Shown: positions 1 to 64,000 of the stretch, piece after piece
Layout: each line of letters opens with the position of its first letter
How positions within the stretch are numbered: the stretch's first letter is position 1
Virus record (IMG/VR): IMGVR_UViG_3300023174_000047
Coordinates: 1 to 64,000 of that record
Reading direction: 5' to 3' (one strand)
DNA from: a virus
Lineage: Duplodnaviria; Caudoviricetes
Length of the DNA: 64,000 nucleotides
The notes under the pieces: generated by a model
The model's input: the letters and a program-made list of their open reading frames with translations, nothing else
Told to the model about the DNA's origin: nothing
Databases searched by the model: none
Program-made: the position numbers and the translations under genes

Positions 1-4
1 CAAG

Positions 5-265
5 ATGCATAGAGAAGATGGACCCGCTGTTGAGTATGCTAATGGAGATAAATATTGGTATTTGAATAGCAAAGCGCATAGAGAGGATGGCCCTGCCGTT
101 GAAAATGCAAATGGATATAAAGAATGGTGGTTACATAGCAACTGGTATGAAGATGTATTTGCCTGGGCTAGAGCATTAGTTAAATTAAAAGGCATCAATG
201 ATCCTTCTGAAGATCAAATTAATGATAAAGTGCAGCAAGTAACATCTTCAAGTATATTGGATTAA
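5..265 (+). CDS. HREDGPA-repeat protein, copy 1 (5' truncated by window edge)
   Basis: Two 23-aa repeats HREDGPAVE.ANG.K.W.L.. plus the shared C-terminus WYEDVFAWA..L.K.KGINDPSEDQINDKVQQVTS.SILD. Confidence 0.85.
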   Translation: MHREDGPAVEYANGDKYWYLNSKAHREDGPAVENANGYKEWWLHSNWYEDVFAWARALVKLKGINDPSEDQINDKVQQVTSSSILD

Positions 266-268
266 ATA
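263..268 (+). promoter_or_regulatory. T4-like late promoter core TAAATA upstream of repeat gene copy 2
   Basis: TAAATA 7 nt before ATG 276; same spacing as before portal, protease and gp15 genes. Confidence 0.55.
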
Positions 269-275
269 TACGCAT

Positions 276-713
276 ATGAATAAAGACAACAAAAACATCA
301 TGATGCTGTATGAAAATGCAATGCAGCAGCCAACCATGACTGTTGATGAAGGTGGCAATAAAAGATGGATGCTCAATGGCAAACGGCATAGAGAGGATGG
401 TCCTGCTGTTGAGCGTGCAGATGGTGATAAATATTGGTGGTTGCATGGCAAGATGCATAGAGAAGATGGACCTGCTGCAGAACATGCAAATGGATATAAA
501 TCATGGTATTTGCATGGCGAGATACATAGAGAAGATGGACCTGCCATTGAACGTGCAGATGGAAATAAAGAATGGTACTTGCATAGCAAATGGTATGAAG
601 ATGTATTTGCATGGGCCAAGGCATTACTTAAAATGAAAGGGATCAATGATCCTTCTGAAGATCAAATCAATGATAAAGTGCAGCAAGTGACTTCTGCAAG
701 TATATTGGATTAA
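276..713 (+). CDS. HREDGPA-repeat protein, copy 2 (3 repeats, N-terminal extension MNKDNKNIMMLYE)
   Basis: ORF track 145 aa; repeats visible; extension resembles the leader of 17295..17645 (MQHDNEKIFILYE). Confidence 0.9.
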   Translation: MNKDNKNIMMLYENAMQQPTMTVDEGGNKRWMLNGKRHREDGPAVERADGDKYWWLHGKMHREDGPAAEHANGYKSWYLHGEIHREDGPAIERADGNKEWYLHSKWYEDVFAWAKALLKMKGINDPSEDQINDKVQQVTSASILD

Positions 714-718
714 AATGC

Positions 719-747
719 TTGAACATCTGCAACATATACATTATATT
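719..747 (+). promoter_or_regulatory. sigma70-like promoter TTGAAC-N17-TATATT
   Basis: 719-724 and 742-747, ATG at 755; homologous copies at 1030-1058 and 1478-1506. Confidence 0.65.
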
Positions 748-754
748 AAAAACA

Positions 755-1024
755 ATGAACGAGAATACAATGCAGCAGCCAACTATGACTGTTGATAGAG
801 ACGGCACTAAAAGATGGAAGCTCAATGGCAAACGGCATAGAGAAGATGGTCCCGCTGTTGAGTTTACAGGTGGGTATAAAGCATGGTACTTGCATGGCAA
901 CTGGTATGAAGATGTATTTGAATGGGCTCGAGCATTACTTAAAATGAAAGGCATCAATGATCCGTCTGAAGATGAGGTTAACGATAAAGTACAGCAAGCA
1001 ACATCTGCAAGTATATTGGATTAA
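755..1024 (+). CDS. HREDGPA-repeat protein, copy 3 (1 repeat)
   Basis: ATG 755 (MNENTMQQPTMTV) matches paralogue starts; ORF track used TTG 719. Confidence 0.85.
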   Translation: MNENTMQQPTMTVDRDGTKRWKLNGKRHREDGPAVEFTGGYKAWYLHGNWYEDVFEWARALLKMKGINDPSEDEVNDKVQQATSASILD

Positions 1025-1029
1025 AATGC

Positions 1030-1058
1030 TTGGATATCTGTAATAAAGACATTATATT
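1030..1058 (+). promoter_or_regulatory. sigma70-like promoter TTGGAT-N17-TATATT
   Basis: Homologous to 719-747; ATG 6 nt downstream. Confidence 0.55.
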
Positions 1059-1064
1059 AAAGCA

Positions 1065-1472
1065 ATGAATAATAATACAATGCAGCAGCCAACTATGACT
1101 GTTGATAGATATGGCAATAAAAGGTGGAGGCTCAATGGCAAATTGCATAGAGAAGATGGTCCTGCTGTTGAGCGTGCAAATGGATATAAATCATGGTGGT
1201 TGCATGGCGAGTGTCATAGAGAAGATGGTCCAGCCGTTGAAAATGCAAATGGAGATAAATATTGGTATTTGCATGGCAAGATGCATAGAGAAGATGGACC
1301 CGCCATTGAAAATGCAAATGGATATAAAGAATGGTACTTGCATGGCAACTGGTATGAAGATGTATTTGAATGGGCTGAAGCATTACTTAAAATGAAAGGC
1401 ATCAATGATCCTTCTGAAGATGAGGTTAATGATAAAGTGCAGCAAGTAACTTCTGCAAGTATATTGGATTAA
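1065..1472 (+). CDS. HREDGPA-repeat protein, copy 4 (3 repeats)
   Basis: ORF track 135 aa, same N- and C-terminal caps as paralogues. Confidence 0.9.
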   Translation: MNNNTMQQPTMTVDRYGNKRWRLNGKLHREDGPAVERANGYKSWWLHGECHREDGPAVENANGDKYWYLHGKMHREDGPAIENANGYKEWYLHGNWYEDVFEWAEALLKMKGINDPSEDEVNDKVQQVTSASILD

Positions 1473-1477
1473 AATAC

Positions 1478-1506
1478 TTGAACATCTACAGTAAAGACAT
1501 TATATT
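1478..1506 (+). promoter_or_regulatory. sigma70-like promoter TTGAAC-N17-TATATT
   Basis: Homologous to 719-747; ATG at 1514. Confidence 0.6.
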
Positions 1507-1513
1507 GAAAGTA

Positions 1514-3193
1514 ATGAATAAAAATGCAATGCAGCAACCAACTTTAGCTGTTGATAAGTATAGCACTAAAAGGTGGTTGATCAATGGCAAATTGCATAGA
1601 GAAGATGGTCCCGCCGTTGAGTATGCAAATGGATATAAAGAATGGTGGTTGCATGGAGGGTTGCATAGAAAAGATGGTCCTGCCGTTGAAAATGCAAATG
1701 GAGATAAATTTTGGTATTTGAATGGCAAGGCTCATAGAGAGGATGGTCCTGCTGCTGAGTATGCTAATGGATATAAAGCATGGTATTTGCATGGCGAGTG
1801 TCATAGAGAAGATGGACCCGCTGTTGAGTATACAGATGGATATAAAGCATGGTGGTTGCATGACATGCTGCATAGAGAAGATGGACCTGCCATTGAACGT
1901 GCAGATGGAAATAAAGAATGGTACTTGCATGGCAACCAATATGAAAATGCATATGATTGGACCAAAGCATTACTCAAATTAAAAGCAATGAATGAAAATA
2001 CAATGCAGCAGCCAACTATGATTGTTGATAGTTATGGCCATAAAATATGGAAACTCAATGGCAAATATCATAGAGAAGATGGTCCTGCCATTGAATATGC
2101 AAATGGATATAAATATTGGTACTTGCATGGCATGCGGCATAGAGAAGACGGACCTGCTTATGAATCTCCTAATGGATATAAAGCATGGTATTTGAATGAC
2201 ATGCGGCATAGAGAAGATGGTCCCGCTGTTGAGTATACAGACGGATATAAAGCATGGTATTTGAATGACAACCAATATGAAAATGCATTTGAATGGAACA
2301 AGGCATTACTCAAATTAAAAGCAATGAATGAAAATACAATGCAGCAGCCAACTATGATTGTTGATGAAGGTGGCACTAAAAGATGGAAGCTCAATGGCAA
2401 ATTGCATAGAGAAGATGGACCTGCCATTGAACGTGCAGATGGAAATAAAGAATGGTATTTGCATGGAGAGTTGCATAGAAAAGATGGTCCTGCCGTTGAA
2501 TATGCTAATGGAACTAAAGAATGGTGGTTGCATGGTGAGTGTCATAGAGAAGATGGTCCTGCCGTTGAATATGCAAATGGAGATAAAGAATGGTGGTTGC
2601 ATGACATGCGGCATAGAGAAGATGGTCCTGCCATTGAACGTGCAGATGGAAATAAAGAATGGTTTTTGAATGACAAACAATATGAAAATGCATTTGAATG
2701 GAACAAGGCATTACTCAAATTAAAAGGCATCAATGATGCTTCTGAAAATGAGATCAATGATGCTTCTGAAAATGAGATCAATGATAAAGACGATGCTGTA
2801 AAAGAAACAATTGCACAACAGTTGAAGATCACAGAGTTTCCTTTTGTCATAAAGGACAAGAACAACAATCAAATATACTTTGAGAACTCAAAAGGGTATT
2901 GGCTCAAAAGAGAGTATGATGAAAAGGGCAATGAAATCCACTTTGAGAGCTCAAGTGGATTCTGGACAAAGAGTGAGTATGATGAAAAAGGCAATTTAAC
3001 ATACTTTGAGAACTCAAGTGAATACTGGATAAAAAATGAGTATGATGATAAAGGTAATATAGTTTACCATGAAAACTCATATAAAAATTCAACAAGCATC
3101 GTTGATAGACGCCCAGTCATCATTGAAATGACGTTCAAAGAAATTGCAGATAAACTCGGAATAGATGCAAAAAATCTCCGCATTAAAGAATAA
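1514..3193 (+). CDS. HREDGPA-repeat protein, copy 5: three fused repeat blocks (5+3+4 repeats) plus a C-terminal YFENS.G.W.K.EYD..GN repeat domain
   Basis: Blocks joined by KALLKLKAMNENTMQQPTMIVD; ends IEMTFKEIADKLGIDAKNLRIKE. Confidence 0.9.
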   Translation: MNKNAMQQPTLAVDKYSTKRWLINGKLHREDGPAVEYANGYKEWWLHGGLHRKDGPAVENANGDKFWYLNGKAHREDGPAAEYANGYKAWYLHGECHREDGPAVEYTDGYKAWWLHDMLHREDGPAIERADGNKEWYLHGNQYENAYDWTKALLKLKAMNENTMQQPTMIVDSYGHKIWKLNGKYHREDGPAIEYANGYKYWYLHGMRHREDGPAYESPNGYKAWYLNDMRHREDGPAVEYTDGYKAWYLNDNQYENAFEWNKALLKLKAMNENTMQQPTMIVDEGGTKRWKLNGKLHREDGPAIERADGNKEWYLHGELHRKDGPAVEYANGTKEWWLHGECHREDGPAVEYANGDKEWWLHDMRHREDGPAIERADGNKEWFLNDKQYENAFEWNKALLKLKGINDASENEINDASENEINDKDDAVKETIAQQLKITEFPFVIKDKNNNQIYFENSKGYWLKREYDEKGNEIHFESSSGFWTKSEYDEKGNLTYFENSSEYWIKNEYDDKGNIVYHENSYKNSTSIVDRRPVIIEMTFKEIADKLGIDAKNLRIKE

Positions 3194-3388
3194 AATAAAT
3201 AACAAAGTGCAGCAAAATTGTGCATATGCACTAAATTCTGTAACAAAATATATACTAATAAGATGTTTTACAATGTTTTACAATTGTACAGATTGCCAAT
3301 GACTGATACAAGATTTAATGTGTTGAACATGGAAATGTGGAAATATCGAAAGAACCGGGGAGAAATGGGCGCAAATGAAAGCACAAAG

Positions 3389-3585
3389 GGGTGTAGAGGT
3401 GTTGAGAGGTGTTGAGAGGTGTTGAGAGGTGTTGAGGGGTGTTGAGAGGTGTTGAGAGGTGTTGTACATAAAAGAGAGGTGTTGAGGGGTGTTGAGAGGT
3501 GTTGAGAGGTGTTGTACATAAAAGAGAGGTGTTGTACATAAAAGAGAGGTGTTGAGAGGTGTGATGAGGTGTTGTACATAAAAGT
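3389..3585. repeat. Two-unit minisatellite: GAGGTGTTGA (about 15+ copies) interrupted four times by GTTGTACATAAAAG
   Basis: Directly visible tandem repeat; no credible ORF. Confidence 0.95.
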
Positions 3586-3605
3586 GTTAGCGCACTCCCT
3601 ACTCA

Positions 3606-3653
3606 CCCCATGCTGCATGATGCACCCCATGCTGCATGATGCACCCTATGCTG
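3606..3653. repeat. 19-bp tandem repeat CCCCATGCTGCATGATGCA x2.5
   Basis: Copies start at 3606, 3625 and (partial) 3644. Confidence 0.85.
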
Positions 3654-3920
3654 CCGTTGCATATAGTCCGCACCTCAAACCACACCGCACATGTTTGCAT
3701 CAGTTCCACATGAACGCCACATCCCCTTGTTATCATGAGAACATCGCGAGTAGATGTTCCCCATGTGGAGCTGAGAACACCGCATGCAGATGCTGAGCTC
3801 ACTTGCTCAATGCACCCCCGTGCAGTCCATGCAAAGGCCTCAGGCCAAGAGACAAACAGATGGTGTACAGAAATTTCAATTTTATAGTGGATCATCTGCA
3901 AAGAGCATTTATATTAACAC

Positions 3921-4145
3921 ATGACAAAAAACAAACGACTCAAGATCAATCGTGAATGGTATAGCAACAAGAATGTGCGGCCCAAGCTGTTCAATGTCAC
4001 AATGGCACGTGACTCCAATGGCACATACCGCATTGTGGAGGGGGTGGTGGAAGCTGTAGTTAATCAGCACGAGTCGCGCATTCAAACTGTGGATGCTCGC
4101 GACCTGGCTCACGACCTCAAGCGCGGCAGGGTGTTTGCGCTATAA
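3921..4145 (+). CDS. hypothetical protein (74 aa)
   Basis: ORF with normal composition, followed by a terminator. Confidence 0.7.
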   Translation: MTKNKRLKINREWYSNKNVRPKLFNVTMARDSNGTYRIVEGVVEAVVNQHESRIQTVDARDLAHDLKRGRVFAL

Positions 4146-4182
4146 TGCAATGCAAGTAGTGGGTTAGCTAGAAAGGCAGCAG

Positions 4183-4228
4183 GAGCGGAACTGTGTGGCA
4201 CAATGCTGCATAGTTCCGCTCTCTTTTT
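4183..4228 (+). terminator. Rho-independent terminator
   Basis: GAGCGGAACT...AGTTCCGCTC stem (extends inward with G-U pairs) followed by TCTTTTT. Confidence 0.75.
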
Positions 4229-4237
4229 ATTATATAC

Positions 4238-4266
4238 ATTATAGCATCTATATTATGGCATGTCAA
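4238..4266 (-). promoter_or_regulatory. Perfect consensus sigma70 promoter, leftward (TTGACA-N17-TATAAT)
   Basis: Plus-strand TGTCAA 4261-4266 and ATTATA 4238-4243. Confidence 0.75.
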
Positions 4267-4394
4267 CTGTATAATTATAATACTTAAAAAAGATCAGGTT
4301 CACTTAGAATTTTTTCGCTGCTCTGCTTATGCACTATTTGTGTGGAACTATGCAGCATTGTGCAGCATTGTGCAGCACTCTTTTTATTATATAC

Positions 4395-4423
4395 ATTATA
4401 GCATCTATATTATGGCGTGTCAA
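4395..4423 (-). promoter_or_regulatory. Second perfect consensus sigma70 promoter, leftward
   Basis: Plus-strand TGTCAA 4418-4423 and ATTATA 4395-4400. Confidence 0.75.
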
Positions 4424-4749
4424 CTGTATAATTATAATACTTAAAAAAGATCAGGTTCACTTAGAATTTTTTCGCTGCTCTGCTTATGCACTATTTGTGC
4501 GGCATTGTTGAATACCTTTATTATACCCCTGATGCAGCATTGTGCAACATTAAAGGGGTAATCATTGAAATTTAAAGATGCATGCATCAGTGTTGCACGG
4601 TTCCTTTTGCGCACAACACCTGCGCGGTTCCCAATGGGTGGGTAGATAGACTGACAGACAGGTGGTGTTGTCCTTTATAACACCTGCAATGGAACCAAAT
4701 GCATGCACTTTTTAGTTGATTGTCACCAGAATGCATGTATAATGAATGC

Positions 4750-4950
4750 ATGGTTATACAAAATATTGATGTACCGAACAAGACAGTTACAGTTGTTTAT
4801 GGCAATGCCACACGGGTGGTTAGTTTCAATGAAAATGGTGATGTGAATGTGGAACCTTTTGATGACCTCACTGAAAACGAGGGCATGGAATTGTTCAACA
4901 AGATCCTCAATAGTGAGGCAATCAATGAAGCATTTCCGTTTGATGAATAA
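4750..4950 (+). CDS. hypothetical protein (acidic, about 66 aa)
   Basis: ORF track 4720..4950; ATG at 4750 chosen. Confidence 0.6.
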   Translation: MVIQNIDVPNKTVTVVYGNATRVVSFNENGDVNVEPFDDLTENEGMELFNKILNSEAINEAFPFDE

Positions 4951-5033
4951 ATGACTTGCGTCAAGCCTCAACTATGATGGGGCTTGACGCATTACATTAT
5001 GATGCAATCAAGATAGATATCCGATGTATTAAT

Positions 5034-5291
5034 ATGAGTCACCCAAAAATTGAAAATGCACTAAAGCGGTTTGGATATGAACGATTTCGGAAAAAGGCTG
5101 AAACACAGCTCCGGCGCCATCCAAAGTGTCGAATCGTATTAGGACTGCTTAATGGTCCTTGCACTGGCAGATATGGATTTTCCCATACTGCTGGTAAAAA
5201 TTACCCCCGTGTAGCCGTAAGATACGAACGCGACATCGGCATAACAGACATCAGAAAACACTCAGGCCCCTACTTATATGTGAGCATCTAA
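5034..5291 (+). CDS. hypothetical basic protein (85 aa)
   Basis: ATG 5034 within the track ORF; followed by a terminator. Confidence 0.65.
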   Translation: MSHPKIENALKRFGYERFRKKAETQLRRHPKCRIVLGLLNGPCTGRYGFSHTAGKNYPRVAVRYERDIGITDIRKHSGPYLYVSI

Positions 5292-5316
5292 CTCAACACC
5301 AACAAAAAAAGCATAC

Positions 5317-5349
5317 AAAAGAGCATCATTAACTTGATGCTCTTTTTTT
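5317..5349 (+). terminator. Rho-independent terminator
   Basis: AAAAGAGCATCA-TTAACT-TGATGCTCTTTT plus further T. Confidence 0.8.
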
Positions 5350-5411
5350 GTGTCTGTAGCAGGAACCAAATGCCCTTGCATTTGGTGCACCACATTATAC
5401 ATTACTATGAA

Positions 5412-6359
5412 ATGATATCTGCTACAATAATCAAAGACTCAATTAGTCCAACAAACAAACGCATCACCACATTTGAACTGGAATACCCTCGATTCATTCA
5501 CAGTGAATTAATGACTCATCGCGTGTTCTCACGCAATGCAGCCAGTTCCAGAGCCATTCCAATTGAAGCAATGATCCAACAGGTCCTTGATGATCCTGCA
5601 ATGCCTGTGTGGTGGGGCAAGAATCAATCAGGCATGCAAGCCAAAGAGGAAATATCTGATGAACAAACAGAAGATAGACGCTGGGCCACGGTGCACCATG
5701 AGCCAAATGAACATTGGGAAATGGCTGGTGAATGGACGGCACACACAGGAAATTTGACTTTCTGTAAAAAGATTTGGTTAGCAGCACGTGACTCATCAGT
5801 ATCTTATGCTAGGCAATTGGCTATTGCAGGGCTACACAAACAAATTGTCAATCGAATTCTGGAACCATGGGCGCACATCAAGGTGGTTGTGACATCCACT
5901 GAATGGGACAATTGGTATAGTTTGAGAAATCACCCTGATGCACAGCCAGAGATTCACAAATTGGCAAGTGATATGTTGTTGATTCACAATGAGTCTGTTC
6001 CACAAAAATTGTCATATGGCACATGGCATCTGCCATATATAAATGGTGATGAAGGATACAGCACACAAGATGCAATCAAAGTATCAGCATCTTTGTGTGC
6101 TCAAGTTTCATACAGGAAATCTGATGATTCACTACACAAGGCAATGAAGATATTTGACCGTCTCATTGAATCAAAGCCTCCACATGCCTCTCCAATGGAA
6201 CACCAAGCAACACCAATGTACAGCCGTGAAAGCAGTTCCGGCAATTTCAAAGGATGGCTGCAATACAGGCAAACAATCAAAGACAATGCATGCTCTCATT
6301 ATCCGGAGTTCCATTCACATGATGCACCTGCATTTGATGCAACAAAAGCACATATTTAA
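5412..6359 (+). CDS. thyX: FAD-dependent thymidylate synthase ThyX
   Basis: SELMTHRVFSRNAASSRAIP (ThyX RHRxxSxxxxSxR-like motif), NRILEPW, HASPMEHQATP. Confidence 0.92.
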   Translation: MISATIIKDSISPTNKRITTFELEYPRFIHSELMTHRVFSRNAASSRAIPIEAMIQQVLDDPAMPVWWGKNQSGMQAKEEISDEQTEDRRWATVHHEPNEHWEMAGEWTAHTGNLTFCKKIWLAARDSSVSYARQLAIAGLHKQIVNRILEPWAHIKVVVTSTEWDNWYSLRNHPDAQPEIHKLASDMLLIHNESVPQKLSYGTWHLPYINGDEGYSTQDAIKVSASLCAQVSYRKSDDSLHKAMKIFDRLIESKPPHASPMEHQATPMYSRESSSGNFKGWLQYRQTIKDNACSHYPEFHSHDAPAFDATKAHI

Positions 6360-6434
6360 GTTGCATCATCTCAAAAAGCATCCATAATGATCACGTGCTC
6401 ATTGCACCAACAAACCAACCGACAAACTAAACAT

Positions 6435-6974
6435 ATGAAAGAACAAAACACCAAGTTCACCGCCGCCATGACATTCAACTCTGACAAAGTCGTCATTCAA
6501 GAATGGCGTGACCGCTGCGACCTGGGGGAAAAGGAAATGATGCGTGTGTTGCTGCGCTTTGCTGCATGCAATGCCGAAGCAGTTATCAATGAAGCTCAGG
6601 CTTACAAAGATGAACTGCACGCAGAAGTTGCTGCCATCAAGGCAGCAGCACTTGCTGAGAAGTTGTTGCTCAAGCAGGTAGCCAAGTTGGAACGTGAAGC
6701 AAAGCGCCTGAACAACAAGACTGCTGAAACGGCAGTTGCAGATGAACAGGCACCTGCACCAGTTGCAGATGAGCAATTGGTGATAGTTGGAGATGAGCAA
6801 TTGGCAACAGTTGAAGATGCAACAGAAGATGCAGTTGAAGATGCAACAGAAGATGCAACAGAAGATGCAACAGAAGATGCAACGGAAGATGCAACGGAAG
6901 ATGCAACGGAAGATGCAACGGAAGACGTTGTATATACTGCAGAAGATGGTGCAGCAGAAGAAGTTGTGCAGTAA
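6435..6974 (+). CDS. hypothetical protein with coiled coil and acidic EDAT-repeat tail
   Basis: 12-bp tandem repeat GAAGATGCAAC(A/G) about 6812-6925. Confidence 0.8.
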   Translation: MKEQNTKFTAAMTFNSDKVVIQEWRDRCDLGEKEMMRVLLRFAACNAEAVINEAQAYKDELHAEVAAIKAAALAEKLLLKQVAKLEREAKRLNNKTAETAVADEQAPAPVADEQLVIVGDEQLATVEDATEDAVEDATEDATEDATEDATEDATEDATEDATEDVVYTAEDGAAEEVVQ

Positions 6975-6996
6975 GTTACATGCATCAGTCAGCATT

Positions 6997-7025
6997 AAGC
7001 TCCAAGGTTGCCCTTGGAGCTTTTT
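6997..7025 (+). terminator. Rho-independent terminator
   Basis: AAGCTCCAAGG-TTGC-CCTTGGAGCTT + TTT. Confidence 0.85.
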
Positions 7026-7029
7026 GTTG

Positions 7030-7058
7030 TTGCACATGCATGCATTAGAGTGTATAAT
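7030..7058 (+). promoter_or_regulatory. early promoter TTGCAC-N17-TATAAT
   Basis: ATG 7 nt downstream; TTGCAC -35 shared with 8286, 9305 and 9575. Confidence 0.75.
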
Positions 7059-7065
7059 GTAACAT

Positions 7066-7536
7066 ATGGCAATTCTAAAGACAGCTTCAGTCACTGAAGC
7101 AAAACATGCACTGGAGGTGGGGAGCTTTGTTTACAACTGCCCGTGCAGCACATGTGGAAAAGAGTGCTCAACCCCCACCAAAGACATTTGGCTGCGCCGC
7201 ATTCGCGAGTTTGGCACCATTGAGCAAATGTATGCAGAGTATGTGTGCCGCAACTGCCGCAAAGCCAAAGTGGAACCTTTGCGTAGTGCTGCACCTGATC
7301 CAGTGCGAATGCAAGCACCAGATGCAATGCGAATGCAGACACCTGATCCATTGCATCATCAATGCGTTTCCAAACCAGTGCTGCATGCACCACCTGTGCA
7401 GAAGCAACAACCCATGCCAGGTGATGCAGTCAAAGGCCCACCAGGGAGCATTGGAATCTCCACATGGGAAACAAATGCAGCAGGTGCATTGGTGTATAGT
7501 GGCACTCAATGGCATGCAGTGTATAAAAAAGATTAA
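7066..7536 (+). CDS. hypothetical protein with Zn-binding Cys motifs
   Basis: CPCSTCGKEC...CRNC; Pro/Gln-rich C-terminal half. Confidence 0.75.
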   Translation: MAILKTASVTEAKHALEVGSFVYNCPCSTCGKECSTPTKDIWLRRIREFGTIEQMYAEYVCRNCRKAKVEPLRSAAPDPVRMQAPDAMRMQTPDPLHHQCVSKPVLHAPPVQKQQPMPGDAVKGPPGSIGISTWETNAAGALVYSGTQWHAVYKKD

Positions 7537-7573
7537 TTAGCAGTTGATTGTTGAATGAGAATGCATTATAGTA

Positions 7574-7978
7574 ATGACCATGAAAACTCTAGTATACAAC
7601 AATAGCAGCTCAATGCCCAACAAGTCCAGTCTGCTGTCTGTGCTGTCAGATGGCACCAAGTATGGCATTGCATCAAAGCAACTGGAACTATCAAAACCTA
7701 AGCTCCAGAACAAGAAGCGCAGCAAGGTGGACAAGGCATTGGCAGGTGCACTCAATCTGAAACGTGCACATCAAAAGCATGTGAGCCTCAGTCCTGTGCA
7801 GATGGATAAGCTCTGCTCCAGTGTACGGAAACTGCTGGTGACATCCTTCTTGGCTGGTGCAATTGCAGCAGGCCTTTGCTGCTGGGCAGTCAATGCCAGT
7901 GCACTGCATCGAGCATACATTAATGGGTACACCAGTGGCAAGGATAGCAAAGCCATCACCTACCTAGCTGACAAATGA
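7574..7978 (+). CDS. hypothetical protein, basic N-terminus and one predicted TM segment
   Basis: LLVTSFLAGAIAAGLCCWAV hydrophobic stretch. Confidence 0.7.
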   Translation: MTMKTLVYNNSSSMPNKSSLLSVLSDGTKYGIASKQLELSKPKLQNKKRSKVDKALAGALNLKRAHQKHVSLSPVQMDKLCSSVRKLLVTSFLAGAIAAGLCCWAVNASALHRAYINGYTSGKDSKAITYLADK

Positions 7979-8080
7979 ATGTTGATGACATCATCACCAA
8001 TTCATCAGCAACTCATGAGTTCAATATGCACACGTGAATCTCATCCCCTTGTAACCTCAGCATCCCCCCGCAACAACCAT

Positions 8081-8278
8081 ATGACCATCTCAATTGACCA
8101 ATTCACCAAAATGTGGAACAAGCACTGCCTTCAAGCATTTGGCTTGAGCAGCAATGACTCACAGCACATCATGAGCATCAATGACTTCTGGAGTCCCAGC
8201 ATGACTCTGCGACAGGCTAATGCTGCAATGAAAGACATGCATCAGTACATGCAAGAAGAATTGCACTTTGATATTTAA
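8081..8278 (+). CDS. hypothetical protein (65 aa)
   Basis: ATG 8081 within track ORF 7979..8278. Confidence 0.55.
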   Translation: MTISIDQFTKMWNKHCLQAFGLSSNDSQHIMSINDFWSPSMTLRQANAAMKDMHQYMQEELHFDI

Positions 8279-8285
8279 ATACATG

Positions 8286-8313
8286 TTGCACTTGAAAGGT
8301 TTTATATTATATT
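8286..8313 (+). promoter_or_regulatory. early promoter TTGCAC-N16-TATATT upstream of the tRNA pair
   Basis: Motif match, 50 nt before the tRNA. Confidence 0.55.
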
Positions 8314-8364
8314 AAAACATCGCACGATGCTTCAAGTGCATGATGCAATTTCAACGAAACAAAT

Positions 8365-8440
8365 GCTCCTATAGCTCAATGGTTAGAGCAGGGAACTCAT
8401 AATTCCTTGGCTGTCGGTTCAAATCCGGCTGGGAGCACCA
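8365..8440 (+). tRNA. tRNA anticodon CAT (Ile2/Met elongator type)
   Basis: Full cloverleaf, GGGAA-CTCATAA-TTCCT, TTCAAAT loop, encoded CCA. Confidence 0.92.
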
Positions 8441-8448
8441 TTTTTTTT

Positions 8449-8525
8449 GCTCCAGTAGCTCAGTGGAATAGAGCAACGAATTTCTAATTCGTGGGTCGCA
8501 GGTTCGAATCCTGCCTGGGGTACCA
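8449..8525 (+). tRNA. tRNA-Arg(TCT)
   Basis: ACGAA-TTTCTAA-TTCGT, GGTTCGAATCC, CCA. Confidence 0.93.
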
Positions 8526-8561
8526 CTTGTTACAATATTATCCTAATACATCAACATCAAC

Positions 8562-8672
8562 ATGAAATCAATTCTATTCTTCATACTTGCAGCCCTATTG
8601 ATGGTTGGTTCCTATGCCTGCTGCAAAGTTGTACCCTTGATACCTTCTGATGCCATCATGTATGCACAATAG
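8562..8672 (+). CDS. small hydrophobic peptide (36 aa; not in ORF track)
   Basis: MKSILFFILAALLMVGSYACCKVVPLIPSDAIMYAQ. Confidence 0.45.
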   Translation: MKSILFFILAALLMVGSYACCKVVPLIPSDAIMYAQ

Positions 8673-8714
8673 CATGTGCAGCTCACCAATTCTGGAACCA
8701 ACATTACTTTCACA

Positions 8715-9296
8715 ATGAACATCAACAAACAAATAGAACAAGCAGAGATTGCCCTTGACATCCTCAAAGGCCGCAGCACCAACAACGAGCCCAAGTGGGA
8801 ATTTTATTCCAATGGAAAATGGACTGATCCTCTCCCAACTACGAATCCACTCATTGCTGCCCAAACGTTTCACATCAGGTTGAAGCCTGAAGCAGATGCA
8901 TTTGTTGTTCCTGAAGGTTTCACACCATGGAACGGCGGTGAATCACCTGTTGAATATGGTGCGGTTGTTGAGGTGATGCTTAGAAATGGTACACGGCACA
9001 TTGATGATTTTTTCTGGTGGGAACACACACTAGGTGAGGACGATGTTGTTGCATATCGAATCATTCCCACGGAACCTGTGAAACCTGTGCAAGAGCAGCC
9101 ACAATCGTGCATCAAGCTTGGTGATATGCTGCGTGACAATGTTACAAAGATGGAGTTCCTCATCACAGCAAGCACCTCCACGAGTGTACAAATCAGCAAC
9201 ATCTGGTTCCCTCGCAACAGACTTCATGAGCTATTTGATGTCTCACATGACCGCGGACTCACTTGGATGCCTGTAAATGAGCATAATCTCTCTTGA
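8715..9296 (+). CDS. hypothetical protein with a DUF551-like motif
   Basis: FTPWNGGESPV...VEVMLRNG...WWEH..GEDDVVAYRII. Confidence 0.7.
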   Translation: MNINKQIEQAEIALDILKGRSTNNEPKWEFYSNGKWTDPLPTTNPLIAAQTFHIRLKPEADAFVVPEGFTPWNGGESPVEYGAVVEVMLRNGTRHIDDFFWWEHTLGEDDVVAYRIIPTEPVKPVQEQPQSCIKLGDMLRDNVTKMEFLITASTSTSVQISNIWFPRNRLHELFDVSHDRGLTWMPVNEHNLS

Positions 9297-9304
9297 AATA
9301 CAAG

Positions 9305-9332
9305 TTGCACTTATTTAAAAAGCCTCTACTAT
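9305..9332 (+). promoter_or_regulatory. early promoter TTGCAC-N16-TACTAT
   Basis: GTTGCACTTATTTAAAAAGCCT identical to the copy at 9574; ATG 9339. Confidence 0.75.
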
Positions 9333-9338
9333 CAATGC

Positions 9339-9524
9339 ATGACCACCAAAGAGGCACTCGAAAGACTGGCAAAGGGAGCACGGTTCATCCAAGACAGCTA
9401 CGGTTGGCACATTGTCCGCAAACCAGACAAAAACGGCAATCATCACCATATGCCCATCAAGGCTAACGTGGCAAGAGCCTTGATGGCACATGGGCATGCT
9501 CCGGAACAGAAGTGGGGCAAGTAG
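9339..9524 (+). CDS. hypothetical protein (61 aa)
   Basis: Own promoter and terminator. Confidence 0.75.
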   Translation: MTTKEALERLAKGARFIQDSYGWHIVRKPDKNGNHHHMPIKANVARALMAHGHAPEQKWGK

Positions 9525-9540
9525 TCGTACCTCCAACACT

Positions 9541-9571
9541 AAAAGGCTGTACCTAAAAAATACAGCCTTTT
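9541..9571 (+). terminator. Rho-independent (bidirectional-type) terminator
   Basis: AAAAGGCTGTA-CCTAAAAAA-TACAGCCTTTT. Confidence 0.8.
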
Positions 9572-9574
9572 ATG

Positions 9575-9602
9575 TTGCACTTATTTAAAAAGCCTGTATT
9601 AT
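9575..9602 (+). promoter_or_regulatory. early promoter TTGCAC-N16-TATTAT
   Basis: Duplicate of the 9305 promoter; ATG 9611. Confidence 0.75.
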
Positions 9603-9610
9603 GGTGTTGT

Positions 9611-9748
9611 ATGCAAAACGAACTCGAAATCAAACTGAAACAAATCGTACAAGTTATCACCACCAACAATCACGATAATGTCGCCACTCAAATTCTTGAG
9701 GAAATGGCGGATTGGATTAAAGGTCTACTCATCAATTATTACGATTAA
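9611..9748 (+). CDS. small protein (45 aa; not in ORF track)
   Basis: MQNELEIKLKQIVQVITTNNHDNVATQILEEMADWIKGLLINYYD; own promoter and terminator. Confidence 0.7.
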   Translation: MQNELEIKLKQIVQVITTNNHDNVATQILEEMADWIKGLLINYYD

Positions 9749-9762
9749 ACAGGTTGGGGTTG

Positions 9763-9799
9763 GGGCGGAAGGAGTAACAATCCTTCCGCCCTCTCTTTT
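9763..9799 (+). terminator. Rho-independent terminator
   Basis: GGGCGGAAGGA-GTAACAA-TCCTTCCGCCC + TCTCTTTT. Confidence 0.85.
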
Positions 9800-9835
9800 A
9801 TTAATTAATCATTTGAAGCTCTTGCCTCTTGTATA

Positions 9836-10153
9836 ATGAACATGGAACCTGTTTTACATCTTGTGTGGGTGGTTGCAGTGTTGGTTGCCTTGATTGTGTA
9901 CAACAACAAATGCAATGCACATGTTATTAGGCATTGGAACACATGCATGTGCAGCTATGCATTCGCCATCTCAACGGTGTTATATCATGGGACACTCATG
10001 AGCATCTCATTGTTGCAACATGATCTGCATGTGGAGAATATAATGTCAATGCAAGATCATGAGCACGTGAGCTCAGCATCCTCCCTGCTTCAGCATGCAG
10101 CACAGCGGAAACAATTGATGCTCTACACCGCACCACATTTAAATTTCTGTTGA
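9836..10153 (+). CDS. hypothetical membrane protein
   Basis: N-terminal hydrophobic helix LVWVVAVLVALIVY. Confidence 0.5.
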   Translation: MNMEPVLHLVWVVAVLVALIVYNNKCNAHVIRHWNTCMCSYAFAISTVLYHGTLMSISLLQHDLHVENIMSMQDHEHVSSASSLLQHAAQRKQLMLYTAPHLNFC

Positions 10154-10177
10154 TTTTGCTATCCAAAATGGTATTAT

Positions 10178-10966
10178 ATGAATATGAAAAACAATCTTCC
10201 AAAACTTCCTGACGGTGAAATTGACTTATCTAAAGTCGATGTATCAAACGACTTTATCCATTTTCCTCCGCTATATCAGACACCCGAAGATATTGCGAAG
10301 TTTATTCAGGACAATAACTGTGATTTTCCTATCATTATGGAACTTCTAAACTGCCGCAAAAATAATAAACTCGATATTACACCAACAGAAGACAAATTTT
10401 ATTTTGATGAGCTATTCAGCTATGTTTATGATGTTTTTAGAATTCCTGTTCCCGAAACAACCGAACAAATGATTAGTTGGCTAGAATATATTTCTGATAG
10501 TTTATTGAAAACTGGTTTCAATCAGACTAAAAAGGATTCTTTTGAAAGTGCTGGACGTTCATTTGATATGATGAAACGGCAAGATGAATTTTTCAAAAAC
10601 TATGATGGAAAATTGAGTAAGAAGGCCCGCAAATCCGTTTTAGTTGACATTAATTACCACACGGAAATCCTGACAGATGATCCTGAATATTATAATGGAA
10701 ATCCTGAAAAAGTAGTTGAACAGTTTTGGATTAAATCGGATCGTCATAGACAGCCAGTAATTGTTGGTGGTGATGAAGCATATATGCGTGTTTGGGTATA
10801 TGATGATCATGTATATATTTTTGGGTGTGGTGATATGAGTTGGTCTTTTAATTCTTCCAAGCCAGAAGAACTTGCCGATTTTGTAAAATATTTGAAACAA
10901 GCGGCTCCAGTCTGGAACTTCTGTTTTCCAAAACTTATCAACAAAAAACTTGAATTTACAAATTAG
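10178..10966 (+). CDS. hypothetical protein (262 aa), compositionally foreign
   Basis: Long ORF; lacks the local TGCA excess. Confidence 0.85.
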   Translation: MNMKNNLPKLPDGEIDLSKVDVSNDFIHFPPLYQTPEDIAKFIQDNNCDFPIIMELLNCRKNNKLDITPTEDKFYFDELFSYVYDVFRIPVPETTEQMISWLEYISDSLLKTGFNQTKKDSFESAGRSFDMMKRQDEFFKNYDGKLSKKARKSVLVDINYHTEILTDDPEYYNGNPEKVVEQFWIKSDRHRQPVIVGGDEAYMRVWVYDDHVYIFGCGDMSWSFNSSKPEELADFVKYLKQAAPVWNFCFPKLINKKLEFTN

Positions 10967-11147
10967 GTTAAAAATCGACAAGTTGTATCATCAGGCATTA
11001 ATGTTAGTATGATATAATCAATGATGCATCATCATCGCCTGGTTCCATATGTAACAAAACAATTGGAACATAGTTGTGTATATCTGAGATGAGAGTGGTA
11101 CACCTGCAGTGTACTTAAGCTGTAGCTACACATACACTCAATTGTTT

Positions 11148-11462
11148 GGTTCCAAACATAGCTGCATTATGCACCATCTAATGATGCTTAATGCAGCTGC
11201 ATATAACATACTCCAAATGCATCATTAGAGTATGCACCATGCATCATCCATTCATTAGTGCATATGGAACCATAATGCATCAGGTGTATGTAGATGGATA
11301 CATATGGTTCCAATCATAGCTGCATTATGCATCACTAGATGAGGCTCAATGAGCTGTACACATAACATACTATATACTCTAATGATGCATTAGGCGTATG
11401 CATCATGCATCATTGATTGGATGGTACGCATGGAACCATAATGCATCAGGTGTATGTAGATG
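11148..11462. repeat. Two diverged ~160-bp direct repeats, each bounded by GGTTCC...GGAACC
   Basis: 31-nt identity GGAACCATAATGCATCAGGTGTATGTAGATG at 11266 and 11432. Confidence 0.85.
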
Positions 11463-11753
11463 AGTATAGGTATATGCATAATGATGTATGATGTAGTATG
11501 CATACGACTGGTTGATGTCTGGATTGAATTGCGGAACCATTTCTGTACTCATGGTAGGTAAAGAGCTCTAACCATACATTCTAGAATGTATGATGTTTCT
11601 AGAATGTATAGCTGTTTATTTGACAATTGCTGTTCCGCTCTCTCACTACAAAATACAATATAGTTGGTTCCTATATAAATCAATCGTGAAAAAACGGAAC
11701 CTAATAGTTTTTTGCTTGTCGGATGTAGGCCCGCATGCCAAATTTTTTTGCAT

Positions 11754-11921
11754 ATTTTTGACACTATTCCATATAAGGGCCACATGCCACATTTTTGACA
11801 CTATTCCATATAAGAGCCACACCCCGCATTTTTGACACTATTCCATATAAGGCTTACATCCCGCATATTTTTGACACTATTCCATATAAGAGCCACACCC
11901 CGCATTTTTGACATTATCCTA
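11754..11921. repeat. Iteron-like array: 24-bp core ATTTTTGACACTATTCCATATAAG x4 plus a degenerate fifth, 37-39 bp period
   Basis: Starts at 11754, 11791, 11828, 11867, 11904. Confidence 0.95.
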
Positions 11922-12018
11922 TACCAATCACAACTTCACCGCAATTCCACGTGATTCGGAAAATTTTTTTTTGCAAAATTTTTAAGATTTCTGTATAAGG
12001 CTCCCTTGGTGCATATTC

Positions 12019-12801
12019 TCATCTGAGTTTGTTGTATGCTTGCCTAGCATACTGCATATTAAATCTCAACTTTACTGATTTATCATCTGCCATCGCTATA
12101 AACTTTTCAAATGCAGGCCACTTACCACGCATTGTTGTGACATAAAAGTATATTGTTTCGCCAAATGATTTATCTAAAATGAACATTAAATCTGCCCCAT
12201 CAATGTATAACCCCTCGTCATGCAATGCTTCTGCAAAGTCTTCCAGCACAGCATTTAGAACATCATCTATTTCCGGTGATCTTTTGTTGTTGCAAAAAGT
12301 CTTGATGTATGCTTTCAATATTATTTGCATAGCATCAATAGAATCTCTGCATGCTACATCATCAGCAATGTTTACGAAATTGGGATCTATTTGTTTTTCT
12401 AGATAAGCAATGAGGTTATGTATAAATTCAAATGCTAGTGGTGCATTTTTTTCACCGAAAAATTTGCGTGCTATTATGTACTCTCTTAAAATGCCTGCAC
12501 TTGAATACACATAGGTGACTGTGCCATAATCATTGACATATTTGCGGGTGCTGATGAGCAAATTCTTGTGTTCTCTCAATGCAAATTTCCATGCTGTTTC
12601 AAGATTGGTTGATGATATGTGATTCAAGTCTAAAATACTCTCATCATCGCTGAAGAATTTTTCTAGCAATGATGTTCGGTATTCTACTATCCATTTGTCT
12701 TTTCCTGTTGCAGCATATAGTGCATCAATCAAGGCATCATCATACACTGACTCATTGAGGATTTGGGTCTGATATATTTTGGTAAGGTGATGTGAGATCA
12801 T
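12019..12801 (-). CDS. hypothetical protein, probable internal head protein
   Basis: Start MISHHLTKIYQTQILNE (leader ending in hydrophobic-x-E). Confidence 0.8.
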   Translation of the reverse strand: MISHHLTKIYQTQILNESVYDDALIDALYAATGKDKWIVEYRTSLLEKFFSDDESILDLNHISSTNLETAWKFALREHKNLLISTRKYVNDYGTVTYVYSSAGILREYIIARKFFGEKNAPLAFEFIHNLIAYLEKQIDPNFVNIADDVACRDSIDAMQIILKAYIKTFCNNKRSPEIDDVLNAVLEDFAEALHDEGLYIDGADLMFILDKSFGETIYFYVTTMRGKWPAFEKFIAMADDKSVKLRFNMQYARQAYNKLR

Positions 12802-12806
12802 AGTGT

Positions 12807-13985
12807 TTAGCTTTGAATATTTAGTGCAAGCAAACATTCAATGAGCTTGACGTTGGCTTCTTGGTCGCGTGCATGAACATTAGGCTGCAATGCAATTTTT
12901 GCAATTTTAATTTTATCTGCATCTGATATGATGTTCCATGCATCCACAGTTATTGTATTCATACACTTGAATAGCTCGTTGCGCAATGCACCATTCAGAA
13001 GCCCATATGTTTCTTTGAAAAATGGAATGGCTCTTTTGTTTTTGATGTACATTTCTTTTTGTACATTGGTTGCATCATTGAATGCACTTGCACTGCTGCT
13101 CAGCAATTTCAGCAAATGCACTGTGTCAATTTCTTCTGATGTGAATTTTCCTGCTGCAATTCCTTTGTAATTTTTTGCTCCAAACAAAGGAGCAAATTCC
13201 GGGAACATCTGAAGCATTCGTTGTTTGGTTATTTCTTCAGTGCCGTGCTGCTGTGCACCATTGTCAGCCCATGTCCATCTCATGTCGTTGTTTGCATCAT
13301 AATGAATCACAATGAGATGTTCAGGATTCACCCATTCGCCTACATTATTTTTTTCTGAAGAGACTAATGATCCGTTGAGTCTTTTTTTCAATTGTATAAA
13401 CCAGGTGCCTGTGGCAACATCTCCAGGCTTGGTGTAATCTCCAATTGATCCTTTGTAGGTGTAGAACGAGTTTCTCATGTCTTGCTTGGATATGCAAAAT
13501 GAATAACCTTTGCCCAATTCACATGCTTCTGCAGGAGTGTTTGCTTCATATGCAGCAATGTATTCATCTTCATAATCCGGCTTCAGGTGCTGCAAATGAA
13601 CTGCTGTACTTTGTTTTAATTTGCGTGCACCTGCACGAGCTCTCACCTGACTCTGAAATTCAGCAAATGTTTTGAAGGCATTTATTTGTGCATTGATTTG
13701 TCTGTGCTGGCGCAGGGTAGCAAACTCTCGATAAATTCGTCCAAGCTCATCAAGTGGCTGCTGTTCATTGTATTGAATCTCTAAATAAAATTTCGCCAAT
13801 TGCAGTGCATCTGACTTGGATGGTGTTGCGTCCATTGCAATGATGGCACGAGCAACTGGCTCTGATATGGATCGGGATTGCATCAATTGCTGCACAGTGA
13901 TGGCTTCTGTCAACACCGGGCATGCACCATATACATTGGCAATTTCATTGAGTGCAGCATTGGTGCTAAAAAATATGCTCTTCAT
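12807..13985 (-). CDS. hypothetical protein (392 aa), probable internal head protein; possible PcfJ-like domain
   Basis: Leader MKSIFFSTNAALNE; EACELGKGYSFCISK motif; TAAATA upstream. Confidence 0.75.
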   Translation of the reverse strand: MKSIFFSTNAALNEIANVYGACPVLTEAITVQQLMQSRSISEPVARAIIAMDATPSKSDALQLAKFYLEIQYNEQQPLDELGRIYREFATLRQHRQINAQINAFKTFAEFQSQVRARAGARKLKQSTAVHLQHLKPDYEDEYIAAYEANTPAEACELGKGYSFCISKQDMRNSFYTYKGSIGDYTKPGDVATGTWFIQLKKRLNGSLVSSEKNNVGEWVNPEHLIVIHYDANNDMRWTWADNGAQQHGTEEITKQRMLQMFPEFAPLFGAKNYKGIAAGKFTSEEIDTVHLLKLLSSSASAFNDATNVQKEMYIKNKRAIPFFKETYGLLNGALRNELFKCMNTITVDAWNIISDADKIKIAKIALQPNVHARDQEANVKLIECLLALNIQS

Positions 13986-14053
13986 TTTTTAAAATATAAT
14001 GTATTTATCAAAAATGCAAGTTATATGGCATTCATGAATTAAATAACATCATT

Positions 14054-14662
14054 ATGTTGCAATTTGAAGCCCATTTGCTTATGCAAGAAATGCGCCTGAG
14101 ACCAGGTGAAGAGACAAAAAATCTAGATGCTTTTATGCAGCAATTGCATCGAGCTTTTCCTGAATATTCAAATGCTCTTGATTCACTTAGACAAGTCATC
14201 ATTGAATCAAAATGCCCGCATGTGCTTTTTGAACCAATCAAAGCATATGGCATTTCCATGGCTGATAAATGCGTCATAAACGACAGAGTATTGCGCTTAT
14301 CATTTAGCTATGCTGCATATGTTATTTTGCATGAAATAGCTCATCAAATGCAGTACACCAAACATGGTGAAAATTTTGCTGAAGGCATTTTTTTGCATGA
14401 TCTTCCTGACGAGCAGTTGGCACGCATGCTGCGTAAAATAGAGCTGACAGCAGATCGATATGCCATTGCTAAATTGAAAAAAATTCTTCACGAATCAAAC
14501 ATTGATGCAGAAGAGGTTCCTACAAGTATCTACAAATACACACCAGATATAGATTTACTGTCTCACATCAAGAATGTTCGCAGGCAGGTCAAACAACACA
14601 ATTTCAAAACAATTGAGCAGGTCAATGAGTGGATTTACAATTCCATCAAAAGCGTGATATGA
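14054..14662 (+). CDS. putative zinc metallopeptidase (HExxH, ImmA/IrrE M78-like)
   Basis: YVILHEIAHQMQ ... ELTADRYA. Confidence 0.7.
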   Translation: MLQFEAHLLMQEMRLRPGEETKNLDAFMQQLHRAFPEYSNALDSLRQVIIESKCPHVLFEPIKAYGISMADKCVINDRVLRLSFSYAAYVILHEIAHQMQYTKHGENFAEGIFLHDLPDEQLARMLRKIELTADRYAIAKLKKILHESNIDAEEVPTSIYKYTPDIDLLSHIKNVRRQVKQHNFKTIEQVNEWIYNSIKSVI

Positions 14663-14809
14663 GCAAAATTAATTATTAATGTATACATCATAGCTGCATT
14701 TTCTTCTGCATCTGCTGGTTCACTATAAAAATGCTGAACGAAACGATTTACAACATTTTTTTGCCGGAAGACAGTCTTAGCAAGATTTAATGATATGTTT
14801 CATTGAAAG

Positions 14810-17248
14810 TTATATACAATTAGATAAACACATTTTTAGTAAAAAACTTTCAAAACTACACAAAATAAACTTTTCATTTTGCATTGTGTAATCTTTTATT
14901 TTATTAGGGTTAATAAGAATTTGCCCGCCCCTACTAGAAGCCTGTGGGTCAATTTCTTCCTTAACTTTTTTTATTTTTGTTATGTTGCCGTCGTCGTTAA
15001 ATATAAATCTAAACATACCTGCGCCCAACTTTTCTGCAGCTTCTCCAGAGATACCTTTTCTTCCACGTGATCTTGTCTGACCAACATAACTATTAAAATG
15101 AAGTATCGGCATAGGCGGATTAATTTCTAATGAATCACCTATTTTACTGTTTAAAATAAACGCAGTTAATGAGTTATTAATTTCTCTATCTGCTCTATCT
15201 GCTCTATCTGCTCTATCTGCTCTATCTGCTCTATCTACATTGCCGAGTGGTTCGTTTGTAGATTGATGAATATTACTTTGTATATTTGCATCACTATTTA
15301 TAGTGGCTTTTGTTGCATAAAGTATACCGCCCATGTTTTTTGTTTCAAATTTAAACATTCTGAGCGTCAAGTTGTGCTTAGAAATTTGCGATCGTATGCC
15401 ATCCATTGTGGCTGGCTTTTCAAATACAAAACTTTCTCCCTGCGCTGCGTTTTCTCCCTGCGCTACGGTTCGCAAAAAATTAGCAAATGAGCCGCTTCCT
15501 CTCTTTACATATTTTACTATGCACGCCTGATCTCTACAAACTGTGCTATCTTGCGCATAAAACACAAAATTAGAGGCGCTGAGGTCTGCCTTAATCATAG
15601 CTTGTCTTAACACCTGCACAGTTGGCAATTTATTACAGTATTCACTAAGGTCTATAATATTGTCGCCACTCAGCTTTTGCATTTCCTGTTTTATTACAGT
15701 CATGCGTTTTCTGACTGGTATAGACTCTTCTGTTTTTGTTGCTTTTGTTACCCAAACTATACCATCTTCTTTTTCTGTCTCGAGCTTAACTTGATAAGTC
15801 AAATCATTATGAGATAGTGTAGCTGATACAGTCGCTTTTTTACTTTTTGGCTTGAAAATATAAGTATCACCTGGCCTAGATTTTTTTAAAAAATCAGCAA
15901 ATGAGCCACTTCCTTTCTCTATATATTTTATAATGCAGTCTTGATTATCGCAAGGTGTTTTATTTTCTGTGTAAAACACAAAATCATGGGCACTTAATTT
16001 TGCTTTTTGTAAAAAATATCTAAATCGCGATATAACTGGCAACTCATCATCATAATAATCACTAAGATCTATATATTTATCATCTGTCAAATTTTTCATT
16101 TGAGTTTTTAACATTGTTTGTCTAGAAAGTAGGTCTGTTATGTATGTTTTTAATTTGCCTATTTTTTTATTTAAATATTCTGATATCTCATCATTATATT
16201 CTTTATTTTTTATTCTCTTGAGCATATAAGCTAATAACTCATTTAACTTATACTCTTGAATATTTTTGCCATAGTTTTTACTATCAATAGCTAAAAAGTC
16301 TATTAATCTAAATAAAGCAGCAAACATATCATTCACCATTCCTGTTGTAAGTTTATTTGTTGCATATTGTTTTTGTTCTTCCTTACTAATTATACCGCTG
16401 CCTTTTAAAAAAACAAATGATGCCATCGGCATATTTTTGCCTGTATATGATGTATATGCAATTTCATAATCGTTTAGTTTTTTGCTAAGTTCTTTATAAA
16501 ATTCAGCAATTTTTGAATATGAAAATAAAACACTCAAGGCAGCCCTTTTGAAATTGCTTTTGATTTGATCTTTATAATCTTTTCTTTCAATAAGCTTCTG
16601 ATCGTATAATGTATCAAAACTTTTCCATATTTTATTAGCTGTTTGTATTATTTCGTAATCAAATTCATCAGAATTTACTTCATCAAAACCATACAGCGCC
16701 CCGCCTTTATCTAAAGATTTTGCCTGTGCTTTGTCTGCATTTGCATCTACTTTTGTTGTACCTCTCTGTGAAACAACAATAACAAATGATTTTAAATTTT
16801 TCATTGCTGCTAGCTTTTCAGCAAATTCTGGAAGCTTAGTAATTGTTGCAACTCCATCAAAATCTATATGTGTTAAATTATCTATTTCTTTTGCTTTATC
16901 TATAATATCTGCTTGTGAAATTCTACTGGATAAATCTCCATATTTATCTTTCTCCGCGCCTGCTTTCTGCTTAAGACTCTCAGCTGCTTTTTCTTGATTG
17001 TCTACAATGTTTATGTTTTGCATTTTAAACCCTAATTCCAACCACTGTTCTACATGCCTTTCTAAACCACCGCTTTCACCTACCACACCCAAAACAGCCT
17101 CATTTGCACCGCGCTCTGGAAAAGCGCTTTTTATAAGTTTATTCTCCCATTCAATAACTTTTCTCTTTCTGTTGTGGTCAGTGGGTGTTACAGAAAAATC
17201 AGCCGCTTCTGCTAAAAGCTCTTTATAAACTTGCTCAAACGTAATCAT
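14810..17248 (-). CDS. 812-aa protein: N-terminal Rossmann/SAM-MTase-like domain, two internal ~100-aa repeats, (DRA)n tract
   Basis: VLGVVGESG / INIVDN / ISQADI / THIDFDG; repeated IDLS.Y...LP...FVFY....C..Q.CI.KY...GSGSFA.FL; leader MITFEQVYKELLAE. Confidence 0.75.
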   Translation of the reverse strand: MITFEQVYKELLAEAADFSVTPTDHNRKRKVIEWENKLIKSAFPERGANEAVLGVVGESGGLERHVEQWLELGFKMQNINIVDNQEKAAESLKQKAGAEKDKYGDLSSRISQADIIDKAKEIDNLTHIDFDGVATITKLPEFAEKLAAMKNLKSFVIVVSQRGTTKVDANADKAQAKSLDKGGALYGFDEVNSDEFDYEIIQTANKIWKSFDTLYDQKLIERKDYKDQIKSNFKRAALSVLFSYSKIAEFYKELSKKLNDYEIAYTSYTGKNMPMASFVFLKGSGIISKEEQKQYATNKLTTGMVNDMFAALFRLIDFLAIDSKNYGKNIQEYKLNELLAYMLKRIKNKEYNDEISEYLNKKIGKLKTYITDLLSRQTMLKTQMKNLTDDKYIDLSDYYDDELPVISRFRYFLQKAKLSAHDFVFYTENKTPCDNQDCIIKYIEKGSGSFADFLKKSRPGDTYIFKPKSKKATVSATLSHNDLTYQVKLETEKEDGIVWVTKATKTEESIPVRKRMTVIKQEMQKLSGDNIIDLSEYCNKLPTVQVLRQAMIKADLSASNFVFYAQDSTVCRDQACIVKYVKRGSGSFANFLRTVAQGENAAQGESFVFEKPATMDGIRSQISKHNLTLRMFKFETKNMGGILYATKATINSDANIQSNIHQSTNEPLGNVDRADRADRADRADRADREINNSLTAFILNSKIGDSLEINPPMPILHFNSYVGQTRSRGRKGISGEAAEKLGAGMFRFIFNDDGNITKIKKVKEEIDPQASSRGGQILINPNKIKDYTMQNEKFILCSFESFLLKMCLSNCI

Positions 17249-17294
17249 CTTACTATTTATAACAGGACATGAGAAGACAGCTGCAAATGTGAAA

Positions 17295-17645
17295 TTATTG
17301 CATGTTGATGATGAGCTCGCCTAACACTTCAATAAGACCCACTTTCTTTTGAAACTCAATTTGCTGCATCTTTACAGTGGAGTTGATGCTTGAATTTAAT
17401 TCTTTGGTGAGATCTTTGAGTTGTTTTTTTGCTGCATCAACATCAAATTTACCAGCAACAGCTTTTTTGTAATGCGGCAATTTAACATTGAAGTGATGAT
17501 ATGTAAGCATTGCAGCTCCACCTTTTTCTTTGGCGGCTTTAGCAATTTTCTCAGCACCCTGCAGTCTTTTGCCCGCAAACTCTTCAAAAGATGATGATGC
17601 TGACTGCTCATATAAAATAAAAATTTTTTCATTATCGTGCTGCAT
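17295..17645 (-). CDS. basic hypothetical protein, probable internal head protein
   Basis: Leader MQHDNEKIFILYE; TAAATA upstream. Confidence 0.75.
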   Translation of the reverse strand: MQHDNEKIFILYEQSASSSFEEFAGKRLQGAEKIAKAAKEKGGAAMLTYHHFNVKLPHYKKAVAGKFDVDAAKKQLKDLTKELNSSINSTVKMQQIEFQKKVGLIEVLGELIINMQ

Positions 17646-17748
17646 ATATTCTATTTAATTACTTTTAGTTGATTTATATATTTTTGCATGCATTATATAA
17701 ATATAAAAGCTGAACAAACAGCATAGTTGATCTTTGATATTTAAAATT

Positions 17749-18194
17749 GGGGGTGCACTGGTTTCGATTCAATTAATTGACTCAAATGTGCACGCAGAGG
17801 CAGGCTAGCTAACCTCTATAAAAGCAAGTCAAAACAAAATAAACGCAGAAGACGCACACGTCGAAGCCCTCTTGGCACAAGCAGAATACATCTTCAACAA
17901 TGCTGACGAATTCGTCACCGCAGACGTTGAAGAAATGATGTTTGTCTAAGCAAAAACAATGTTGGATCCCATTAAAGACATTGAGGTAAAGCAATGGGTA
18001 GAGCTGAACGATGCATGCTTTTAAATCAAACATCGGGGTAACTTCAGACCCTTCTCTGAAGTAGGTAGGCTTTAAAACTTAGGTTGATGCGCCGTGCAAA
18101 CCTTTTGCCAATGAAATTGCAAATGCATCTAAGCATGTAGAGCATTTGATGTGACTAATTGAACACTGGGGTTCGACTCCCCACACCTCCACCA
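17749..18194 (+). ncRNA. ssrA: tmRNA
   Basis: 5' GGGGGTG..TGGTTTCGA; 3' GGGGTTCGACTCCCC-ACACCTCC-ACCA with G3:U70; ATAAAC|GCA resume at 17845; tag AEDAHVEALLAQAEYIFNNADEFVTADVEEMMFV*. Confidence 0.93.
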
Positions 18195-18205
18195 TAAATA
18201 TTACG

Positions 18206-18709
18206 ATGATTACGTTTGATAAATTTTATATGCTCAGTGAGAGCAACAAACTCATTGATGATGTGCAAGTTGCATTGGACGTAGCAGGTCTAGAGCCAAC
18301 CATTGGAACTGCAGCAGATGCAGCTAATGGTATTATCTCAGTATTGAGAGCATCAATGGCTAAAACATCTGATGAGAAAGATAAACACTTAATCAATGCA
18401 GGTATTTCTGCAGTCTCTTTAATACCATTTGCTGATGTAATCAAGTTGCTCAAAGTGCGCAAACTCGGAAATTCAGCAACCAGACTTGCAGTCAAGGGAG
18501 CTAGAGGTATAAAGCAAATAGCAAACAATCAAAAAATTACAAGATTTGATGAAAAAAATATTCACGATGCAGTGCACCCCGGCATTCTCAAACGTCAAGT
18601 CAAAGGCAAAATGACTTGCAGCAAAGCTCGTTCTCTCAAATCAAAACAAAAAAACAAAGGAAATAATACAGCAAAAGCATCGCAGCGATATATAAATTAT
18701 CACTGTTAA
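18206..18709 (+). CDS. hypothetical protein, probable internal head protein (pre-toxin TG-like N-half, basic C-terminus)
   Basis: Leader MITFDKFYMLSE; LDVAGLEPTIGTAADAANG...SLIPFAD. Confidence 0.75.
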   Translation: MITFDKFYMLSESNKLIDDVQVALDVAGLEPTIGTAADAANGIISVLRASMAKTSDEKDKHLINAGISAVSLIPFADVIKLLKVRKLGNSATRLAVKGARGIKQIANNQKITRFDEKNIHDAVHPGILKRQVKGKMTCSKARSLKSKQKNKGNNTAKASQRYINYHC

Positions 18710-18723
18710 CCATAAATATACAT

Positions 18724-18996
18724 ATGCAATTTGACGATTTATACCAAAAGCTCATGGAAGCACCTACAACTGCTCCAGCTCCTATAAGAACGCCTGCACC
18801 TGTGAGAGTGCCAACACCCTCTAAACCGTCTCAACCCAGCCGTCCAAGCTGGATACCAAAGCCAGATACAAAAACAAAGCCAAAAGCATTGGATATGTCT
18901 CAGGAAGACGAAGAAGGTGCAGATGATGACATCATCAATCATGATTTAAGAGTAGCAAAAAAGAGAAAATTTAAAAACAATATTTTTGAAAGATGA
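18724..18996 (+). CDS. Pro-rich hypothetical protein, probable internal head protein
   Basis: Leader MQFDDLYQKLME; TAAATA-N5-ATG. Confidence 0.75.
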   Translation: MQFDDLYQKLMEAPTTAPAPIRTPAPVRVPTPSKPSQPSRPSWIPKPDTKTKPKALDMSQEDEEGADDDIINHDLRVAKKRKFKNNIFER

Positions 18997-20192
18997 ATAA
19001 AACTGTAAAACTTGCCCTTGAGGCACTAAACACTGGTGATGTACCGAAAAGATACTTCGATCAGTCCAAGCAACGACTTGCGTCTAGTCCACAAGATATA
19101 GAAGACATCTTGCCTAGTTCAGGTAATGAAGACAGGTTCATTGAAAATTTATCAAGTGAGGGCTATAGACTAGTAGTCAAGAAGCTTGCCAATTACTTGA
19201 ATCTATCAATTGCGGATCTAATGACTAGATATACGAGTATATATTCTTTCATTGCGGTTGTAATGCAAACCATGGAGCAAATAAAGCAAATCGAATCTGC
19301 ACACAAGCAAGAACTCGAAAAACTTGCACTTCAAGTTGTGTTTGATCTGCCAGAGTTTGCGCAATTTAAGAAGCTTTATGAACAAGGCATTTTAAAGCTT
19401 GATATTAAGCTAGGGCCAGCAGATTTGCAGAATGCAAAAACAATGGATGATATTGAAGAAGATATTGAAGAGCAGCAAGAAAATATCATTGAGAACGTTG
19501 GCATGAACATTGAAGCTGATCCAGATGGCAAGCTTAAAAGAGTATTTCATAACTACATTACTCAAGGCAATGCGGTGCATAAGAGCTTTTTGTTTAATCT
19601 TGTAAAAGAGGAATTAGACAACATTGATGAAACACTGACAGTAAAGTATGGTCTGTTTATGTCCATTGTTCATGTGTTGTATTATGGTACGCCATATGCA
19701 GCCGGTGGCATGCTCAAGGACGCAGGAATAGGTAGCAGTGAAAACTTAGAAAACGATACAATTAAAATTCGTGGTGTTGTTTTTCCTGTGCTTGTGCATG
19801 AAATTGTCAAAGGATTGTTTGAATATCTCGGAAAGGACATCTCACAGGAAGCAGAAGCTTCTGAGACTCTGGAGGGTGAATATATGCCACTCATGGCAGG
19901 CCCAGAATTGTTTAGCAAACTAAATGCAATGATTCCGCGCAACAAAATTGAGTTCCTTCCAATTATCTATAGATTCTTGCTAAAACGTTCACCTGAAGAA
20001 ATCAAGCAAGTAATTGCAAACTCACCACAAGGCAAGCAAGTTATTAATTCCATCATCGTACAGGCAGAAGCTGCTGCATCTGAAGAAGGTGAAGACTATA
20101 ATGAAGGTGGTTATGAGGACGACGGCGGCTATGAAGATGAAGGTGGCGGTGAAGAAGACAATGACCCATACAATCTTTACGGCGGCAATTAA
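18993..20192 (+). CDS. hypothetical protein (399 aa) with HExxK motif and acidic tail
   Basis: FPVLVHEIVKGLFE. Confidence 0.8.
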   Translation: MNKTVKLALEALNTGDVPKRYFDQSKQRLASSPQDIEDILPSSGNEDRFIENLSSEGYRLVVKKLANYLNLSIADLMTRYTSIYSFIAVVMQTMEQIKQIESAHKQELEKLALQVVFDLPEFAQFKKLYEQGILKLDIKLGPADLQNAKTMDDIEEDIEEQQENIIENVGMNIEADPDGKLKRVFHNYITQGNAVHKSFLFNLVKEELDNIDETLTVKYGLFMSIVHVLYYGTPYAAGGMLKDAGIGSSENLENDTIKIRGVVFPVLVHEIVKGLFEYLGKDISQEAEASETLEGEYMPLMAGPELFSKLNAMIPRNKIEFLPIIYRFLLKRSPEEIKQVIANSPQGKQVINSIIVQAEAAASEEGEDYNEGGYEDDGGYEDEGGGEEDNDPYNLYGGN

Positions 20193-20241
20193 AAGGTAAA
20201 ATAAGTTATTGAAAACTCTCCCTGTGCATATAAATAAATGC

Positions 20242-20700
20242 ACAGAAAAAACATGAACGCTAATTTCACTTGTAACCATTATAGCGGGGCATATAATATG
20301 CCACCGCGAGGTTACAAGTGGCCTGTCTGTCAGTCCTTGAAACAAAGTTAATTTTCAAAATAATTGAAAAACTAAGTTGAAAGATAAGAATAAGACGGCA
20401 TATTAAGATATATAACAAAAGCGGTTCATGACGAGGGATGACCATAACAGCCCAAGAGTTCGCAGAATGCGACGTAAAGCCAAAAGCTGACAGTGTAGAT
20501 TTACGCATATAGGTTTGTAGTGTAGCGCATTGCGCGCAAAGTTCCCTGGTGTAGCCACCGAAAACTACTAATTTAACATCTCAATGACTAACCATTTTAT
20601 AAGCATGTCTTTATCTCAAAGCTCAAAGCTCAAAGCCATCAGACTCTTAAAGTAATAAAGCCTAATCGTCGTGGTTAATCGATTGCTTGCAATTAATTTC
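20242..20700 (+). ncRNA. candidate large structured ncRNA heading the tRNA array
   Basis: ORF-free; long-range helices 20267-77/20310-20 (11 bp), 20252-58/20423-29, 20327-33/20486-92, 20472-77/20499-504; TATAAATA at 20229. Confidence 0.55.
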
Positions 20701-20705
20701 AATTA

Positions 20706-20796
20706 GGAAGAATGGCTGAGTCTGGCTTAAGGCGGTGCACTTGAAATGCGCAGAGGTCTAAAGCCTCCGTGAGTTCGAATCTCACTTCTTCCTCCA
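20706..20796 (+). tRNA. tRNA-Ser(TGA)
   Basis: Type II cloverleaf, GTGCA-CTTGAAA-TGCGC, CCA. Confidence 0.92.
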
Positions 20797-20813
20797 TTCT
20801 CTGCGAGAATAAT

Positions 20814-20888
20814 GGCCACATAGCTCAATGGTAGAGCAGCACATTTGTAATGTGCCGGTTGTTGGTTCAAGTCCGACTGTGGCCTCCA
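20814..20888 (+). tRNA. tRNA-Thr(TGT)
   Basis: GCACA-TTTGTAA-TGTGC, CCA. Confidence 0.93.
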
Positions 20889-20953
20889 CTTTAATAATAA
20901 TCATATCAATACATTCTCGTGCAGGGCAAAGATATTTTCTATAAATTTCAAAA

Positions 20954-20995
20954 GCGGTAGTAGCTCAATTGACAAGAGCGCCTTCCTTCCAAGTA
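20954..20995 (+). pseudogene. 5' half of a tRNA-Gly(TCC)
   Basis: GCGGTAG-TA-GCTC..GAGC-G-CCTTC-CTTCCAA-GTAG, no T arm or 3' acceptor strand. Confidence 0.55.
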
Positions 20996-21005
20996 GAAAA
21001 ATTTC

Positions 21006-21079
21006 GCGTCATAAGTGTTATGTCAGCACGCCGGTCTTCCAATCCGGGAGTGTGAGTTAGATTCTCACATGGCGCACCA
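21006..21079 (+). tRNA. tRNA-Gly(TCC)
   Basis: GCGTCAT/ATGGCGC acceptor, CCGGT-CTTCCAA-TCCGG, CCA. Confidence 0.85.
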
Positions 21080-21087
21080 ATTTCAAA

Positions 21088-21163
21088 CGTCCATTGGTAG
21101 AGTAGTTATTGCACTTGTTTTGGGAACAAGTATTCGTCGGTGCAAGTCCGGCATGGGCGACCA
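21088..21163 (+). tRNA. tRNA-Pro(TGG)
   Basis: C1:G72, CTTGT-TTTGGGA-ACAAG, T-loop TGCAAGT, CCA. Confidence 0.88.
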
Positions 21164-21169
21164 ATTTAT

Positions 21170-21258
21170 GGAGAGTTAACTAGCCGAGGCGCTAGAGATG
21201 TTTGCTAAACATCATGCACTTCCCTAAGAGGTGTGCGGGGCAGGACCGCAGCTCTCCT
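21170..21258 (+). tRNA. tRNA-Ser(GCT), atypical T-loop, no encoded CCA
   Basis: GATGT-TTGCTAA-ACATC, long V arm, T-loop GGCAGGA. Confidence 0.8.
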
Positions 21259-21263
21259 CTCTT

Positions 21264-21343
21264 TTGTAGAGCAGCAATGCTAGTGTGTGGCCGAAAGACT
21301 GATGGTGTGGCGTTTCGGGTAAAACCTCGCAACCATCCTACAA
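21264..21343 (+). ncRNA. candidate ~80-nt multibranched RNA
   Basis: TTGTAG/CTACAA closing stem, AGCA-GCAA-TGCT, GATGGT/ACCATC. Confidence 0.4.
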
Positions 21344-21351
21344 TTTTAAAA

Positions 21352-21440
21352 TCCCCCTTAGCTCAGTGGTAGAGCGCTCGGCTGTTAACCGGGAGGCCCT
21401 TATAAGGTACAGCGACGATCGTAACGTCGAGGAAGAGCCA
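21352..21440 (+). tRNA. tRNA-Asn(GTT) variant with 19-nt variable arm
   Basis: CTCGG-CTGTTAA-CCGGG; T arm CGACG-ATCGTAA-CGTCG; two acceptor mismatches; G73-CCA. Confidence 0.7.
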
Positions 21441-21447
21441 ATTTTAA

Positions 21448-21533
21448 ACACACTAGCAGCAAGTGGCGGTTGCGGGTTCTCTCCAAAAGAACTGTTTTTA
21501 CTAAAGTGGGTTCGATTCCTACCTAGTGTGCCA
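21448..21533 (+). tRNA. tRNA-Trp(CCA) variant with 13-nt variable region
   Basis: ACACTAG/CTAGTGT, GTTCT-CTCCAAA-AGAAC, G73-CCA. Confidence 0.8.
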
Positions 21534-21544
21534 TAAATATATAC

Positions 21545-22354
21545 ATGAACGTCATTTATAATGTTGAGCAATACAATCAAAGCAAAAGCATAAACGCTAA
21601 AATAGGTGTATTGTGTCCATGTTGTACCAATTGGTTTGAAACGACTAGACTGCTGTTACAGCGAGCGTTAAAGTCCAGCAGACTAAAATTTTGCTCTATA
21701 GAATGTGCAAATAAATTTCAATCAGAAAAAATACAGCTTGAATGTGTTTTCTGCAAACAACAAATAGAGAGAGTTGCAAGTCAACTTAAAAGAGTGAAAC
21801 ATGCATTTTGTAATCACTCTTGTGCAGCGCAATTTAACAACAGCTTAAGACCCAAAAAGTTAAAACAACTAAAGAAAGCTAAACCTATAGCAATAGTTGT
21901 TGAACACACTTGCATTAATTGTGGAAAAACATCCATTGTTTCTGCTCATGCTAGTCTCAAAAAGAAATTTTGTTCTGGCAGTTGCAGAAACGTAATTAAT
22001 AATAAAACCATAAGAGGTACACGCTCTAAAGTAGAGAAAGAGTTTGAAGTAGCAATCAAAGCAAATTTTCCAGATTTGAAGTTTAATTGCAATGACAGAC
22101 AAATTCTTGATGGTTTAGAGCTTGATTTTTACTTTCCTGAAATTAAAATAGCAATAGAATTTAACGGTATTTGGCATTTAAAACCAATACGTGGAGAAGA
22201 ACTTTTATCAAAATACAAACAAAGAGATGAACACAAAAAACGTTTATGTGAAGAAAAAAATATCAAACTTTTAGTGCTTTGTGATGAAGTTAGTTCCAAC
22301 AAATCAATTGATGAGCAAGTACACAAAGCAATTACGTTTTTAAAACAATTTTAA
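21545..22354 (+). CDS. putative free-standing homing endonuclease (multiple CxxC/treble-clef modules + Vsr/DUF559-like PD-(D/E)xK domain)
   Basis: CPCC, CS.EC, CVFC, C.HSC, CINC, CSGSC; ELDFYFPEIKIAIEFNGIWH; inserted in the tRNA array. Confidence 0.75.
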   Translation: MNVIYNVEQYNQSKSINAKIGVLCPCCTNWFETTRLLLQRALKSSRLKFCSIECANKFQSEKIQLECVFCKQQIERVASQLKRVKHAFCNHSCAAQFNNSLRPKKLKQLKKAKPIAIVVEHTCINCGKTSIVSAHASLKKKFCSGSCRNVINNKTIRGTRSKVEKEFEVAIKANFPDLKFNCNDRQILDGLELDFYFPEIKIAIEFNGIWHLKPIRGEELLSKYKQRDEHKKRLCEEKNIKLLVLCDEVSSNKSIDEQVHKAITFLKQF

Positions 22355-22356
22355 AT

Positions 22357-22431
22357 GCCTCGTTAGTGTAATGGACAGCACGTTTCGCTACGGACGAAAA
22401 AGTAGGAGTTCGAATCTTCTATGGGGTACCA
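22357..22431 (+). tRNA. tRNA-Arg(ACG)
   Basis: TTTCG-CTACGGA-CGAAA, CCA. Confidence 0.9.
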
Positions 22432-22437
22432 TTCAAT

Positions 22438-22514
22438 GCCCGTATAGCCCAATTGGTAGAGGCGTATGACTTAGGATCATAATGTTGAGGGTTCGAATCC
22501 TTCTACGGGCACCA
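22438..22514 (+). tRNA. tRNA-Leu(TAG) with short variable loop
   Basis: TATGA-CTTAGGA-TCATA, 5-nt variable loop, CCA. Confidence 0.9.
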
Positions 22515-22523
22515 ATTTTAAAT

Positions 22524-22598
22524 AGCTCCTTGGTGTAATGGTTAGCACAGAAAGTTTTGAACTTTCTAGTCCAGGTTCGAGTCCTGGGGGAGCTGCCA
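22524..22598 (+). tRNA. tRNA-Gln(TTG)
   Basis: GAAAG-TTTTGAA-CTTTC, CCA. Confidence 0.92.
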
Positions 22599-22603
22599 AA
22601 TTT

Positions 22604-22681
22604 AGATTACTCATTAACATAAAAGTAATGTAGCTGCCTTTGAAGTAGCATAAAAGGGAGCATTACCCTCTTGGGCTACCA
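22604..22681 (+). pseudogene. degenerate tRNA-Gln(TTG)-like
   Basis: GCTGC-CTTTGAA-GTAGC, T-loop AGCATTA, poorly paired acceptor, CCA. Confidence 0.6.
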
Positions 22682-22697
22682 ATTTCCTTTTAACAAA

Positions 22698-22772
22698 GAA
22701 CCTTAAGCTTTAACAGTGAAGCAAGAAGCTTTTAACTTCTAGAAAACGGAGCATTACCGTTAAGGTTCACCA
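22698..22772 (+). tRNA. tRNA-Lys(TTT), T-loop AGCATTA
   Basis: GAACCTT/AAGGTTC, AGAAG-CTTTTAA-CTTCT, CCA. Confidence 0.88.
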
Positions 22773-22824
22773 ATTTAAACAGTTGAACAACAATTATAAG
22801 AGTATATTTTGTTGTGGATAAAAA

Positions 22825-22899
22825 TCCCAGGAACGCACACGGTTGAGCGGGCTGGCTGTTAACCAGTTGAACGTGGTTCAACCCCACGCTTGGGAGCCA
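22825..22899 (+). tRNA. tRNA-Asn(GTT)
   Basis: TCCCAGG/CTTGGGA, GCTGG-CTGTTAA-CCAGT, CCA. Confidence 0.88.
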
Positions 22900-22941
22900 A
22901 ATTTCAAAATTGTAAGTAAGTGGTCTAATTTAAATTTTAAA

Positions 22942-23028
22942 CGCGGGGTAGTGTAACGGTTAACACGTCTGGCTCATAACCAGAAAACATTATTGCTTGT
23001 GCTGGTTCGAGTCCAGCTCCCGCAACCA
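22942..23028 (+). tRNA. initiator-type tRNA-fMet(CAT) with 16-nt variable region
   Basis: C1xA72 mismatch, TCTGG-CTCATAA-CCAGA, CCA. Confidence 0.82.
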
Positions 23029-23035
23029 ATTTCAT

Positions 23036-23197
23036 ATGAATAAAAATAACGAAAGCTGGAATGAACAAAGTAATCATTTGCAAAAGGCACAAGATATAAA
23101 AAATGCTGAGAAATACGGATATAGAGAAGGGTTTATTCCAATTATCTCGCTGGATTTAATTAAAAAAATCATATGTTGGTTCAAGAAGAAAAAATAA
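23036..23197 (+). CDS. small hypothetical protein (53 aa)
   Basis: ATG 23036 within the track ORF. Confidence 0.5.
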   Translation: MNKNNESWNEQSNHLQKAQDIKNAEKYGYREGFIPIISLDLIKKIICWFKKKK

Positions 23198-23205
23198 TTT
23201 TAAAT

Positions 23206-23281
23206 GCCTGAGTAACTTAGTGACTAAAGTATCTGCCCTACACGCAGACTATCGTGAGTTTGAGTCTCACCTCGGGCACCA
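23206..23281 (+). tRNA. tRNA-Val(TAC)
   Basis: TCTGC-CCTACAC-GCAGA (C33), CCA. Confidence 0.87.
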
Positions 23282-23285
23282 ATTT

Positions 23286-23425
23286 CAGAACATTCAATCA
23301 ACCGCAATTTTAGAGGTCGCTCTTGCAAGCCATGTACCTCTAACGGCTCTGATAACAGGCGCGCTTGCACGAGCCTTGCGAATGTTCTGCGAGCGCCAGC
23401 GGGCTTTGCTACCCCGTGTGGCGCT
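23286..23425 (+). ncRNA. candidate ~140-nt pseudoknotted RNA
   Basis: CAGAACATTC/GAATGTTCTG, TTAGAGGT/ACCTCTAA, GGCTC/GAGCC, loop-loop TGCAAGC/GCTTGCA, 3' hairpin AGCGCCA/TGGCGCT. Confidence 0.6.
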
Positions 23426-23483
23426 AAATTTTTAATTTTCAAATAGACGTTGATAAAGGTTAAAAATAATTTATATTAAATGT

Positions 23484-23756
23484 ATGATTACAATGTTTAA
23501 AACATTTAGAGGCACAAAAGAAGAATTAATAAATCACTTCAACAGTTTTGTATCTTTTGATAAGGACAAAAAGAATTCTAATTCATATTATGAATTAGAT
23601 GATGCACCAATTGCAAAGCAGATTGAAGAAGCAGATGTCAGCAACAAATTCAAAAATGGCGAAAGTAATGATTCATTTGGATTAATATTCCTCCTTTATA
23701 GAAATGAGACATCACTATCTGTGATAAGATCTTATATACATATTGTAGACAAATAA
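23484..23756 (+). CDS. hypothetical protein (90 aa)
   Basis: ORF track. Confidence 0.65.
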   Translation: MITMFKTFRGTKEELINHFNSFVSFDKDKKNSNSYYELDDAPIAKQIEEADVSNKFKNGESNDSFGLIFLLYRNETSLSVIRSYIHIVDK

Positions 23757-23784
23757 ATTTTGCAGCATATATCTCTACACAAAT

Positions 23785-23873
23785 GGACATAGAGCGAGCT
23801 AGTGAACGCAGTGGTCTGCAAAACCACGTGGATTAAATTCCTACGCAGAGTGCGATACTCTGTATGTCCTCCA
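23785..23873 (+). tRNA. tRNA-Cys(GCA) with type II body (18-nt variable arm)
   Basis: 3-bp D stem, GTGGT-CTGCAAA-ACCAC, V stem GTGGA/TCC-TAC, U73-CCA. Confidence 0.82.
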
Positions 23874-23902
23874 ATTCTAGTACGCGTGCGTCCCCAGCGC
23901 TT

Positions 23903-23968
23903 GGCCCGTCGCTGGTTAATCCTAGGCATCTGAGATTCCAAATTTCAGGTGAAGTTAACGGGCCGCCA
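23903..23968 (+). ncRNA. T-armless tRNA-like RNA with CCA(Trp) anticodon loop
   Basis: GGCCCGT/ACGGGCC-G-CCA; D-like stem CTGG/CTAG; 9-bp stem with TTCCAAA loop; 6-nt linker in place of the T arm. Confidence 0.6.
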
Positions 23969-24027
23969 ATTTTATTAGTTGATTTTAAATAGGAAACATA
24001 TTATAATAGTTTTGCTAAACAACAAAT

Positions 24028-24102
24028 GCCTGGTTTGTCCTAATGGATAGGACAGGCTCTTCTAAAGCTTCAATAGGGATTCGATTTCCTCACCAGGTAC
24101 CA
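24028..24102 (+). tRNA. degenerate tRNA-Arg(TCT)-like (anticodon register ambiguous, TCT vs CTA)
   Basis: AGGCT-CTTCTAA-AGCTT best pairing; weak T stem; CCA. Confidence 0.6.
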
Positions 24103-24111
24103 TTTTTAAAA

Positions 24112-24187
24112 TCCTCTCGTCGTACGAAAGTCATCACCCTCAGTTGTGATCTGAGAAAAGACGGAGCGTTACCGTCTAGAAAAATCA
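24112..24187 (+). pseudogene. pseudo-tRNA-His(GTG)
   Basis: CTCAG-TTGTGAT-CTGAG and GACGG-AGCGTTA-CCGTC intact; acceptor and CCA decayed. Confidence 0.65.
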
Positions 24188-24468
24188 TTTCATCTAGCTG
24201 TTACTATGAGGTAGAGACCAAAAGCAACACCCAATAAACCTGAAACTAGAAGTAGAATATCCATATTAACTACACAACAGCAAAAATTTCTTAAAAAAGT
24301 AGTAACTGCAAAAGAAATTCATACAATTATTTATGCTAAATGTGTCTCTAAAAAGAAGTCATGCATTACAGTTAGCGGTATAACACTCTTATAAGAGATA
24401 AGTTTTAATTTAAATTTTACCATGACATATATTTTTAGTTGATAGCCTATTGACTCATCATACATTAA

Positions 24469-24756
24469 ATGCAAATGAACAGTAAATTATATGAATCTGA
24501 TCCCGATCTCTACACTAAGATTGTAGATGATTTTGACCGCAATGAAATTCGCAGCTCTGAGCGCATCATTATTGAAGATTGGGTCGCCAAGGCTCTAATT
24601 GCAGAGACGCTGCTGAGTCTTCTCCGCAAGGACCTCATAGACATTACAGGTTTAGCAGTCATTAATGACGGGCAGGATTTTGAACCGACGTTTGCACAGT
24701 CCGCATTTCTAAAAACAGGATCTGAAGAAATGCAAAAAGAATCACCCAAAACATAA
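24469..24756 (+). CDS. hypothetical protein
   Basis: ORF track 95 aa. Confidence 0.7.
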   Translation: MQMNSKLYESDPDLYTKIVDDFDRNEIRSSERIIIEDWVAKALIAETLLSLLRKDLIDITGLAVINDGQDFEPTFAQSAFLKTGSEEMQKESPKT

Positions 24757-24763
24757 TTTAAAT

Positions 24764-24985
24764 ATGAACAACACAGATACATACATCACCCTAGAGTCAT
24801 TCATCAAAGCATGGGATAAAAAATGTAATAGTAGCTTCAATCTGAGCTACATGGACTTACCTGATATTCTTTTAATTGATGATTATTGGCATGAGTCTAT
24901 GACAAAAGAAGAAGCTGTATATGCACTCAATGACATGATGAATGCAATGAAGGAGGAATTAGGTTCTGATGATATTGATTTGTAA
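24764..24985 (+). CDS. hypothetical acidic protein
   Basis: ORF track 73 aa. Confidence 0.7.
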   Translation: MNNTDTYITLESFIKAWDKKCNSSFNLSYMDLPDILLIDDYWHESMTKEEAVYALNDMMNAMKEELGSDDIDL

Positions 24986-25024
24986 TGAATAATTTTGTAT
25001 ATTTTATTTTATCCCTCTTAACTT

Positions 25025-25186
25025 ATGATTAATTATATATCTTTAATAGGCGCTTTCTTCTGCGGCTGGGTTGTTGGTGTCATTACAATTATATTCATCC
25101 TAGAATGTAGTTTTGCCCCTAAGCACGAAGAATTTGACGATGATGATGACGATGACGATGATAGTGCCGTCAAACCCATACACTAA
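25025..25186 (+). CDS. small membrane protein with poly-Asp tail (53 aa; not in ORF track)
   Basis: MINYISLIGAFFCGWVVGVITIIFILECSFAPKHEEFDDDDDDDDDSAVKPIH. Confidence 0.55.
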   Translation: MINYISLIGAFFCGWVVGVITIIFILECSFAPKHEEFDDDDDDDDDSAVKPIH

Positions 25187-25278
25187 AAACTTCTACACTA
25201 AAAAATATAATAATGGCAGCATTATTATATTTTTTTTATTTTTTCATTTCAAGCTAGCTCAAAAAATAAATATTAATA

Positions 25279-25608
25279 ATGAGCGATCATAAAAATTTAA
25301 TTAATGAATTTTTAAGCGGCGGGTGGATTATCCTCATTGTCGGTGCTTCGGGCATGGGAGCAAGAATACTTTGCAGTGGAATAAGACATTCAGCTTATGA
25401 AATTTTTAAAAGAATACTTGCTGCATCTCTTTGCTCTGGCATTGCATGGTTTGTGCTTGAACAGACTGAACTTGCTAGCTTAACCAAAGCCATTGTATAT
25501 GGCGTGGTGGGTGTAGTTAGCCCAGAACTCATTAATGGTTTAATAAAAATTGCTGCTAGATTTGCTAAAAATCCGATAAAGTTCTTTGACGATAATAAGA
25601 GCAATTGA
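25279..25608 (+). CDS. holin-like membrane protein (LydA-like, 3 TM)
   Basis: Three hydrophobic helices, charged C-terminus, TAAATA late promoter. Confidence 0.6.
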   Translation: MSDHKNLINEFLSGGWIILIVGASGMGARILCSGIRHSAYEIFKRILAASLCSGIAWFVLEQTELASLTKAIVYGVVGVVSPELINGLIKIAARFAKNPIKFFDDNKSN

Positions 25609-25637
25609 AATGTAATATACACTGGTTAAATACACAT

Positions 25638-26894
25638 ATGAACCGCAGAGAATTTATTCGAGTAGGTGCTGCAGCAGGTGCATCACTTCCCACTCTACTC
25701 AAAGCGCAATCTGCAAATGCAGCAAAAGCTACATCTGTAATTCAAATTTTCCTACCTGGCGGCATTGCACATCAGGATGCATGGGACTATAAACCCAATG
25801 GATCGTCTGATTACAGGGGACCTTTTGGAGGTATTAAGACTAAAATTGATGGAGTTTATTTTGGCTCTTTGCTGCAAAATACGGCAAATATTAGCAATGA
25901 ATTGACAGTCATAAGATCCATGACACATGGTGAAGCTGCTCATGAGCGCGGGGTGCATAATATGCTCACAGGCTACAAGCCATCTCCAGCATTATCTTAC
26001 CCTTCTTTTGGAAGCGTTATTAATCATGAGCTCGGCAGTAGAAACAATTTACCCGCGTATGTGCTCGTACCAAATCAATTTGCTCCCGAGAATGGCACTG
26101 GTTACTTATCAACCCGTTTCGGACCATTTGCACTAGGTTCAAATCCAGAGGATCCATCGTTTGTAGTCAGGGATCTAAAACTGCCCTCTGGTGTGACAAA
26201 TGAGATGTTTGAGCGACGCAAAAAAATGCTCGGCATTGTAGATGATTATTTTAAAACAAGAGAATCACGTGCTGATGCAATTAAAGCATCTGATTCGTTT
26301 TATAATGATGCTTATAATATGATTTCTTCTACCCAGGCTCGTGAAGCATTTGAGATATCAAAAGAAACAGATTCAGTAAGAGAGACATATGGAAAAAATG
26401 CTGCTGGTCAGCGATTGCTGCTTGCACGTAGATTGGTTGAAGCAGGTGTTCGAATGGTCACTGTAACATATGGTAGCTGGGATCATCATAGTAACATCAA
26501 GAGTGCATTTGAGCAAAATATGGTTAGTTTTGATAAAGCCTTTGCTGCACTTATTGCAGACTTAAGGCAACGCGGATTGCTTGATTCTACATTAGTCTTA
26601 GTTACATCTGAATTTGGACGCACACCTAAAATCAATCAAACCAATGGCCGCGATCATTGGCCTCGTGTATTCTCTTCTGTACTTGCTGGGGGCGGAACCA
26701 AGGCAGGATTTGCATATGGAACCAGTGATGCATTAGCATCGGAACCAGATACAGATCCAGTTACCCCCGGTCAGTTAGCTGCTACAATGTACCATCTCAT
26801 GGGCATTAATCCTAGAAAGACCCTCATGACACCTGATTTGCGCCCTGTAGAAATTGTCTATGAAGCTCAGCCTATTGAGCAAATCATTGTTTAA
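25638..26894 (+). CDS. DUF1501 family protein with Tat signal
   Basis: MNRREF twin-Arg; IFLPGG.AHQD.WD.KP; SMTHGEAAHE; WDHH; SEFGRTPKIN..NGRDHWP. Confidence 0.9.
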   Translation: MNRREFIRVGAAAGASLPTLLKAQSANAAKATSVIQIFLPGGIAHQDAWDYKPNGSSDYRGPFGGIKTKIDGVYFGSLLQNTANISNELTVIRSMTHGEAAHERGVHNMLTGYKPSPALSYPSFGSVINHELGSRNNLPAYVLVPNQFAPENGTGYLSTRFGPFALGSNPEDPSFVVRDLKLPSGVTNEMFERRKKMLGIVDDYFKTRESRADAIKASDSFYNDAYNMISSTQAREAFEISKETDSVRETYGKNAAGQRLLLARRLVEAGVRMVTVTYGSWDHHSNIKSAFEQNMVSFDKAFAALIADLRQRGLLDSTLVLVTSEFGRTPKINQTNGRDHWPRVFSSVLAGGGTKAGFAYGTSDALASEPDTDPVTPGQLAATMYHLMGINPRKTLMTPDLRPVEIVYEAQPIEQIIV

Positions 26895-27217
26895 ACGCCT
26901 TGATTAGAGAATGAAAAGAACTGTGTTCTTATGGACAGCTGACCAGCACCTGCGGTTGTTTGTGCGCTTACTTGCGAGCTGTTGGTAAGACCTCTAAATA
27001 TAAATTCTTGATCTGCTGACAAGCGAAATGCATTTGACACAGCAAAATTGTTTTGATCGTATACAGCAATGCCCTGCCCAGTTGTATTTTTTATAATGAC
27101 CTCTGAACACACCTGAAAGGGAAGAGCTTTTAAATTGGTGTCTAATGCAACGCTGAAAGACTTACATGTATTGAGGTTGTAATATGTAACTCCATTGTTT
27201 GTTGTAGGTGCTGGCAT
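26891..27217 (-). CDS. hypothetical beta-rich protein
   Basis: ORF track; TAAATA upstream on the minus strand. Confidence 0.7.
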   Translation of the reverse strand: MPAPTTNNGVTYYNLNTCKSFSVALDTNLKALPFQVCSEVIIKNTTGQGIAVYDQNNFAVSNAFRLSADQEFIFRGLTNSSQVSAQTTAGAGQLSIRTQFFSFSNQGV

Positions 27218-27244
27218 GTATCTATTTATTCTCTAAATACAAAT

Positions 27245-28012
27245 ATGAGCTTCAACAATACTTTTAATTCTATTATTTCGGAAAAAAAATTGCACACTAC
27301 TTCGCAAATGCAAAATGAGATGAATGAGTTTGTTGACTCTTTAAGATCAAAAAATAATGTATTGTTCGTAACAACTAGCAACAGATGGTCTGGTTCCGAA
27401 CAAAAAGCAAAATCTACACAACTTGCATATCATATAAAAGACATGCTTCCAGATCAAACTATTAACATCATTGAAGCAGATAAGCTCAATATTAGGTGCT
27501 GTTCCGGTAATGTTAGTTTAGCGTCTGGGAATATTTGCGGCGCAAAAGATGCTCTATTAAAAAGTTCATCAAAAAATCCAACTGGGTTAATAAGATGTTG
27601 GGAAGCTAAACATAGAGATGATGAAATTTATAAAATTGCTAACAAGATATTTGAAGCAAATGCAGTTGTATTTTTTACAAGTGTGAGGTGGGGACAGACT
27701 AATTCTATATACCAAAAACTCATAGAACGACTCACATGGTTAGAAAATAGATGGAGCTGTTTGGATGAGAGCAACTTACTCGAAAATAAAGAAGCAGGCA
27801 TCATAGTAATAGGCCACAACTGGAAAGATAAACAAGTTATGCAAACGCAGCGCCAAGTTTTTGAGATGTTTGGGTTCAAGTCGCCAGTGCCTATGTCATT
27901 GTATTGGCAGTTTACAGATGATGCTAGTGATGAAACTAAACAATCATATAAAGCAGCAACATCTCAGTTTCAAGATGACTTTGATTTTAGATTGCATAAA
28001 AAGAATAAATAA
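27245..28012 (+). CDS. flavodoxin-like / NADPH-dependent FMN reductase (iron-sulfur flavoprotein-like)
   Basis: LFVTTSNR...SKSTQLA; Cys cluster; FTSVRWGQTNSIYQKLIERL. Confidence 0.75.
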   Translation: MSFNNTFNSIISEKKLHTTSQMQNEMNEFVDSLRSKNNVLFVTTSNRWSGSEQKAKSTQLAYHIKDMLPDQTINIIEADKLNIRCCSGNVSLASGNICGAKDALLKSSSKNPTGLIRCWEAKHRDDEIYKIANKIFEANAVVFFTSVRWGQTNSIYQKLIERLTWLENRWSCLDESNLLENKEAGIIVIGHNWKDKQVMQTQRQVFEMFGFKSPVPMSLYWQFTDDASDETKQSYKAATSQFQDDFDFRLHKKNK

Positions 28013-28017
28013 TAATT

Positions 28018-28419
28018 ATGAAAAAATTAATTGCGGTTTTGGTAGGAATGTGCACGTTGACATTTGGTGCAACTGTTGAACAGCTCAGCAGTTATAGCAA
28101 AAAAATTGACGCTGTCCTAGATAAGCAGTATGTTGTATCAAAAATTGCACCTATGCAATTCATTAATGATGGACGCGACCATCACCCCGGTGCATTTTGT
28201 GGTGTGCTCATTGGTGCAGGCATTAAAGGCGGGCAAGTTTACGGTAAGTCTGATGACAAGGGAATGAAAGCAATAGAGAACATTATATCACCAGCTGATT
28301 TTAATGCTACCATTGCTGTAGCTGCAGGTCTGCCTATTAATCATGTACTATTATCGCCTGAAGGTAGACCATTCAAACTTGCTGATAAGGGTGTACCTGT
28401 ATCGGCATTGCTTGCATGA
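28018..28419 (+). CDS. chimeric remnant: signal peptide + DUF1549-like start fused to a DUF1501 C-terminus
   Basis: KKIDAVLDKQ....IAP..FIND joined to GRDHHP..F..VLIGAGIKGGQVYGKSD...SPEGRPF. Confidence 0.6.
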   Translation: MKKLIAVLVGMCTLTFGATVEQLSSYSKKIDAVLDKQYVVSKIAPMQFINDGRDHHPGAFCGVLIGAGIKGGQVYGKSDDKGMKAIENIISPADFNATIAVAAGLPINHVLLSPEGRPFKLADKGVPVSALLA

Positions 28420-28434
28420 TGCATAAATAACTGC

Positions 28435-29586
28435 ATGGAAAACCAGGCATTTCATTTTGAGATTGAAGATCTAATCACACAATTCATTGCTGCATTTGAT
28501 GATTGTGTGATCAAGAGATTCACAGGCTCGCGTGGAACAAAAGATCAAATCAATGTGCGGTATATATATGCACCCAAGCAGCGGGTGCTGTATGATATTA
28601 TAAACAAGGGCAAAAATATTACATTGCCTGCTGTATCTCTGCATATTACACAAATTGCAAGAGATCCATCTCGTGTTTTTAACAAGCTTGATGGATTCTA
28701 CTACCCTGCTTCAGACACAAATAATGAGTATGCTGCGTTTTCTAATCAGGTATTTTCACCTGTACCAGTGAATGTATCAGTAAACATGAGCATCATTGCT
28801 AAGTATCAAACAGATTTAGAACAAATTATTTCCAACTTTGCATCATATGTAAATCCATATCTCATCATAAGCTGGAAAATTCCTGCATCTTATAATTTGA
28901 GCAAAACTTACGAAATACGAACAGAAGTTGATTGGAGTGGGTCCATTAGTTTAGCTTATCCAGGTGACCAAACACCAACAGATGTTTATAGAGTAACTGC
29001 AGATACAAGCTTTACAATTAAAGGCTGGTTATTCCCAGAAGCACCAACAAATAAAGTAAAAAATATATTCTTCATTGATGCTAATTTTTATGCTACCAGA
29101 CAACTATCTGGTAATCCATATAATTTCATATACTCAACGCTTGATGAGTATGCAACATTGAGTGCATCAAATATAGGAGGTTTTGTAGAAACAGTGAGTA
29201 TATCTGCTGCTCCAACCATTACCAATGTATATTATGCAACAAGAACAGGCATCGGTGAAAACATTACATCAAATTATACCATCAATTCATTTGTATCAGG
29301 TGGAGCCATTACTTTATTAGGCAAGAGATTCACTAATACATCTGCTGTAGCACTTAGCAGCAGCAATGCATTATTTTACAAGTCATTGACTGCACTTAAC
29401 TTTGCATATTACCCACCTATTTCGTGTTTTTTAATTAACAGTTATAGCATTATTAACGATAATGTAATGACAGTTACACTGCCTACACTTTCTGCAGCAG
29501 GTAAATTTACCGTTGCAGTCATCAATGGGGCAGGATATGACACATCTTATAGCGCCAATCAAAGTGTTTTTATTAATGTTGTGTAG
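28435..29586 (+). CDS. gp15: tail sheath stabiliser / tail terminator (T4 gp15-like) with C-terminal Ig-like extension
   Basis: I.VRYIYAPKQR..., LPAVSL.IT.IARDPSR..NK, PVPVNVSVNMSIIAK.Q.D.EQIISNF. Confidence 0.8.
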   Translation: MENQAFHFEIEDLITQFIAAFDDCVIKRFTGSRGTKDQINVRYIYAPKQRVLYDIINKGKNITLPAVSLHITQIARDPSRVFNKLDGFYYPASDTNNEYAAFSNQVFSPVPVNVSVNMSIIAKYQTDLEQIISNFASYVNPYLIISWKIPASYNLSKTYEIRTEVDWSGSISLAYPGDQTPTDVYRVTADTSFTIKGWLFPEAPTNKVKNIFFIDANFYATRQLSGNPYNFIYSTLDEYATLSASNIGGFVETVSISAAPTITNVYYATRTGIGENITSNYTINSFVSGGAITLLGKRFTNTSAVALSSSNALFYKSLTALNFAYYPPISCFLINSYSIINDNVMTVTLPTLSAAGKFTVAVINGAGYDTSYSANQSVFINVV

Positions 29587-29617
29587 CTGTTCGCTGTTAA
29601 GCAACTAAATAACTAGA

Positions 29618-31399
29618 ATGGACTCTTCTTATAGTAATCAATCCAATGTGCAGCAAACATTTGGTAGGCAGTTAATGACCTACATTTCTTCTAAGCTGCC
29701 ATATTCTGGTTTTAATGTTCTGGATTTTACAGAAAAAGAAAATCCCAAATTCAAAACATTTGAAGAAACCGGCATTCGCAGAAACGAAGCACTTGCCAGA
29801 AATTCTGTATCACAATCTAACCTGTTCTCTGCAGGATATGGTGAATTCAAAGATGTGAACTTTGGGGATCTCATGTATGCAAATGTGCAACAAGATAAAG
29901 GTTCACGCATGCAGGATTACAGAGTAATGGCGGCATTTGCAGAAGTATCCAATGCATTAGATGAAGTATGTGATGAAATGATTAATCGCGATTCACAAAA
30001 CAACATTGTCAATATAAGGCTTAGAAACTTCACAATGGACGCAGTTGATCATGAACAGCTGCAGCTAGAATTTCAGAAATACATTCAGTTCTATGATCTC
30101 GAAAATAAAGGCTGGGCATATTTTCGAGAACTTTTAATTGAAGGAGAGTTATTTTTTGAACACATCATTCATAAAAAATATCCCGAGCAGGGTGTATTAG
30201 GCACAATTAGAATGCCTACGGAATTAGTAGATCCAGTTTACAACAATATTCAAAACATGATTGTTAAAGGCTTTCTATATAGAAAGCCAATTTTTGATGC
30301 AACTAATCCTAAGAAAAAAATTGAAGAGAAGATGATTCCTATGCAGGAGAATCAGGTTGTATATATCAACAGCGGCATTTGGAATCAAAATAAAACAGTG
30401 CGCCTGCCTTTCATTGAAAACGCCCGCCGTGCATATCGTCAATTGTCTCTCATTGAAGATGCCATTGTAATTTATCGTCTGGTGCGTGCGCCAGAGCGTC
30501 TTATTTTTAATGTTGATGTAGGCAACATGGCACCACCCAAGGCAGAAGCTTATCTACGCAAGCTTATTCAGCAATATTGGAGCAGCAAGACTTTTGATGT
30601 TGATCAGAACGATGTGGTTAGAAAATTTAACCCACAGAGCATGCTGGATAGTTTTTGGTTTGCCAAGAGAGCTGGATCTGAAGGTACAAATGTAACACAA
30701 TTGCCTGGTGGTCAGAATCTTGGTGAATTGACAGACTTGATGTATTTTGTCAAAAAACTATACGAAGCACTCAAAGTACCAGTCAATAGACTTGATCCAC
30801 AATCACAAATTTCTGCTGACAGCTCAATTTTGCGTGAAGAATTAAAATTCGCAAGATTTGTCATTAGAATGCAGCAGTTGTTTGCTACGGGTCTTAAAAG
30901 AGGTTTCTTTACTCATCTGCACCTCAAGGGGCTGTGGGATAAATGGAATCTCAAAGATTATTATTTGGATGTAGAATTTAATCCGCCTACTAATTATTAT
31001 GAGCTACGCCAAAGTCAGCGATTGGAAATTAAAGTGAGCAACTTTAATAACCTTGCTTCAAATGCAACGATTTCTCAAACATATTTACAGAAAAAATTAC
31101 TCAGCTGGAGTGACATTGATATCAAAGCTAACAGAGAGTATCTACGCGCAGATAAAGAATTGGAATGGGAGCTTAATCAGATCTCTAACTCCGGTCCATA
31201 TTGGAAGCTTATGATGGGTGGTGGTGCGGGTGGCGATGGTGGTGCGGGTGGCGAGACTGGGGGTGCTCCCCCTGCAGGTGGTGCAGGCCCAGCAGGTATT
31301 CCACCTGAATTTGCAGGCGGGCCTGCAGCTGTAGAGGCACCGCCAGAAGTTGAAGCGCCACCAGAAGCAGCAGCAGCACCACCTGAAGCAGGTGAATAG
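29618..31399 (+). CDS. gp20: portal protein (T4 gp20-like)
   Basis: QLSLIEDAIVIYRLVRAPERLIFNVDVGNMAPPKAEAYL, W.AKR.G..GT..T.LPGGQNLGE, REELKF. Confidence 0.97.
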   Translation: MDSSYSNQSNVQQTFGRQLMTYISSKLPYSGFNVLDFTEKENPKFKTFEETGIRRNEALARNSVSQSNLFSAGYGEFKDVNFGDLMYANVQQDKGSRMQDYRVMAAFAEVSNALDEVCDEMINRDSQNNIVNIRLRNFTMDAVDHEQLQLEFQKYIQFYDLENKGWAYFRELLIEGELFFEHIIHKKYPEQGVLGTIRMPTELVDPVYNNIQNMIVKGFLYRKPIFDATNPKKKIEEKMIPMQENQVVYINSGIWNQNKTVRLPFIENARRAYRQLSLIEDAIVIYRLVRAPERLIFNVDVGNMAPPKAEAYLRKLIQQYWSSKTFDVDQNDVVRKFNPQSMLDSFWFAKRAGSEGTNVTQLPGGQNLGELTDLMYFVKKLYEALKVPVNRLDPQSQISADSSILREELKFARFVIRMQQLFATGLKRGFFTHLHLKGLWDKWNLKDYYLDVEFNPPTNYYELRQSQRLEIKVSNFNNLASNATISQTYLQKKLLSWSDIDIKANREYLRADKELEWELNQISNSGPYWKLMMGGGAGGDGGAGGETGGAPPAGGAGPAGIPPEFAGGPAAVEAPPEVEAPPEAAAAPPEAGE

Positions 31400-31521
31400 C
31401 CTATAGTTCTGCAGAGGCACAAAATTTGAGTATTAATATTTTTCTCATGTTTGTGAATATGATGCTTCCGATACTTATCAGAGCCTAAATATGTGTGACA
31501 TGTTTTTTCATGTACATATCT

Positions 31522-32700
31522 ATGGCTAATACTTGCACAATTACACCAATTTCTGCGTTCCAGTCTACCAACCTCAATAGTCGGATCGATTCATTTTGTA
31601 GACTTTCAGACAGAATTGTACGTGCATTGGGTGCACCATTAATTACTATTGAAGTGCATCAAGATCAAATTTTTGAAAACATAAGCATTGCATGTGAACT
31701 TTTTACAAGATATGCAGGATACACGCAAGAGTATTTGATCTTTGATTCAAATTTATATGAAAAGAATAAAGGCATAAGATTAGATTTACTTTACACCTTA
31801 TCAAATTCTAATTTAACAATCGATCGTAAACTTGAAGCACAGACCACTTCAAGATCAACATCACCATATATAGAGCCCCCTCCAGCAGAATATGTTTGTA
31901 TAAGCGCAGTACCGGTATCTTATTTTGCTCAAATTCCAAATCTATCTGCACACTTTACTGAATCTGGTCTCTTTGAGTTTCAATTACTTGATGAGCTTAC
32001 CCGTACAAATATCTTAACATCATTTAAAGCAACTCTCAACATCTCTCTCACAGGTGCCTTTAAGCAAACACAGCGCACCAATAATAAGCTTACTATACAA
32101 GGTGAGTGTACCACTACAGCAGTAGAGCAATATAATAACATGTTTGATTATGATGTTATGGATTACCGCAAAGTAATGTCTGTTACAGATTTTGAGGAAG
32201 GTAGTACCACAGGCATTAATACTTTATTTACCATTGAGCAAACTCTTGCTCAACAAACCTACTTTTCATATGCCATGGGCAATTATGGCTTTGATCTTGT
32301 GTCTTGGTACACGCTGAAAAATTGGCTTGATGTGAGAGAAAAAATGCTCGCAACTAAGCGTGAGATGAAATTTGATGACCGCACTCAGTACATGGTAATG
32401 TATCCTCAGCCGACTGCAAATAGCAGATTCTATGGTGTAATTTCAGCATATGTTGAAAGACCGCTGCGTGATTTAATCAAGGAGTTTTGGGTATACGAAT
32501 ACGCACTTGCTCTTACTAAAATTTCAGTAGGATATGTAAGAGGTAAATATGGGCAGCTGCCGCTGTTTGGTGGTCAGGTCTTTTCATCTGATATGATGAC
32601 ACAAGGCATTGAAGAAAAGAAACGCCTCGAAGAACAGCTGTTTAGCGGCTCGGCTCCAGGCATGGGTGCAGTAGAACCTGTCTGTTTTATGGTTGGGTAG
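31522..32700 (+). CDS. gp13: neck protein (T4 gp13-like)
   Basis: R.LGAPLI.IEV..DQI; W...YALALTK...G.VRGKY...LFGG. Confidence 0.85.
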   Translation: MANTCTITPISAFQSTNLNSRIDSFCRLSDRIVRALGAPLITIEVHQDQIFENISIACELFTRYAGYTQEYLIFDSNLYEKNKGIRLDLLYTLSNSNLTIDRKLEAQTTSRSTSPYIEPPPAEYVCISAVPVSYFAQIPNLSAHFTESGLFEFQLLDELTRTNILTSFKATLNISLTGAFKQTQRTNNKLTIQGECTTTAVEQYNNMFDYDVMDYRKVMSVTDFEEGSTTGINTLFTIEQTLAQQTYFSYAMGNYGFDLVSWYTLKNWLDVREKMLATKREMKFDDRTQYMVMYPQPTANSRFYGVISAYVERPLRDLIKEFWVYEYALALTKISVGYVRGKYGQLPLFGGQVFSSDMMTQGIEEKKRLEEQLFSGSAPGMGAVEPVCFMVG

Positions 32701-32786
32701 TGCTAGTATGTTATGTTTCAAGCATAAAAAGTCTATGATGTATGATATAAAGCGTATAATTTATGCTTACTAATATAAATACGAAT

Positions 32787-33452
32787 ATGGCGTTTAAATT
32801 GCTAGTAGAAAAACCAGCTCCACAGGAAGAGTTTGAATACATTCTTGAAGAAAAGGATCGTAATGCACCTGCAACTCTTTTTATCAAAGGTCCATATATG
32901 ATGGCAAATGGTGTAAATAGAAACAAGCGGCTATACCCATTGGAGGAGATGACTCGTGAAGTTACACGATATACATCTGAAATGATTAAAACGGGACGTG
33001 CAATGGGAGAGCTCAATCATCCAACTACCGCTGATGTAGATTTGGAACGTGCATGTCACATTGTTACTGATTTATGGCAGGAGGGCAATGTATTTTATGG
33101 CAAGAGCAAAGTTCTTTCAACACCATGTGGTCTAATTGTCAGAGCCCTCATCAATGATGGTGTGAAAGTTGGCATGAGCTCAAGAGCTCTTGGTCAATTG
33201 GTTTCTGAAAGCAATGGTACCTCCGTTGTTAAAGAAATGCGATTGGTGGCAATTGATTGCGTTGCTGATCCTTCATATCCAAAAGCGTTTGTTAATGGTA
33301 TACTCGAAAGCAAGCAGTGGGTAGTTGCAACTGATGGCAAGTATCAAGAATCCTATGATAGTTTTGAGCGAAACATCTCACGTTTACCGAAGAAAAATTT
33401 AGATGTATTTTTGCGTGAACACATCATTAAATTCATTAACCTGATTAAATAA
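32787..33452 (+). CDS. gp21: prohead protease (T4 gp21-like)
   Basis: NRNKRLYP, AMGELNHP, GMSSRALG, DCVADPSYPKAFVNGILE. Confidence 0.95.
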   Translation: MAFKLLVEKPAPQEEFEYILEEKDRNAPATLFIKGPYMMANGVNRNKRLYPLEEMTREVTRYTSEMIKTGRAMGELNHPTTADVDLERACHIVTDLWQEGNVFYGKSKVLSTPCGLIVRALINDGVKVGMSSRALGQLVSESNGTSVVKEMRLVAIDCVADPSYPKAFVNGILESKQWVVATDGKYQESYDSFERNISRLPKKNLDVFLREHIIKFINLIK

Positions 33453-33462
33453 ATACATTCGT

Positions 33463-33609
33463 ATGCGTAATAAACAGCAAATAATTAAATTTATCAGTGC
33501 GGTAAATAATAAAAATTACCACAGCGCAACTAAATATATACAAGCAATCGTCGAAGCCAATGTTAAGCATAAGATTGCCTCTGCCGTAAAAACCACAACG
33601 CTTTTCTGA
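33463..33609 (+). CDS. small prohead core-type protein (48 aa; not in ORF track)
   Basis: MRNKQQIIKFISAVNNKNYHSATKYIQAIVEANVKHKIASAVKTTTLF; lies between protease and scaffold. Confidence 0.6.
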   Translation: MRNKQQIIKFISAVNNKNYHSATKYIQAIVEANVKHKIASAVKTTTLF

Positions 33610-33610
33610 T

Positions 33611-34498
33611 ATGGGAAATACCAACAACAACTTCGTAGACATAATTAAAGAAGCCACCGAAGGCATTCTTTCAGAGGAATCCTTAGTAGCAGTCCAAGAA
33701 GCTTTCGATAAGGCGGTAGACGAAAAGTCTACTCTAAATATTGAAGCAGCGCTTGTGAGTCAGGATGCAGAATATGCAGATAAGCTACAATCGCTTCTTG
33801 AGACAATTGATGGAAATCATACTGGCAAGCTTCTTAAACTTGCAGAAGCAATTGATACAAATAATGCTGTTAAGCTCAACAGAGTTGTTAAAAAGTACAA
33901 AACAGCCCTTGCAAATGAAGCAGCACAGTTCAAGAAAAGCCTCGTTAAATCAATGAGCAGATATCTTGAAGTATATTTGGAACAAGCAATTCCACAAGAA
34001 TTCATAAACAAAGCAGTGATTGAGCGTAAAGCTCAGCATGTTTTAGAAAATCTTCGCCAACATCTTGCCATTGATTCCGCTCTCATGGGCGAGTCGATAA
34101 GAACAGCAGTGATTGATGGCAAAAACCAAATTAATGAAGCTCATACAGAGCTTGAGAAAGTACAACGCCGCGCTCGGTTGTTGGAAGAAAAGCTTGTTAA
34201 ATCACAAGCAGATCTGATCCTTATGGAGAAGACATCTACTCTTCCAATTAAAAAGCGTGAATATGTCAAGCGTGTTCTTGATGGCAAGTCTGCAACTTTC
34301 ATTGCAGAAAACATCGATTACACCATCGGCCTGTTTGACAGGACCGAGCGTGACCAAGTTGACTTTCTCAGAGAACAGGCAATGCATGACATCGTCGCAA
34401 CAGATGATGCCCCTGCTGACAGTAGAATTGTTGAGGAGTCCTCACAATTCACATCACAGACATGCAGCCCGTATCTCCAAGAACTTTCCAAGTACTAA
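33611..34498 (+). CDS. gp22: prohead scaffold (T4 gp22-like)
   Basis: Helical acidic protein between gp21 and gp23. Confidence 0.85.
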   Translation: MGNTNNNFVDIIKEATEGILSEESLVAVQEAFDKAVDEKSTLNIEAALVSQDAEYADKLQSLLETIDGNHTGKLLKLAEAIDTNNAVKLNRVVKKYKTALANEAAQFKKSLVKSMSRYLEVYLEQAIPQEFINKAVIERKAQHVLENLRQHLAIDSALMGESIRTAVIDGKNQINEAHTELEKVQRRARLLEEKLVKSQADLILMEKTSTLPIKKREYVKRVLDGKSATFIAENIDYTIGLFDRTERDQVDFLREQAMHDIVATDDAPADSRIVEESSQFTSQTCSPYLQELSKY

Positions 34499-34571
34499 TA
34501 TAGTACTAGTGGAATCACAAAAATGAGGTACAAAAATACCTGAGATCGAGAATAAGAAAAAAGGAATATCT

Positions 34572-36041
34572 ATGAATAGAATCAAACCTACACAGGCTTA
34601 TATCGATCAAAATCGCGCTAAGGTGCTTCTTGAAAAGTGGGGTCCAGTATTGGATTACACCTCCAAGAACGTCGCAGCCATCGAAAACGAACATACTCGT
34701 TTAAACACCGCAATGCTCTTGGAAAACCAAGAAGCATGGTGCTTAAGCGAAGCAAACGTTGGCGGTCAAGGCGGTTCTTTTGGTAGTGCAGCGGGTGGTC
34801 AATACTCCCCTCCTACCGGAATTTCCTCTTCCGACAGCTATGCTACAAATGATGCTCGTCTTCCAAAGATTTTGATTCCGATGATTCGTCGTACGTTCCC
34901 TGAACTTATCAGTAACGAGATATGCGGTGTGCAGCCAATGAGCGGCCCTGTCGGACTCGCCTTTGCTCTTCGCTACAAGTATGGTACAAACACACTTGGT
35001 AACGCAAACAGCATTGACGGATCTACACAAGGTACATCAGGCACGCATAGTCAGCAAGGAGTTAGTTACGGAACCGGCAACGGACAAAATGAAATGGGAT
35101 ACCAGTTCATTGACACCCGCTTCACCGGTACTTCCGCAACTGTACTCTCCGGTAATAGCTACTGGACTTTCGCTAACCAAGACCGTGGTGTCGCAGAGAT
35201 TTTGAAGAATTTCGAAATCAATAGCAACATCCCAACAGTCGAAGTTAGTTTTGAAAAGACAGCAGTTGAAGCCGGTACTCGCCGTCTGGGCGCTCGTTGG
35301 TCTGTTGAGTTGGAACAGGATCTGAAGAACATGAACGGTATCGATATTGATGCTGAGATTACAAATGCTATGGCATATGAAATCCAGGCTGAAATCGACC
35401 GTGAAATGATTATCCGAATGGTCCAAACCGCACTCAGTCAGCCATACGGCGTTGGCTATTCTGTCTGGAGCCCAGCTTCAGCAGATGGTCGCTGGATGGT
35501 AGAGCGCAACCGTGACTTCTACCAGAGACTCATCATCGAAGCAAATCGCATCGCAGTACGTAATCGTCGCGGTTCGGCTAATTTCATCGTTGCAACACCT
35601 CGTGTGTGTGCAATCCTTGAAATGCTTCCTGAGTTTCAGTGGGCACCTGTCCAAGGCAACGTTAACACCCAGGCAACTGGGGTTGCTAAGGTAGGAAACC
35701 TTGGTGGAAGATTCAATGTGTACCGCGACACTCGTACTGAAGTGCAAAACAGCAATGTCTATGGTGACAACGGTTATACCGGTCAAACCGCAGGCGTTGA
35801 GTATGCACTACTTGGTTACAAAGGCAGCGAATTTTATGACACTGGCATTATCTATTGTCCGTACATTCCTGTTATGATACAACGTACCATTGGTCCAAAC
35901 GACTTCGCTCCACGTGTAGGCTTGCTTACACGTTATGGCGTTGTTGATAACATCTTCGGTGCTAATCTGTACTATCACGTAATCATTGTTCAGGGTCTTG
36001 GTGTGGCATTCACACCTGCGACACAGACAGTCTACTTCTAA
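34572..36041 (+). CDS. gp23: major capsid protein (T4 gp23-like)
   Basis: L.EKW.PVLD, LLENQ, GVQPMSGPVGL.FALRY, EIQAEIDRE, YCPYIP, F.PRVGLLTRYG; SD AAGGA. Confidence 0.97.
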   Translation: MNRIKPTQAYIDQNRAKVLLEKWGPVLDYTSKNVAAIENEHTRLNTAMLLENQEAWCLSEANVGGQGGSFGSAAGGQYSPPTGISSSDSYATNDARLPKILIPMIRRTFPELISNEICGVQPMSGPVGLAFALRYKYGTNTLGNANSIDGSTQGTSGTHSQQGVSYGTGNGQNEMGYQFIDTRFTGTSATVLSGNSYWTFANQDRGVAEILKNFEINSNIPTVEVSFEKTAVEAGTRRLGARWSVELEQDLKNMNGIDIDAEITNAMAYEIQAEIDREMIIRMVQTALSQPYGVGYSVWSPASADGRWMVERNRDFYQRLIIEANRIAVRNRRGSANFIVATPRVCAILEMLPEFQWAPVQGNVNTQATGVAKVGNLGGRFNVYRDTRTEVQNSNVYGDNGYTGQTAGVEYALLGYKGSEFYDTGIIYCPYIPVMIQRTIGPNDFAPRVGLLTRYGVVDNIFGANLYYHVIIVQGLGVAFTPATQTVYF

Positions 36042-36064
36042 TTGAAGGAACAAAGCATTAATCG

Positions 36065-36097
36065 GCGCTGGAGGATTGCTACTCCAGCGCTTTTTTT
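36065..36097 (+). terminator. gp23 terminator
   Basis: GCGCTGGAG-GATTGCTA-CTCCAGCGC + T7. Confidence 0.9.
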
Positions 36098-36155
36098 ATA
36101 CATAAACGCCAAAAAAATTATCTTGCAAAAATAAGACTTTCATATAAATAAAAAC

Positions 36156-36956
36156 ATGTCGTTGCAATTTAGAAAGAACAAAACGTGGACCGAAGAGCAA
36201 AAGAAAGAAATAATTGAATATGCAAATATGCACGGTATATGGTCTGTAAAAGCAAAATTTAACGTGTGGCCTGAAACTGTAAAATATTGGATAAATCCAG
36301 AGCTACGCAACAAGATCAAAAAGATGTCCAATGAGAGTTACAAAAAAACAAAGCAGGATGTTGATGTCAATGATCGCAAAAGAGAGTATAGAAAAATGCG
36401 AGCTGAATCAGGCGATACAGCTAGATACTGGAAACAGTGGTATAAAAGTTTAAGCACAAATAAAAAAGAACAAAATAGTATTCGCATTAAGCAGCACCGG
36501 TTAGATAACAAGGAGCAATACAAACAAAGAGCACAAAAGCACTATGTTGAAAGTAAACCACATTTACGCGAAAAATACAACACCGATCCATTGCATAAAA
36601 TGAAATGCAACATTAGAGAACATATTAGACAGGCCATCAAATATGCTAATTGCTCCAAACATCATCCATCAATTGTATATTTAGGCTGTACAATTGAAGA
36701 GTTCAAACAACACATTGAAAAACAATTTAGACCAGGAATGACCTGGGACAATCATGGCAGAGGAGAGCAATGCTGGCATCTAGATCACATTAAACCGCTC
36801 TGTTGCTTGCAACAACTTACACCAGAACATCTCAAAGATATATGCCATTTCTCTAATTACCAGCCTCTATGGGAAATAGAAAATTTAACCAAAAACGCTA
36901 AATTTCAAGAAACAGATACAAAAATATCAAACACATTACATGATCAAATTAACTGA
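36156..36956 (+). CDS. HNH endonuclease (HTH + coiled region + C-terminal HNH)
   Basis: YLGCTIEEFK.HIEKQF..GMTWDNHG...WHLDHIKP...HFSNYQPLW..EN..K. Confidence 0.85.
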   Translation: MSLQFRKNKTWTEEQKKEIIEYANMHGIWSVKAKFNVWPETVKYWINPELRNKIKKMSNESYKKTKQDVDVNDRKREYRKMRAESGDTARYWKQWYKSLSTNKKEQNSIRIKQHRLDNKEQYKQRAQKHYVESKPHLREKYNTDPLHKMKCNIREHIRQAIKYANCSKHHPSIVYLGCTIEEFKQHIEKQFRPGMTWDNHGRGEQCWHLDHIKPLCCLQQLTPEHLKDICHFSNYQPLWEIENLTKNAKFQETDTKISNTLHDQIN

Positions 36957-37869
36957 ATTAAAGCAGCAAGTTATGCTCATGGCCAAAACAATGCCTAAGC
37001 AAGCAATCATTGATTTAATGCAGGGTATTATTTCTGCTGCTACTATATACAGGTGGATTTCAAATGATAGAAGCAATGATGATTGTCTGGCATTGTGTTA
37101 TACAGAACAGCAGCTTCAGCGGGAATTAAATATGTATAAAATATCTGATGGAACTTATGACGCAACTCCTCGTAACAATAAAATTGTTTTAAACTTTCAG
37201 CCACATTTTTATCATAATGAGCGCCGGCTATGGCAACATCTAGAAATTAGAGATAAATTAATTGCTAATAGAAAAAAATATTTAAACAAAAACGAATTTA
37301 CCAATGCTGAAATACTTCGAGGGTTTAAGATATCTGGTATTTGTAGCGGTTTTTCGCATTTCTCTCCATTATGGTTGCGTAAATTTATACAGCAATACAA
37401 TATAAAAGATGTTTATGATCCCTGTGGTGGGTGGGGTCACAGAATACTTGGTGCACTAAATATTAACTATCATTACAATGATGCATGGGAAGCATCATGT
37501 ATTGGTGCTGAAAAAATTATTAATTTTTGTAATGCGCATCACTCTGTTTCCAATAACGACTGCACAAAAATTTATACAAAAAATGACGCATGCTTCACAT
37601 GTCCGCCATACTATAATATTGAACAATATAGTAAAAAAAAGTTTAGGGATACAAATGATTATCAAGAATTTATTAACTGCATGATTGGTAATAGCGTTGC
37701 AAATATTTGGGGCGTAGTTATAAACAGCACCTACAAGCACCATGTGCAATCTGCATTTGAGCTGCAGGGATACAGATTAATTCAAACAACAAAATTAGGC
37801 AAGACATTTTCACACTTTACTAATAAAGCTAAGCAAAATGCTGAATGGCTATTTGTTTATGTTAGATAG
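36940..37869 (+). CDS. putative amino-type (m6A/m4C) DNA methyltransferase
   Basis: Motif I VYDPCGGWGHR, motif IV FTCPPYY. Confidence 0.8.
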   Translation: MIKLTELKQQVMLMAKTMPKQAIIDLMQGIISAATIYRWISNDRSNDDCLALCYTEQQLQRELNMYKISDGTYDATPRNNKIVLNFQPHFYHNERRLWQHLEIRDKLIANRKKYLNKNEFTNAEILRGFKISGICSGFSHFSPLWLRKFIQQYNIKDVYDPCGGWGHRILGALNINYHYNDAWEASCIGAEKIINFCNAHHSVSNNDCTKIYTKNDACFTCPPYYNIEQYSKKKFRDTNDYQEFINCMIGNSVANIWGVVINSTYKHHVQSAFELQGYRLIQTTKLGKTFSHFTNKAKQNAEWLFVYVR

Positions 37870-37924
37870 CTTTATACTTACGAAAAGGATCGTGTACTTC
37901 TGATTGAAGCAAAAAATCATATTG

Positions 37925-37958
37925 GCGCTGGAGGATTGCTACTCCAGCGCTCCTTTTT
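37925..37958 (+). terminator. duplicate of the gp23 terminator
   Basis: Identical 26-nt hairpin + CCTTTTT. Confidence 0.85.
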
Positions 37959-37972
37959 GTATAAATATAAAC

Positions 37973-38254
37973 ATGATTAGTCAGTTTAACATTATATTTG
38001 AACAGCTGTTACTCGAAGCGAAAAAAGGTGTACGCTGCACCAAGGTAACAGGGCAACAATCATCAACTAGAGATGATAAAAAATACATGCGCTGTGCGCG
38101 TGTTGGTGGTAAGCTTAAGCGCATTCATTATGGTGATCCCAATCTGAGAATCAAAAAATCTAATCCTAAGAAGCGTAAGTCATTTAGAGCGCGTCACAAA
38201 TGTTCAAGTGCTAAGCCAGGAACTGCAAGATATTTTTCATGTAAGAATTGGTAA
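37973..38254 (+). CDS. basic Cys/His-containing protein common in T4-like aquatic phages, probable internal head protein
   Basis: Leader MISQFNIIFEQLLLE; RKSFRARHKC...ARYFSCKNW. Confidence 0.8.
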   Translation: MISQFNIIFEQLLLEAKKGVRCTKVTGQQSSTRDDKKYMRCARVGGKLKRIHYGDPNLRIKKSNPKKRKSFRARHKCSSAKPGTARYFSCKNW

Positions 38255-38291
38255 AAAATAAACCCGCCTTATGGTGGGTTTATTTTTTTTT
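38255..38291. terminator. bidirectional terminator between convergent genes
   Basis: AAAAAATAAACCCGCC-TTAT-GGTGGGTTTATTTTTTT. Confidence 0.8.
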
Positions 38292-38309
38292 TGATTGACT
38301 ATTTGATGC

Positions 38310-38696
38310 TTAATGCATTTCAAGTGCCCACAATCTACGTGTGTTGGGGCTTATATTATCCGTATTTGCTGCTGATACATTCTGAACTTTGGATACTCCA
38401 AATGCAGTTGTTACAGTCACGAGGGAACTTGTACGATCAGGGAATTCGAGAGCAATGGTTTGACCTTGGAAACTCCTGTTTACAGTAATGCTCAAGCCAT
38501 ATGCTGCAGAAAGTGTCACCTTGGTGGTATCTGCATTGGTGAAATTACTATTGTATAAAACCGCTACAACTCGTTTACCATTAATGGTTCCAAAAGAATT
38601 TACGACAATGGTACCATTAGATGCAGAAAGGGTTGCATTAAGTGGCTGTGGATTATATGCAGTTGCATCGCGGAGTTCAAAATTAAAAGCTGGCAT
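38310..38696 (-). CDS. hypothetical late (possibly structural) protein
   Basis: Ala/Thr/Ser-rich; TAAATA upstream. Confidence 0.7.
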   Translation of the reverse strand: MPAFNFELRDATAYNPQPLNATLSASNGTIVVNSFGTINGKRVVAVLYNSNFTNADTTKVTLSAAYGLSITVNRSFQGQTIALEFPDRTSSLVTVTTAFGVSKVQNVSAANTDNISPNTRRLWALEMH

Positions 38697-38781
38697 ACAT
38701 TTATTTATTCGCTATGCAAGGCATTTATGCATTGTTGCTGTTGCAGGTTAATTCTTTTTAATATTATTTTCAGTGCACTCA

Positions 38782-39099
38782 TTAACGCATGAATGTCTTC
38801 ATGTTTTCTACAATCAAACCATCCATATACCGAAAAAACGATTCAGGTGTGAAGCTATGAGCTTGCTTTTTTAAATCAGCTATATATTTTAAGTGCTGCA
38901 CAAAATTCGCATCATTTTCTTTGTTGCGATTTTCTGCTGATTCATAAGCTTCAGATTCTTCGTCTGCATCAAATGTTGCAACTATATAATCTTTTTTTGT
39001 AGAATCATAGACAGCAAAGCGGCCATCATAGGTTCGCTTTACTTTATAATTCTTATCTCCTAGTCTATATGGTTCAATTCTTTTGTAAGATTTAATCAT
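38782..39099 (-). CDS. hypothetical protein
   Basis: Start MIKSYK chosen within track ORF 38782..39195. Confidence 0.6.
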   Translation of the reverse strand: MIKSYKRIEPYRLGDKNYKVKRTYDGRFAVYDSTKKDYIVATFDADEESEAYESAENRNKENDANFVQHLKYIADLKKQAHSFTPESFFRYMDGLIVENMKTFMR

Positions 39100-39265
39100 T
39101 TTAATTTGCCTCCACGTTTGCGACATTTTGCAATGTATCCACTTGCATATGCACTTGGAAATACTTTGTATTTGCTCTTGGCTTTGCGATAACATGCATC
39201 ATGCTTGGGCTTTTTAACTTTTTCTTCAAGCACGTATGTAAATATTTCAGCAAAGATTTCCATGA

Positions 39266-39721
39266 TTATTCACAGTCTTGATTTGCTTTGCATTCTTTAC
39301 ACTCACTGCAATCGCAGCCTTCTTCAGCATATTTGCAATGCATGTGCTCTTCTGCTTCTTCTTTTCCGTGAATAGCTTTGTTTATTTTTTTGCGACGATT
39401 TTTGAGAAATTCATCTGTTTTATCTTTTTTGCCATCATTATTGATATCATCATCCTCTTCACCAACATCATCAAGTTTTTCAAGATATAATGACATCACA
39501 TGTTGATATGCAAAATCAAAAACATTTCCTGGCTGTGCACGTTCAACTAAAGCATTTAATTCATTGGCAAATGCAGATTCTTTTTTTAGAAATTTCTTGA
39601 TTTCTTTTTTGGGCATTTTTTTAGCTACTTTGGCTGCAGCACCTTTTGCTTTGCCTTTGCTTTTTTTAGCACCCATAACGGCACCGAAGAATTTGCGTTG
39701 TTTTTCTGATTTTGCTGGCAT
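39266..39721 (-). CDS. hypothetical protein (DUF3008-like N-terminus, DINNDGK.D..D.FL..RR motif)
   Basis: MPAKSEKQRKFFGAV; Cys-rich C-terminus. Confidence 0.75.
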   Translation of the reverse strand: MPAKSEKQRKFFGAVMGAKKSKGKAKGAAAKVAKKMPKKEIKKFLKKESAFANELNALVERAQPGNVFDFAYQHVMSLYLEKLDDVGEEDDDINNDGKKDKTDEFLKNRRKKINKAIHGKEEAEEHMHCKYAEEGCDCSECKECKANQDCE

Positions 39722-39732
39722 AATGCTTTTAT

Positions 39733-40650
39733 TTATGCTGCTGCGCGCATTTTTAAAAGCATTTTTTCAATGGCTAAATCTTTCATTTTGAGTTCTACTT
39801 CGTAATCAACAGGCATACCGAAATCTTGAGGCAACAGATTAGCATAGTCTGCATGCTTGCGAGTACCATCAATTCCTTCACTGTAGTGAAATACAGGACG
39901 ACAAGGCCATGTGCTATATGCTACATCAAATGCTTCTTGATGACTCATGGCATCTCCGATCATTTCATGATGCAAGTTATCATATGTTACCGGAATTTGT
40001 TCAGTCTTGTACAATTGATTGTAAAGCTCTTGAATAGTCCATTGACCTTGCTTGTTGTCATTCACTTCAACAACTAACCGCTTGCGTACAGAGTCGGAAC
40101 ATTTGGATAGATTGCGACGAAACGTTTGCCCCAGTTTCTCCACGTCGCCTTGTTGTCGAATGTGAATATTAAGAGGAGACTCGTATCCCCGGGGCAACCC
40201 AAGGAGATCAAAGATCTCACCATGTTGCTCTAGGTCTCTAATAGAGTTTGCAACAACACCGTCATCTTCACTTGTTAGGGAGATGAATTCAGAAGGATGC
40301 GCACTGGTTCGAATGTTAGTATCAATAATGGCCTGCTTAGCTTCATCAATGGCATCGAAGATTTTATCTGCATCATCAAAGTCGAGTAGTGTCATGTTGA
40401 CAAGAGGGTGGTTGACAACTGGTACAAGATCTGAAGGTATGCGATATCGCTCAATGCCCATGTCCTTGCACATGTGTACAATTTTAGCAACAGCTTTAAA
40501 GTTGTTGATGATACGCAGTGCAAGAATTGATTCTGCTTGTTTGCGCGGCAGTTTAGCAAACCGCGTGTAGGTCATAGTTTGAAACTTAATGCCTTGCTCT
40601 TTACATTTAAGAGAAATGCAGCACAGACCGAGTGAATAATTATATTTCAT
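39733..40650 (-). CDS. uvsE: UV DNA damage endonuclease UvsE
   Basis: LGLCC, YRIPSDL.P, SAHPSEFISL, NIH, VEVND, YDNLHH, HYSE..KHAD, E.KMKDLA. Confidence 0.9.
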   Translation of the reverse strand: MKYNYSLGLCCISLKCKEQGIKFQTMTYTRFAKLPRKQAESILALRIINNFKAVAKIVHMCKDMGIERYRIPSDLVPVVNHPLVNMTLLDFDDADKIFDAIDEAKQAIIDTNIRTSAHPSEFISLTSEDDGVVANSIRDLEQHGEIFDLLGLPRGYESPLNIHIRQQGDVEKLGQTFRRNLSKCSDSVRKRLVVEVNDNKQGQWTIQELYNQLYKTEQIPVTYDNLHHEMIGDAMSHQEAFDVAYSTWPCRPVFHYSEGIDGTRKHADYANLLPQDFGMPVDYEVELKMKDLAIEKMLLKMRAAA

Positions 40651-40690
40651 ATATAGACATGTTATATGCTTTTTGCAAAATAATCAACAT

Positions 40691-40721
40691 AAAAAACCCG
40701 AGCAGCTTTGTGCTGCTCGGG
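40691..40721 (-). terminator. terminator after queF
   Basis: CCCGAGCAGC-ACAAA-GCTGCTCGGG + T6 on the minus strand. Confidence 0.85.
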
Positions 40722-40759
40722 TAGGGGCGTCCACCATTGTTGCTGTTACAAGCAACAAA

Positions 40760-41692
40760 TTATTGTTTTGTTGTTTTAATATGGCAATATTCAATATTAC
40801 TCAACGAACCGTGCAGTAGTGTCTCACATGAAACACGTTCCGGATTGATATCAATGCCGCCGCGACGAGCATACAAACAAATGACTGACAATGCATCTGG
40901 CTGCAGCACATCATGCAAACGCTTGTAAATGGTCTCACAAATCTCCTCATGAAAGTGGCACTCATCACGGAAAGAAATGATGTAGCGCAGCAGTGATTCA
41001 GGAGTCACAGTCTTGCTACCGTTGTAATGAATCAAAATATCACCAAAATCTGGCTGCGAAGTTACACGACAATTACTTTTGAGTAATGCACTATGATACT
41101 TGTATGTGTTACGGTTGAAACCACGATGCTTTGCATGATCAATGACTTCAAGTAGGTCGGGTGTCTCTTGATACACAGTCACCTCACCATCATCATCATA
41201 AATATTTTCAAGAGTCTCATACTCTTCGAGCATGTACTCATCTATTACAGATGTTTGCTCACAAATTGCTTCATAATTGCTGAAAACCTTGACTTGAACG
41301 TCAGTCTCTAACAACTGACTCAAATCACGTGATGCATGTGCTGCAATGGCGTCGCGGACTTCATCTGCTGTTTCAGCCAATTTGGTCATGTTGAATGAAT
41401 TGAAATACAATTTGATGGATTTAGATTCAACAATATACTTACTAGAGCAAGGGTACACAATCTTTCCGATGCCTGTAACAGGCAATCCTTTGTGTGTGAG
41501 TGCAGATATCTCATAAGCATTCCATGTATCATTACCATAGAAAGGTATGTTATCATCTGAAATATCTAGATGCTTGCGGTTGTTGCTACGAGGCTCTCTT
41601 ACAAGAAGAGATGCATCATACTGAGACTTGTACTCCGAGGTCTTGCCGAGATGTACGCTAATGTTGCTGTTATCGAGTTGGGTTTGTGCCAT
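40760..41692 (-). CDS. queF: NADPH-dependent preQ0 reductase QueF (bimodular)
   Basis: LGK.SEY...YD..LL, D.WNAYE.S, IVESKSIKLYFNSFN, LLKSNC.VT.QPD.G, FHEEICE, YARRGGIDINP. Confidence 0.93.
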   Translation of the reverse strand: MAQTQLDNSNISVHLGKTSEYKSQYDASLLVREPRSNNRKHLDISDDNIPFYGNDTWNAYEISALTHKGLPVTGIGKIVYPCSSKYIVESKSIKLYFNSFNMTKLAETADEVRDAIAAHASRDLSQLLETDVQVKVFSNYEAICEQTSVIDEYMLEEYETLENIYDDDGEVTVYQETPDLLEVIDHAKHRGFNRNTYKYHSALLKSNCRVTSQPDFGDILIHYNGSKTVTPESLLRYIISFRDECHFHEEICETIYKRLHDVLQPDALSVICLYARRGGIDINPERVSCETLLHGSLSNIEYCHIKTTKQ

Positions 41693-42227
41693 ATTGTTTG
41701 AGTGTTTCTTTGATTGTGTGCATGCGCTGTTCAATGCTACCAGCTAATTTAACAATTTGTTCTGGTTTGCAATAATTATTTAAATAAGAATCAATCCGCT
41801 GTGCAATATCATTTCTAAAATCAATGCTGGTTGATCTTTCACCATCATCAACCAAGTCAAAATCTGCTGAACAATAGAAAAAGATATCCACTTTGTTAAT
41901 AAGCAAACTAACTAAATGCCATGCATACTCATGCACCCACGTGCTTACTTTTCCATGTTTATAAAGCCAGTGCGTATATATTAACCCATCAACGATGCAT
42001 CTATCCATAATAACATCACCTTTAATGAACGAATTGGCAAGATGTTGATTGAGTATTAGCAATTGAGTCATATCACCTGCCTGCTCGTTGATGGGTACAT
42101 TATACTGTCTCTTGACAAGACGAGTAACCTCTTCTACATATGTAAAATTATCACCAAATTCTTGCTTGCACAATTTAAGAAGAGATGATTTACCAGTGCT
42201 ACCTGCTCCTGTGAATGATATTACCAT
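41670..42227 (-). CDS. P-loop kinase (dNMP-kinase / AAA_28-like)
   Basis: ISFTGAGSTGKSS, MDRCIVD, DDG.R. Confidence 0.8.
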   Translation of the reverse strand: MVISFTGAGSTGKSSLLKLCKQEFGDNFTYVEEVTRLVKRQYNVPINEQAGDMTQLLILNQHLANSFIKGDVIMDRCIVDGLIYTHWLYKHGKVSTWVHEYAWHLVSLLINKVDIFFYCSADFDLVDDGERSTSIDFRNDIAQRIDSYLNNYCKPEQIVKLAGSIEQRMHTIKETLKQYGTNPTR

Positions 42228-42231
42228 GTTG

Positions 42232-42792
42232 TTACAATATTGTGTTAATGAATTTCTTCCACTGTTCAATAGAAGTTTTTTTGAGAGTATTAATCACTTC
42301 ATCAGCATTTTTGCAATGAGCAATTGTTACTTTGTCATATGATGCAATGGGACCACCATCAATTTCAGATGTGACTCTATGAATAACACATCCACTCATA
42401 GGCATCTTCAGATCATATGCTTTTTGCTGAGGATCTTTACCTTTGAGTTGAGGAAACTTTACAATATCTCCTGGGTGTCCATTGAAGATCTGGTGCTGTT
42501 CACAAACATCACCAGGTACAATTTTTAGCCACCCATGCAAAGTAACAACTGGATCTTCATACGGTGAAAAAGCATTGAATAACGATTTATATGTTTTGCT
42601 GTTGATAATATCTTTATAAGATAACCAAATTAAATTGGTATTACCCCACTTGCTTATATCCACTTCTTCAGCATTTGTAATGACTGCATCTGGCCAAATG
42701 CCAAGCTCTGAGCATACTGCATGCAGCTCACTACCCGTCTGCGAGAACATTGCTATCCAACAACGCTTTGTTTTTTGTTTATTTTCTTTCAT
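42232..42792 (-). CDS. PurN-like formyltransferase (DpdN-like)
   Basis: AMFSQTGSEL, LHGWLKIVP, IFNGHPG, GC.IHRVT.EIDGGPI. Confidence 0.82.
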   Translation of the reverse strand: MKENKQKTKRCWIAMFSQTGSELHAVCSELGIWPDAVITNAEEVDISKWGNTNLIWLSYKDIINSKTYKSLFNAFSPYEDPVVTLHGWLKIVPGDVCEQHQIFNGHPGDIVKFPQLKGKDPQQKAYDLKMPMSGCVIHRVTSEIDGGPIASYDKVTIAHCKNADEVINTLKKTSIEQWKKFINTIL

Positions 42793-43586
42793 CCTGCAAT
42801 AATGTGTTTGAAGTTTTTAATGTTGTATTTGATCTTTCTCATTTGTTCATCTGTAACCTCTGCATCAATCATTTCAACAAGTTTCTGTGACGGTTTAATC
42901 TCTAAACCAAATTCTCCGTTGTATGCATATCCCTTGATACCACACACGACAGGATTGCTTGTGTCTACAGAGTAGATGTTGCCTACGCCTTTGCGGGTAT
43001 AATTAGAAAATTCACGAGCAAGCGAACACCCCAGCAAGTGATGTGGTTTGTTATGATTCCAGATACCATCGTGAATCAAATCATCAATGAGTGAAATTCT
43101 GCCATTGCATTGAAGTTCAAGTTTAGTATTACCCAGCCCAGTGAATTGATAATAAGACATATCAAAGCTAATGGCAATCATATTAGCATTATCCGACATA
43201 AACTTATAGCAATCAACAATCTCACCATAAGTTTTACCTTGAATTGTTCCAATTCTCATGCCCGGCAGATCATCATATGTAGATGCAAACTTAATGAAGT
43301 TCTCAATAGTTTTATAGCCATCTTCTAGTACATCAGGAAGAACATAATATGTTGGTTGTAGTTTTTTAATCCATTCAGCATATTTTTCCGATTCAAATGC
43401 TTCACCCAACTCAAAAATACTATTATCAAGCAGTACATCTCTGCCTTGCTGACGAGCATAAAAAAAGTATTCGTAATACTGCGGGTGTGTCTCAAATAAA
43501 TGAACTAACGCATATGAATAGTCTGTTAAATCATCAACTTCTTTCATGATGCTAATGGGTGCCTCGTGGGCTACTTTGATTTTCAT
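42789..43586 (-). CDS. TGT/DpdA-like TIM-barrel deazaguanine transglycosylase (DpdA3-like)
   Basis: LLDNSIFE, LPDV, GTIQG, AISF, HHLLGC, SVDTS; operon with queF and the formyltransferase. Confidence 0.7.
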   Translation of the reverse strand: MKIKVAHEAPISIMKEVDDLTDYSYALVHLFETHPQYYEYFFYARQQGRDVLLDNSIFELGEAFESEKYAEWIKKLQPTYYVLPDVLEDGYKTIENFIKFASTYDDLPGMRIGTIQGKTYGEIVDCYKFMSDNANMIAISFDMSYYQFTGLGNTKLELQCNGRISLIDDLIHDGIWNHNKPHHLLGCSLAREFSNYTRKGVGNIYSVDTSNPVVCGIKGYAYNGEFGLEIKPSQKLVEMIDAEVTDEQMRKIKYNIKNFKHIIAG

Positions 43587-43692
43587 GTGGTATGATAGTC
43601 TATATTAACAAGAAATCTACATAAAACGCATGCTAGATGTTGTAATTTTTCTTTTGTATTTGAACGCTATTACACAACTTAAATATATACAT

Positions 43693-44259
43693 ATGCTACC
43701 AAAAATAGGCAGTTTTCTTAACAATGCTACAAGTACTTTTGATCAACTTACCAAAGTTGCAAAAGGCATCATGTGTATACCATCATTGATTGGTTCTTTA
43801 TTTAAAGGTGGAGGTTTAAAATCTTTTGGTGCTGCTGTTTTAGGCGCTGCAGCAAATATTATTAATACCATTGTTCAGAATGAAATAGCACTCATCGGAA
43901 ATTTAATATCACAGACGCTTCAGCAATTATACAGAGATATTCTCAGCATAATTAATACTTTCAAAGCAATTTTTCTCACCGTTGCAGCACTGCGTAAAAA
44001 AGTAATTGACACAATAAGTTACATCAAAAATACTGAAAATTGTACTTTTGCAGGTGCAAATATGCTTTCCTGTATTCTTGTATCTGCAACTAATTTACAA
44101 AAAACGCTGCAAAAACCTGCACAGCAGCTGACACAATTTAACAATAGCTTATACGATGCTGTGGGTGGAAATTCAGGAACTCTTAATAACTATGTTAATA
44201 AAAATCTACAATTTTTTGACAAAGCAAAAATGCAGATGAATTTACAAAATTATCTATGA
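43693..44259 (+). CDS. hypothetical late protein upstream of the baseplate hub
   Basis: TAAATA-N7-ATG; 4-bp overlap with the next gene. Confidence 0.7.
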   Translation: MLPKIGSFLNNATSTFDQLTKVAKGIMCIPSLIGSLFKGGGLKSFGAAVLGAAANIINTIVQNEIALIGNLISQTLQQLYRDILSIINTFKAIFLTVAALRKKVIDTISYIKNTENCTFAGANMLSCILVSATNLQKTLQKPAQQLTQFNNSLYDAVGGNSGTLNNYVNKNLQFFDKAKMQMNLQNYL

Positions 44260-46718
44260 ATACAAACGATCAGTTACTCCCAAGTGAGGAGTCAACAAAC
44301 ATTAAACAAATGGTGCTGGAGACAAATATATATGGAACAAAGCATCTTGGATTTTATCGAGGCATAGTTATTCAAAACAATGACCCGGAGCGTCGTGGAC
44401 GTGTCAAGGTATATATACCCGCACTTGCACCTCAGATTAAAGAGTGGTATGGTGAATCAAGTGATGTAGATAAGAGCTTTAGATTTCCCGCTGGCTCTAA
44501 CATTTATAAAGACAAGGCATCTCTCAGTTCAATTGAAAAATATGCAAAAAAAATTATTCCATGGGCTGAACAAGCTGCATCACTTGTGGGCAGCGGCTCT
44601 TCTGGAGTGTATTCAGCAAAAGATGATATCGCAACAATTAGTGACAGTAGCACCAATAAACTTCCTGGCGCGGGTGGATCTCTTAATGTGGATGGCATTG
44701 GTGAGAAGCCTGGGTTTTTATACGAAACCCCAACTGGACAACTCAAAGATGGCTTTGGTGCATTTACTGACGATATGATGCCTGAATCAAATCCATATGC
44801 ATTTCAATTCAAGCCATCAACATATAGCAACTGTACCAAAGGTTTATTTGCTGTGCCTGATGTAGGTGCAAGCGTGTGGATATTTTTTGAGAATGGTAGC
44901 ATTGAGACACCCATTTATTTTGCTTATAGTTATGATAAAAATGACTGGCAAAAAATCAATGAGATGGTCAATACTGATATCCCAAATGCAGGCATCAATT
45001 ACCCTGGAGCTTATGAAAACTCCGGAAGTAATGATCCACAGAAGTATAAAAAAGGCAAAATGGTACTCAATTCAAAAGGAGGCACCATTGAAGTAGTTGA
45101 TACAGATAATAATGAATCATTAAAATTAACTCATCCGAGCGGCTCATTTATACAAATGCATAAACTTGCTTATACAACTTTATGCACTGGCAACGATCAA
45201 AAATTAATACTTAAATCTCAATTTGAGACCGTTGAAAATTCAAAAAATGTTCATGTAAGAAAAGTATATAATATTGGTGTAGACGAAACTAGATGGTGCC
45301 GCATTGGTGACTGGAAAAATATTAATGCTTATCAACAATGGGTTGAACTCAATAGACCCATTGCAGATACAAGAGCGAGATTTGCTATCAAACGTAGCGC
45401 CGGTGCACCATTAGTATCGTCTCTGCTACCACCTGCAGGCAGCATCAGTCAGACCCAAGAAGGAACTTTTGCTGACAATCCAATTCTTGCTCAAACACCA
45501 GTTGCAGTTACATCGGCACCTATACCAAACGAAATATACGTTGAGATGCCCAAAGCAAGTGATTTAACTGGTAACCAAGCTAGTACACTCGAAACAGCAG
45601 TGAAGCAAGTATCAGAGCCTTCATCTTTTGCGCAACCAGCAACTATTCCTCCAGAAGAATTTTTAATTGCTGCAGGAGAAAGCGGTTCAAATAATTTTTC
45701 TGGTACAGATGCTGAACTTTCCTCTTCAACACAAGATGGGGAATGGGCACCGGATACTGAATATAATAACTTGAAAGATTTAGAAACAGCTCAATCAGAG
45801 CGAATGCTGCAGTATGAGAAAAAATTTGGCAACGGTGGTGATGATAATACACAAATCATACGTCATAAATATGAAATAGTAGGTGCTGCTTTTAATGATT
45901 CACCAAGTGTTCGTGTTGATCCTGTAGGTCGCATGGAATTTAATGAAATGCTTATTTGTTCTGAAACAGTATTTGCGTCTCAAAAGCCAAGCCCACTTGT
46001 GGAGCGTGTTGCTAATGACGGTAAATATCCGTGCGGCAATTATACTTTGACTATTTGCAATGGCTTTTACTGTACAGCTGGCAGTGGTGGCATCGGCCTC
46101 CGCACAACAGGAACTTTCGACATTGCTGGATCACAAGTGGTAGTATCTGGATCCAATGAAATTATCGTTAGTTCTTCTGGAGATGTTAAAATTACATCTG
46201 GTGGCAGGTTCAATGTTACTGCAGATGTAATTACGCTAAGTCAGACACAAAACAAGCAAGTAGGCATTGATTGCAGCCTTGGTGTTAAAAATAATGTAGT
46301 TATTGGCGGTGGCACGTATGTAGAAGGTGAACTGTATGTCAATCATGTGACTGCTCCTGCTGAAATTCAAGAGACAGAGTTAATTGAAGTGTATGGCAGA
46401 CCAGACAACATAATTCCAAAGGTAATTGGGTTTGTGTTTGTCGTTAATACATGGTTGCCGGTATATTCATGTGTACCTGCAGCGGGTTTGTTTAACGATC
46501 CGGATAGCATCATCACAGTTCCACATTCACACAATTTTAGAAATCTTCCGCTCAATCTAGTTGATAACAACATTAGTCTGAGAAGATCTGCGATGCAAAT
46601 GAACAAAGGGACAACGCCAGCTGTAGCTGGCGTTGTTACAAATGGTAAAAAAGAAATTACTGAAGTCGCAATGCCTGAATCAGAGAATTTCGTCGACCAA
46701 CCCATATTCCAAGCATAG
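44256..46718 (+). CDS. gp5: baseplate hub / central spike (gp5/VgrG-like OB fold), no lysozyme motif recognised
   Basis: YRGIVIQNNDPE.RGRVKV, VPDVGA.VW.FFENG....P.YF, HPSGSFI. Confidence 0.75.
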   Translation: MNTNDQLLPSEESTNIKQMVLETNIYGTKHLGFYRGIVIQNNDPERRGRVKVYIPALAPQIKEWYGESSDVDKSFRFPAGSNIYKDKASLSSIEKYAKKIIPWAEQAASLVGSGSSGVYSAKDDIATISDSSTNKLPGAGGSLNVDGIGEKPGFLYETPTGQLKDGFGAFTDDMMPESNPYAFQFKPSTYSNCTKGLFAVPDVGASVWIFFENGSIETPIYFAYSYDKNDWQKINEMVNTDIPNAGINYPGAYENSGSNDPQKYKKGKMVLNSKGGTIEVVDTDNNESLKLTHPSGSFIQMHKLAYTTLCTGNDQKLILKSQFETVENSKNVHVRKVYNIGVDETRWCRIGDWKNINAYQQWVELNRPIADTRARFAIKRSAGAPLVSSLLPPAGSISQTQEGTFADNPILAQTPVAVTSAPIPNEIYVEMPKASDLTGNQASTLETAVKQVSEPSSFAQPATIPPEEFLIAAGESGSNNFSGTDAELSSSTQDGEWAPDTEYNNLKDLETAQSERMLQYEKKFGNGGDDNTQIIRHKYEIVGAAFNDSPSVRVDPVGRMEFNEMLICSETVFASQKPSPLVERVANDGKYPCGNYTLTICNGFYCTAGSGGIGLRTTGTFDIAGSQVVVSGSNEIIVSSSGDVKITSGGRFNVTADVITLSQTQNKQVGIDCSLGVKNNVVIGGGTYVEGELYVNHVTAPAEIQETELIEVYGRPDNIIPKVIGFVFVVNTWLPVYSCVPAAGLFNDPDSIITVPHSHNFRNLPLNLVDNNISLRRSAMQMNKGTTPAVAGVVTNGKKEITEVAMPESENFVDQPIFQA

Positions 46719-47213
46719 AGTAGAATCAATCCACAAATCAGATTTGAGAAGCTCTTCCATTCTTTTTGTTGTGAGTTTTGAATACTTTTTGTAAATTAAT
46801 TTGATGATTCCCATGAACTGTCTGGTATTCTTGATTTCGTCTTCCATTTCATCTAGCTTGCCACTGCTCTCACTTCTCACCTGATGAATAAGCATGCAAG
46901 AATATTTGCCTATGAATCGGCGGGTACCAACACATGAAATAAGAGTTGCAGCACTTGCTGCACCGCCGTCCACATATGTATATACTTTGCTTTTGAGTGT
47001 AAGAATTGTATCAATGGTCGCTAATGCAGCAACTACTGATCCACCAAAAGAATTAATGTGCAGGTGGATGATCGGATCAGATTGATTTGCAATTTCTTGA
47101 TCAATTTTTTTCAGTGTTGCATTTAAATGCAAACATGTTTCTGTATCAATATCAGCATAGAACCAGACAGTATTACCATGATGTACTAGAAATTCTTTAA
47201 TAAAGTCACTCAT
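46680..47213 (-). CDS. clpP: ClpP-like protease
   Basis: LHINSFGGSV, GGAASAAT (Ser), MLIHQ (His), DLWI (Asp). Confidence 0.85.
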   Translation of the reverse strand: MSDFIKEFLVHHGNTVWFYADIDTETCLHLNATLKKIDQEIANQSDPIIHLHINSFGGSVVAALATIDTILTLKSKVYTYVDGGAASAATLISCVGTRRFIGKYSCMLIHQVRSESSGKLDEMEDEIKNTRQFMGIIKLIYKKYSKLTTKRMEELLKSDLWIDSTLCLEYGLVDEIL

Positions 47214-47379
47214 TTGTTTTTAAATCTATTATAAATTGTTTAATTATATTAACATTTGCATCCAAAATGCCTTCAAATATTACATCTGTTTCTTCCATAA
47301 TGGTGCTGTGTGTTTTCTGGTCCTTTAATTTCTCCAGATAGGCAGTCCATTTGCTAATGAGTTTTTGATTCATATATAT

Positions 47380-48381
47380 TTAGAAATCATCGGCTAAAGC
47401 TCCTGCAGATTGATACTCAGTTACACGAGTTTCAAAGAAATTCTTTGCTTTAAGTAAATCTTGCACTTCGGATAAGAAGTCAAAAGGATTTTTATCGTTT
47501 TCAAATCTAAACTTCATGCCCACACTCTCAAGTCGGCGATTGCCAATGTATTGCATATAATCAATAAACATGGTGGGGCTGAGCCCTATAATTCCGGGAG
47601 GCAAGACATCTTGTGCATACTTTGTTTCAAGTATCACAGCTTCTGCCAGACATTCAGTCAGGTCTTTTTCAAATTCTTCATTCCATACATCTGGATATTG
47701 CTCTTTAATCTTAGTAATGAGCGATGCACCAAAAGCAATGTGTAATGATTCATCACGTAAGGTATATTCAATCTGCTCTCCAATGCCGGGAATTTTATTT
47801 TTAATGGCTAGCATCATGGCAAAACCGCTAAAAAAGAAAGTACCTTCACATACAACCCAGTATAAAAATGCAGCCTTGGTGATTGCTCGTCGCCCTTCAA
47901 CTGTACTTGCATCAATATCTTTGTTGATAGTCTTAGTTACGCGCATCAAAAAGTCATCTTTAGCTTTAATGCTAGGAATGTTGTTGTGTGCTTCATACAC
48001 TTCATTGAGGTCAAGTTTGAGCGAATCACAGATGTAAACAACAGTATCATTGTGCAAACATTCTTCCCAAATCTGCCGCGCCATGTATTGGCGACATTCA
48101 GGATCTGTAATGTGTTTGAACAAGGTGACTAGGTTATTACCAACTAGAGATTCAGATCCAGCAAAAAAGCCCAAGCAGCGCTTAATCACAGTCTTTTCTG
48201 CATCAGTAATAGTACCACTATTCCAATTGAGAATATCTCTAGTCATTGGAACATCTTCTGGATTCCAATGATTATTTTTACCTTTGCGATACAACTCCCA
48301 AGCCCATTTATTAACATGCGGCAAAATTTGATTGACGCCCTCTGTATTCTTACCAAAAATTTCGCCTGTTTTCTTATGCAT
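47380..48381 (-). CDS. nrdB: ribonucleotide reductase class Ia beta subunit
   Basis: W.PEDVP...D, EE.LH.D.., EGTFFFSGF, RDESLH..FG, NFFE.RV.EY. Confidence 0.95.
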   Translation of the reverse strand: MHKKTGEIFGKNTEGVNQILPHVNKWAWELYRKGKNNHWNPEDVPMTRDILNWNSGTITDAEKTVIKRCLGFFAGSESLVGNNLVTLFKHITDPECRQYMARQIWEECLHNDTVVYICDSLKLDLNEVYEAHNNIPSIKAKDDFLMRVTKTINKDIDASTVEGRRAITKAAFLYWVVCEGTFFFSGFAMMLAIKNKIPGIGEQIEYTLRDESLHIAFGASLITKIKEQYPDVWNEEFEKDLTECLAEAVILETKYAQDVLPPGIIGLSPTMFIDYMQYIGNRRLESVGMKFRFENDKNPFDFLSEVQDLLKAKNFFETRVTEYQSAGALADDF

Positions 48382-48401
48382 ATTGTTGTGTATTTATGTG
48401 T

Positions 48402-48644
48402 TTATAGTAATTGCAAATTTGTAAAGTCAAGAAGTTTTTTCCTCAAACTTTGATAAATTTCCTTACCTTCTTCATTTACCTGTGCTTCACATTGCTGCAG
48501 TTTTTTAATTAAACGAGGTAATCTGAAACCCTGCAAAATAACTATATCTACATTCATCTCACAATTTTGTTGTGCAATGTATATAAGCATGCTAAGTTCA
48601 TCTGATGTCAATTCAGTTTCAAGCCAATGTCTGTGTAGTAACAT
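48402..48644 (-). CDS. hypothetical protein
   Basis: ORF track 80 aa. Confidence 0.55.
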   Translation of the reverse strand: MLLHRHWLETELTSDELSMLIYIAQQNCEMNVDIVILQGFRLPRLIKKLQQCEAQVNEEGKEIYQSLRKKLLDFTNLQLL

Positions 48645-48656
48645 AAATATAAAAGG

Positions 48657-49490
48657 ATGCGAATGTTATTTGAAAATTATTATAATGATGCGTTAAAGTT
48701 CAGTGAACAACTGTATCGTAACCTTCTTAAAAATCCACCGGCTCCTTCAGATGAAGTTGCGGGTAATAGTTTAGTAACTATTGTGCATGGAACACCAGAT
48801 ATAATAGTTACCTTTTATAAAGCTGCATTATCTAGAAAAGATGATTCACAGGCTTACATGATAAATATGCATCAGGACAAGCGTACCACTGTAGTTACAC
48901 CGGCAGGTCACAAACGCCGCCGCAAATTAGTAGTCGATGGATCCATGGGCATAAATGTTGCAAATATTATTCAACTATATAAGCACCAAATAAGTGATTA
49001 TGATGTGTTAAAACCATACATCAAAAAAGTTGGAAAGAATGCTTATGCTTTTGATGACCGTATTACAATGAATATTTTCCTTAACATTGTAATGGATTTA
49101 ATTACAACCAACATCTTTGCAAAAATATTTACTCATGAAATACAGCACTTTTATAATCCTTTTGTGCATAAGCGTGCAGAGCAAATACGGAAACATGAGA
49201 CAGGAGAAAAACTTACTGCACAGCAACAGCGAGATATAAACTATACGTTTTCAGATCAAGAAATTAATAGCCGCATAACAGAAGCAGCTGCAAGCATTAT
49301 TGGCAACCCTATTTTTGCAAGGTACTTCTCATCACCTAAATTTCTCCCACGCTTCATCAATGCATGCATTGATGAATTGAGAGTTGAAAGGCTGTGGGAA
49401 GATTACCCTGAAGCAATCAAGCGAAAAATGGTCAAGCGCTGGACTCAAATATTTCACGAAAGAGTGAATAAAGATCCAGCGCTTGATTGA
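48657..49490 (+). CDS. putative HExxH metallopeptidase, probable internal head protein
   Basis: FTHEIQH, EINSR..E; leader MRMLFENYY; TAAATA upstream. Confidence 0.65.
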   Translation: MRMLFENYYNDALKFSEQLYRNLLKNPPAPSDEVAGNSLVTIVHGTPDIIVTFYKAALSRKDDSQAYMINMHQDKRTTVVTPAGHKRRRKLVVDGSMGINVANIIQLYKHQISDYDVLKPYIKKVGKNAYAFDDRITMNIFLNIVMDLITTNIFAKIFTHEIQHFYNPFVHKRAEQIRKHETGEKLTAQQQRDINYTFSDQEINSRITEAAASIIGNPIFARYFSSPKFLPRFINACIDELRVERLWEDYPEAIKRKMVKRWTQIFHERVNKDPALD

Positions 49491-49496
49491 GTTCTA

Positions 49497-51977
49497 TTAC
49501 TGACAGCTACTGCAATCTGGGTTATCGATCATGCATGCCTTGATGGTGCCTGCGTCGTCTCCAATGGAGCTAACGATTGGCACAACAGCTTTAGAGGTTG
49601 TTACAGATGCCTTCTCAATGTCACTTGCACCACGGTTTCTCAAGTAATAAGTAGTCTTGAGCCCCAGCTCCCAAGCAAGCATATATACATCATTGAGGTA
49701 TTTGAGACTTGTTTTATCGTTGAACAAATTCACAGACATGGCCTGATCAATCCATTTGCCGCGAGCTGCTGCTGCTCTTAGCAACTGAAACTGATCAATC
49801 TGAAATGCTGTCTTGTATTTTGCTTGCAAGTATGCTTTGTGTTCTGCAGGAATATTAAGCTGCATAACATCACCATTCACACGTTTCACTTCATTGAGCA
49901 TGTTGTGATTCCACAGACCAAGCTGCTTGAGGTCATTGACAAACGGCTCACATATAACTGTAAAATCACCGCTGAGAGTAGAGTATACATAGATGTTATT
50001 GTATAGCGGTTCTGTGGTTGGACTGCACCCAACAATGCTGCTGATGGTTGCGGTTGGTGCAATTGCCATGGTGTTGCTATTACGCATACCGTTTTCCTTC
50101 ACAAGTTCTCTCACTTCCTTCCACTCTGCAAGATTCTCAGCTGCAACGTCAATGTGACCACGCTTGCTAGCAAGTTTGTTGTACGTATCAATGGGGAAGA
50201 TGCCTTGATCCCAGAGCGATCCTTTGTATGAAGAATATGCACCACGTTCTTTAGCAAGCAGTGCGCTTGCTTTGATGGTATGTAGTGAGATGAATTCATA
50301 AATTTCATCACCCAGCTTCACAGCTGCATCACTATCATAATTGACATCCATTGCGAATAGTAGATCATGCCATCCCATGCTGCCCATGCCAACGGGACGA
50401 TGCTTGGTGTTAGAGATTTTAGCCTCCTGAGTAGGATAGAAATTAATATCAATAACATTGTCAAGCATACGTGCTGCAGTTGTAATGGTATCTGCAAGCA
50501 GCGGCCAGTCAATTTCAACCTTGCCGTCAACAATTTTTGTATGTATACCGACATTTAGCGATCCAAGGTTACACACAGCTGTTTCACCGTATTCCTTAAT
50601 TTGCCGGTCATTATTGCGTTCAAAAGTAGTAGGAATATTATGCAAAATAACTTCGGTGCAAAGATTGCTGCTATGCACAACACCTACATGCTGATTTGAA
50701 TATCTAAGATTGCTTGGATCTTTGAATGTAACCCATGGGTGACCGGTTTCAAACAACATCTTGAGCATGAGCTTCCAAAGCTCTTTAGCAGATACCTCTT
50801 TAAACAGTCGCATTTCTCCACGCTTACCTTTTTCAACATACTCCCAATATTTTTGATCAAAAGCTTCACCCCACAATTCGTGCAGTTCTGGTGCTTCATC
50901 TGGACTCATGAGATACCATGCACCATCATTGCGGACCTGATTCATAAACAAGTCAGGAATCCAGTTGGCTGTATTCAAGTCGTGGCAGCGACGACGATCA
51001 TCTCCTGTATTCTTCTTGAGTTCCAGAAAATCATATATGTCATAGTGCCATGTTTCAAGATAGCCACACCCTGCGCCGCGTCGCTTGCCGCTCTGATTGA
51101 TGGCTACAAGCATATCATTGAACATCTTCCAGATGTATACAGATCCTTGTGTCTTGCCTCCAGTTGAAGAAATAGTAGCATTACCTGCACGGAACGGTGT
51201 GAAGTCCATGCCTAATCCACCAGCAAATTTACTCTTCTGAGCTTCTTGGTGCAACCCATCGAAAATACCTTCAAGTGAATCCTCAAAGGTGTTCAAGAAA
51301 CAGCTGCTCAATTGATTGCGAACACCTCCTGCATTAAACAACGTTGGTGTACTGGTCATGTAACGGAAAGTACTAAGCACTTCATAAAAACGAATTGCCC
51401 AGTCTGTACGAGCTTCTGGATGCTCTGCAAGCGCAAGCCCCATGGCGACTCGCATGAGCCATGACTGCGGTGCTTCAACAATCTCATCATTAATGCGGTA
51501 AAAATAGCGGTCATTGACAGTCTGCAAGCCAATGTATGGAAACAAATAATCTCTATCAAGCTTGAGCGCGTTGCTCAGGCGCTTCAAATCATACTTGAGA
51601 AGTTCTTTATTGACAATGCCTGCCTTGGAAAGCTTCTTGAGATTAGTAATGAACGATTTGCGATATTGCAAATCAAATGCATCGCTATCCACCCCCTCGC
51701 TAAACACTTGTTTATACAAAGCCTGCAACAACAAGCGCGCAGCAACAAACCGGTATTGCGGCTCCTGCTCAATTAAAGCGCGTGCTGATTTGATCAGAGA
51801 TTCATCAATGGCATCAGTAGGAATGCCATCGTATAACTTGAGCGTTGCATTATAAACAACTTGCTTATAATCAGTTGATTCAAGCCCTTTGCAGGCTCTT
51901 TTCGCACAGTTATGAATTTTCTTCTCATTAAACTCTTCTTCTTTACCGGAGCGTTTCTTAACTTTCATAGAACTCAT
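49497..51977 (-). CDS. nrdA: ribonucleotide reductase class Ia alpha subunit with ATP cone
   Basis: VKKRSG..E.F...KI, STPTLFNAG, LSSCF, SNLCTE, CNLGS, AIAPTATIS, KTTYYLR. Confidence 0.97.
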   Translation of the reverse strand: MSSMKVKKRSGKEEEFNEKKIHNCAKRACKGLESTDYKQVVYNATLKLYDGIPTDAIDESLIKSARALIEQEPQYRFVAARLLLQALYKQVFSEGVDSDAFDLQYRKSFITNLKKLSKAGIVNKELLKYDLKRLSNALKLDRDYLFPYIGLQTVNDRYFYRINDEIVEAPQSWLMRVAMGLALAEHPEARTDWAIRFYEVLSTFRYMTSTPTLFNAGGVRNQLSSCFLNTFEDSLEGIFDGLHQEAQKSKFAGGLGMDFTPFRAGNATISSTGGKTQGSVYIWKMFNDMLVAINQSGKRRGAGCGYLETWHYDIYDFLELKKNTGDDRRRCHDLNTANWIPDLFMNQVRNDGAWYLMSPDEAPELHELWGEAFDQKYWEYVEKGKRGEMRLFKEVSAKELWKLMLKMLFETGHPWVTFKDPSNLRYSNQHVGVVHSSNLCTEVILHNIPTTFERNNDRQIKEYGETAVCNLGSLNVGIHTKIVDGKVEIDWPLLADTITTAARMLDNVIDINFYPTQEAKISNTKHRPVGMGSMGWHDLLFAMDVNYDSDAAVKLGDEIYEFISLHTIKASALLAKERGAYSSYKGSLWDQGIFPIDTYNKLASKRGHIDVAAENLAEWKEVRELVKENGMRNSNTMAIAPTATISSIVGCSPTTEPLYNNIYVYSTLSGDFTVICEPFVNDLKQLGLWNHNMLNEVKRVNGDVMQLNIPAEHKAYLQAKYKTAFQIDQFQLLRAAAARGKWIDQAMSVNLFNDKTSLKYLNDVYMLAWELGLKTTYYLRNRGASDIEKASVTTSKAVVPIVSSIGDDAGTIKACMIDNPDCSSCQ

Positions 51978-52006
51978 ATATCAATATAACCTGCTAAATT
52001 GTAAAA

Positions 52007-52237
52007 TCAATTGTAAATTGGCATTGAATTCACCATTTCAAAATTAGGTAATTTATAAACTTTGAGGTATTTACCTGTAGCAGAAACTTTTACAATTAAT
52101 GTAAGTACATTACCAGCGCAGACACAAGATAGAATTTCATCACCCATTTCTCGTGATACAACCACCACACCCGTGAGTGCATTAAAAACTTTTACTATGC
52201 TGCCTTGTGAGAAGGCGGTGTATTGTGTATTATCCAT
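52007..52237 (-). CDS. hypothetical protein
   Basis: ORF track 76 aa. Confidence 0.6.
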   Translation of the reverse strand: MDNTQYTAFSQGSIVKVFNALTGVVVVSREMGDEILSCVCAGNVLTLIVKVSATGKYLKVYKLPNFEMVNSMPIYN

Positions 52238-52601
52238 TGTATTTTTTTAGTTTATCTATAAAGTCGCGTATATGCGGCTGTACTGCAATATTTACTGACT
52301 CTACAGGCTGGCTTATGTTGAAATTTTCTGAATCTTTCTCCTGAACAATGCTTTTGATTTGTTCATCAGTCATGTTCAATTTAATGTTTGATGCACCTAA
52401 TACGCCTTGTACTTCATGAATTGTATACCCTCGTTTGAGCATGCTCTTTGCCTGTTTGCAGATATATTTTTGATGCAGCATTTCTTCGCTACCATACTCA
52501 TTTACTTTTCTTTCGAGGTATTCTTTAGTGAATGGCGTCGTTTTTCCTGTGATGATGCACACAACTTGTGTGGTTTTTTTCTGTTTTTGAGTGTCGGCCA
52601 T
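52230..52601 (-). CDS. hypothetical protein
   Basis: ORF track 123 aa. Confidence 0.7.
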   Translation of the reverse strand: MADTQKQKKTTQVVCIITGKTTPFTKEYLERKVNEYGSEEMLHQKYICKQAKSMLKRGYTIHEVQGVLGASNIKLNMTDEQIKSIVQEKDSENFNISQPVESVNIAVQPHIRDFIDKLKKYNG

Positions 52602-52777
52602 TTTAAAATATTTTCTTCTGGAGCACCATATCCCTCATTGCCCTTGAATCCCTGACGAGGTGCTCTAGTAATGGTACTTATTGAGTTAGCTTGATTAAAC
52701 AATGGTCCCTTGCCGGTTCTAGCATATTCTGAGTCATTCATGTAATATGTTTCAAAAAATGTAGCAAAATCGAGCAT
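52502..52777 (-). CDS. hypothetical protein (3' end overlaps the next gene by 100 bp)
   Basis: Leader MLDFATFFETYY; TAAATA upstream. Confidence 0.55.
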   Translation of the reverse strand: MLDFATFFETYYMNDSEYARTGKGPLFNQANSISTITRAPRQGFKGNEGYGAPEENILKWPTLKNRKKPHKLCASSQEKRRHSLKNTSKEK

Positions 52778-52785
52778 ACATTTAT

Positions 52786-53253
52786 TTATGCTTCCCATGG
52801 ATATCTAACCCATTGTGAGTTTTCTACAGCAAATATATCAGGCACATAATATGAATCATGTGCCCGGTGCAGCGTTGCGAAAATATGATTGCTGCAGTTG
52901 CTGTTATTTTTGAGATACTCTTTGATGCAGGAAATTGTTCGACCTGTATCACAAATATCATCTACAATCAAAACATTTCTGCTATCTACAAAGTCAGCAA
53001 GTTCTTTACCTATGTCATTGTAGAATTCAATGGTATCTGTTTGCTTCATATTCTCATAAGTTTTTATACCAATGATTCTCATTGGTATATTTAAATTATG
53101 CGCTAGCCACACTGCAGGCACTACACCGCCTCGCAGCAATCCGATGATGCAGTTAAATGATAAATTATTATCTGCTTCATACTGTTTAATTTTGCTTTGT
53201 AGTGAGTTGCAGAGATCATCAAATTCATGCCAGCTAAGATAATGTTTATCCAT
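52786..53253 (-). CDS. type I phosphoribosyltransferase (xanthine/guanine PRT-like)
   Basis: IIGLLRGG.VPA, VLIVDDICDTGRT, WV.YPWE. Confidence 0.88.
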   Translation of the reverse strand: MDKHYLSWHEFDDLCNSLQSKIKQYEADNNLSFNCIIGLLRGGVVPAVWLAHNLNIPMRIIGIKTYENMKQTDTIEFYNDIGKELADFVDSRNVLIVDDICDTGRTISCIKEYLKNNSNCSNHIFATLHRAHDSYYVPDIFAVENSQWVRYPWEA

Positions 53254-53286
53254 GACTAAATATATACAACCACACCACTTCTCAAC

Positions 53287-53598
53287 ATGAATAATACTGA
53301 TTTTAGATGCATCCTTGAAAATTATTACCGTAACATAGAAACTATGCAGCCTGCAAGTCAGCGCTTCAAGGCAGAATATGACAGGCGCAACAGTACACCT
53401 GAGTGGAGTGGAATGACTGATCCCTCCAAGGGACCTCAAATGCTAACACCATCTGTAGATGAAGAGAATGTTGGTGGTCGAGATAAAATGAGCAAAATAA
53501 AAGCGCTCATTGAAATAGAAATTCAACGAGCGCCTAAAAAAATGACTTATGCTATTAGAGTTTTGAAGAAGTTGCTGAATCAGATGGAGAGTCTGTAG
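53287..53598 (+). CDS. hypothetical protein, probable internal head protein
   Basis: Leader MNNTDFRCILE. Confidence 0.6.
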   Translation: MNNTDFRCILENYYRNIETMQPASQRFKAEYDRRNSTPEWSGMTDPSKGPQMLTPSVDEENVGGRDKMSKIKALIEIEIQRAPKKMTYAIRVLKKLLNQMESL

Positions 53599-53905
53599 GT
53601 GTTTGCTTCTTGCTCATGAGATAAACATCAATTGCTTGAATCATCTGCACCAAACTATCAGCGGACCAGCATACTGCTGCGCTTATAAATGGTAAAGCAA
53701 GATATTTTATATGCAATGCCCATTCACTTAATGCAACAAAAGGAATGTGCAGCACACCAGCCCAGAAACCCAAACACAGGGAGCACTTGAATAAATCTTG
53801 CAAGAGCTCGTTATCTTCTGTGACACGAGCTCTATAATCCTTTAAAATACTACCGTATTTAAGAATAAAGGTAAAACCAATGCAACTAGCCAAGTAGTAA
53901 CTCAT
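53555..53905 (-). CDS. membrane protein, DUF1360-like
   Basis: LF.CSLCLGFW motif and hydrophobic helices. Confidence 0.65.
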   Translation of the reverse strand: MSYYLASCIGFTFILKYGSILKDYRARVTEDNELLQDLFKCSLCLGFWAGVLHIPFVALSEWALHIKYLALPFISAAVCWSADSLVQMIQAIDVYLMSKKQTPTDSPSDSATSSKL

Positions 53906-54098
53906 TATTTGTACCTTCTAAAACTTTTACTGCATCAGCAATGAGTTTTGCTTGTTCGAGTTTCATGACTACTTTATTGCCATCATCATCTACAATCTCA
54001 ACCTTGGTTTGATCTATTTTGGTTACAACCGGACAATTGTTGCCACCACAGCAGAGCTGCAAACCACCATCATTTGTTTTTTTAAGATAACTATTCAT
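53886..54098 (-). CDS. hypothetical protein
   Basis: LCCGGNNCP; ORF track. Confidence 0.65.
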   Translation of the reverse strand: MNSYLKKTNDGGLQLCCGGNNCPVVTKIDQTKVEIVDDDGNKVVMKLEQAKLIADAVKVLEGTNNELLLG

Positions 54099-55717
54099 AC
54101 AAATCGTTTCAAGAAGTATTTAGGCAGTTTATTAGCGTTATCAAGAATGCTCTGAACAATATTACCGTCTAAAATGTATGTAACGCAGTGATCATCTTTG
54201 CTGCGAACACCTCGCCCAGTAGCTTGTATCACAGTTGTAAGCATTTTATTAGCATACCACTGTGAATCCATGCTAAAAAGCTTCTTGATTCGTTTGCTGC
54301 TGAGCGGTAGAAATGGTGCTTTGACAATGATTTGAAATCTAGCCAAATCATCTTTTAAATCAACACCATGTGTCATGCTGGGACTCACAATCACGGTATC
54401 ATTATCACCCTGCAAATGCATTTGCAGAATTTGCTCATTATCAACACCGCTTTCACGCACTAGATATCTACTGCCACGAAGGTTTTCTTTCATGTAATTC
54501 GTGATGTTCATGTTGTGCGTATGAATAATGCCTTTTTCACCTTTGTGTTTGTTTACAATTTCATCAATGATTTTTCTGAAGACCGGCATTAGTTTTTCCC
54601 AGTTGCCATTATTCATCTTGTATTTGCTTGATACAATGATGGGCGCCTTTTGAGGATCAAAAGTGCTCGGCATCTCAACATATGCATAGTCTTCAATGCC
54701 CAGACTCTTAGCAAAATTTACTGGATCAATGATGGTTGCAGACATGAGAATAACTTTCTGCGCATTATCGAACAATTGATGTGATAGTTTATCCACCTTG
54801 AGCGGACTAATAACAATTCCTGTTTTTGTTTTTTCGGCAATGTACTCACACTTTCCCCAATTTTCTAGCACAGTTTTAATTTGACCGTGCATGTTTTTTG
54901 CTGCAAGCATTTTTGTAACTTCACTTTGAGCTGCTTTTTTCTTCTTGCTTGTAACTTTGCGCTCCAACTCACTGATAACATCTGTAAGATTTGTTACAAT
55001 GTTTGTAAGATGTACTCGTACTGAACTGAGATTTTCTACATCTACAACACCATCAAAACTAGGAAGCAAATATTGCAAGGATTTAGTCTTGATGTCCACG
55101 GAATAACTCTTGACAAGTTCATCTTCAAGCTCCGCAGCTTCATCACACACTAAAAATTGCTTTTGTTTTACATGATCCGGCAAGCACATGTACATTTTGT
55201 AGTTGTATACTCCAAATTTTGACAAAATGCTTTCATTACGCGCATTGTAATATAAGCACTTGTCACATGACCAGCAATCTTGTTTAATTTTATCAATGAT
55301 GATGCATGGTGCAGTATCTACACTATGATCTTCGTCAACTTTACATACATAATTGTTCTTACCTTTGAGAATCTTTGAATCGTCAAACAATCTCTCATAC
55401 TGGTCTTGTAAAGATTTTGTCACAGTTAAAACTGCACCACCAAATGCAGGCATACTAGTGCATTCATCTGCATGTGTATATTCTCCTGATTCTTTTGCAT
55501 ACACATCATAACTTTTTACTAATTGCTTGAACCGTTCCGATGCATCATTACTAGCATTGCAGACTGTTTTTGCAATCATACTCTTACCACTACCAGTCGG
55601 TGTACAGCAAATAACAAACTTATGTTTATTAAGTGCAACAGAAATTTCACCAAGCACTTTAGCCTGTGATTCTGTAGGTGTGAATGGTTTAGGGAAGTGT
55701 CTGTCAATATCAATCAT
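54095..55717 (-). CDS. DinG/YoaA-like SF2 helicase
   Basis: PTGSGKS, LQDQY, DEAAE, LMSATI, HTH, SPSMTHGVDL, QATGRGVRS..D.C.TYILD. Confidence 0.9.
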   Translation of the reverse strand: MIDIDRHFPKPFTPTESQAKVLGEISVALNKHKFVICCTPTGSGKSMIAKTVCNASNDASERFKQLVKSYDVYAKESGEYTHADECTSMPAFGGAVLTVTKSLQDQYERLFDDSKILKGKNNYVCKVDEDHSVDTAPCIIIDKIKQDCWSCDKCLYYNARNESILSKFGVYNYKMYMCLPDHVKQKQFLVCDEAAELEDELVKSYSVDIKTKSLQYLLPSFDGVVDVENLSSVRVHLTNIVTNLTDVISELERKVTSKKKKAAQSEVTKMLAAKNMHGQIKTVLENWGKCEYIAEKTKTGIVISPLKVDKLSHQLFDNAQKVILMSATIIDPVNFAKSLGIEDYAYVEMPSTFDPQKAPIIVSSKYKMNNGNWEKLMPVFRKIIDEIVNKHKGEKGIIHTHNMNITNYMKENLRGSRYLVRESGVDNEQILQMHLQGDNDTVIVSPSMTHGVDLKDDLARFQIIVKAPFLPLSSKRIKKLFSMDSQWYANKMLTTVIQATGRGVRSKDDHCVTYILDGNIVQSILDNANKLPKYFLKRFV

Positions 55718-55732
55718 TTTTCAATTATACAA

Positions 55733-56077
55733 TCAGTTTATCTTTTTGCAATGCATAATTATATTAAAAAATCTAGTATTTTTCTTCTTTGAAACAGTTC
55801 TGAGCTTTAAGAGAATGTCTTTGTTGCCGCGGCACAAAGTATTGTGGGTATAGTCTAATGTAATTGTATCAGCAGTGTTTTTTGAAATACCAAACGGCAT
55901 GGGTATTATAAATTGTTTATTGTCGCCGCTGTCAGTCTGCAAAATAAAGAATACATGAAAATCTTTGATGGCAATGAGAATTAATTTGCCTTTTTTAATT
56001 GACTTGCCGTTTATGTCAAAGCTTATTTTACTCTGCAAAAACGAACCAAAAGTTTTTTCAATATATTCTGTAATCAT
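55733..56077 (-). CDS. hypothetical protein
   Basis: ORF track 114 aa. Confidence 0.65.
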   Translation of the reverse strand: MITEYIEKTFGSFLQSKISFDINGKSIKKGKLILIAIKDFHVFFILQTDSGDNKQFIIPMPFGISKNTADTITLDYTHNTLCRGNKDILLKLRTVSKKKNTRFFNIIMHCKKIN

Positions 56078-56451
56078 GCTGTCATATATGCTATTTTTTG
56101 TTGAGTTGACATTATAAATATCTCTTCATTAAAAAAATTCCAGAATTCATCCGCAGGTGGAAAAGTTCTAATAATATCACAGTCATCCAAACTTATGATT
56201 CTAAAATCCTGCATAATTATATCCCATGTGATGATGAGATTTTTTGCTGCAGCGTTAAATGCAGGAGCTTTAGATGGCGTTCTATAATTTAAAACAATGC
56301 GCCCATTCGGTGATGTAAGTAATGCACTGTTGTTAGTGCATAGCATTCTGCGCACCGGCCCAACTCCAGGAATTTGTCTGCGACGTAAGAAGCGAACATC
56401 AACAACGTTGTTGAGTAAACTTTGATATAGATTAGCATACGTCGCAGGCAT
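56074..56451 (-). CDS. SH3-fold protein (DUF2693-like)
   Basis: V.F.RR...RRMLCT.N, TWDI...DFR.I. Confidence 0.6.
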   Translation of the reverse strand: MPATYANLYQSLLNNVVDVRFLRRRQIPGVGPVRRMLCTNNSALLTSPNGRIVLNYRTPSKAPAFNAAAKNLIITWDIIMQDFRIISLDDCDIIRTFPPADEFWNFFNEEIFIMSTQQKIAYMTA

Positions 56452-56453
56452 AA

Positions 56454-56861
56454 TTAAACTTCTGTCTTAGGCTCACATTTGCCAAACAAGCGCTGCTCAT
56501 TTAAAAACATACCACTTTTAACTGTGCCATATCCTTTAATATCAATGCCAGATATAGTTACACCTTTGTCATTTGGAAACATAACAATGTCACCAGGTTT
56601 TGTATTTTTTACTTCTGTGCCTACTAGTACAACTCTAGCTTTGCGCCATGCTTTTGTAACTGCATTGGTCTGAATAAAAATGGAACCACGTTTAATAAAT
56701 TCACCATCTTCTGATAAATCTGTAAATTCAACCAAAATAATGTCACCATAGACTTGCGACAAAACAAAGTCATCCAACCCGAAGTTTCCTTCTGAGTGGG
56801 ATGACATGTCGATGAGGCTGCGTGTAGGTGTTAACTGATTAATGTCTGCTGGCATATGCAC
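56454..56861 (-). CDS. GroES-like co-chaperonin
   Basis: GDIILVE, ARVVLVG, KPGDIVMFP, FLNEQ.LFG. Confidence 0.8.
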   Translation of the reverse strand: MHMPADINQLTPTRSLIDMSSHSEGNFGLDDFVLSQVYGDIILVEFTDLSEDGEFIKRGSIFIQTNAVTKAWRKARVVLVGTEVKNTKPGDIVMFPNDKGVTISGIDIKGYGTVKSGMFLNEQRLFGKCEPKTEV

Positions 56862-56864
56862 TAT

Positions 56865-57239
56865 TTACATAATAGCATCATTTTGCAACTCTCTAAGTTG
56901 TTTGATGCTCATGAAATTTGCATGTGCAAGCATTTTTTCCTGTTCTAATTCTTCTGTTTTAGTTGGCTTTTTATTCTTTGCAGCTTTTTTAATATAGTTA
57001 ATTTTCTTGAATTTACTTTTACTAATTAAATGAAATAGAAAATCATACTGCTGTTGCTTTGTATCGAAGATATCCCACCACTGATTTGTGGTGGAGTTAA
57101 TGAGCGCAGCAACGTCGGGTGAATACATGCTTAGCCATCTATTTACCATGTATAAATTGAATTCTTTCTCACTCTCTGTATCAAGTTCAATCCTCTGCTT
57201 GGTTGTTAATATGGAAGAGAGTATATTAAAGATGGTCAT
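56865..57239 (-). CDS. gp62: clamp loader small subunit (T4 gp62-like)
   Basis: F..YMVNRWLS, QQQYDFL.HL..K.K...YIKK. Confidence 0.75.
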   Translation of the reverse strand: MTIFNILSSILTTKQRIELDTESEKEFNLYMVNRWLSMYSPDVAALINSTTNQWWDIFDTKQQQYDFLFHLISKSKFKKINYIKKAAKNKKPTKTEELEQEKMLAHANFMSIKQLRELQNDAIM

Positions 57240-57838
57240 GCAATTACCTTTGTAGTAGCAACAAAGATGCTATTGGTCATTGAATGAAAGGCTTCAATTC
57301 CTTTAGCCATAAACATGTTGCACTGCTCCGGTGTCATGTTAGTAGAATACGCAAAGCCAGGTGCCTTGGGACCCGCATCCACATTGATTCCTGTATGACC
57401 GAGAGCCGCACCATTCTTTGTATATGTAATACTCACAGAACACTTTCCCTTGCTGTGCATCTCTCCATCACTACCTTTAAATTCATTATGAACAAGCAAA
57501 TCATCACCACTTACTTCAATGGGCTTCTGAATGATGTTAAATAGAATGTTAGCAAGTTGTGTATTAAACAGACGCTGGAAAGCTACTGCACCAAATGCTT
57601 CAAGATTAGGAATTTCCCAACAGAAATTAATTGCATCTTTGCTATAGATGAAGTCATTGCTGAGTACGTCTTCTAAATCAATCATGCCAGATGCTTCAAC
57701 ATGCATGGGAGCACGAAAAGCTACAATGTTGCCTTGAGGTAGTACATTATCACGCAATAGCTTATATGCAAATCTTGAATGAATGAGATGCCCATCATAT
57801 ACATGCTGATCATCGCGAATGAGAAGGTTATAATTCAT
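57236..57838 (-). CDS. DUF366 family (lipoate/biotin ligase-like fold)
   Basis: YDG.LIHSRFAY, IVAFRAP, AV.FQRL, GDD, GK.SVSI, HTGINV. Confidence 0.75.
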   Translation of the reverse strand: MNYNLLIRDDQHVYDGHLIHSRFAYKLLRDNVLPQGNIVAFRAPMHVEASGMIDLEDVLSNDFIYSKDAINFCWEIPNLEAFGAVAFQRLFNTQLANILFNIIQKPIEVSGDDLLVHNEFKGSDGEMHSKGKCSVSITYTKNGAALGHTGINVDAGPKAPGFAYSTNMTPEQCNMFMAKGIEAFHSMTNSIFVATTKVIA

Positions 57839-57857
57839 CTGTTAAGATAAAGTATTG

Positions 57858-58853
57858 TTATTGTTTTTCAACTTGTTCTTTAATCCAATTATATGTCTTT
57901 TCCAGGCCTTTAGCAAGTGGGTAGTCTGGCCTCCATTGAAGTTTTTCATTAATGAGGCTGTTGTCAGAGGTTCTACCTCTCACACCAGTAGGCCCCTCAA
58001 TGTGACATTTTTTGAGCTGCTTTCCTTCAACTGCACATGCATAGTCAGCCAATTGATTGATAGTAACCATTTCTTCTGAACCAATATTCACAGGACCGGA
58101 GAATTCTGATTGCATCAAGCGACGAATACCTTCAATGCATTCGTCAATATAAAGGAAGGAGCGGGTTTGATTGCCATCACCCCAAATTTCAATTTCATCA
58201 GTTGCATTAATAACTTTGCGACAAATAGCAGCAGGTGCTTTTTCTTTGCCGCCTTGCCATGTTCCAAGTGGGCCAAAAATGTTGTGAAAGCGTGCAATGC
58301 GAACATTCAATCCATAATTGCGTTGATATGCAAGATACAGTCTCTCACTAAACAATTTTTCCCAACCATATTCAGAGTCTGGAGCTGCAGGATAAGCACT
58401 TGCTTCAGTGCAGTTAGGATTAGTAGGATCTTCTTGATTGTATGCAGGATACATGCATGCAGAGGAAGAATAGAAAACCTTCTGTGCACCCTTTTTAACA
58501 CACTCTTCTGCTACATTGAGGTTAATGGTTGCAGAATTATGCATTACATTTGCATCATTTTCTCCTGTAAAAATATATCCTGCTCCACCCATGTCTGCAG
58601 CAAGTTGATATACTTCATTAAAGCCTCCATCTCTAGCTGTTGTTTGATTAGGTGACCACATTGCAAGAGATACAAACATGGTATCTCTGAGATCCCCAAT
58701 CATGAATTCATCTGCATTGCTTTTGTCTTGATATTCAGGGTATTTGAGATCAACGCCCCTTACCCAATAACCTTCTGATTTCAGTTTATTGACAAGATGA
58801 TTACCAATAAAACCACCTGCTCCCAATACTAGTGCTGTTTTTTTAAAACTCAT
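57858..58853 (-). CDS. GDP-mannose 3,5-epimerase-like NAD-dependent epimerase
   Basis: GAGGFIG, YQLAADMGGAGYI, YSSSAC.YP, YGWEKL, RFHNIFGP.G.W.GG.EKAPAA. Confidence 0.92.
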   Translation of the reverse strand: MSFKKTALVLGAGGFIGNHLVNKLKSEGYWVRGVDLKYPEYQDKSNADEFMIGDLRDTMFVSLAMWSPNQTTARDGGFNEVYQLAADMGGAGYIFTGENDANVMHNSATINLNVAEECVKKGAQKVFYSSSACMYPAYNQEDPTNPNCTEASAYPAAPDSEYGWEKLFSERLYLAYQRNYGLNVRIARFHNIFGPLGTWQGGKEKAPAAICRKVINATDEIEIWGDGNQTRSFLYIDECIEGIRRLMQSEFSGPVNIGSEEMVTINQLADYACAVEGKQLKKCHIEGPTGVRGRTSDNSLINEKLQWRPDYPLAKGLEKTYNWIKEQVEKQ

Positions 58854-58903
58854 ACTGTATGTATAGTATTAATTTTGTTTTTCAACACTGTATGTAAGAG
58901 GTA

Positions 58904-59443
58904 TTATTTTATAGCTCTAATATTGAGGCTCATAAGTTTACCATTTTGCTTGTCGAGATGTGGAATATATGATTGGCTAAAATCATCAATGTGTGCATGA
59001 TCTGTTTGCTTCCAATCATATAGCTGCACATCCTTAAAACCGATTTCGTTTAAATCTCTTCTCATATGTGAGAAATCCCAGCACCAGTGGTGAAAATTTT
59101 CATTATAATCTTGCCCACCATATAACATGCCACGTATAGCATCTAAACTACCTGTTGTGCGGTAATAATCAACAATGGATTCAAAATCAGGTACTGCAAT
59201 TCTCAAAATACCACCCGGTTTTAAAATATCATACCATCTTGCAAGAACAGTTTTGTATTCCCATCTAGAAAAATGTTCTAATACATGAGATGCATAAATT
59301 ACATCAACTGTTGCAGGCTTGTAACTCCGTAAAAATTTAATGTTATCAACTACGTCAACACCTGGTAAATATCTAACATCGATATTTATATACCCGTCAA
59401 TATGCTTGTTGCCACATCCAAGGTGTAATTTTACTTTATTCAT
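58904..59443 (-). CDS. class I SAM-dependent methyltransferase (type 11)
   Basis: LHLGCG, IYASHVLEH, LKPGG.LRIAVPD. Confidence 0.88.
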   Translation of the reverse strand: MNKVKLHLGCGNKHIDGYINIDVRYLPGVDVVDNIKFLRSYKPATVDVIYASHVLEHFSRWEYKTVLARWYDILKPGGILRIAVPDFESIVDYYRTTGSLDAIRGMLYGGQDYNENFHHWCWDFSHMRRDLNEIGFKDVQLYDWKQTDHAHIDDFSQSYIPHLDKQNGKLMSLNIRAIK

Positions 59444-60278
59444 TTGTCAAAAAGTGTTGATTTGTAATTGACATTGCAATATCACGAGGTGACCATTCTT
59501 GTCTATTTTTGTGATAATTAAACCAATACATAGGCGAAATGATCGTAGGATTGTTAATATTTAACCAAGCACCCCACCACGAAAAACTTGAAGCTGCAGT
59601 TATACAATGATTAGCATTTTTCATAATGCTCAAATCATATAGCTTTTCCTCTACATTGAAAGGAGAGCGGTGTATATCAAATCCTTCTCTTATCAGCAAA
59701 TCCATTTTATCACTCTTTTTATTATCTGACACCAACACAATACACACATCGTCCTTGGTAATGTTATTAAGATCTAAAATTTTATTAACAGCTTTTAAGA
59801 AGTATTCCTGCTTAACAATTGGAAAGCCATCTCCACAATTATAATCACCTTCGCGACTATGTGCGCTTATAATAACTGCCTTGTTAAGTGTCTTAAAGAA
59901 CTCAAGAACTTTTTCATCAATTGCTCTATCTTTGAATGTAAAATGCTTTATAATGTCATCACGATATTTGATAAAATACTTATCTGTCTGAAAGTATCCT
60001 TCGATAACTGTATCTGGTTGCACATTAAAAATGTCCGGGTTGAAGGCTTGCTCTGCACAGCTAGAATCTCTAAAGCAGTGCTGCTTTGTGCATATGCTCT
60101 CGGTTCGAGGTGGTAAATTAAAAAATTCAAGACCATTGCCGCTTGGTGTGTGATCATTACTTGCTCCATGCCAATCGCTATTATATAGAGGAATATTTGT
60201 TTCCCTGCTTACAGCATATGCAACAGCCCATTGAAACATATTATTCCCTAAATTTGACATCCAGTTAATACTTATCAT
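59436..60278 (-). CDS. GT11 alpha-1,2-fucosyltransferase-like
   Basis: LGNNMFQ.A, GYFQT.KYF, H.R.GDY, SSFSWWGAWL. Confidence 0.88.
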   Translation of the reverse strand: MISINWMSNLGNNMFQWAVAYAVSRETNIPLYNSDWHGASNDHTPSGNGLEFFNLPPRTESICTKQHCFRDSSCAEQAFNPDIFNVQPDTVIEGYFQTDKYFIKYRDDIIKHFTFKDRAIDEKVLEFFKTLNKAVIISAHSREGDYNCGDGFPIVKQEYFLKAVNKILDLNNITKDDVCIVLVSDNKKSDKMDLLIREGFDIHRSPFNVEEKLYDLSIMKNANHCITAASSFSWWGAWLNINNPTIISPMYWFNYHKNRQEWSPRDIAMSITNQHFLTNE

Positions 60279-60306
60279 AAATTTGTATTTATAAATACAT
60301 GTGATA

Positions 60307-61536
60307 TTACGCAACCTGTAAAGTAGGCATCGGTATCACAAATTTACCGCAAAATTGTGTATTTTTACTCATTATACTATCTGCCATATTCCACACTGAA
60401 ACAATGCAATAGTCAGTTGGATTATTTATAAAATAATCCCTACTTACAATTTTTATATTGCTACCGGGTGAGTAGCGCTCTTGCTTGAGCGGAGAATCAT
60501 CAACTACATATTTAATATTAGTATTATTTAAATTGAAAAATTTACTAAACAATGCAAATTTCGCAGGGCACCCATAGCAGCAAATAGTTTTATTTTGCGC
60601 TGCAGCATTATTAAGAAAATTATGCATCTGCATCTGCAAATCTTTTAATTTACTGACAAAATTTTCATATGTCGTTTTATTATATAGCTCAAAATTTTCC
60701 TCTGCTAAAATAGTCTGATTGACTGTTGGTGTTATAGAAAACTTTCCAGTTTGTTTTTTCTGCGCAAAAATTCTAAAAGACCCACCTTGTGTTGAAACAA
60801 GCTTAATATGAAATATTTCCAAACCATATTTATCAAGATATCTTACTAGCGGTTTGATTCCATAGTACTGCAGATGCTCATGATATATTTGATCAAAATA
60901 AAGACCTTGGATAGTATTAAGCAGATACGCATTCTCAAAGACTATTACACCTTGTGCATCTAGACAATTCACAATACCATTCATGATGCTATCAAGCTCT
61001 GCAACATGAGCTAATACATTGTTTGCGCAGACTATATTTACACTACCACACTCTTTTACTATCTGCTTTGCAATATCACTATTAAAAAAATTGTTATAAA
61101 GTGTTGCGTTTGTTTTTTCTTTAGCTCTTTTTATAATATTTTCTGCTGGATCAACGCCAATCAGTTTAGTACATCCTAATTGTTCAAAAGCAGTGAGTAG
61201 AATACCATCATTACACCCTACTTCAAGAATATTTTTGTGTGCTACATCTTTAATCACTTCATCTATACAATCTGCATATTCTTTAAAATGTGTGAGCAAT
61301 GATGGTGAATCTGAACTTGAATACAAATAGTTCTTAAATAAATGCGACGGATCAACAGTTTCACGAAGTTGCACATGCCCGCAATCCAAGCACCTGACTA
61401 CAGAAAGTGGATATTTCTCTTCATTTACATCTAAGCTGAGTGGATATGAATTTGCTAAGGCGCAATCACCGAACGCAATTATCTCATCTAAAAGCTGGCT
61501 TTTGCAAAGTCTACACTCTTTAATTAAATTAACCAT
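60307..61536 (-). CDS. NDP-hexose C-methyltransferase
   Basis: CR.C, C..CGHVQL, EVGCNDG, FDQIYHEHL.Y, H.GGS, YG.PAK. Confidence 0.9.
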   Translation of the reverse strand: MVNLIKECRLCKSQLLDEIIAFGDCALANSYPLSLDVNEEKYPLSVVRCLDCGHVQLRETVDPSHLFKNYLYSSSDSPSLLTHFKEYADCIDEVIKDVAHKNILEVGCNDGILLTAFEQLGCTKLIGVDPAENIIKRAKEKTNATLYNNFFNSDIAKQIVKECGSVNIVCANNVLAHVAELDSIMNGIVNCLDAQGVIVFENAYLLNTIQGLYFDQIYHEHLQYYGIKPLVRYLDKYGLEIFHIKLVSTQGGSFRIFAQKKQTGKFSITPTVNQTILAEENFELYNKTTYENFVSKLKDLQMQMHNFLNNAAAQNKTICCYGCPAKFALFSKFFNLNNTNIKYVVDDSPLKQERYSPGSNIKIVSRDYFINNPTDYCIVSVWNMADSIMSKNTQFCGKFVIPMPTLQVA

Positions 61537-62449
61537 ATTGTTTTTTTATGTTTCTATTTGTAAACATGTATTCGCCTTGCACATTTTTCAAGCTATTTAA
61601 TATGCTATTACATGTGCCTGTAAATTTAAAATTAAAAGCTTTTACAAACTTTTCGTTAGAGGCTGAAAAACTGTATGTTGGTGCTCCGTTGCTATCAATG
61701 ATGAGTTTACACTGCATTATCTCTGCAGCATTAGTTGCAATGCATTCTATTGTCTCATTAAAAGACACAAGATTATAAATTCCACGCTTTTCAAAACTAC
61801 CTTGCTCAATGATTGCTTGAATAGCTCCTGAAAGATCAGCAATGTCTAAAATAGGACGGTAATTTGCTTTATTAAAGCATTTCATCTCACCTGTTTGAAT
61901 GGCAGATTTAAACATTGCATTTAGCATTATATCATCCCTTAAATTGGGTGACCACCCATTAACAGTTCCAAATCTCAAGCCATAAAATTCAACATTTTTT
62001 GATATCTTTGCATAATAGTCAATTTCCTGTTTAGAGAGATCATAAAAATTGTGAGGTGAAAAATATTCATCCAATTCTTGAGAAATTTTATTATGACAAC
62101 TTCCATAAACACTAGAGCTGCCAGCATACACAAATTTAATTGATTTCTTGTTGCTAACATTACTTATCTTATGCAGCAATTCGCAAAAATTAACTACATT
62201 ATTTTTTAGCGTGGGTAACATATTATCAATACACATGCCAACACTAGAATGACCAGCTAGTAAAATTATTACATCATATTGTTCAATATCGTTTTCTGAT
62301 AAATCGTTAAAATCTATAACGATATTTTGTTTATTAATTTTATTACCAAACCACTCAAGATCTATTGAATCAACTAAATGTCTTTCTTTTAAATCAAAAA
62401 AGATTCTACTGCCAATATACCCTGTACCACCAATCAAGAGAATTTTCAT
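61529..62449 (-). CDS. NAD-dependent epimerase/dehydratase (SDR)
   Basis: GGTGYIG, SSSVYG, YD.SK, LRFGTV.G.SP.LR.D. Confidence 0.88.
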   Translation of the reverse strand: MKILLIGGTGYIGSRIFFDLKERHLVDSIDLEWFGNKINKQNIVIDFNDLSENDIEQYDVIILLAGHSSVGMCIDNMLPTLKNNVVNFCELLHKISNVSNKKSIKFVYAGSSSVYGSCHNKISQELDEYFSPHNFYDLSKQEIDYYAKISKNVEFYGLRFGTVNGWSPNLRDDIMLNAMFKSAIQTGEMKCFNKANYRPILDIADLSGAIQAIIEQGSFEKRGIYNLVSFNETIECIATNAAEIMQCKLIIDSNGAPTYSFSASNEKFVKAFNFKFTGTCNSILNSLKNVQGEYMFTNRNIKKQYG

Positions 62450-63228
62450 AACTTCAAATAATCACGATATTTATCAACATTGTTTTGAACTACTAGCGGT
62501 AAATTTTCAAGAGGATCAACCCCAAAAAATTTTAGCTGGCACCCTCTTTCGATTGGATCAAGCATATTTTCAAATCTATGTTTTATATCATCCTTTGTCA
62601 TATGAACCCATTCTGTATGTGCAAAACTCTGCAATTTGGTATATATGCTCTCTACACCACCAGAATAGGAAAAATGCCATCCACCGTTTTCAATATATAC
62701 TGTATTATTTCTTGTTCTTATAGTTGCATTGTATATACCTTCAGCACCGTTAATGTATTTCCAAGGTGATATACACGTACCAGGCCAGTCTGTATTGTTT
62801 TCGCCAAACTTAGTATTAAGAAAGAGATAATACATTTGCTGCATTAAATGTTTTGTGTCTGTTATTTCAACTCGTGCATTTTCAATGCTTTGTTTGCGGG
62901 GAATTTCATCAACTGCACTTACCATTATAATATCATCATCACTTGCTCCTGTTAGTCCCAACTTTATGCAATTGAAAGAATGCTCCTCATTGGCCCATGA
63001 ATCGCTTACAAATTCAGGAGAATCTACAACAATGTGTATAATTTTGTGCAAAAACGGTTCAAACAAATGTTTATTTTCATTAAAAAATAATGGTTTATCT
63101 TTATTTTGCCATGTCTTTTGCCCTTCAACCAAAACAAAATGATCTACTATATCATTAAGTTCATGCAATCTTATTTCAAGAAGGTGTAATTCATTAAAGA
63201 ATGTGAAGCAATCGTATATCTTTTTCAT
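62446..63228 (-). CDS. GT17-family glycosyltransferase
   Basis: YDCF.FFNE..LLE.RL.EL...VD.FV.VE, VDEIP, GGWHFSY. Confidence 0.85.
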   Translation of the reverse strand: MKKIYDCFTFFNELHLLEIRLHELNDIVDHFVLVEGQKTWQNKDKPLFFNENKHLFEPFLHKIIHIVVDSPEFVSDSWANEEHSFNCIKLGLTGASDDDIIMVSAVDEIPRKQSIENARVEITDTKHLMQQMYYLFLNTKFGENNTDWPGTCISPWKYINGAEGIYNATIRTRNNTVYIENGGWHFSYSGGVESIYTKLQSFAHTEWVHMTKDDIKHRFENMLDPIERGCQLKFFGVDPLENLPLVVQNNVDKYRDYLKL

Positions 63229-63836
63229 TTTTTAAGTATGCATGTTATACTTGTTGCATTTGTATAAAGAAGATTTATAAATTGACATTCAAAACTTGCA
63301 TCACTATGCATAATTTTGTTAATATTTTCTAGTGTTGAGCTATTTGCATTTTTATCGCAGTGAATATCTTCAATGATATAATATGCACCTTTGTGAAGCT
63401 TAGGCCAAATATGCTCAAAGCTTGCGCGCTGGTGTTCATTTGCATGGCTACCATCATCAATCACTATGTTAAAGTTATCAAATGTTTCAAAAATATTATC
63501 TAAGACTATTACATCAGTTTGACTACCTTGTATTAAATGAATTGTATCTGGTTGAGGCCAACCACCACCTTCAACTCCAATGTGTCTAGTTTTATCAACA
63601 TGCTCCAAGGTAATATCTAAACCTACAATGGTTGCATGCTTAAAATACTCTTGCCACATGCATAGTGATGCTCCTTTTGCAATACCAATTTCAAGTAATT
63701 TTATAGGCGCATCTTTTAAGTATGAAAAGAACAAATCATATACAGGAGCATACATGTGCCCTGCTCCTGGTATCTTATCAAAGAAATTTGTACCCTTGTC
63801 GGTGAGGTATTTGTCAGCTAATTCTAGTAGGCTCAT
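63225..63836 (-). CDS. class I SAM-dependent O-methyltransferase
   Basis: TDKG...H.Y...Y, LLEIGI..G.SL..W..YF, IDDGSH, GAYYIIEDI. Confidence 0.85.
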   Translation of the reverse strand: MSLLELADKYLTDKGTNFFDKIPGAGHMYAPVYDLFFSYLKDAPIKLLEIGIAKGASLCMWQEYFKHATIVGLDITLEHVDKTRHIGVEGGGWPQPDTIHLIQGSQTDVIVLDNIFETFDNFNIVIDDGSHANEHQRASFEHIWPKLHKGAYYIIEDIHCDKNANSSTLENINKIMHSDASFECQFINLLYTNATSITCILKK

Positions 63837-63999
63837 AAATTATTATAATGTTGCGACCCAACCCTGTATCTTCAAATACATAGTTTGGATTTATTGCTTT
63901 GATTGCATTTTCAAATTCTCTATGAGTCGGCCAACCAAGCCCACCAATATCAACACAATCATCAACAATGATTACATGGTCATTTCTTTTTGAGCATTC
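63814..63999 (-). CDS. partial CDS (5' end outside the window), methyltransferase-like C-terminus
   Basis: ECSKRNDHVIIVDDCVDIGGLGWPTHREFENAIKAINPNYVF... Confidence 0.55.
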   Translation of the reverse strand, partial: ECSKRNDHVIIVDDCVDIGGLGWPTHREFENAIKAINPNYVFEDTGLGRNIIIIYEPTRIS

Positions 64000-64000
64000 T

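Follow-up and report, generated by a model that had tools for sequence, protein, structure and literature searches.

The region from position 20242 to 20575 on the plus strand of the window, i.e. of the whole stretch of 64,000 nt analysed here, is a conserved multi-domain structured RNA of about 335 nt, which lies outside Rfam 15. We favour, with a probability of roughly 0.55, its interpretation as a stable accessory RNA which is cut from a tRNA precursor by RNase P and serves as a scaffold presenting a frozen core.

The window represents the first 64 kb of a record of 203,774 bp, which is rated 96% complete in IMG/VR. DNA of this phage is present in freshwater and lake metagenomes of several studies; among the matches listed in the first run search, none of the sequencing runs containing it was recorded as RNA. 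The RNA element is located between an ORF of 399 amino acids (18993–20192, +), its upstream neighbour, and the gene for tRNA-Ser(TGA) (20706–20796, +), which opens the tRNA island of this genome. The 399-aa protein reached no Pfam cut-off, was assigned to no PHROG family and had no homologue among 50,697 cultured-phage records. It is a member of a large phage family with 535 relatives in the IMG/VR pattern matches, in which the motif FPVLVHE is invariant. A complete tmRNA gene (17749–18194, +; Rfam, 105 bits) lies 2 kb upstream of the RNA element and is preceded at 17696–17703 by TATAAATA, the same late-promoter-like motif that precedes the RNA element.

For comparison, 27 metagenomic relatives of the 399-aa protein were gathered and their contigs taken; scans with exact patterns of the core motifs added further loci from IMG/VR and metagenomes. 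The DNA on the 3' side of the 399-aa gene is conserved (nhmmer E-values from 1e-57 to 1e-35), whereas the protein itself is only 50–67% identical. Twelve distinct full-length homologues from five clades of uncultured freshwater phages were obtained (alignment A3), among which locus L021 is more divergent. The order and spacing of all parts of the element are maintained in the 12 homologues, and all of them possess an invariant TAAATA upstream and a tRNA island downstream. The loci found by DNA pattern have a different upstream gene, yet a tRNA array follows every time; the conserved unit is therefore TAAATA, the RNA and the tRNA island. In the pattern scans, the core occurred once per genome and in no other context. 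The only matches outside the family, in a GC-rich viral coding sequence (L026) and in a coding region of a Bryobacterales genome (L027), were rejected as chance pattern matches. Distant relatives of the 399-aa protein (≤ 36% identity, among 80 loci) showed no detectable copy of the RNA, and blastn of the region against the 50,697 cultured-phage records gave no match.

Homology ends near 20575. The spacer which follows (20575–20705, +) is outside the conserved RNA; its 124 nt from 20582 to 20705 show no homology with any relative and occupy the place of the tRNA-Phe and tRNA-Tyr genes of the relatives. In L015, L020, L023 and L024, tRNA-Phe(GAA) directly adjoins the 3' side of the RNA. An earlier reading made from the sequence alone (the sequence-only reading) had drawn the element from 20229 to 20700. 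The conserved element is real, but since 20582–20705 has no counterpart in any relative, its 3' end lies near 20575, about 125 nt before the end that had been drawn. A TAACCA/TGGTTA helix which had been included in that element is found in the sequence, but within 20582–20705, and has no counterpart in the relatives. The spacer also contains three tandem copies of CTCAAAG (20615–20635).

The core comprises 76 nt (20423–20498, +) and consists of GGTTCA, which belongs to the 3' strand of the helix P1, the hairpins Pa (20435–20453, +), Pb (20460–20472, +) and Pc (20477–20489, +), and invariant joining strands. Its mean column identity is 93%, compared to 50–67% for the neighbouring protein of the same relatives. 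In the core hairpins 95.5% of the cells are paired, versus 23–33% in slid controls. One compensatory double change was observed per hairpin (G-C to A-U in Pa and Pb of L021; C-G to U-A in Pc of L010). This covariation consists of single events in two sequences, and it argues for selection on RNA pairing, beyond a DNA site alone. The proposed helix TCGCA/TGCGA recurs in the relatives as TCGC/GCGA (20460–20472).

The core is non-coding, as indicated by a 1-nt deletion in the Pc loop of three lineages and by substitutions that are mostly non-synonymous. A small ORF within the core, beginning at its only ATG (20438), was rejected due to loss of the start in L021, frameshifts and mostly non-synonymous changes, and minus-strand ORFs of 113–115 aa called over the core in L004 and L005 were rejected due to 1-nt indels in the core and differing open extents. 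A mimicry of 23S rRNA was likewise considered and rejected: the core sequence ACNGCCCAAGAGTTC (20449–20463) is identical at 14 of 15 positions to rrlH 2460–2474, a 23S rRNA gene of E. coli. This match is not significant, since 22 of 300 shuffles attained its local alignment score, as did 37 of 400 random phage windows; E. coli genomes searched by blastn gave no match.

The 3' module (20506–20574, +) consists of GGTTTGTA, followed by the hairpin Ha (20525–20528/20534–20537) and then by the helix Hb (20540–20543/20563–20566), which encloses the hairpin Hc (20548–20551/20556–20559). When 14 copies were aligned by MAFFT without guidance, 93% of the cells were paired, and 8 of the 13 pairs are changed on both sides. 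None of 500 shuffles reached the covariation score, and partners slid by 1–3 columns pair at 32–47%. The outer pair of Hb is A-U in seven copies and G-C in six, in three separate lineages as judged from their placement in the alignment. Model R1 of the 3' module gives 66.5 bits at 20506–20574, where the single genomic copy is located. Both the L014 clade and L021 have the module in duplicate, and it seems to be tied to the tRNA array. Hc is identical with the GGTG/CACC helix of the sequence-only reading and recurs in the relatives. Compensatory changes, by which that reading had proposed to judge a structured RNA, were found both in the 3' module and in the core hairpins.

In the 5' domain, P1 is formed by CATGAAC (20252–20258, +), which includes the start codon of a small ORF, and GTTCATG (20424–20430). 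This helix is predicted in most homologues and would join the 5' domain to the core. The data agree with it but do not prove it, since its 3' strand never varies and the only changes seen are wobble-compatible (L024, L014); G-U pairs, e.g. in P1 of L014, occur on the plus strand. The 5' partner of P1 is located after H1, not before it, in L021 and the L014 clade. H1 is a two-part hairpin (20267–20320, +) with an outer helix of 11 bp, CACTTGTAACC/GGTTACAAGTG, and an inner helix GCGG-GGCAT/ATGCC-CCGC. The same two-part shape was found in eight lineages (z from -2.4 to -7.5; window -7.5), with helix sequences that vary from clade to clade and visible compensatory changes. The long segmented arm H2 (20321–20399, +) has the tip TTTTCAA/TTGAAAA (20352–20358 with 20364–20370) and likewise retains its shape in eight lineages (z from -1.4 to -5.2). 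The sequence of its base helices differs clade by clade, the loop at its tip is AATAA in the window versus AAGATAATT in the relatives, and AAGTTGAA (20375–20382) is invariant.

Misalignment of the 5' domain between clades limited RNAalifold, applied to the full MAFFT alignment, to the core and the 3' helices. For the whole 477 nt, the advantage in folding over shuffles is modest (plus strand, z -2.7; minus strand, z -3.4), so that folding energy by itself is insufficient for the claim of a structured RNA. The expectation that the helices would surpass shuffled controls was thus borne out strongly for single arms (H1, z -7.5) and only modestly for the whole stretch. H1 with its inner hairpin, CATGAAC/GTTCATG and TTTTCAA/TTGAAAA had all been named in the sequence-only reading, and each of them recurs in the relatives. 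A pseudoknot of CTGTCAG with CTGACAG can be found in the sequence, but its 5' partner is missing from the relatives, and a CGTAAA/TTTACG helix, also present in the sequence, is specific to the window. A long-range helix between the nucleotides after the promoter and GTGTAG at the end of the core seemed to covary by eye but was not supported (matched -4.7 versus mismatched -4.35 kcal/mol). A scan of alignment A3 for further conserved long-range or pseudoknot pairings yielded nothing convincing.

The element is preceded by TATAAATA (20229–20236, +), a motif which resembles T4-type late promoters and whose TAAATA is invariant in 12 of 12 homologues. Thirteen copies of the motif are present in the window, compared to 5.7 expected, and none of 100 shuffles reached 13; one copy is found before the tmRNA and one before the RNA element. 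TAAATA occurs 5–7 nt upstream of the ATG in 23 ORFs of at least 60 codons, in 14 of them at a distance of exactly 5 nt; examples are found at 17248 (-), 32787, 36156 and 37973. By analogy, this spacing fits a T4-type late promoter whose transcripts would begin about 6 nt downstream, and from the knowledge on T4 we infer a start of the RNA at about 20242. With a start about 6 nt past the motif, as known from T4, a large number of late mRNAs would lack a leader; another possibility is that the motif near the ATGs also serves as a translation signal. The promoter motif is enclosed by the inverted repeat TGTGCAT (20223–20229)/ATGCACA (20238–20244) at 20223–20244 (+), and both motif and repeat are located as originally described. 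Matched upstream and downstream halves of the repeat pair better than mismatched ones (-6.5 versus -3.9 kcal/mol). It is absent from the clades of L023, L014/L015 and L021 and may represent the 3' hairpin of the upstream mRNA.

The stretch had been regarded as free of ORFs, but an ORF of 37 codons in the 5' domain (20238–20351) with an in-frame ATG at 20253 was overlooked. From this ATG, which belongs to the invariant ATGAAC in P1, the small ORF comprises 32 codons (20253–20351, +) and spans H1 and the 5' strand of H2. A small ORF of 32–51 codons, beginning 13–25 nt after TAAATA, is open in all five clades; clades A–C possess ORFs of 32–37 codons from ATGAAC, and clades D and E other ORFs of 44–51 codons. 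Shuffles yielded such an ORF in 4–11% of the trials per lineage. The distance from ATGAAC to a GCAAC motif is 80, 83, 86 or 89 nt, i.e. all indels are multiples of three. The encoded peptide shows no periodicity (column entropy 0.83, 0.86 and 0.81 at codon positions 1–3), and pN/pS values of 0.3–1.5 are similar to those of out-of-frame controls; these tests, based on third-position variability and low pN/pS, did not reveal the purifying selection expected of a small-protein gene. Judged from these sequence comparisons, the frame apparently stays open without conservation of the peptide.

In the lineages of L007/L008/L009 and L030/L031, a cassette of about 700 bp has taken the precise place of the core, beginning at GGTTCA and stopping just short of the 3' module, and the 5' domain and the 3' module are retained (L007:6436–7140; L030:~3636–4345). 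The cassette encodes an HNH/DUF968 endonuclease of 190 aa (L007:6566–7138) and is probably a free-standing homing endonuclease aimed at the core sequence of cassette-free phages. Its 3' end bears a separate TATAAATA, located some 20 nt upstream of the 3' module, so that late transcription of the 3' module and the tRNAs is probably preserved. The replacement shows that the core is dispensable in nature, as is expected of an accessory function.

No family of Rfam 15 matched the element at the gathering score, nor was any found at E ≤ 10 in a search with 4.2 kb. With 366 nt as query, the sole match at E ≤ 10 was a meaningless 13-bit miRNA on the H1 hairpin. Covariance models of GOLLD, ROOL, RNase P RNA and group I introns, which had been suggested for this check, were all negative at E ≤ 10. 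The first assignment to a GOLLD/ROOL-class RNA is accordingly not upheld, and the RNA has half the size of these RNAs or less. The sequence-only reading had found no RNase P or ordered group I core motifs either. Its second proposal, a new large structured RNA, holds: the element is conserved, shows compensatory changes and heads a tRNA array. ROOL RNA has a size of about 580 nt. GOLLD and ROOL are large structured RNAs of phages and prophages with unexplained function, often located beside tRNA islands, and they assemble into RNA-only multimers (nanocages); GOLLD is often longer than 800 nt and has a conserved and a more variable part, sometimes linked to tRNAs (PMC12286853). The RNA described here also heads a tRNA island, and the phage or prophage location near tRNA genes known from GOLLD was found at all loci. 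Like GOLLD (RF01998), it combines a conserved part, the core, with variable arms; unlike GOLLD and ROOL (RF03087), it comprises only about 335 nt, has other helices and sequences and a conserved ORF, and matches neither model. A catalogue of about 8,500 candidate RNAs obtained from IMG/VR in 2023 could include part of this RNA (PMC10690425).

RNase P RNA (RF00010, RF00011), in which the conserved regions CR-I and CR-V form P4, gave no covariance-model match at E ≤ 10, and its domain order does not fit. By eye, GAGGGATGACC resembles GAGGAAAGUCC, which we take to be CR-I of RNase P RNA, at 8 of 11 positions. The model of group I introns (RF00028) did not match either; flanking exons are absent, and the element runs from a promoter motif to an intact tRNA. 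The tRNA-like domain and the tag frame of tmRNA (RF00023) are absent from 20229–20700, and the separate tmRNA gene is complete. The non-tRNA stable RNAs of the T4 tRNA cluster (species 1 and 2, RNA C and RNA D) are co-transcribed with tRNAs and freed by tRNA-processing enzymes. Compared by description, the RNA found here belongs to a cluster of similar type, and its phage uses TATAAATA motifs; however, the T4 RNAs have about 120–140 nt and are located downstream of the tRNAs, whereas this RNA of about 335 nt is located at the head.

Contigs of 240–413 nt bearing the core, with two differences, were detected in three metatranscriptome libraries of three studies; in their flanking sequence they agree with relatives, the L014 type among them. 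This is a hint at expression rather than proof of it: transcript ends are not visible in contigs, carry-over of DNA is possible, and one of the contigs extends upstream of the promoter.

According to the favoured reading, transcription would begin about 6 nt past TATAAATA and continue into the tRNAs, and RNase P, by cutting where the next tRNA begins, would free the 3' end of the RNA. The peripheral arms, i.e. H1, H2 and the 3' module, would form a scaffold displaying the invariant core, which would be the working site and might either catalyse a reaction or bind a partner (protein, RNA or ligand). The RNA would act in trans, would be accessory and non-essential, and would be linked to translation or tRNA biology, in the same niche as GOLLD and ROOL. 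The small ORF, open in all clades, is easier to reconcile with a leader that is translated and acts in cis than with a purely non-coding RNA acting in trans. Furthermore, the modules are partly independent in their behaviour: since the 3' module is duplicated in two clades and outlasts the loss of the core, the element may be several RNAs and not one.

The main rival explanation, possible though clearly less favoured, regards the element as a leader which is translated and acts in cis on the tRNA island, i.e. a translation-sensing device similar to an attenuator. Ribosomes on the short ORF, or their stalling, would decide on the folding of P1 and the core and thereby on how the downstream tRNAs are transcribed or processed, or how stable they are. 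Such a leader would account for an ORF at a similar distance from TAAATA in five clades (chance 0.04–0.11 per lineage) and for the indels in multiples of three; an open frame with an unconserved peptide is the pattern expected if translating as such is important, irrespective of the product. The start codon is located inside P1, and the element is always in cis to the tRNA array. As in the trpL, pheL and hisL attenuators, a short ORF with an unconserved peptide is part of a structured leader in which translation would compete with helices, and the leader ORF is kept open across the relatives. Unlike in these systems, no U-tract terminator hairpin and no regulatory codon run is present, tRNAs are located downstream and the invariant core is large. 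No intrinsic terminator with antiterminator was detected in or just after the element, runs of a single codon as in classic leader peptides are lacking, and the core and the 3' module are more elaborate than simple attenuation requires. In addition, the ORF statistics are derived from few independent lineages, and other frames of the region also have long open stretches. A more specific and rather doubtful form of this idea is a translation-sensing switch: since the start codon is half of P1, ribosome traffic on the leader ORF would decide on the folding of the 76-nt core. The phage would then gauge ribosomes and charged tRNA late in infection, e.g. after an attack on tRNAs by the host, and tune the production or maturation of its own tRNAs. 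Just as conceivable is a variant in which the core may work on the unusual phage tRNAs as a new ribozyme or RNP centre.

It is unlikely that the region is no single large RNA and instead strings together independent small units: the gene of a small protein, a core that is mobile or conserved at the DNA level (e.g. as a homing-endonuclease target held identical by gene conversion), and a separate leader module of the pre-tRNA. The duplication of the 3' module in the L014 clade and L021, its persistence without the core, and the position of H1 outside P1 in the L014 clade would agree with separate units, as would the exact substitution of the core by the HNH cassette, because homing endonucleases favour highly conserved targets. 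However, the order and spacing of the parts are constant in 12 homologues, P1 links the 5' domain with the core, the core hairpins carry compensatory changes, and the core is found as a single copy in this context only. A divergent member of GOLLD, ROOL, RNase P RNA, group I introns or tmRNA is very improbable: the niche beside phage tRNAs is that of GOLLD and ROOL (PMC12286853), but no Rfam 15 model matched at E ≤ 10, even with 366 nt as query. The size is near that of bacterial RNase P RNA, to which the resemblance to CR-I may be added; the domain order is unlike that of RNase P, a separate tmRNA is encoded at 17749–18194 and there are no exons of an intron. Least probable of all are chance hairpins in an ordinary promoter and spacer. 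Such an origin would be in line with the z of only -2.7 for the full-length fold and with several initially proposed helices which are not conserved, but it is contradicted by the conservation of the core, which is far above that of the neighbouring protein gene, by the covariation, which exceeds all controls, and by the constant shapes of H1 and H2.

Large, intricate RNAs of unexplained function are rare, and those which are understood, such as the ribosome and RNase P, perform fundamental chemistry or assembly. A third unrelated RNA beside phage tRNAs would show that the niche, and not one family, matters. Because it is smaller than GOLLD and ROOL and has a frozen core of 76 nt, this RNA may be easier to study, and the lineage carrying the HNH gene in place of the core is a natural knock-out. 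The conserved leader ORF raises the idea that the tRNA supply of the phage may be coupled to translation.

Several observations were made on the tRNA genes themselves. In the tRNA-Phe(GAA) and tRNA-Tyr(GTA) which follow the RNA in the relatives, the T loop is unusual (AGCGTTA where TTCRANY would be expected), and the D loop lacks GG (L004:6622–6700, L003, L010; L015:4575–4746; L023:4566–4640; L024:3938–4012). These phage tRNAs, which ARAGORN overlooked at some loci, have a non-canonical elbow. Within the tRNA array of the window, an ORF of 269 aa (21545–22354, +) matches PHROGs of HNH/homing endonucleases (phrog_559, E 3e-21). Two further sites not called by ARAGORN were noticed by eye: a possible tRNA-Gly-like 5' half just before tRNA-Gly(TCC) (20940–21005), and, within 21164–21351, a possible class II tRNA (~21169–21260) with the anticodon loop TTGCTAA (Ser GCT).

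Follow-up and report, generated by a model that had tools for sequence, protein, structure and literature searches.

A 140-nt segment at positions 23286-23425 on the + strand of the window (the 64,000-nt stretch of DNA analysed here, comprising positions 1-64,000 of an IMG/VR virus record that is 203,774 bp long and has a CheckV completeness of 96%) is a genuine non-coding structured RNA gene, the fold of which has been kept by selection. The RNA defines a previously uncatalogued family found in a narrow clade of uncultured T4-like jumbo phages (~10 contigs). The window encodes a T4-type portal (gp20) and gp15, and contains a tmRNA and at least 14 tRNAs (ARAGORN, Rfam). The phage tmRNA is located at 17749-18194 (Rfam, 105 bits), 5 kb upstream of the tRNA array in which the 140-nt RNA lies.

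As the sequence-only reading of this stretch had proposed, the RNA is a discrete, GC-rich unit: homologues align end to end, covariance-model matches cover positions 1-140 in all full-length homologues, flanks diverge, and the G+C content of 23286-23425 is 56%, vs. ~37-41% for the surroundings. The first homologue (92% identity) was found in loci around portal homologues, and more, at 84-86% identity, were found in searches of whole records. An exact 24-mer scan of IMG/VR gave no match; looser patterns recovered the family, which was extended by pattern scans of IMG/VR and metagenome contigs, with matches checked with covariance model R1. The family comprises 19 matches, corresponding to 15 distinct sequences, from relatives of the window's 204-kb T4-like phage. 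The RNA is present in one copy per genome, including a single copy in each of three genomes that are 96-100% complete, and is retained in all complete genomes of the clade. Searches with R1 and R2 over 41 and 30 related phage records, respectively, gave matches from the close clade only, and detected no copy in records with portals 57-65% identical, including the complete 217-kb genome G004. A blastn search of 22300-24200 against 50,697 phage records matched tRNAs only, with no cultured phage matching the RNA, and a pattern scan of prokaryotic genome contigs yielded no true copy. Three pattern matches in the prokaryotic contigs were discarded as chance matches, since they fail the covariance model and have no tRNAs around them, and one metagenome match (L106), which also fails the covariance model, was discarded likewise. 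No reading frame is open throughout the homologues, and indels of 1-2 nt occur in the loops; a coding reading of 23286-23425 is therefore rejected.

The fold computed for the window sequence by itself has an energy of −52.1 kcal/mol (z = −2.29; 3 of 200 shuffles as good), which is only modestly better than chance; the strong structural evidence is comparative. In a revised structure, 97.6% of cells are paired over the 15 distinct sequences, and 20 of 48 pairs show changes on both sides, as compared to 12.6 +/- 1.9 for shuffled columns (none of 500 as high) and to 0-3 in a control in which partners were slid by 1-3 columns. The family is small, and the stem covariation largely separates the same two or three sub-clades; the number of independent events is thus lower than the cell counts suggest. 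G-U or U-G pairs occur at six positions and would be A-C on the opposite strand, which assigns the RNA to the + strand.

The fold is a closing helix, P1, leading to a three-way junction with a long arm and a short arm, and a separate hairpin, P4, 3' of P1. P1 pairs 23286-23295 with 23380-23389 (10 pairs, 97.8% paired), with a 1-2 nt bulge in the 3' strand in most relatives. The long arm consists of P1.1, an invariant internal loop, CCGCAA/ACGGCUCUG, and P2, which carries an 18-nt loop, L2. In P1.1, TCA (23298-23300) pairs with TGA (23350-23352), enclosing the P2 hairpin; this helix is 100% paired, with U:A replaced by C:G at 13:67 and with C:G or U-G at 14:66, giving the states UCA/UGA and C(U/C)A/UGG. 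Within the internal loop, an invariant CCG (23302-23304) could pair with an invariant CGG (23344-23346), a possibility that we note. P2 pairs TAGAGGT (23311-23317) with ACCTCTA (23336-23342), seven pairs that are 100% paired. The short arm is a 4-bp helix, P3, with a 12-nt loop, L3; AGGC (23357-23360) pairs with GCCT (23373-23376) in 100% of sequences, with changes on both sides in three of the four pairs and with five states (AGGC/GCCU, AAGC/GCUU, AGGU/GCCU, GGGU or GAGU with GCUC, and GAGA/UCUC). P4, outside P1 at 23392-23425, has 12 pairs, one bulge, and a 9-nt loop with a conserved GCUAC, and is 98.9% paired. P1.1 and P3 were proposed by RNAalifold and also appear in the ViennaRNA minimum-energy fold of the window sequence; they were absent from the model used to make the alignment, so that their covariation is no artefact of fitting.

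The structure originally drawn from the window sequence had five helices, three of which stand and two of which do not. Its closing helix, CAGAACATTC/GAATGTTCTG, is present, with changes on both sides in 4 of 10 pairs among the 15 distinct homologues; its inner hairpin, TTAGAGGT/ACCTCTAA, is present, with 3 of 7-8 pairs changed on both sides (U:A/C:G, G:C/A:U, and U:A/C:G in P2); and its GC-rich 3' hairpin is present and strongly covarying, with changes on both sides in 9 of 12 pairs. The other two helices change in their 3' strands with zero compensation: GCAA/TTGC is paired in 57% of cells and has three of four pairs broken in 8 of 14 sequences, and GGCTC/GAGCC is paired in 77% of cells and keeps C:G at 64:86 in 3 of 15. 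The second loop is closed by P3, in place of GGCTC/GAGCC.

The two loops carry complementary 7-mers. L2 (23318-23335), in which 14 of 18 positions are invariant, contains the palindrome CTTGCAAG and presents TGCAAGC (23324-23330); L3 (23361-23372), in which one position only is variable, presents GCTTGCA (23363-23369). The 7 bp loop-loop helix that had been predicted from these 7-mers is possible in 100% of the 15 distinct sequences, and none of its pairs ever varies. Because the pairs are invariant, covariation (zero for this helix) cannot test it, and the pairing is neither proven nor refuted by the comparison; L2-L3 is a strong candidate for a loop-loop contact. The first search patterns each fixed one loop, such that double mutants could escape, and a later IMG/VR pattern fixed neither; the latter returned the same nine contigs, indicating that the invariance of the loops within IMG/VR is no ascertainment artefact. 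All stems vary, whereas L2, L3, CCGCAA, and ACGGCUCUG are nearly invariant, which suggests a constraint beyond simple pairing. This pattern of conservation points to sequence-specific recognition of the core, or to more than one pairing partner for each loop. The L2 core, CUUGCAAG, is itself a palindrome, and a palindromic core that never varies would suit pairing between molecules, or recognition of some other nucleic acid, just as well. Duplex energies were computed as −11.2 kcal/mol for L2-L3, −10.5 kcal/mol for L2-L2, and −7.5 kcal/mol for L3-L3.

These properties bear on the possibility, which we regard as unlikely though deserving of attention, that the RNA self-assembles, with L2 of one molecule pairing with L3 of the next ('hand in hand') to yield dimers, closed rings, or larger assemblies, as in phi29 pRNA and in the RNA-only complexes of ROOL, GOLLD, and manA. 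The L2-L2 duplex would be nearly as stable as the L2-L3 duplex, and full invariance of both strands would be expected if each loop had to pair with more than one partner. The arms differ greatly in size, with ~14 pairs plus internal loops in one and 4 pairs in the other, so that a plain side-by-side kiss within one molecule would be difficult without a bend in the long arm; the conserved internal loops, however, could supply a sufficient bend. The plan of the RNA matches that of phi29 pRNA (RF00044): in both, a 5'/3' helix leads to a three-way junction, the loops of the two arms are complementary to each other, and a 3' domain that looks dispensable follows the closing helix (PMC4201828). In pRNA, however, the loop pairing is intermolecular and differs among phi29 relatives, whereas the 140-nt RNA has seven invariant candidate pairs; pRNA belongs to small protein-primed phages, whereas the phage considered here has a T4-type portal; and T4-like packaging motors need no RNA. 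The phage-borne RNAs ROOL, GOLLD, and manA often lie beside tRNA genes and form multimers through kissing loops (PMC12286853; bioRxiv 10.64898/2026.07.01.735769); the contacts in ROOL and GOLLD were first predicted to be tertiary and then proved to be intermolecular (PMC12286853), and cages are possible for RNAs of <200 nt (bioRxiv 10.64898/2026.07.01.735769). ROOL and GOLLD are much larger than the 140-nt RNA and show no sequence or model match to it; in Rfam, no pRNA, ROOL, or GOLLD match was obtained, RF00044 being searched at gathering score and at E <= 10. A geometry in which the 5'/3' stem and P4 point outward would follow from self-assembly and is, like it, improbable but not negligible. 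It is likewise a minority possibility that the 140-nt transcript, present in tRNA-like amounts, forms closed rings or cages through L2-L3 contacts between molecules, possibly serving to scaffold or trap a host factor.

The position of the RNA inside the tRNA array, part of the sequence-only reading, holds in relatives. The usual order is tRNA-Val, tRNA-Ala(UGC), the 140-nt RNA, and tRNA-Cys(GCA), with (C)AATTT or AATTTT spacers flanking the RNA, as between the tRNAs. Nine of the 16 full-length loci, counting the window, have a CCA end 4-5 nt upstream of the RNA; this end belongs to tRNA-Ala in six loci, to tRNA-Val in the window and in L090, and in L096 to a CCA-ended unit (flank ending GGTCACCA) at which ARAGORN calls no tRNA. 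In the window, tRNA-Val(UAC), with an encoded CCA, lies at 23206-23281 on the + strand (Rfam tRNA, 57.2 bits), and the RNA starts 4 nt downstream. Downstream of the RNA, tRNA-Cys starts 11-14 nt away in nine loci; it is 200-500 nt away in L102 and L091, and L107 has a tRNA-Trp 350 nt downstream instead. No conserved protein gene adjoins the RNA in the loci compared. In the window, the next ARAGORN tRNA downstream is a tRNA-Arg 602 nt away, and a 90-codon ORF with no Pfam match (23484-23756) is an insertion between the RNA and a tRNA-Cys-like gene; in most relatives tRNA-Cys directly follows the RNA.

The presence of tRNA-Cys 11-14 nt after P4 in nine relatives shows that termination is not the general role of P4. 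In the window, a T-rich tail, AAATTTTT, comes after P4, with a weak terminator-like scan match, and P4 and the ORF are separated by a sigma-70-like site, TTGATA-16-TATATT (23450-23477); with this tail and this promoter-like site, P4 in the window may also end a transcript. The tail, the weak terminator-like match, and the ORF that follows are what would favour a riboswitch or attenuator in which an aptamer at 23286-23389 and P4 as terminator control the ORF at 23484-23756. This reading is largely refuted by synteny, most relatives having a tRNA rather than an ORF directly downstream. The promoter-like site between P4 and the ORF also speaks against it, as do the frequency of terminator-like matches, which are no commoner than in shuffles, and the absence of a conserved antiterminator pairing and of any Rfam riboswitch match, and we hold it to be highly improbable. 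In the purine riboswitch aptamer and in the lysine riboswitch (L2-L3), a P1 helix carries two arms with touching loops, and junction nucleotides are conserved. The 140-nt RNA differs from both in that in most genomes it does not precede a regulated gene, has no Rfam match, and has very unequal arms with a candidate loop helix of seven Watson-Crick pairs.

The proximity of tRNA-Cys in nine loci could also be read as the sign of a self-cleaving ribozyme or of a cis element that aids the cutting or folding of the tRNA precursor, for example as a tRNA-Cys leader, and the compact junction, invariant unpaired nucleotides, and candidate tertiary pairing would resemble those of small ribozymes. Against this stand the distance to tRNA-Cys in L102 and L091, the tRNA-Trp in L107, and the ORF in the window; moreover, such arrays need no more than RNase P and RNase E for their processing, and Rfam 15 gives no ribozyme match at E <= 10. 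We therefore regard a ribozyme or cis element as very unlikely. A hammerhead reading, suggested by CUGAUAA in the window, was rejected, since the motif is not conserved and relatives have CUGGGAU or CUGGAAU.

The usual neighbours bear in addition on a reading in which the RNA, by base pairing or as a decoy, would target the anticodon loops of tRNAs or the enzymes that recognise these loops. L3 presents CUUGCAC, a heptamer that occurs as an anticodon loop of tRNA-Ala(UGC), and UGCAAG in L2 could pair with that loop; the neighbouring tRNA-Ala loop is exactly CUUGCAC in 7 of 14 relatives (the relatives whose tRNA-Ala genes were set against L3 at 23361-23372 being L091, L094, L097, L098, L102, and L103). 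Both usual neighbours, tRNA-Ala(UGC) and tRNA-Cys(GCA), have the palindrome UGCA in their anticodon loops, and all tRNA-Cys loops are CUGCAAA. Phage tRNA arrays have been implicated in escape from defences that target tRNAs (PMC10264068, PMC11464382). The match was noted post hoc, however, and by our estimate a chance 7-mer match has a probability of ~1-2% for two adjacent tRNAs and ~20% for ~25 tRNAs. Moreover, the tRNA-Ala loop varies (UUUGCAC, UUUGCAA, UUUGCAU) but L3 does not; G000 keeps the RNA but has no tRNA-Ala found by ARAGORN; and the heptamers lie in 12-nt and 18-nt loops, rather than in 7-nt loops, and L2-L3 pairing would hide them. We judge a decoy of this kind to be distinctly unlikely. 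An antisense-target reading was also discarded: in the 204-kb genome, sites that could pair with L2, L3, or the junction motif are no commoner than expected by chance.

The array contains further units. In six relatives (L089:681-1128, L096, L095, L102, L108, and L091) the gap between tRNA-Ala and the RNA is a mosaic of other small RNA modules that all terminate in (C)CA followed by ATTT. In module A the ends (GATCGGCGTCTGAA ... TAACGACGAGTATACCCGGTCACCA) are constant and the middle varies; module B resembles a tRNA, carries a large insert, and has GGTTCGAATCC as its T arm; and module C (~205 nt), with GATAG/GCTATC as its closing pairing, shows 75% identity between the L089 and L091 copies. 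The modules beside the RNA differ between relatives, which indicates that the array acts as a string of independent RNA cassettes, of which the 140-nt RNA is the constant member. In the window, positions 22600-22776 contain two CCA-ended units that are called by neither ARAGORN nor Rfam at gathering score and that share a 3' half with an odd T-arm-like hairpin, GGAGCATTACC (repeat D1); by our reading, the second of these (~22697-22773) resembles tRNA-Lys(UUU), its acceptor stem having 9 bp and its T loop being non-canonical. Positions 22826-22900 contain a CCA-ended tRNA-Asn(GUU)-like unit, with anticodon loop CTGTTAA and T arm CGTGGTTCAACCCCACG, that is reported by neither program and that resembles part of the tRNA-Met at 22942 (repeat D4). 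The window tRNA-Val(UAC) at 23206-23281, which was found by Rfam, was missed by ARAGORN; its anticodon loop is CCTACAC, with C at position 33 in place of the universal U, and in the relative L002 (92% identity) the loop is the normal CTTACAC.

Database searches agree with the description of the RNA as an undescribed structured RNA, for which the covarying stems and the lack of a conserved frame also argue. Rfam 15 gave no match over 23286-23425, either at gathering score over the whole window or at E <= 10 over 20500-24500, and at E <= 10 no known ribozyme class or riboswitch matched at the locus. The sole overlap, with the 3' hairpin, came from ctRNA_pGA1 and was below threshold (19.9 bits, the gathering score being 45; E 1.2). 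A Y RNA/YrlA (RF02553) acting with Ro60 was considered and rejected, there being no YrlA match at the locus and no TROVE or RtcB in the 204-kb genome (controls detected). The tRNA model (RF00005) gave no match over 23286-23425 at E <= 10, ARAGORN called no tRNA there, and the 3' end is without CCA. That the segment occupies a tRNA-like slot, with odd tRNA-like units in neighbouring slots, would be in keeping with a decayed tRNA gene, a functionless relic, or a DNA-level signal; but compensation in five helices, invariant loops, strand-specific G-U pairs, and single-copy retention indicate purifying selection on RNA, and, with the tRNA model giving no match, we attach almost no credence to a relic.

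Among known RNAs, the nearest parallels in genomic niche are non-tRNA RNAs of other phage tRNA clusters. In T4 (NC_000866), rnaC (139 nt) and rnaD (119 nt) lie at 70908-71171, at the end of the tRNA cluster, and in a 2022 study of T4 both were still of unknown function (PMC9697503). Like the 140-nt RNA, they are non-tRNA RNA genes located a few nt from tRNAs in a T4-type tRNA cluster, and the length of rnaC is almost equal to that of the 140-nt RNA. The closing stem of rnaC, unlike that of the 140-nt RNA, encloses a tRNA-like T arm (CCGGGUUCGAAUCCCGG, GGUUCGAAUCC); the 140-nt RNA has no T arm in 23286-23425 and no CCA end, and has an extra hairpin outside the closing stem. R1 and R2, run on rnaC and rnaD with filters off, gave chance-level scores, with none on the gene strand better than E ~0.6-8. 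The parallel with T4 species I and II that had been drawn earlier thus holds for genomic niche and fails for homology. In rnaC (L099:2909-3047, − strand), UUGACG is perfectly complementary to a hairpin loop, CGUCAA, and the octamer GAGUAGCG occurs twice, giving a potential for loop pairing. In T5 (NC_005859), RNAI, RNAIII, RNAIV, RNA1, RNA2, RNA2H, RNA3, and RNAX are annotated as 'stable RNA with unknown functions' and, like the 140-nt RNA, are interleaved with tRNA genes, RNA2H lying between tRNA-Val(UAC) and tRNA-Ala(UGC). T5 belongs to a different phage family (Demerecviridae), and R1 and R2 on its stable-RNA region gave chance-level scores (best R2 match 10.5 bits, E 0.54, on the other strand). 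Judged by sequence comparison and predicted fold, the 140-nt RNA represents a new RNA family within a known, still unexplained kind, having the niche of the T4 and T5 stable RNAs with another sequence and another fold.

The reading that we favour, to which we give a little less than an even chance, is that the 140-nt RNA is a stable RNA that is cut out together with the tRNAs and that acts in trans, using its invariant core as a protein-binding surface. From the tRNA-like spacing we infer co-transcription with the tRNA operon and release by tRNA-processing enzymes. The 5' end would be freed by 3'-end maturation of the upstream tRNA, and the 3' end would be freed by an RNase P cut at the 5' end of the downstream tRNA. 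P1 and P4 would then shield the ends from exonucleases, yielding a stable RNA of ~140 nt. The action in trans is the weakest step of the proposal: the loop-loop helix would lock the two arms, and the conserved junction and loop nucleotides would form a specific surface, which may be bound by a phage or host protein, with the RNA serving as a decoy, a sponge, or a subunit of an RNP.

Stable RNAs other than tRNAs, among them T4 species 1 and 2 and the T5 RNAs, were recognised in phage tRNA clusters as early as the 1970s, and the T4 study and the T5 annotation consulted here still assign them no function. The family comprises ~10 contigs from one phage clade with an uncultured host, which limits its immediate impact. 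The 140-nt RNA adds to this class an unrelated, well-defined fold in which variable stems surround an invariant core, and the array in which it lies, a mosaic of further uncatalogued RNA modules, suggests that phage 'tRNA islands' serve generally as stores of structured RNAs. Self-assembly, if true, would make the RNA a miniature counterpart, in a T4-like phage, of the pRNA, ROOL, GOLLD, and manA assemblies. A function found for one such RNA could open the whole class.

What the first reader, a model, noticed from the sequence alone, without database searches (positions are those of the whole stretch)
23876..23968. T-armless tRNA-Trp mimic with encoded CCA
Seen: perfect 7-bp acceptor GGCCCGT/ACGGGCC, then G73 and CCA, followed by the same ATTTT tract that follows several true tRNAs here. 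It has a 2-nt connector, a 4-bp D-like stem, G26, a 9-bp anticodon stem (two G-U) with the 7-nt loop TTCCAAA (anticodon CCA), and only 6 nt (AAGTTA) where V and T arms should be. Upstream CCAGCG (23894) can pair with CGCTGG (23910), giving an alternative pseudoknot like plant-virus tRNA-like ends. Established: CCA anticodon and G73 are TrpRS identity elements; T-armless tRNAs are known from nematode mitochondria. Inference: an aminoacylatable decoy, for example a bait for host anticodon nucleases or a TrpRS modulator, or a new tRNA-like class. The array also carries a conventional-looking Trp(CCA) gene.
Basis: partly seen in the sequence, partly recalled or inferred. Interest (0 to 1): 0.72.

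Follow-up and report, generated by a model that had tools for sequence, protein, structure and literature searches.

The report
T-armless tRNA-Trp-like RNA in lake phages
A small group of uncultured freshwater jumbo phages keeps, inside their tRNA gene cluster, a conserved small RNA gene shaped like a tryptophan tRNA with no T arm; its shape is maintained by selection, but what it does is untested.

Summary
At 23903-23968 (+) there is a 66-nt cloverleaf without a T arm: a 7-bp acceptor stem, a 2-nt connector, a 4-bp D-like stem, one base, a 9-bp stem with the 7-nt loop TTCCAAA, a 6-nt connector, then G73 and an encoded CCA.

It is not chance and not a decayed gene:
- Seven further copies exist in related viral and metagenome contigs, one of them cut off by the end of its contig. 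The four phage records I could search whole each hold one significant copy.
- Two acceptor pairs and three long-stem pairs change on both sides and stay paired.
- All G-U pairs fall on the + strand.
- The body is 80-94% identical between lineages whose neighbouring true tRNA-Cys is only 57-88% identical.
- A loop that can be drawn as 7 nt, (T/C)TCCAA(A/C), is kept while its stem changes.
- A 26-30-nt GC-rich leader upstream is conserved just as strictly. It could form a pseudoknot, which the data cannot confirm or exclude.

Rfam and standard ARAGORN do not detect it. The three phage genomes searched for protein families encode no TrpRS, EF-Tu, CCA-adding enzyme or reverse transcriptase. All three carry a T4-type RNA ligase 1, and this phage a full T4-type Pnkp.

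Best reading: a non-decoding tRNA-Trp mimic, a decoy or sponge for a protein that reads tRNA-Trp. The RNA gene is well supported; its function is inferred only.

This scan has noted other rewired phage tRNAs on other DNA, but not this one.

The parts
23873..23902 (+). Conserved GC-rich 5' leader, starting at the last A of the tRNA-Cys CCA. It contains TCTAG, the palindrome ACGCGT and CCAGCG (23894-23899).
   Evidence: Almost invariant in all 8 copies apart from a 4-nt indel and the last 2-3 nt. It stays conserved in L019, where no tRNA-Cys lies upstream. CCAGCG:CGCTGG and TCTAG:CTAG(A/G) are 100% pairable, but only one-sided changes occur.
23903..23909 (+). Acceptor stem, 5' strand (GGCCCGT).
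   Evidence: Pairs with 23958-23964. Pairs 3 and 4 show C-G to U-A changes, one through a U-G intermediate.
23910..23926 (+). Connector CG, D-like stem CTGG/CTAG with a 6-nt loop TTAATC, then base 26 (G).
   Evidence: The stem is invariant in all copies, so covariation can neither support nor reject it. It is present in every single-sequence minimum-energy fold.
23927..23951 (+). Anticodon-type arm: a 9-layer stem and the 7-nt loop TTCCAAA (23936-23942; CCA at 23938-23940).
   Evidence: Pairs 3, 5 and 9 change on both sides. A loop (T/C)TCCAA(A/C) with U33 and A37 is kept in all copies, including the partial L024.
23952..23957 (+). 6-nt connector AAGTTA in place of the variable region and T arm.
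   Evidence: AGTTA is invariant; L025 has 5 nt.
23958..23968 (+). Acceptor 3' strand ACGGGCC, discriminator G73 and the encoded CCA.
   Evidence: G73 and CCA are invariant in all 7 complete copies. Similarity to other phages stops right after the CCA.
23969..23975 (+). AT-rich trailer ATTTTAT, as found after the true tRNAs of the array.
23785..23873 (+). Upstream tRNA-Cys(GCA), 89 nt with a long variable arm, probably transcribed together with the element.
   Evidence: ARAGORN at a lowered threshold. The alignment shows a 14-nt insertion relative to L003 and L004.
23979..24007 (+). Sigma-70-like promoter (TTGATT, 17 nt, TATAAT) directly downstream. This suggests the element closes a transcription unit.
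   Evidence: A similar TTGAAT...TATAAT is visible in L003 and L016. This is a consensus match only.
21450..21533 (+). Four-armed tRNA-Trp(CCA) of the same array, with A1-U72 and G73; 84 nt.

Best explanation
Shown: this is a real small-RNA gene on the + strand, under purifying selection, in a small clade of uncultured freshwater jumbo phages. It has a strictly conserved 26-30-nt leader and a 66-nt body. The body folds like a tRNA that keeps the acceptor stem, G73-CCA, a D-like arm and an anticodon-type arm (a loop that can be drawn as 7 nt: Y32, U33, CCA, A37, A/C38) but has only 5-6 nt where the variable region and T arm belong.

Inferred: it is transcribed with the tRNA array, probably together with the tRNA-Cys just upstream. 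It is probably trimmed like its neighbours, to an RNA ending in the encoded CCA.

Inferred mechanism: the RNA keeps the parts read by TrpRS and by enzymes that act on anticodon loops. It lacks the arm that EF-Tu and the CCA-adding enzyme need, and that makes the tRNA elbow. So it most likely does not decode. Instead it acts as a mimic of tRNA-Trp that occupies a protein reading tRNA-Trp. The most plausible target is a host anticodon nuclease or other tRNA-directed defence (decoy or sponge). The alternative target is TrpRS itself.
For: Reality of the RNA:
- Eight copies in all: window, L002, L003, L004, L016, L019, L025 and the partial L024.
- One significant copy in each of four phage records searched with the covariance model.
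- Acceptor stem 100% paired, with 2 pairs changed on both sides. Long stem with 3 such pairs. 0/500 shuffles reach the observed percentage paired and 4/500 reach the number of double-changed pairs. Sliding the partners by one column drops pairing from 94% to 42-47%.
- Each homologue alone folds into the same structure.
- The + strand folds better than the - strand in each pair compared.
- Indels of 4 nt and 1 nt rule out a coding frame.
- The body is 80-94% identical where tRNA-Cys is 57-88% and the next 100 nt are about 50-60%.
- A Logan contig carries the element between unlike flanks, with similarity bounded at 23866 and 23969.

tRNA-Trp likeness:
- Loop (T/C)TCCAA(A/C) and G73-CCA are invariant while the stems change.
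- In E. coli and B. subtilis the major Trp identity elements are G73 and the anticodon (PMC9976931).
- The discriminators of the array's other tRNAs follow bacterial identity rules.

Non-decoding:
- No T arm, and no Rfam tRNA match even at E = 10.
- No phage EF-Tu, TrpRS or CCA-adding enzyme.
- A four-armed tRNA-Trp is present in the window, L002, L004 and L025.

Context for a decoy:
- The window's phage encodes a full T4-type Pnkp. It, G001 and G002 all encode a T4-type RNA ligase 1. In T4 these two enzymes repair tRNA cut by an anticodon nuclease (established knowledge).
- Nucleases specific for tRNA-Trp exist in bacteria: VapC25, VapC33 and VapC39 (PMC5175351).
- Phage tRNAs that neutralise tRNA-directed defences are documented (PMC11464382, PMC11555353, PMC10264068; titles and abstracts).
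Against: - There is no expression, end-mapping, aminoacylation or binding data.
- All unpaired segments are invariant, including the D-like loop, the connector and the leader. The anticodon-type loop is therefore no more conserved than the rest, which weakens any inference drawn from CCA alone.
- A pure decoy for an anticodon nuclease would not obviously need G73, a 7-bp acceptor stem or a conserved leader.
- The host and its defence systems are unknown.
- The stem is 9 layers long, so the anticodon arm of tRNA-Trp is not copied closely.
- Only 7 complete sequences from one narrow clade are available, so the covariation statistics are thin. The 500-shuffle control ignores relatedness.
Confidence: 0.4

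Rival explanations
1. The functional RNA is the whole 92-96-nt unit. The leader is not removed. Leader CCAGCG pairs with CGCTGG (tRNA positions 8-13) and stacks under the acceptor stem as an H-type pseudoknot. This gives a 13-bp helix ending in GCCA that stands in for the acceptor/T-arm helix. TCTAG pairs with CTAG(A/G) and stacks on the long stem. On this view it is a rewired, tRNA-shaped RNA comparable to plant-virus tRNA-like ends, possibly chargeable and even able to bind EF-Tu.
For: - The leader is conserved as strictly as the body, in a different upstream context too.
- Both leader helices are 100% pairable in all copies, and the only changes keep pairing: A-U to G-U and U-A to U-G.
- The most variable leader bases (CTT, CTA, CGA, ACGA) and the 4-nt indel fall in what would be loops.
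- A 3-nt loop crossing a 7-bp stem is sterically standard for H-type pseudoknots (established knowledge).
- The CCAGCG:CGCTGG duplex is worth -9.2 kcal/mol, against about -3.4 for the D-like stem it would replace.
- Earlier notes of this scan describe phage tRNA-Arg(UCU) genes whose D arm is rebuilt through a pseudoknot. Such a gene sits right after the element in L025 and L028.
Against: - No change on both sides supports either leader helix.
- The D-like stem it excludes is also invariant.
- Nested minimum-energy folds of every homologue prefer the cloverleaf plus a small leader hairpin.
- A leader attached at G1 would leave the RNA without a free 5' end at the acceptor stem.
- The leader could instead be a processing or folding signal.
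Confidence: 0.2
2. It is a processing, punctuation or stabilising element. On this view a tRNA-like fold with a CCA end marks where host tRNA-trimming enzymes cut the polycistronic transcript, or protects a 3' end, and there is no tRNA-Trp mimicry.
For: - It lies at the end of a likely transcription unit, followed by a promoter-like site.
- In L004 a gene starts 4 nt after the CCA.
- In L019 it directly follows an ORF.
- The trailer matches that of the true tRNAs.
- tRNA-like punctuation elements were proposed elsewhere in this scan (unchecked notes).
Against: - Known punctuation elements keep the acceptor/T-arm half, which RNase P and RNase Z read. This element lacks exactly that half and keeps the anticodon-type arm.
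- It does not explain the invariant loop, G73, D-like loop and connector.
- What lies downstream differs between genomes: a tRNA, a promoter or an ORF at varying distance.
Confidence: 0.15
3. It is a working tRNA-Trp without a T arm. It is charged by host TrpRS and decodes UGG on the ribosome, perhaps because it is invisible to host enzymes that target normal tRNA-Trp.
For: - It has the full bacterial Trp identity set, and canonical connector lengths: 2 nt after the acceptor stem and 1 nt before the anticodon-type arm.
- T-armless tRNAs do work in nematode mitochondria (PMC9976931).
- The same arrays hold other structurally unorthodox tRNAs.
Against: - T-armless mitochondrial tRNAs need a specialised EF-Tu (established knowledge), and none is encoded here.
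- Bacterial EF-Tu binds the T stem.
- The stem has 9 layers instead of 5.
- U8 and G18G19 are absent.
- Four of the phages with the element (window, L002, L004, L025) already carry a four-armed tRNA-Trp.
Confidence: 0.08
4. It is a decaying tRNA pseudogene, a DNA-level signal such as a protein-binding or attachment site, or part of a small ORF.
For: - Several palindromic hexamers lie in the unit: ACGCGT, CCTAGG or TCTAGA, and GTTAAC.
- ORFs of 42-69 aa overlap it.
Against: - The compensatory changes and strand-specific G-U pairs point to selection acting on an RNA.
- It is conserved better than the true tRNA beside it.
- It shows no similarity to the resident tRNA-Trp.
- Frame-breaking indels occur, and the ATG of the overlapping ORF is absent in L003 and L004.
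Confidence: 0.04

Closest known systems
T-armless mitochondrial tRNAs of nematodes (for example C. elegans and Ascaris suum mt-tRNAs; PMC9976931)
   Same: 7-bp acceptor stem, 4-bp D arm, an anticodon-type arm with a 7-nt loop, and a short loop of a few nucleotides in place of the variable region and T arm.
   Different: - This one is in a phage of bacteria, not an organelle.
- The stem under the loop has 9 layers instead of 5.
- CCA is encoded.
- A strictly conserved 26-30-nt leader is attached.
- No specialised EF-Tu partner is encoded.
- ARAGORN in mitochondrial mode does not call it on the + strand.
Phage T4 stable RNAs species 1 and 2 (rnaC, rnaD) in the T4 tRNA cluster
   Same: Non-tRNA small RNA genes sitting in line with phage tRNA genes. 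rnaD ends in ACCA and rnaC carries a T-arm-like hairpin (by eye). Their function is unknown (from memory).
   Different: No sequence or structural similarity (covariance model scores of 5 bits or less). The T4 RNAs are 119-139 nt, and no tRNA-style anticodon arm was evident by eye.
tRNA-like structures at the 3' ends of plant-virus RNAs (TYMV, BMV, TMV)
   Same: Viral RNAs that imitate a tRNA, end in CCA, carry aaRS identity elements, and use a pseudoknot to build the tRNA-like shape. Here a pseudoknot is possible but unproven.
   Different: Those are the ends of RNA genomes of eukaryotic viruses, and they keep a T-arm analogue. This is a separate small gene in a DNA phage tRNA array.
Phage tRNAs that counter tRNA-directed defences (T5 tRNA-Lys against PARIS, PMC11464382; T5 tRNA-Tyr against retron effectors, PMC11555353; anticodon-loop variants, PMC10264068)
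   Same: An RNA carried in a phage tRNA array whose proposed job is to blunt host attack on one particular tRNA.
   Different: Those are full, decoding tRNAs that replace the cleaved host tRNA. This RNA lacks an arm and would act as a mimic, not a replacement. No defence system has been linked to it.
Rewired, D-armless, pseudoknotted phage tRNA-Arg(UCU) noted earlier in this scan (e1-4040528, e1-2011694)
   Same: A non-cloverleaf tRNA-type gene in phage tRNA arrays. One sits directly downstream of this element in L025 and L028.
   Different: There the D arm is affected and the T arm is intact, and the family is widespread. Here the T arm is missing and the family is confined to one small clade.

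Membership tests
Canonical tRNA (Rfam RF00005) | Four-arm cloverleaf that scores above the family threshold. | tested here: not met
   No RF00005 match over 23873-23968 even at E = 10, while 11 neighbouring regions match, 10 of them above the gathering score. ARAGORN in standard mode and at 80% threshold is silent there.
Canonical tRNA (Rfam RF00005) | T arm with a TTCRA loop; U8; G18G19 in the D loop. | tested here: not met
   Only AAGTTA lies between the long stem and the acceptor 3' strand. Position 8 is C, and the D-like loop TTAATC has no GG.
Canonical tRNA (Rfam RF00005) | 7-bp acceptor stem, discriminator and CCA; 7-nt anticodon loop with U33 and a purine at 37. | tested here: met
   These features hold in all complete copies.
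T-armless mitochondrial tRNA | Acceptor stem, D arm, 5-bp anticodon stem, and a replacement loop of about 6-12 nt. | tested here: inconclusive
   The acceptor stem, D-like arm and a 5-6-nt replacement loop are present. The stem has 9 layers in all copies. ARAGORN -mt gives no + strand call.
T-armless mitochondrial tRNA | A dedicated EF-Tu that binds T-armless tRNAs. | tested here: not met
   No GTP_EFTU match in G000, G001 or G002.
Bacterial tRNA-Trp (identity set) | C34 C35 A36 and G73. | tested here: met
   Invariant in all copies. Identity rules are from PMC9976931.
Bacterial tRNA-Trp (identity set) | A1-U72 and G5-C68 (minor elements); actual charging by TrpRS. | not testable with these tools
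   The element has G1-C72 and C5-G68, whereas the phage's four-armed tRNA-Trp has A1-U72. Aminoacylation needs a bench assay.
Plant-virus-type tRNA-like structure | A pseudoknot that builds the aminoacyl-acceptor domain. | tested here: inconclusive
   The leader helices are pairable in all copies, but no compensatory change supports them.
T4 rnaC / rnaD | Sequence and structure homology. | tested here: not met
   Best covariance model score on the T4 tRNA region is 5 bits, E = 3.2.
tmRNA tRNA-like domain | Acceptor stem plus T arm, with no anticodon arm. | tested here: not met
   The arrangement here is the opposite: no T arm, and an anticodon-type arm present. No Rfam match.

The most novel reading that the evidence does not exclude
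This is a natural tRNA-Trp without a T arm, outside mitochondria, that bacterial TrpRS does charge. Either the conserved leader rebuilds the missing arm through a pseudoknot so that the RNA can still be used, or the charged RNA serves a non-ribosomal purpose: a Trp or TrpRS sink, or bait for a defence nuclease. Either way it would be a new structural class of phage tRNA-like RNA.
Probability: 0.2. Interest if true: 0.9.

Novelty: new variant of a known kind. Interest (0 to 1): 0.66.

Why it matters
The four-arm cloverleaf is almost universal outside animal mitochondria. A tRNA-shaped RNA that has dropped exactly the T arm, keeps the full tryptophan identity set, and is held by selection in phage genomes gives a natural test case. 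It bears on which parts of a tRNA each host enzyme needs: RNase P, TrpRS, EF-Tu and anticodon nucleases.

If it is a decoy, it adds an RNA-mimic strategy to the conflict between phages and tRNA-cleaving defences. That strategy would sit beside tRNA replacement and the Pnkp/Rnl1 repair genes found here.

If it is charged or decodes, it would be the first T-armless tRNA in a bacterial system.

It also shows that standard tRNA finders and Rfam miss conserved RNA genes inside phage tRNA arrays.

Tried and rejected
- Rfam at E = 10 over 20000-25000: nothing at the element.
- ARAGORN standard, intron mode and 80% threshold: nothing. Mitochondrial mode calls only the minus strand. I rejected that call because the G-U pairs and folding energies favour the + strand.
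- Megablast of 20500-24500 against GenBank phages: no match.
- First exact pattern in viral contigs, which required the window's own acceptor sequence: 0 hits.
- Gapped pattern in metagenome contigs: 0 hits.
- Looser pattern in viral contigs: 13 extra loci, none matched by the covariance model, so chance.
- Five metagenome loci (L021, L022, L023, L026, L027) are chance. So is one Verrucomicrobiales locus seen in three MAGs, at 9 bits and E = 2.5.
- More distant relatives L005-L015 have no copy. L011 and L015 have a small ORF after tRNA-Cys instead.
- Sequencing runs: no RNA holder was listed. Laying DNA contigs gave only near-identical copies, plus one copy in a new flanking context.
- T4 rnaC and rnaD: no similarity.
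- Reading the 7-nt loop as a T-loop (TTCRA): rejected. Position 4 is C rather than a purine, and L025 has C at position 1. The variable positions 1 and 7 (U/C and A/C) fit anticodon-loop positions 32 and 38. The hairpin also sits behind a 1-nt connector and is separated from the acceptor 3' strand by 5-6 nt.
- Coding reading: rejected because of the frame-breaking indels.
- Descent from the phage's own tRNA-Trp by deletion: no specific similarity.
- Reverse-transcriptase primer idea: no RVT_1 match in three genomes.
- The downstream P-loop kinase in L004 is not next to the element in the other genomes, so it is not a consistent partner.

Full report
**Setting**

The window is the first 64 kb of a 203,774-bp IMG/VR virus record estimated 96% complete. 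DNA runs that hold it are lake and freshwater metagenomes. Between about 20.7 and 24.1 kb lies a + strand tRNA array. ARAGORN finds 11 genes there, several more appear at a lowered threshold, and an HNH endonuclease gene sits inside it. Every tRNA in the array encodes its CCA, and most are followed by ATTT.

**The observation**

- a 7-bp acceptor stem, 23903-09 with 23958-64;
- connector CG;
- a D-like stem CTGG/CTAG with a 6-nt loop;
- G26;
- a 9-bp stem with two G-U pairs, closing the loop TTCCAAA (CCA at 23938-40);
- AAGTTA in place of the variable region and T arm;
- G73, CCA, and then ATTTTATT.

The upstream CCAGCG (23894-99) is complementary to CGCTGG (23910-15).

The 66-mer's minimum-energy fold is exactly this structure, at -26.3 kcal/mol and z = -3.27. 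None of 200 shuffles folded as well.

I wrote a permissive descriptor for 'armless cloverleaf ending in CCA'. It finds only this locus on both strands of the whole genome and nothing in ten shuffled genomes. The descriptor was written after seeing the candidate, so this is supporting evidence, not an independent test.

Rfam has no match here even at E = 10. ARAGORN misses it in standard modes. In mitochondrial mode ARAGORN calls only the complementary strand.

**Relatives**

The DUF1501 protein 1.7 kb downstream led to 14 related viral loci. Three of them contain the element. Exact-pattern scans added two more viral contigs and two metagenome contigs, one of which is cut off by the end of its contig.

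That gives eight copies: window, L002, L003, L004, L016, L019, L025 and the partial L024. A covariance model built from six of them scores all copies at 98-121 bits. It finds exactly one significant copy in each of four phage records, two of which are complete genomes with terminal repeats. More distant relatives lack the element. Two of them carry a small ORF after tRNA-Cys instead.

**Structure under selection**

Acceptor stem:
- Pair 3 is C-G in most copies and U-A in L019.
- Pair 4 is C-G, then U-G (L003, L016), then U-A (L004).

Long stem:
- Pair 3 runs U-G, U-A, C-G.
- In L025, pairs 5 and 9 change on both sides.

Statistics:
- 94% of all cells are paired, against 42-47% when the partners are slid by one column.
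- 0 of 500 shuffles reach the observed pairing, and 4 of 500 reach the number of doubly changed pairs.
- With eight related rows these numbers are indicative, not proof.

L004 and L019 use a register shifted by one in the inner three layers, with a bulged G and a U-U mismatch. There the outer inner pair is G-C in L004 and A-U in L019. In every copy a 7-nt loop (T/C)TCCAA(A/C) can be drawn on a stem of nine layers.

Other points:
- The D-like stem never varies, so covariation cannot test it.
- Every homologue folded alone gives the same three-helix structure.
- In each pair compared, the + strand folds better than the - strand, and all wobble pairs are G-U on the + strand.
- Indels of 4 nt and 1 nt exclude a coding frame.
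- The body is 80-94% identical between lineages in which the adjoining true tRNA-Cys is 57-88% identical and the next 100 nt only about 50-60%.
- In L002 the alignment shows the tRNA-Cys without its 5' acceptor strand, while the element is intact. A public lake-metagenome contig reads the same L002-type sequence just upstream.
- Another public contig carries the element, with one change, between flanks unlike the window's. Similarity there starts at 23866 and stops at 23969.

The body also shows no specific similarity to the phage's own tRNA-Trp (z = 0.37).

**The leader**

The 26-30 nt between the tRNA-Cys CCA and G1 are conserved as strictly as the body. This holds in L019 too, where an ORF rather than a tRNA lies upstream. 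The other tRNAs of the array have short AT-rich leaders.

Three pairings are possible for the leader:
- a small internal hairpin, predicted by RNAalifold;
- CCAGCG with CGCTGG;
- TCTAG with CTAG(A/G).

The last two are pairable in every copy, and the only substitutions keep pairing (A-U to G-U, U-A to U-G). No double change exists.

If CCAGCG pairs with positions 8-13 while the acceptor stem is formed, the result is an H-type pseudoknot with a 3-nt first loop. It would give a 13-bp coaxial helix ending in GCCA, which could stand in for the acceptor/T-arm helix. Energetically this is plausible: -9.2 kcal/mol for that duplex, against about -3.4 for the D-like stem it replaces.

I cannot decide between the cloverleaf and the pseudoknot with the present sequences. 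I list the pseudoknot as the main structural rival.

**What it resembles**

- The connector lengths (2 nt, then 1 nt) and the loop pattern (Y32, U33, CCA, A37, A/C38) are those of the 5' half and anticodon arm of a tRNA.
- G73 with a CCA anticodon is the major identity set for bacterial TrpRS (PMC9976931).
- The array's other tRNAs obey bacterial discriminator rules: G73 in Trp, Asn and Gln, and U73 in Cys.
- I considered reading the loop as a T-loop and rejected it (see Tried and rejected).
- All unpaired segments are invariant, not only the CCA loop. The RNA probably makes many specific contacts, so the anticodon alone should not be over-read.

**Function (inferred)**

- G000, G001 and G002 encode no TrpRS, CCA-adding enzyme, EF-Tu or reverse transcriptase.
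- The window, L002, L004 and L025 each already have a four-armed tRNA-Trp.
- Bacterial EF-Tu binds the T stem, and T-armless mitochondrial tRNAs need a special EF-Tu (established knowledge; PMC9976931 for the tRNAs). A decoding role is therefore unlikely.
- Punctuation elements normally keep the acceptor/T-arm half, which is exactly what is missing here.
- The design keeps what TrpRS and enzymes acting on the anticodon loop read, and discards what the translation factors read.
- The window's phage carries a full T4-type Pnkp (AAA_33 plus HAD_PNKP), and all three genomes carry an Rnl1-type ligase. In T4 these two enzymes repair tRNA cut by an anticodon nuclease. This suggests, but does not show, that attack on tRNA matters for these phages.
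- Nucleases specific for tRNA-Trp exist (PMC5175351), and phage tRNAs that defeat tRNA-directed defences are documented.

My best reading is therefore a non-decoding mimic of tRNA-Trp, acting as a decoy or sponge. My confidence in the mechanism is about 0.4. My confidence that this is a genuine, selected, structured RNA gene is about 0.85-0.9.

**Comparison with known systems**

It works most like a viral tRNA mimic. Its secondary structure looks most like the T-armless mitochondrial tRNAs. It fails membership of canonical tRNA, of the mitochondrial class (9-layer stem, no partner EF-Tu), of T4 rnaC/rnaD and of the tmRNA tRNA-like domain.

Literature searches for armless or T-armless tRNAs in phages returned only reviews of mitochondrial tRNAs and general tRNA or RNase P reviews.

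Earlier notes of this scan describe other rewired phage tRNAs on other DNA: D-armless Arg(UCU), minihelices, and a tRNA without an anticodon arm. None describes this element.

**Verdict**

This is a new variant of a known kind (tRNA-like RNA), confined to a small clade, with its function open.

Noticed in passing
window 23785-23873; L003 1755-1829; L004 5786-5860; L002 about 2925-3007: In the window and L002, tRNA-Cys(GCA) carries a 14-nt insertion that forms a long variable arm. L003 and L004 lack the insertion, and their Cys genes, like those of L016 and L025, are a normal 75 nt. In L002 the same gene lacks its 5' acceptor strand, so it looks broken; a public contig (run X3) reads the same L002-type sequence just upstream.
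   Followed up: partly
L028 about 1650-1745 (G002) and L025 3792-3883: Right after the element, these relatives carry a tRNA-Arg(TCT)-like gene with no ordinary D arm: only 5 nt lie between positions 8-9 and the anticodon stem. It also has about 24 extra nt before a normal T arm. This matches the 'pseudoknotted D-armless phage tRNA-Arg(UCU)' described in earlier notes of this scan. The window instead has an ordinary tRNA-Arg(TCT) at 24028-24102.
   Followed up: partly
G000 about 179,033-179,908 (-) and about 186,927-188,201 (+), outside the window (loci L053, L035): The phage encodes a T4-type polynucleotide kinase-phosphatase (AAA_33 plus HAD_PNKP, 291 aa) and a T4 Rnl1-type RNA ligase (424 aa). 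This is the classical pair that repairs cleaved tRNA. The ligase is also present in G001 and G002.
   Followed up: partly
window 21352-21440, 21450-21533, 22942-23028: tRNA-Asn (89 nt), tRNA-Trp (84 nt) and tRNA-Met (87 nt) have unusually long variable regions for class I tRNAs. The Trp gene scores better against the Rfam tRNA-Sec model (29.6 bits) than against the tRNA model.
   Followed up: no
window 22595-22899, 21170-21259, 23206-23281: Further weak tRNA-like genes appear only at lowered ARAGORN thresholds or in Rfam: Tyr, Lys, a second Asn, Ser(GCT) and Val. The array therefore holds more tRNA-type genes than the default call shows.
   Followed up: no
L004 5957-6385: In the 224.7-kb relative, a 142-aa P-loop kinase (weak matches to APS_kinase, AAA_33 and KTI12) starts 4 nt after the element's CCA. 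It is not next to the element in the other genomes.
   Followed up: partly
L050 6456-6474 (also L051, L052, L022, L026): A Verrucomicrobiales intergenic stretch shares the 19-nt string from the element's D-like region. The covariance model scores it at 9 bits (E = 2.5), and the number of hits is within chance expectation for the collection size. I treat it as coincidence.
   Followed up: yes
window 21545-22354: An HNH or homing-endonuclease-like ORF (269 aa) is inserted between tRNA genes of the array.
   Followed up: no
window 23873-23968: The 96-nt unit contains three palindromic hexamers: ACGCGT, CCTAGG (TCTAGA in relatives) and GTTAAC. The D-like loop (UAAU) and the connector (GUUA) are mutually complementary, so they could form a tertiary loop-loop contact or mediate dimerisation. 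Both are invariant, so this cannot be tested by covariation.
   Followed up: no

Follow-up and report, generated by a model that had tools for sequence, protein, structure and literature searches.

Two questions are raised by the operon between positions 43586 and 40760 of this phage DNA: is guanine replaced in the viral genome, and if so, is the altered base made before replication or inserted afterwards? The source is an uncultured, 204-kb, T4-like phage from a lake. We analysed a stretch of 64,000 nucleotides of its genome (the window) and searched the whole genome for related genes.

A four-gene deazaguanine operon on the minus strand

An ORF check returned four co-directional minus-strand ORFs at 43586-40760, exactly where the original prediction had placed genes for a TGT-like protein, a PurN-like formyltransferase, a P-loop kinase and QueF, closed by a terminator. 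Judged by domains, fold and synteny with Flavobacterium phage immuto_2-6A, all four gene identities were correct. The features, including one locus outside the operon, are as follows.

42789..43586, minus strand: predicted DpdA3-type guanine transglycosylase, 265 aa (P0003), first in the operon; identity to immuto/CP220 members and fold
42232..42792, minus strand: predicted DpdN-type PurN-like formyltransferase, 186 aa (P0004); Pfam PF00551, identity to immuto DpdN gp67
41670..42227, minus strand: predicted P-loop nucleoside/nucleotide kinase, 185 aa when started at the conserved ATG (TTG at 42269 also open); Pfam AAA_28
40760..41692 (open to 41734), minus strand: predicted bimodular (type II) QueF, reducing preQ0 to preQ1, 310 aa if started at the ATG; Pfam QueF_N and QueF
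40696..40722, minus strand: intrinsic terminator at the operon end; stem of 11 bp (8 of them G-C), loop of 5 nt, followed by TTTTTTATGTT
52786..53250, minus strand: predicted 6-oxopurine phosphoribosyltransferase, probable accessory member, 9 kb away; Pfam Pribosyltran, PDB match

The genes for DpdA3 and DpdN overlap by 4 nt. When the conserved ATG starts are assumed, 4 nt separate the DpdN and kinase genes, and the kinase and QueF genes overlap by 23 nt. The expected terminator was found and is strong, lying 38 nt past the QueF stop with a T run after the stem. A promoter scan of the operon region gave 18 sites against 17.8 expected, which is chance level. Elsewhere, the window contains a tRNA island.

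The first protein, DpdA3, is 50.6% identical to DpdA gp65 of immuto_2-6A over its full length (265 aa, E 3e-77) and 39.5% identical to CP220 gp056 across 97% of its length. Sequence searches (Pfam, NCBIfam, phmmer and profile against the PDB) gave no match, and the kinship to TGT enzymes was seen by fold search only; in a quick hhalign comparison with DpdA1 of Enterobacteria phage 9g, no profile similarity was detectable (probability 1%). With the AF2 model (pLDDT 91) as query, the top 50 Foldseek matches were all tRNA-guanine transglycosylases. VIA-align gave the same Z of 17.6 for 7ui4, the DpdA that inserts preQ0 into DNA, and for ArcTGT (1iq8), with 231-234 residues aligned and an rmsd of 2.9-3.2. 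Among the homologues, the motifs LDNSIFE, PDVLE, QG, KPHHLLG and DTSNP are invariant, and the invariant D54 (LDNSIFE), D85 (PDVLE) and D208 (DTSNP), among which counterparts of the catalytic TGT residues Asp102 and Asp280 may lie, are located at barrel-strand ends. The (beta/alpha)8 TGT/DpdA fold, the relatedness to the immuto and CP220 members and the co-encoded deazaguanine synthesis genes (QueF in the operon; FolE, QueD, a QueE-like protein and QueC in the same genome) all agree with membership of the DpdA3 subfamily. We also tried acidity as a proxy for DNA binding; the median pI of the DpdA3 homologues was 5.3 (n=96), but this does not discriminate, because the proven DNA enzyme 9g DpdA1 is equally acidic (pI 5.6).

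The second protein matched Pfam Formyl_trans_N (PF00551) with an E of 1.6e-8 and 35 bits, above the cut-off of 26.1, and is 42.6% identical to immuto DpdN gp67. Its PurN-type Asn-His-Asp triad (N104, H106 and D145) is invariant in 10 homologues, and the family profile aligned over its whole length with PurN structures (E 4.5e-15). Co-encoded with DpdA and with FolE to QueF, it would belong to group 1 of the DpdN proteins of Cui et al. A possible likeness of the N-terminal SQTGSE to the GAR-phosphate loop of PurN (SGxGSN), which might have been a sign of a nucleotide substrate, was rejected as too weak because the PurN Asn is replaced by an invariant Glu.

QueF matched both of its Pfam domains above the cut-offs (QueF_N, PF14819, 2e-34, 118.7 bits; QueF, PF14489, 2.5e-24, 85.7 bits), carries the QueF motif (ESKSIKLY) and, within NCRVTSQPDFG, the catalytic Cys, and is 45% identical to immuto QueF. 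Against NCBIfam TIGR03138 it scored 257.7 bits, below the cut-off of 293.45, and therefore appears to be a diverged member of the bimodular type.

Likely replacement of guanine by fdPreQ1

In the DNA of immuto_2-6A every G is replaced: 345,000 fdPreQ1 were measured per 10^6 nt, and dG gave no peak (Cui et al. 2023, PMC10516641). All four genes have counterparts in immuto_2-6A, with order and orientation unchanged and identities of 51, 43, 30 and 45% for DpdA3, DpdN, kinase and QueF, respectively. Each phage also encodes FolE, QueD and a purine phosphoribosyltransferase (PRT), and each is of the large myovirus type and infects aquatic bacteria. However, in immuto_2-6A the cassette is contiguous with the que genes, the PRT gene and a MazG-like (PRA-PH) gene, whereas the que and PRT genes are dispersed here, at 52.8, 72-76 and 92.8 kb. 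Moreover, the present phage has a QueE of another subtype, no MazG-like gene and, after QueE, a Nudix gene and another paralogue of the kinase. The chemistry of immuto_2-6A was measured, whereas the present phage is uncultured and known from genes alone.

FolE, QueD, QueE and QueC had been said to be absent from the window. This was borne out, and a search of the whole genome found all four outside it: FolE at ~75.4 kb, QueD at ~74.0 kb, QueE at ~72.1 kb and QueC at ~92.8 kb. The QueE-like gene matched PHROG 2076, and tblastn to immuto QueE gave no match.

Because the cassette is collinear with that of immuto_2-6A and FolE, QueD, QueE and QueC are encoded elsewhere in the genome, we consider it likely that most or all G in the virion DNA is replaced by fdPreQ1. 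The original prediction of an fdPreQ1 genome thus holds, the preQ1 pathway being complete. By homology, FolE, QueD, QueE and QueC would lead from GTP to preQ0, which QueF would convert to preQ1; the putative DpdN would formylate the aminomethyl group of preQ1, and the TGT-fold DpdA3 would swap guanine for the deazaguanine base. The operon would be the DNA-insertion half of the DpdA3/DpdN (fdPreQ1) guanine-replacement system. This gene set is already known; taken alone, it extends a system described in 2023 by another uncultured phage, which is ordinary by itself.

A nucleoside-kinase-like partner of DpdA3

All 73 dereplicated DpdA3 lineages had the kinase, whereas 48 of the 73 had DpdN, which in those 48 lies between DpdA3 and the kinase as it does here. 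Where DpdN is absent, the kinase usually starts 2 nt after DpdA3; in the CP220 group the spacing is ~54 nt. Conversely, DpdA3 and QueF were found at all kinase loci (58/58). In a set of 50,697 records of cultured phages, close matches to the kinase came from exactly the 18 that have DpdA3 (14 Campylobacter and 4 immuto). DpdA3 has this kinase as its neighbour in every lineage, Campylobacter phages included. In other words, the sole DpdA type tied to complete guanine replacement was never seen without a nucleoside-kinase-like partner, and we found no discussion of this partner in the literature searched. In Chryseobacterium phage MA9V-3, a distant DpdA3 abuts an unrelated small P-loop kinase, with a dUTPase-like gene nearby.

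The kinase matched Pfam AAA_28 (PF13521) with 45.4 bits (cut-off 27) and is 30% identical to immuto gp68. It had been described as dNMP-kinase-like; it is a P-loop kinase, but its profile and Z values put it nearer to the nucleoside kinases than to the dNMP type. The best profile match was the ribosylnicotinamide kinase (RNK) of NadR (6gye, E 6e-5), and a DDGxR LID motif is common to both. The AF2 model (pLDDT 88.6) gave Z values of 18.3-18.7 to NadR RNK versus at most 16.9 for dCK, dAK and TMPK, with TMPK and dNK scoring just 1.5-2 Z units under NadR RNK. Fold and profile therefore suggest that the kinase is closest to NadR ribosylnicotinamide kinase and the deoxynucleoside kinases, a family membership that does not specify the acceptor. 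About 28 residues over the acceptor site and LID are invariant in the family; the acceptor pocket has many invariant polar residues (E33, T35, R36, K39, Q55 and D75-R76), and the LID has the motifs DGERS and FR.

Other nucleotide genes of the phage

The original prediction had further suggested that the guanine-type PRTase at 52786 and the RNR may feed the operon. For the PRTase, the gene order of relatives supports such a link: a homologue with 31% identity, gp60, lies inside the que cluster of immuto_2-6A, and others are embedded in the que clusters of two further relatives (L021 and L199). A PRTase and a second kinase paralogue recur beside QueE. The protein matched Pfam Pribosyltran (PF00156) with 60 bits, and in the PDB it matched the purine PRT 1vdm (9.5e-18), then XGPRT and HGPRT; the NCBIfam equivalog scores were all under their cut-offs. 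The real start of this ORF is probably near 53250. For the RNR, an ordinary T4-like NrdAB, a specific role in feeding the operon was not supported.

Downstream of QueE lie the second paralogue of the kinase and the Nudix gene, which is weakly similar to NudB and MutT. A dGTPase had been proposed as something to look for in this genome; our search for dGTP-clearing enzymes found no MazG, HD or PRA-PH type and returned the Nudix gene by QueE only. Nudix genes of this kind are often carried by T4-like phages anyway.

Base exchange in the nucleotide pool or on DNA

From the kinase, the original prediction had suggested that the substitution is made at the precursor level. This idea is strengthened by the adjacency in 73/73 lineages, the Campylobacter phages included, and is still unproven, guanine salvage fitting an exchange after replication too. 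With a confidence that is about evenly balanced, we favour a pre-replicative route through the nucleotide pool over post-replicative exchange. The base exchange by DpdA3 would take place not on finished DNA but on free deoxyguanosine, either the nucleoside or its monophosphate, and the adjacent NadR/dNK-like kinase, perhaps with the paralogue by QueE, would phosphorylate the product towards the triphosphate, which the phage polymerase would incorporate. The purine PRTase would recycle the released guanine to GMP and GTP for FolE, thereby pulling the exchange forward and closing the cycle. Every substrate in this scheme is one that we infer, set beside the gene identities, synteny, co-occurrence and folds that were observed.

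More tentatively, and a little short of even confidence, we propose that DpdA3 may not be a DNA transglycosylase but the first TGT-family enzyme to swap guanine for a 7-deazaguanine on a free deoxynucleoside or deoxynucleotide, and that together with the kinase(s) and PRTase it would form a pre-replicative pathway explaining why 100% replacement is restricted to DpdA3 phages. DpdA3 has resisted heterologous testing. If the pool route is true, it would be a new enzymatic route to base-modified dNTPs, with uses in restriction-resistant DNA and 7-substituted deaza-dGTP analogues.

Comparison with other systems bears on this route. Campylobacter CP220-type (Firehammervirus) phages replace dG completely by dADG, and in them a DpdA3 homologue (39.5% identity) is directly followed by a kinase of the same family (35% identity). 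CP220 differs in that it has neither QueF nor DpdN, its base is the amide ADG, and an HD-domain and P-loop fusion gene lies upstream. The ADG nucleoside was reported in CP220-infected cells, which we count for the pool route. Enterobacteria phage 9g with its DpdA1, like bacterial DpdA/DpdB, has a TGT-fold transglycosylase of the same fold class with FolE, QueD and QueE. However, replacement in 9g is partial (dG+, about a quarter of G) and its cluster has no kinase and no PRT, which is also counted for the pool route.

Where the route of a complete base replacement is known (T4 hmC, SPO1 hmU and S-2L Z), it runs through the nucleotide pool. On the favoured reading, the present system would resemble T4 (dCTPase gp56, dCMP hydroxymethylase gp42 and dNMP kinase gp1) and S-2L (PurZ, MazZ and DatZ) in combining an enzyme that alters the base of a monophosphate with a dedicated kinase. 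Related clusters would add a (d)NTP hydrolase, the family of which varies: it is MazG-like in immuto, of the HD type in CP220, dUTPase-like in MA9V-3 and a Nudix protein in the present phage. There is, however, no homology to the T4 and S-2L enzymes, and the likeness joins established knowledge with our own interpretation. To our knowledge, no transglycosylase has been found to act on free nucleotides.

Several points count against the pool route. We know of no TGT-family member that acts on free nucleosides or nucleotides, and the closest solved folds to DpdA3 are enzymes that act on tRNA or DNA. The absence of MazG, HD or PRA-PH enzymes that would clear dGTP counts against it as well, and guanine salvage is an equally good reading of a kinase together with a PRT. 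In addition, post-replicative insertion has been proposed for all DpdA families (Cui et al. 2023, PMC10516641).

In such a post-replicative process, the polymerase would make G-DNA and DpdA3 would swap every G in the duplex, while the kinase(s) and PRTase would salvage guanine to GMP, GDP and GTP for FolE. We regard this course as serious though rather unlikely. DpdA1 and bDpdA were shown to be DNA transglycosylases, which Cui et al. (PMC10516641) extended to DpdA3, and the match of the DpdA3 fold to the DNA preQ0 insertase 7ui4 (Z 17.6) agrees with this, as do the guanine/xanthine type of the PRT, its place in que clusters by FolE/QueE at the GTP-consuming end, and the fact that no clear dGTPase was found in the genome. 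However, the kinase falls outside the guanylate-kinase family, is most like nucleoside kinases and is tied to DpdA3, not to FolE or PRT; the hosts already have Gmk and Ndk, and DpdA1 phages reach up to 30% exchange without such a kinase. Moreover, DpdA3 expressed alone in E. coli was reported to leave the DNA unmodified, and the ~76,000 G per genome copy to be exchanged after replication would be kinetically demanding.

The failure of DpdA3 alone in E. coli would also fit an ATP-hydrolysing helper, in which case the kinase-like protein would assist DpdA3 on DNA as a functional analogue of bacterial DpdB and would not be a small-molecule kinase. Its strict adjacency to and co-occurrence with DpdA3 point in the same direction, and bacterial DpdA reportedly requires the ATPase DpdB for preQ0 insertion (Yuan et al. 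2019; Gedara et al. 2023). We nevertheless judge this improbable: DpdB is ParB-like and has another fold, and the full dNK/RNK-type acceptor pocket with its many invariant polar residues would be superfluous for a mere ATPase.

It is still less probable that the kinase is a general housekeeping dNMP/thymidylate kinase that is there by chance. PHROG 2107, which it matched, is named thymidylate kinase, the immuto and CP220 GenBank records likewise annotate "thymidylate kinase", TMPK structures reach Z 16-17, and distant homologues occur without DpdA3 in Streptomyces phages. Against this stand the two-way co-occurrence (73/73 and 58/58) at near-zero intergenic distance, the exclusive overlap with DpdA3 among cultured phages, and the lack of any match to PF02223 (thymidylate kinase) at E 0.01 or better.

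Least probable of all, and hardly credible to us, is that the TGT-fold protein acts on RNA such as the phage tRNAs and leaves the DNA unmodified: most of its solved structural relatives are tRNA enzymes and a tRNA island lies in the window, but the protein is 51% identical to that of immuto, whose DNA (not only RNA) is fully modified with no other TGT-like gene assigned, and it is without the regions past the barrel that complete the 360-410-residue tRNA enzymes (231/265 residues align).

Returning to DpdA3, a search for fusions among these proteins, which gave none to a kinase or DNA-binding domain and was uninformative on the substrate, found DpdA3-QueF fusions and one intein-bearing copy.

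The cassette encodes a DpdA3/DpdN system

The window covers the first 64 kb of a single virus record of 203,774 bp with a completeness of 96% (CheckV). Four co-directional ORFs occupy 43586-40760 on the minus strand, followed 38 nt past the last one by a G+C-rich 11-bp hairpin with a T run; a promoter scan of the operon region gave only chance-level results. Since the ORFs, gene identities, overlaps (4 nt between the first two ORFs, 23 nt between the last two) and hairpin are all present, the four-gene operon with terminator described in the original prediction was correct.

The first ORF, DpdA3 (265 aa), had no sequence matches in Pfam, NCBIfam or PDB. The best 50 Foldseek matches of its AlphaFold model (pLDDT 91) were tRNA-guanine transglycosylases (TGTs) only, and the DNA preQ0 insertase DpdA (7ui4), archaeosine TGT and bacterial TGT tied at Z 17.4-17.6 (VIA-align, 231/265 residues). 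The second ORF, DpdN (186 aa), is a PurN-like formyltransferase by PF00551; its family profile aligned end to end with PurN structures (E 4.5e-15), and Asn104, His106 and Asp145 are invariant in the family. The third ORF encodes a P-loop kinase matching AAA_28, with a conserved ATG start at 42227, and the fourth a bimodular QueF, whose translation shows the QueF motif and catalytic cysteine.

When searching cultured phages by blastn, the sole match was Flavobacterium phage vB_FspM_immuto. Its annotated gene order is DpdA, a small ORF, formyltransferase, 'thymidylate kinase' and QueF, with FolE, a phosphoribosyltransferase (PRTase), QueE and QueD immediately upstream. The names DpdA3 and DpdN are those of the immuto transglycosylase and formyltransferase (Cui et al. 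2023, PMC10516641). Identities to immuto were 51% (DpdA3), 43% (DpdN), 30% (kinase) and 45% (QueF), and the FolE, QueD and PRTase of our genome also match their immuto counterparts. The synthesis genes reported as missing from the window were located elsewhere in the same genome:

72.1-73.0 kb, QueE-like radical-SAM gene
74.0 kb, QueD
75.4 kb, FolE
92.8 kb, QueC

Immuto DNA contains 345,000 fdPreQ1 (formylated preQ1) per 10^6 nucleotides and lacks a dG peak (Cui et al. 2023, PMC10516641). Because of the homology to immuto and the complete pathway, fdPreQ1 most probably replaces G in the DNA of this phage, and this part of the original prediction is well supported. The cassette is thus another instance of the already known DpdA3/DpdN system; uncultured phages with DpdN were already listed by Cui et al. 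(PMC10516641). Its main value is as an anchor for a testable hypothesis on how DpdA3 works.

DpdA3, kinase and QueF form the conserved core

The words 'kinase' and 'phosphoribosyl' are absent from the main text of Cui et al. 2023 (PMC10516641), and the later literature we searched likewise leaves the kinase and PRTase question untreated. We drew DpdA3 loci from IMG/VR, where more than 517 stretches encode relatives, and the count covered 80 loci in which 2.5 kb or more of downstream sequence was available. The kinase was found in 79 of these, QueF in 78 and DpdN in 29; in the single kinase-less locus, DpdN, kinase and QueF lie 7 kb off in the same record. After dereplication of DpdA3 at 90% identity, all 73 evaluable lineages had the kinase, 72 had QueF and 48 had DpdN. 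Conversely, DpdA3 and QueF were present in 58/58 kinase loci with sufficient upstream sequence. These counts show that DpdA3, kinase and QueF are the conserved core and DpdN an optional insert; in loci without DpdN the median distance from DpdA3 to the kinase start is 2 nt.

Among 50,697 cultured phage records, close kinase matches occurred in exactly those holding DpdA3 (14 Campylobacter, 4 immuto). In Campylobacter phage CP220, where G is fully replaced by dADG (as given in Cui et al., PMC10516641), DpdA3 and kinase are about 54 nt apart. Immediately 5′ of this pair, CP220 gp055 (L022:5862-6893) fuses an HD phosphohydrolase domain to an AAA_33 P-loop kinase domain; it may serve the dADG system as a nucleotide-pool enzyme. 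In Chryseobacterium phage MA9V-3 (PV245944, L109:4806-7774), the gene immediately before a distant relative of DpdA3 (25% identity) encodes a small, unrelated P-loop kinase (AAA_18/AAA_33), with a dCTP-deaminase/dUTPase-like gene two genes upstream. This kinase-DpdA3 pairing apparently arose independently.

The kinase is closest to nucleoside kinases

Besides the P-loop, about 28 residues across the acceptor region and LID are invariant in the kinase family, which argues for a genuine small-molecule kinase. Searched against PDB, the family profile ranked the NadR ribosylnicotinamide kinase domain first (E 6e-5, with a DDGxR LID motif in common) and thymidylate kinase next (0.003). NadR was also closest to the kinase model (pLDDT 88.6; Z 18.3-18.7), ahead of deoxycytidine, deoxyadenosine, deoxyguanosine and thymidylate kinases (Z 16-17), and the Foldseek ranking was similar. 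From these rankings the modelled protein appears nearer to nucleoside than to NMP kinases by a small margin, rather than dNMP-kinase-like as originally described; fold and profile do not reveal the acceptor. It is not a guanylate kinase.

Genes of nucleotide metabolism

The following genes lie outside the cassette:

47380-48381, minus strand, NrdB of a class I ribonucleotide reductase
48657-49490, plus strand, ORF between NrdB and NrdA with a weak DNA-polymerase-B exonuclease match
49497-51977, minus strand, NrdA of a class I ribonucleotide reductase, with ATP-cone

The ORF at 52786 encodes a 6-oxopurine PRTase. Of the two enzymes proposed to feed the cassette, the PRTase gained support, as its homologue sits within the que cluster in immuto and two other fetched loci (L021, L199); the reductase is ordinary and T4-like, with no specific link. 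Outside the window, a minus-strand operon (genome 70684-73013) encodes the QueE-like protein, a Nudix hydrolase, a 75-aa ORF and, last, a second AAA_28 kinase paralogue (kinase-2; 244 aa, 70684-71418). Among 18 related QueE loci, 7 have kinase-2 after QueE; in one of these (L199) the gene order is QueE-PRT-kinase-2. The suggested search for a dGTPase revealed no MazG, HD or PRA-PH enzyme in the genome.

Precursor-level or post-replicative replacement

Two coherent models would account for the replacement of guanine, and we consider the one acting on the nucleotide pool about as likely as not. Acting on dG or dGMP, DpdA3 would replace the guanine with formyl-preQ1 or preQ1, the kinase or kinases would phosphorylate the product toward the triphosphate, and the polymerase would then incorporate it; the PRTase would withdraw guanine, recycled via GMP and GTP to FolE. 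We favour this route because each conserved partner gains a role, and it would explain 100% replacement in the same manner as the known complete replacements of T4, SPO1 and S-2L. It would also account for the replacement being only partial in kinase-less DpdA1 phages such as Enterobacteria phage 9g. It is further consistent with the finding that DpdA3 expressed on its own left DNA in E. coli unmodified, and with the ADG nucleoside detected in CP220-infected cells (PMC10516641). The strict two-way co-occurrence of DpdA3 and kinase and the nucleoside-kinase character support the predicted precursor-level substitution, short of proof. Against it, we know of no TGT-family enzyme that uses free nucleotides, and a clear dGTPase was not found in this genome.

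In the published post-replicative route, DpdA3 acts on DNA, and the kinase and PRTase would salvage the released guanine. This is possible but less probable, as the kinase family is wrong for GMP and is linked to DpdA3, not to FolE or PRTase. That the kinase-like protein is a DpdB-like ATPase helper is improbable given its invariant acceptor and LID residues; an unrelated housekeeping kinase, set beside the locus counts, is slightly more so. Least credible is a tRNA target of DpdA3, given the homology to immuto. A charge comparison of DpdA3 as a substrate test was dropped for lack of discrimination, and hhalign found no similarity between DpdA3 and DpdA1.

Variants and neighbours of the cassette

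At one locus (L013:6807-7358, IMGVR_UViG_3300044953_000602), a GNAT acetyltransferase (PF00583) fills the DpdN slot between DpdA3 and kinase, which suggests a hitherto undescribed N-acetyl-preQ1 DNA base. At another locus (L008:8145-9005), the DpdN homologue reaches 286 aa through a C-terminal addition of roughly 100 residues, and the roughly 1.3 kb between it and DpdA3 contain no forward ORF. The search for DpdA3 fusions yielded only QueF fusions and an intein, none informative on substrate: among metagenome proteins P0125, P0126 and P0127, two are DpdA3-QueF fusions of 531 and 568 aa, and the other is a DpdA3 in which an intein carrying a LAGLIDADG endonuclease interrupts the sequence just past the LDNSIFE motif.

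Directly past the operon terminator starts a gene for a UvdE UV-damage/AP endonuclease (PF03851, E 4e-43; window 39733-40650, minus strand). A role in abasic-site handling is conceivable; the adjacency is retained in close relatives only (6 loci).
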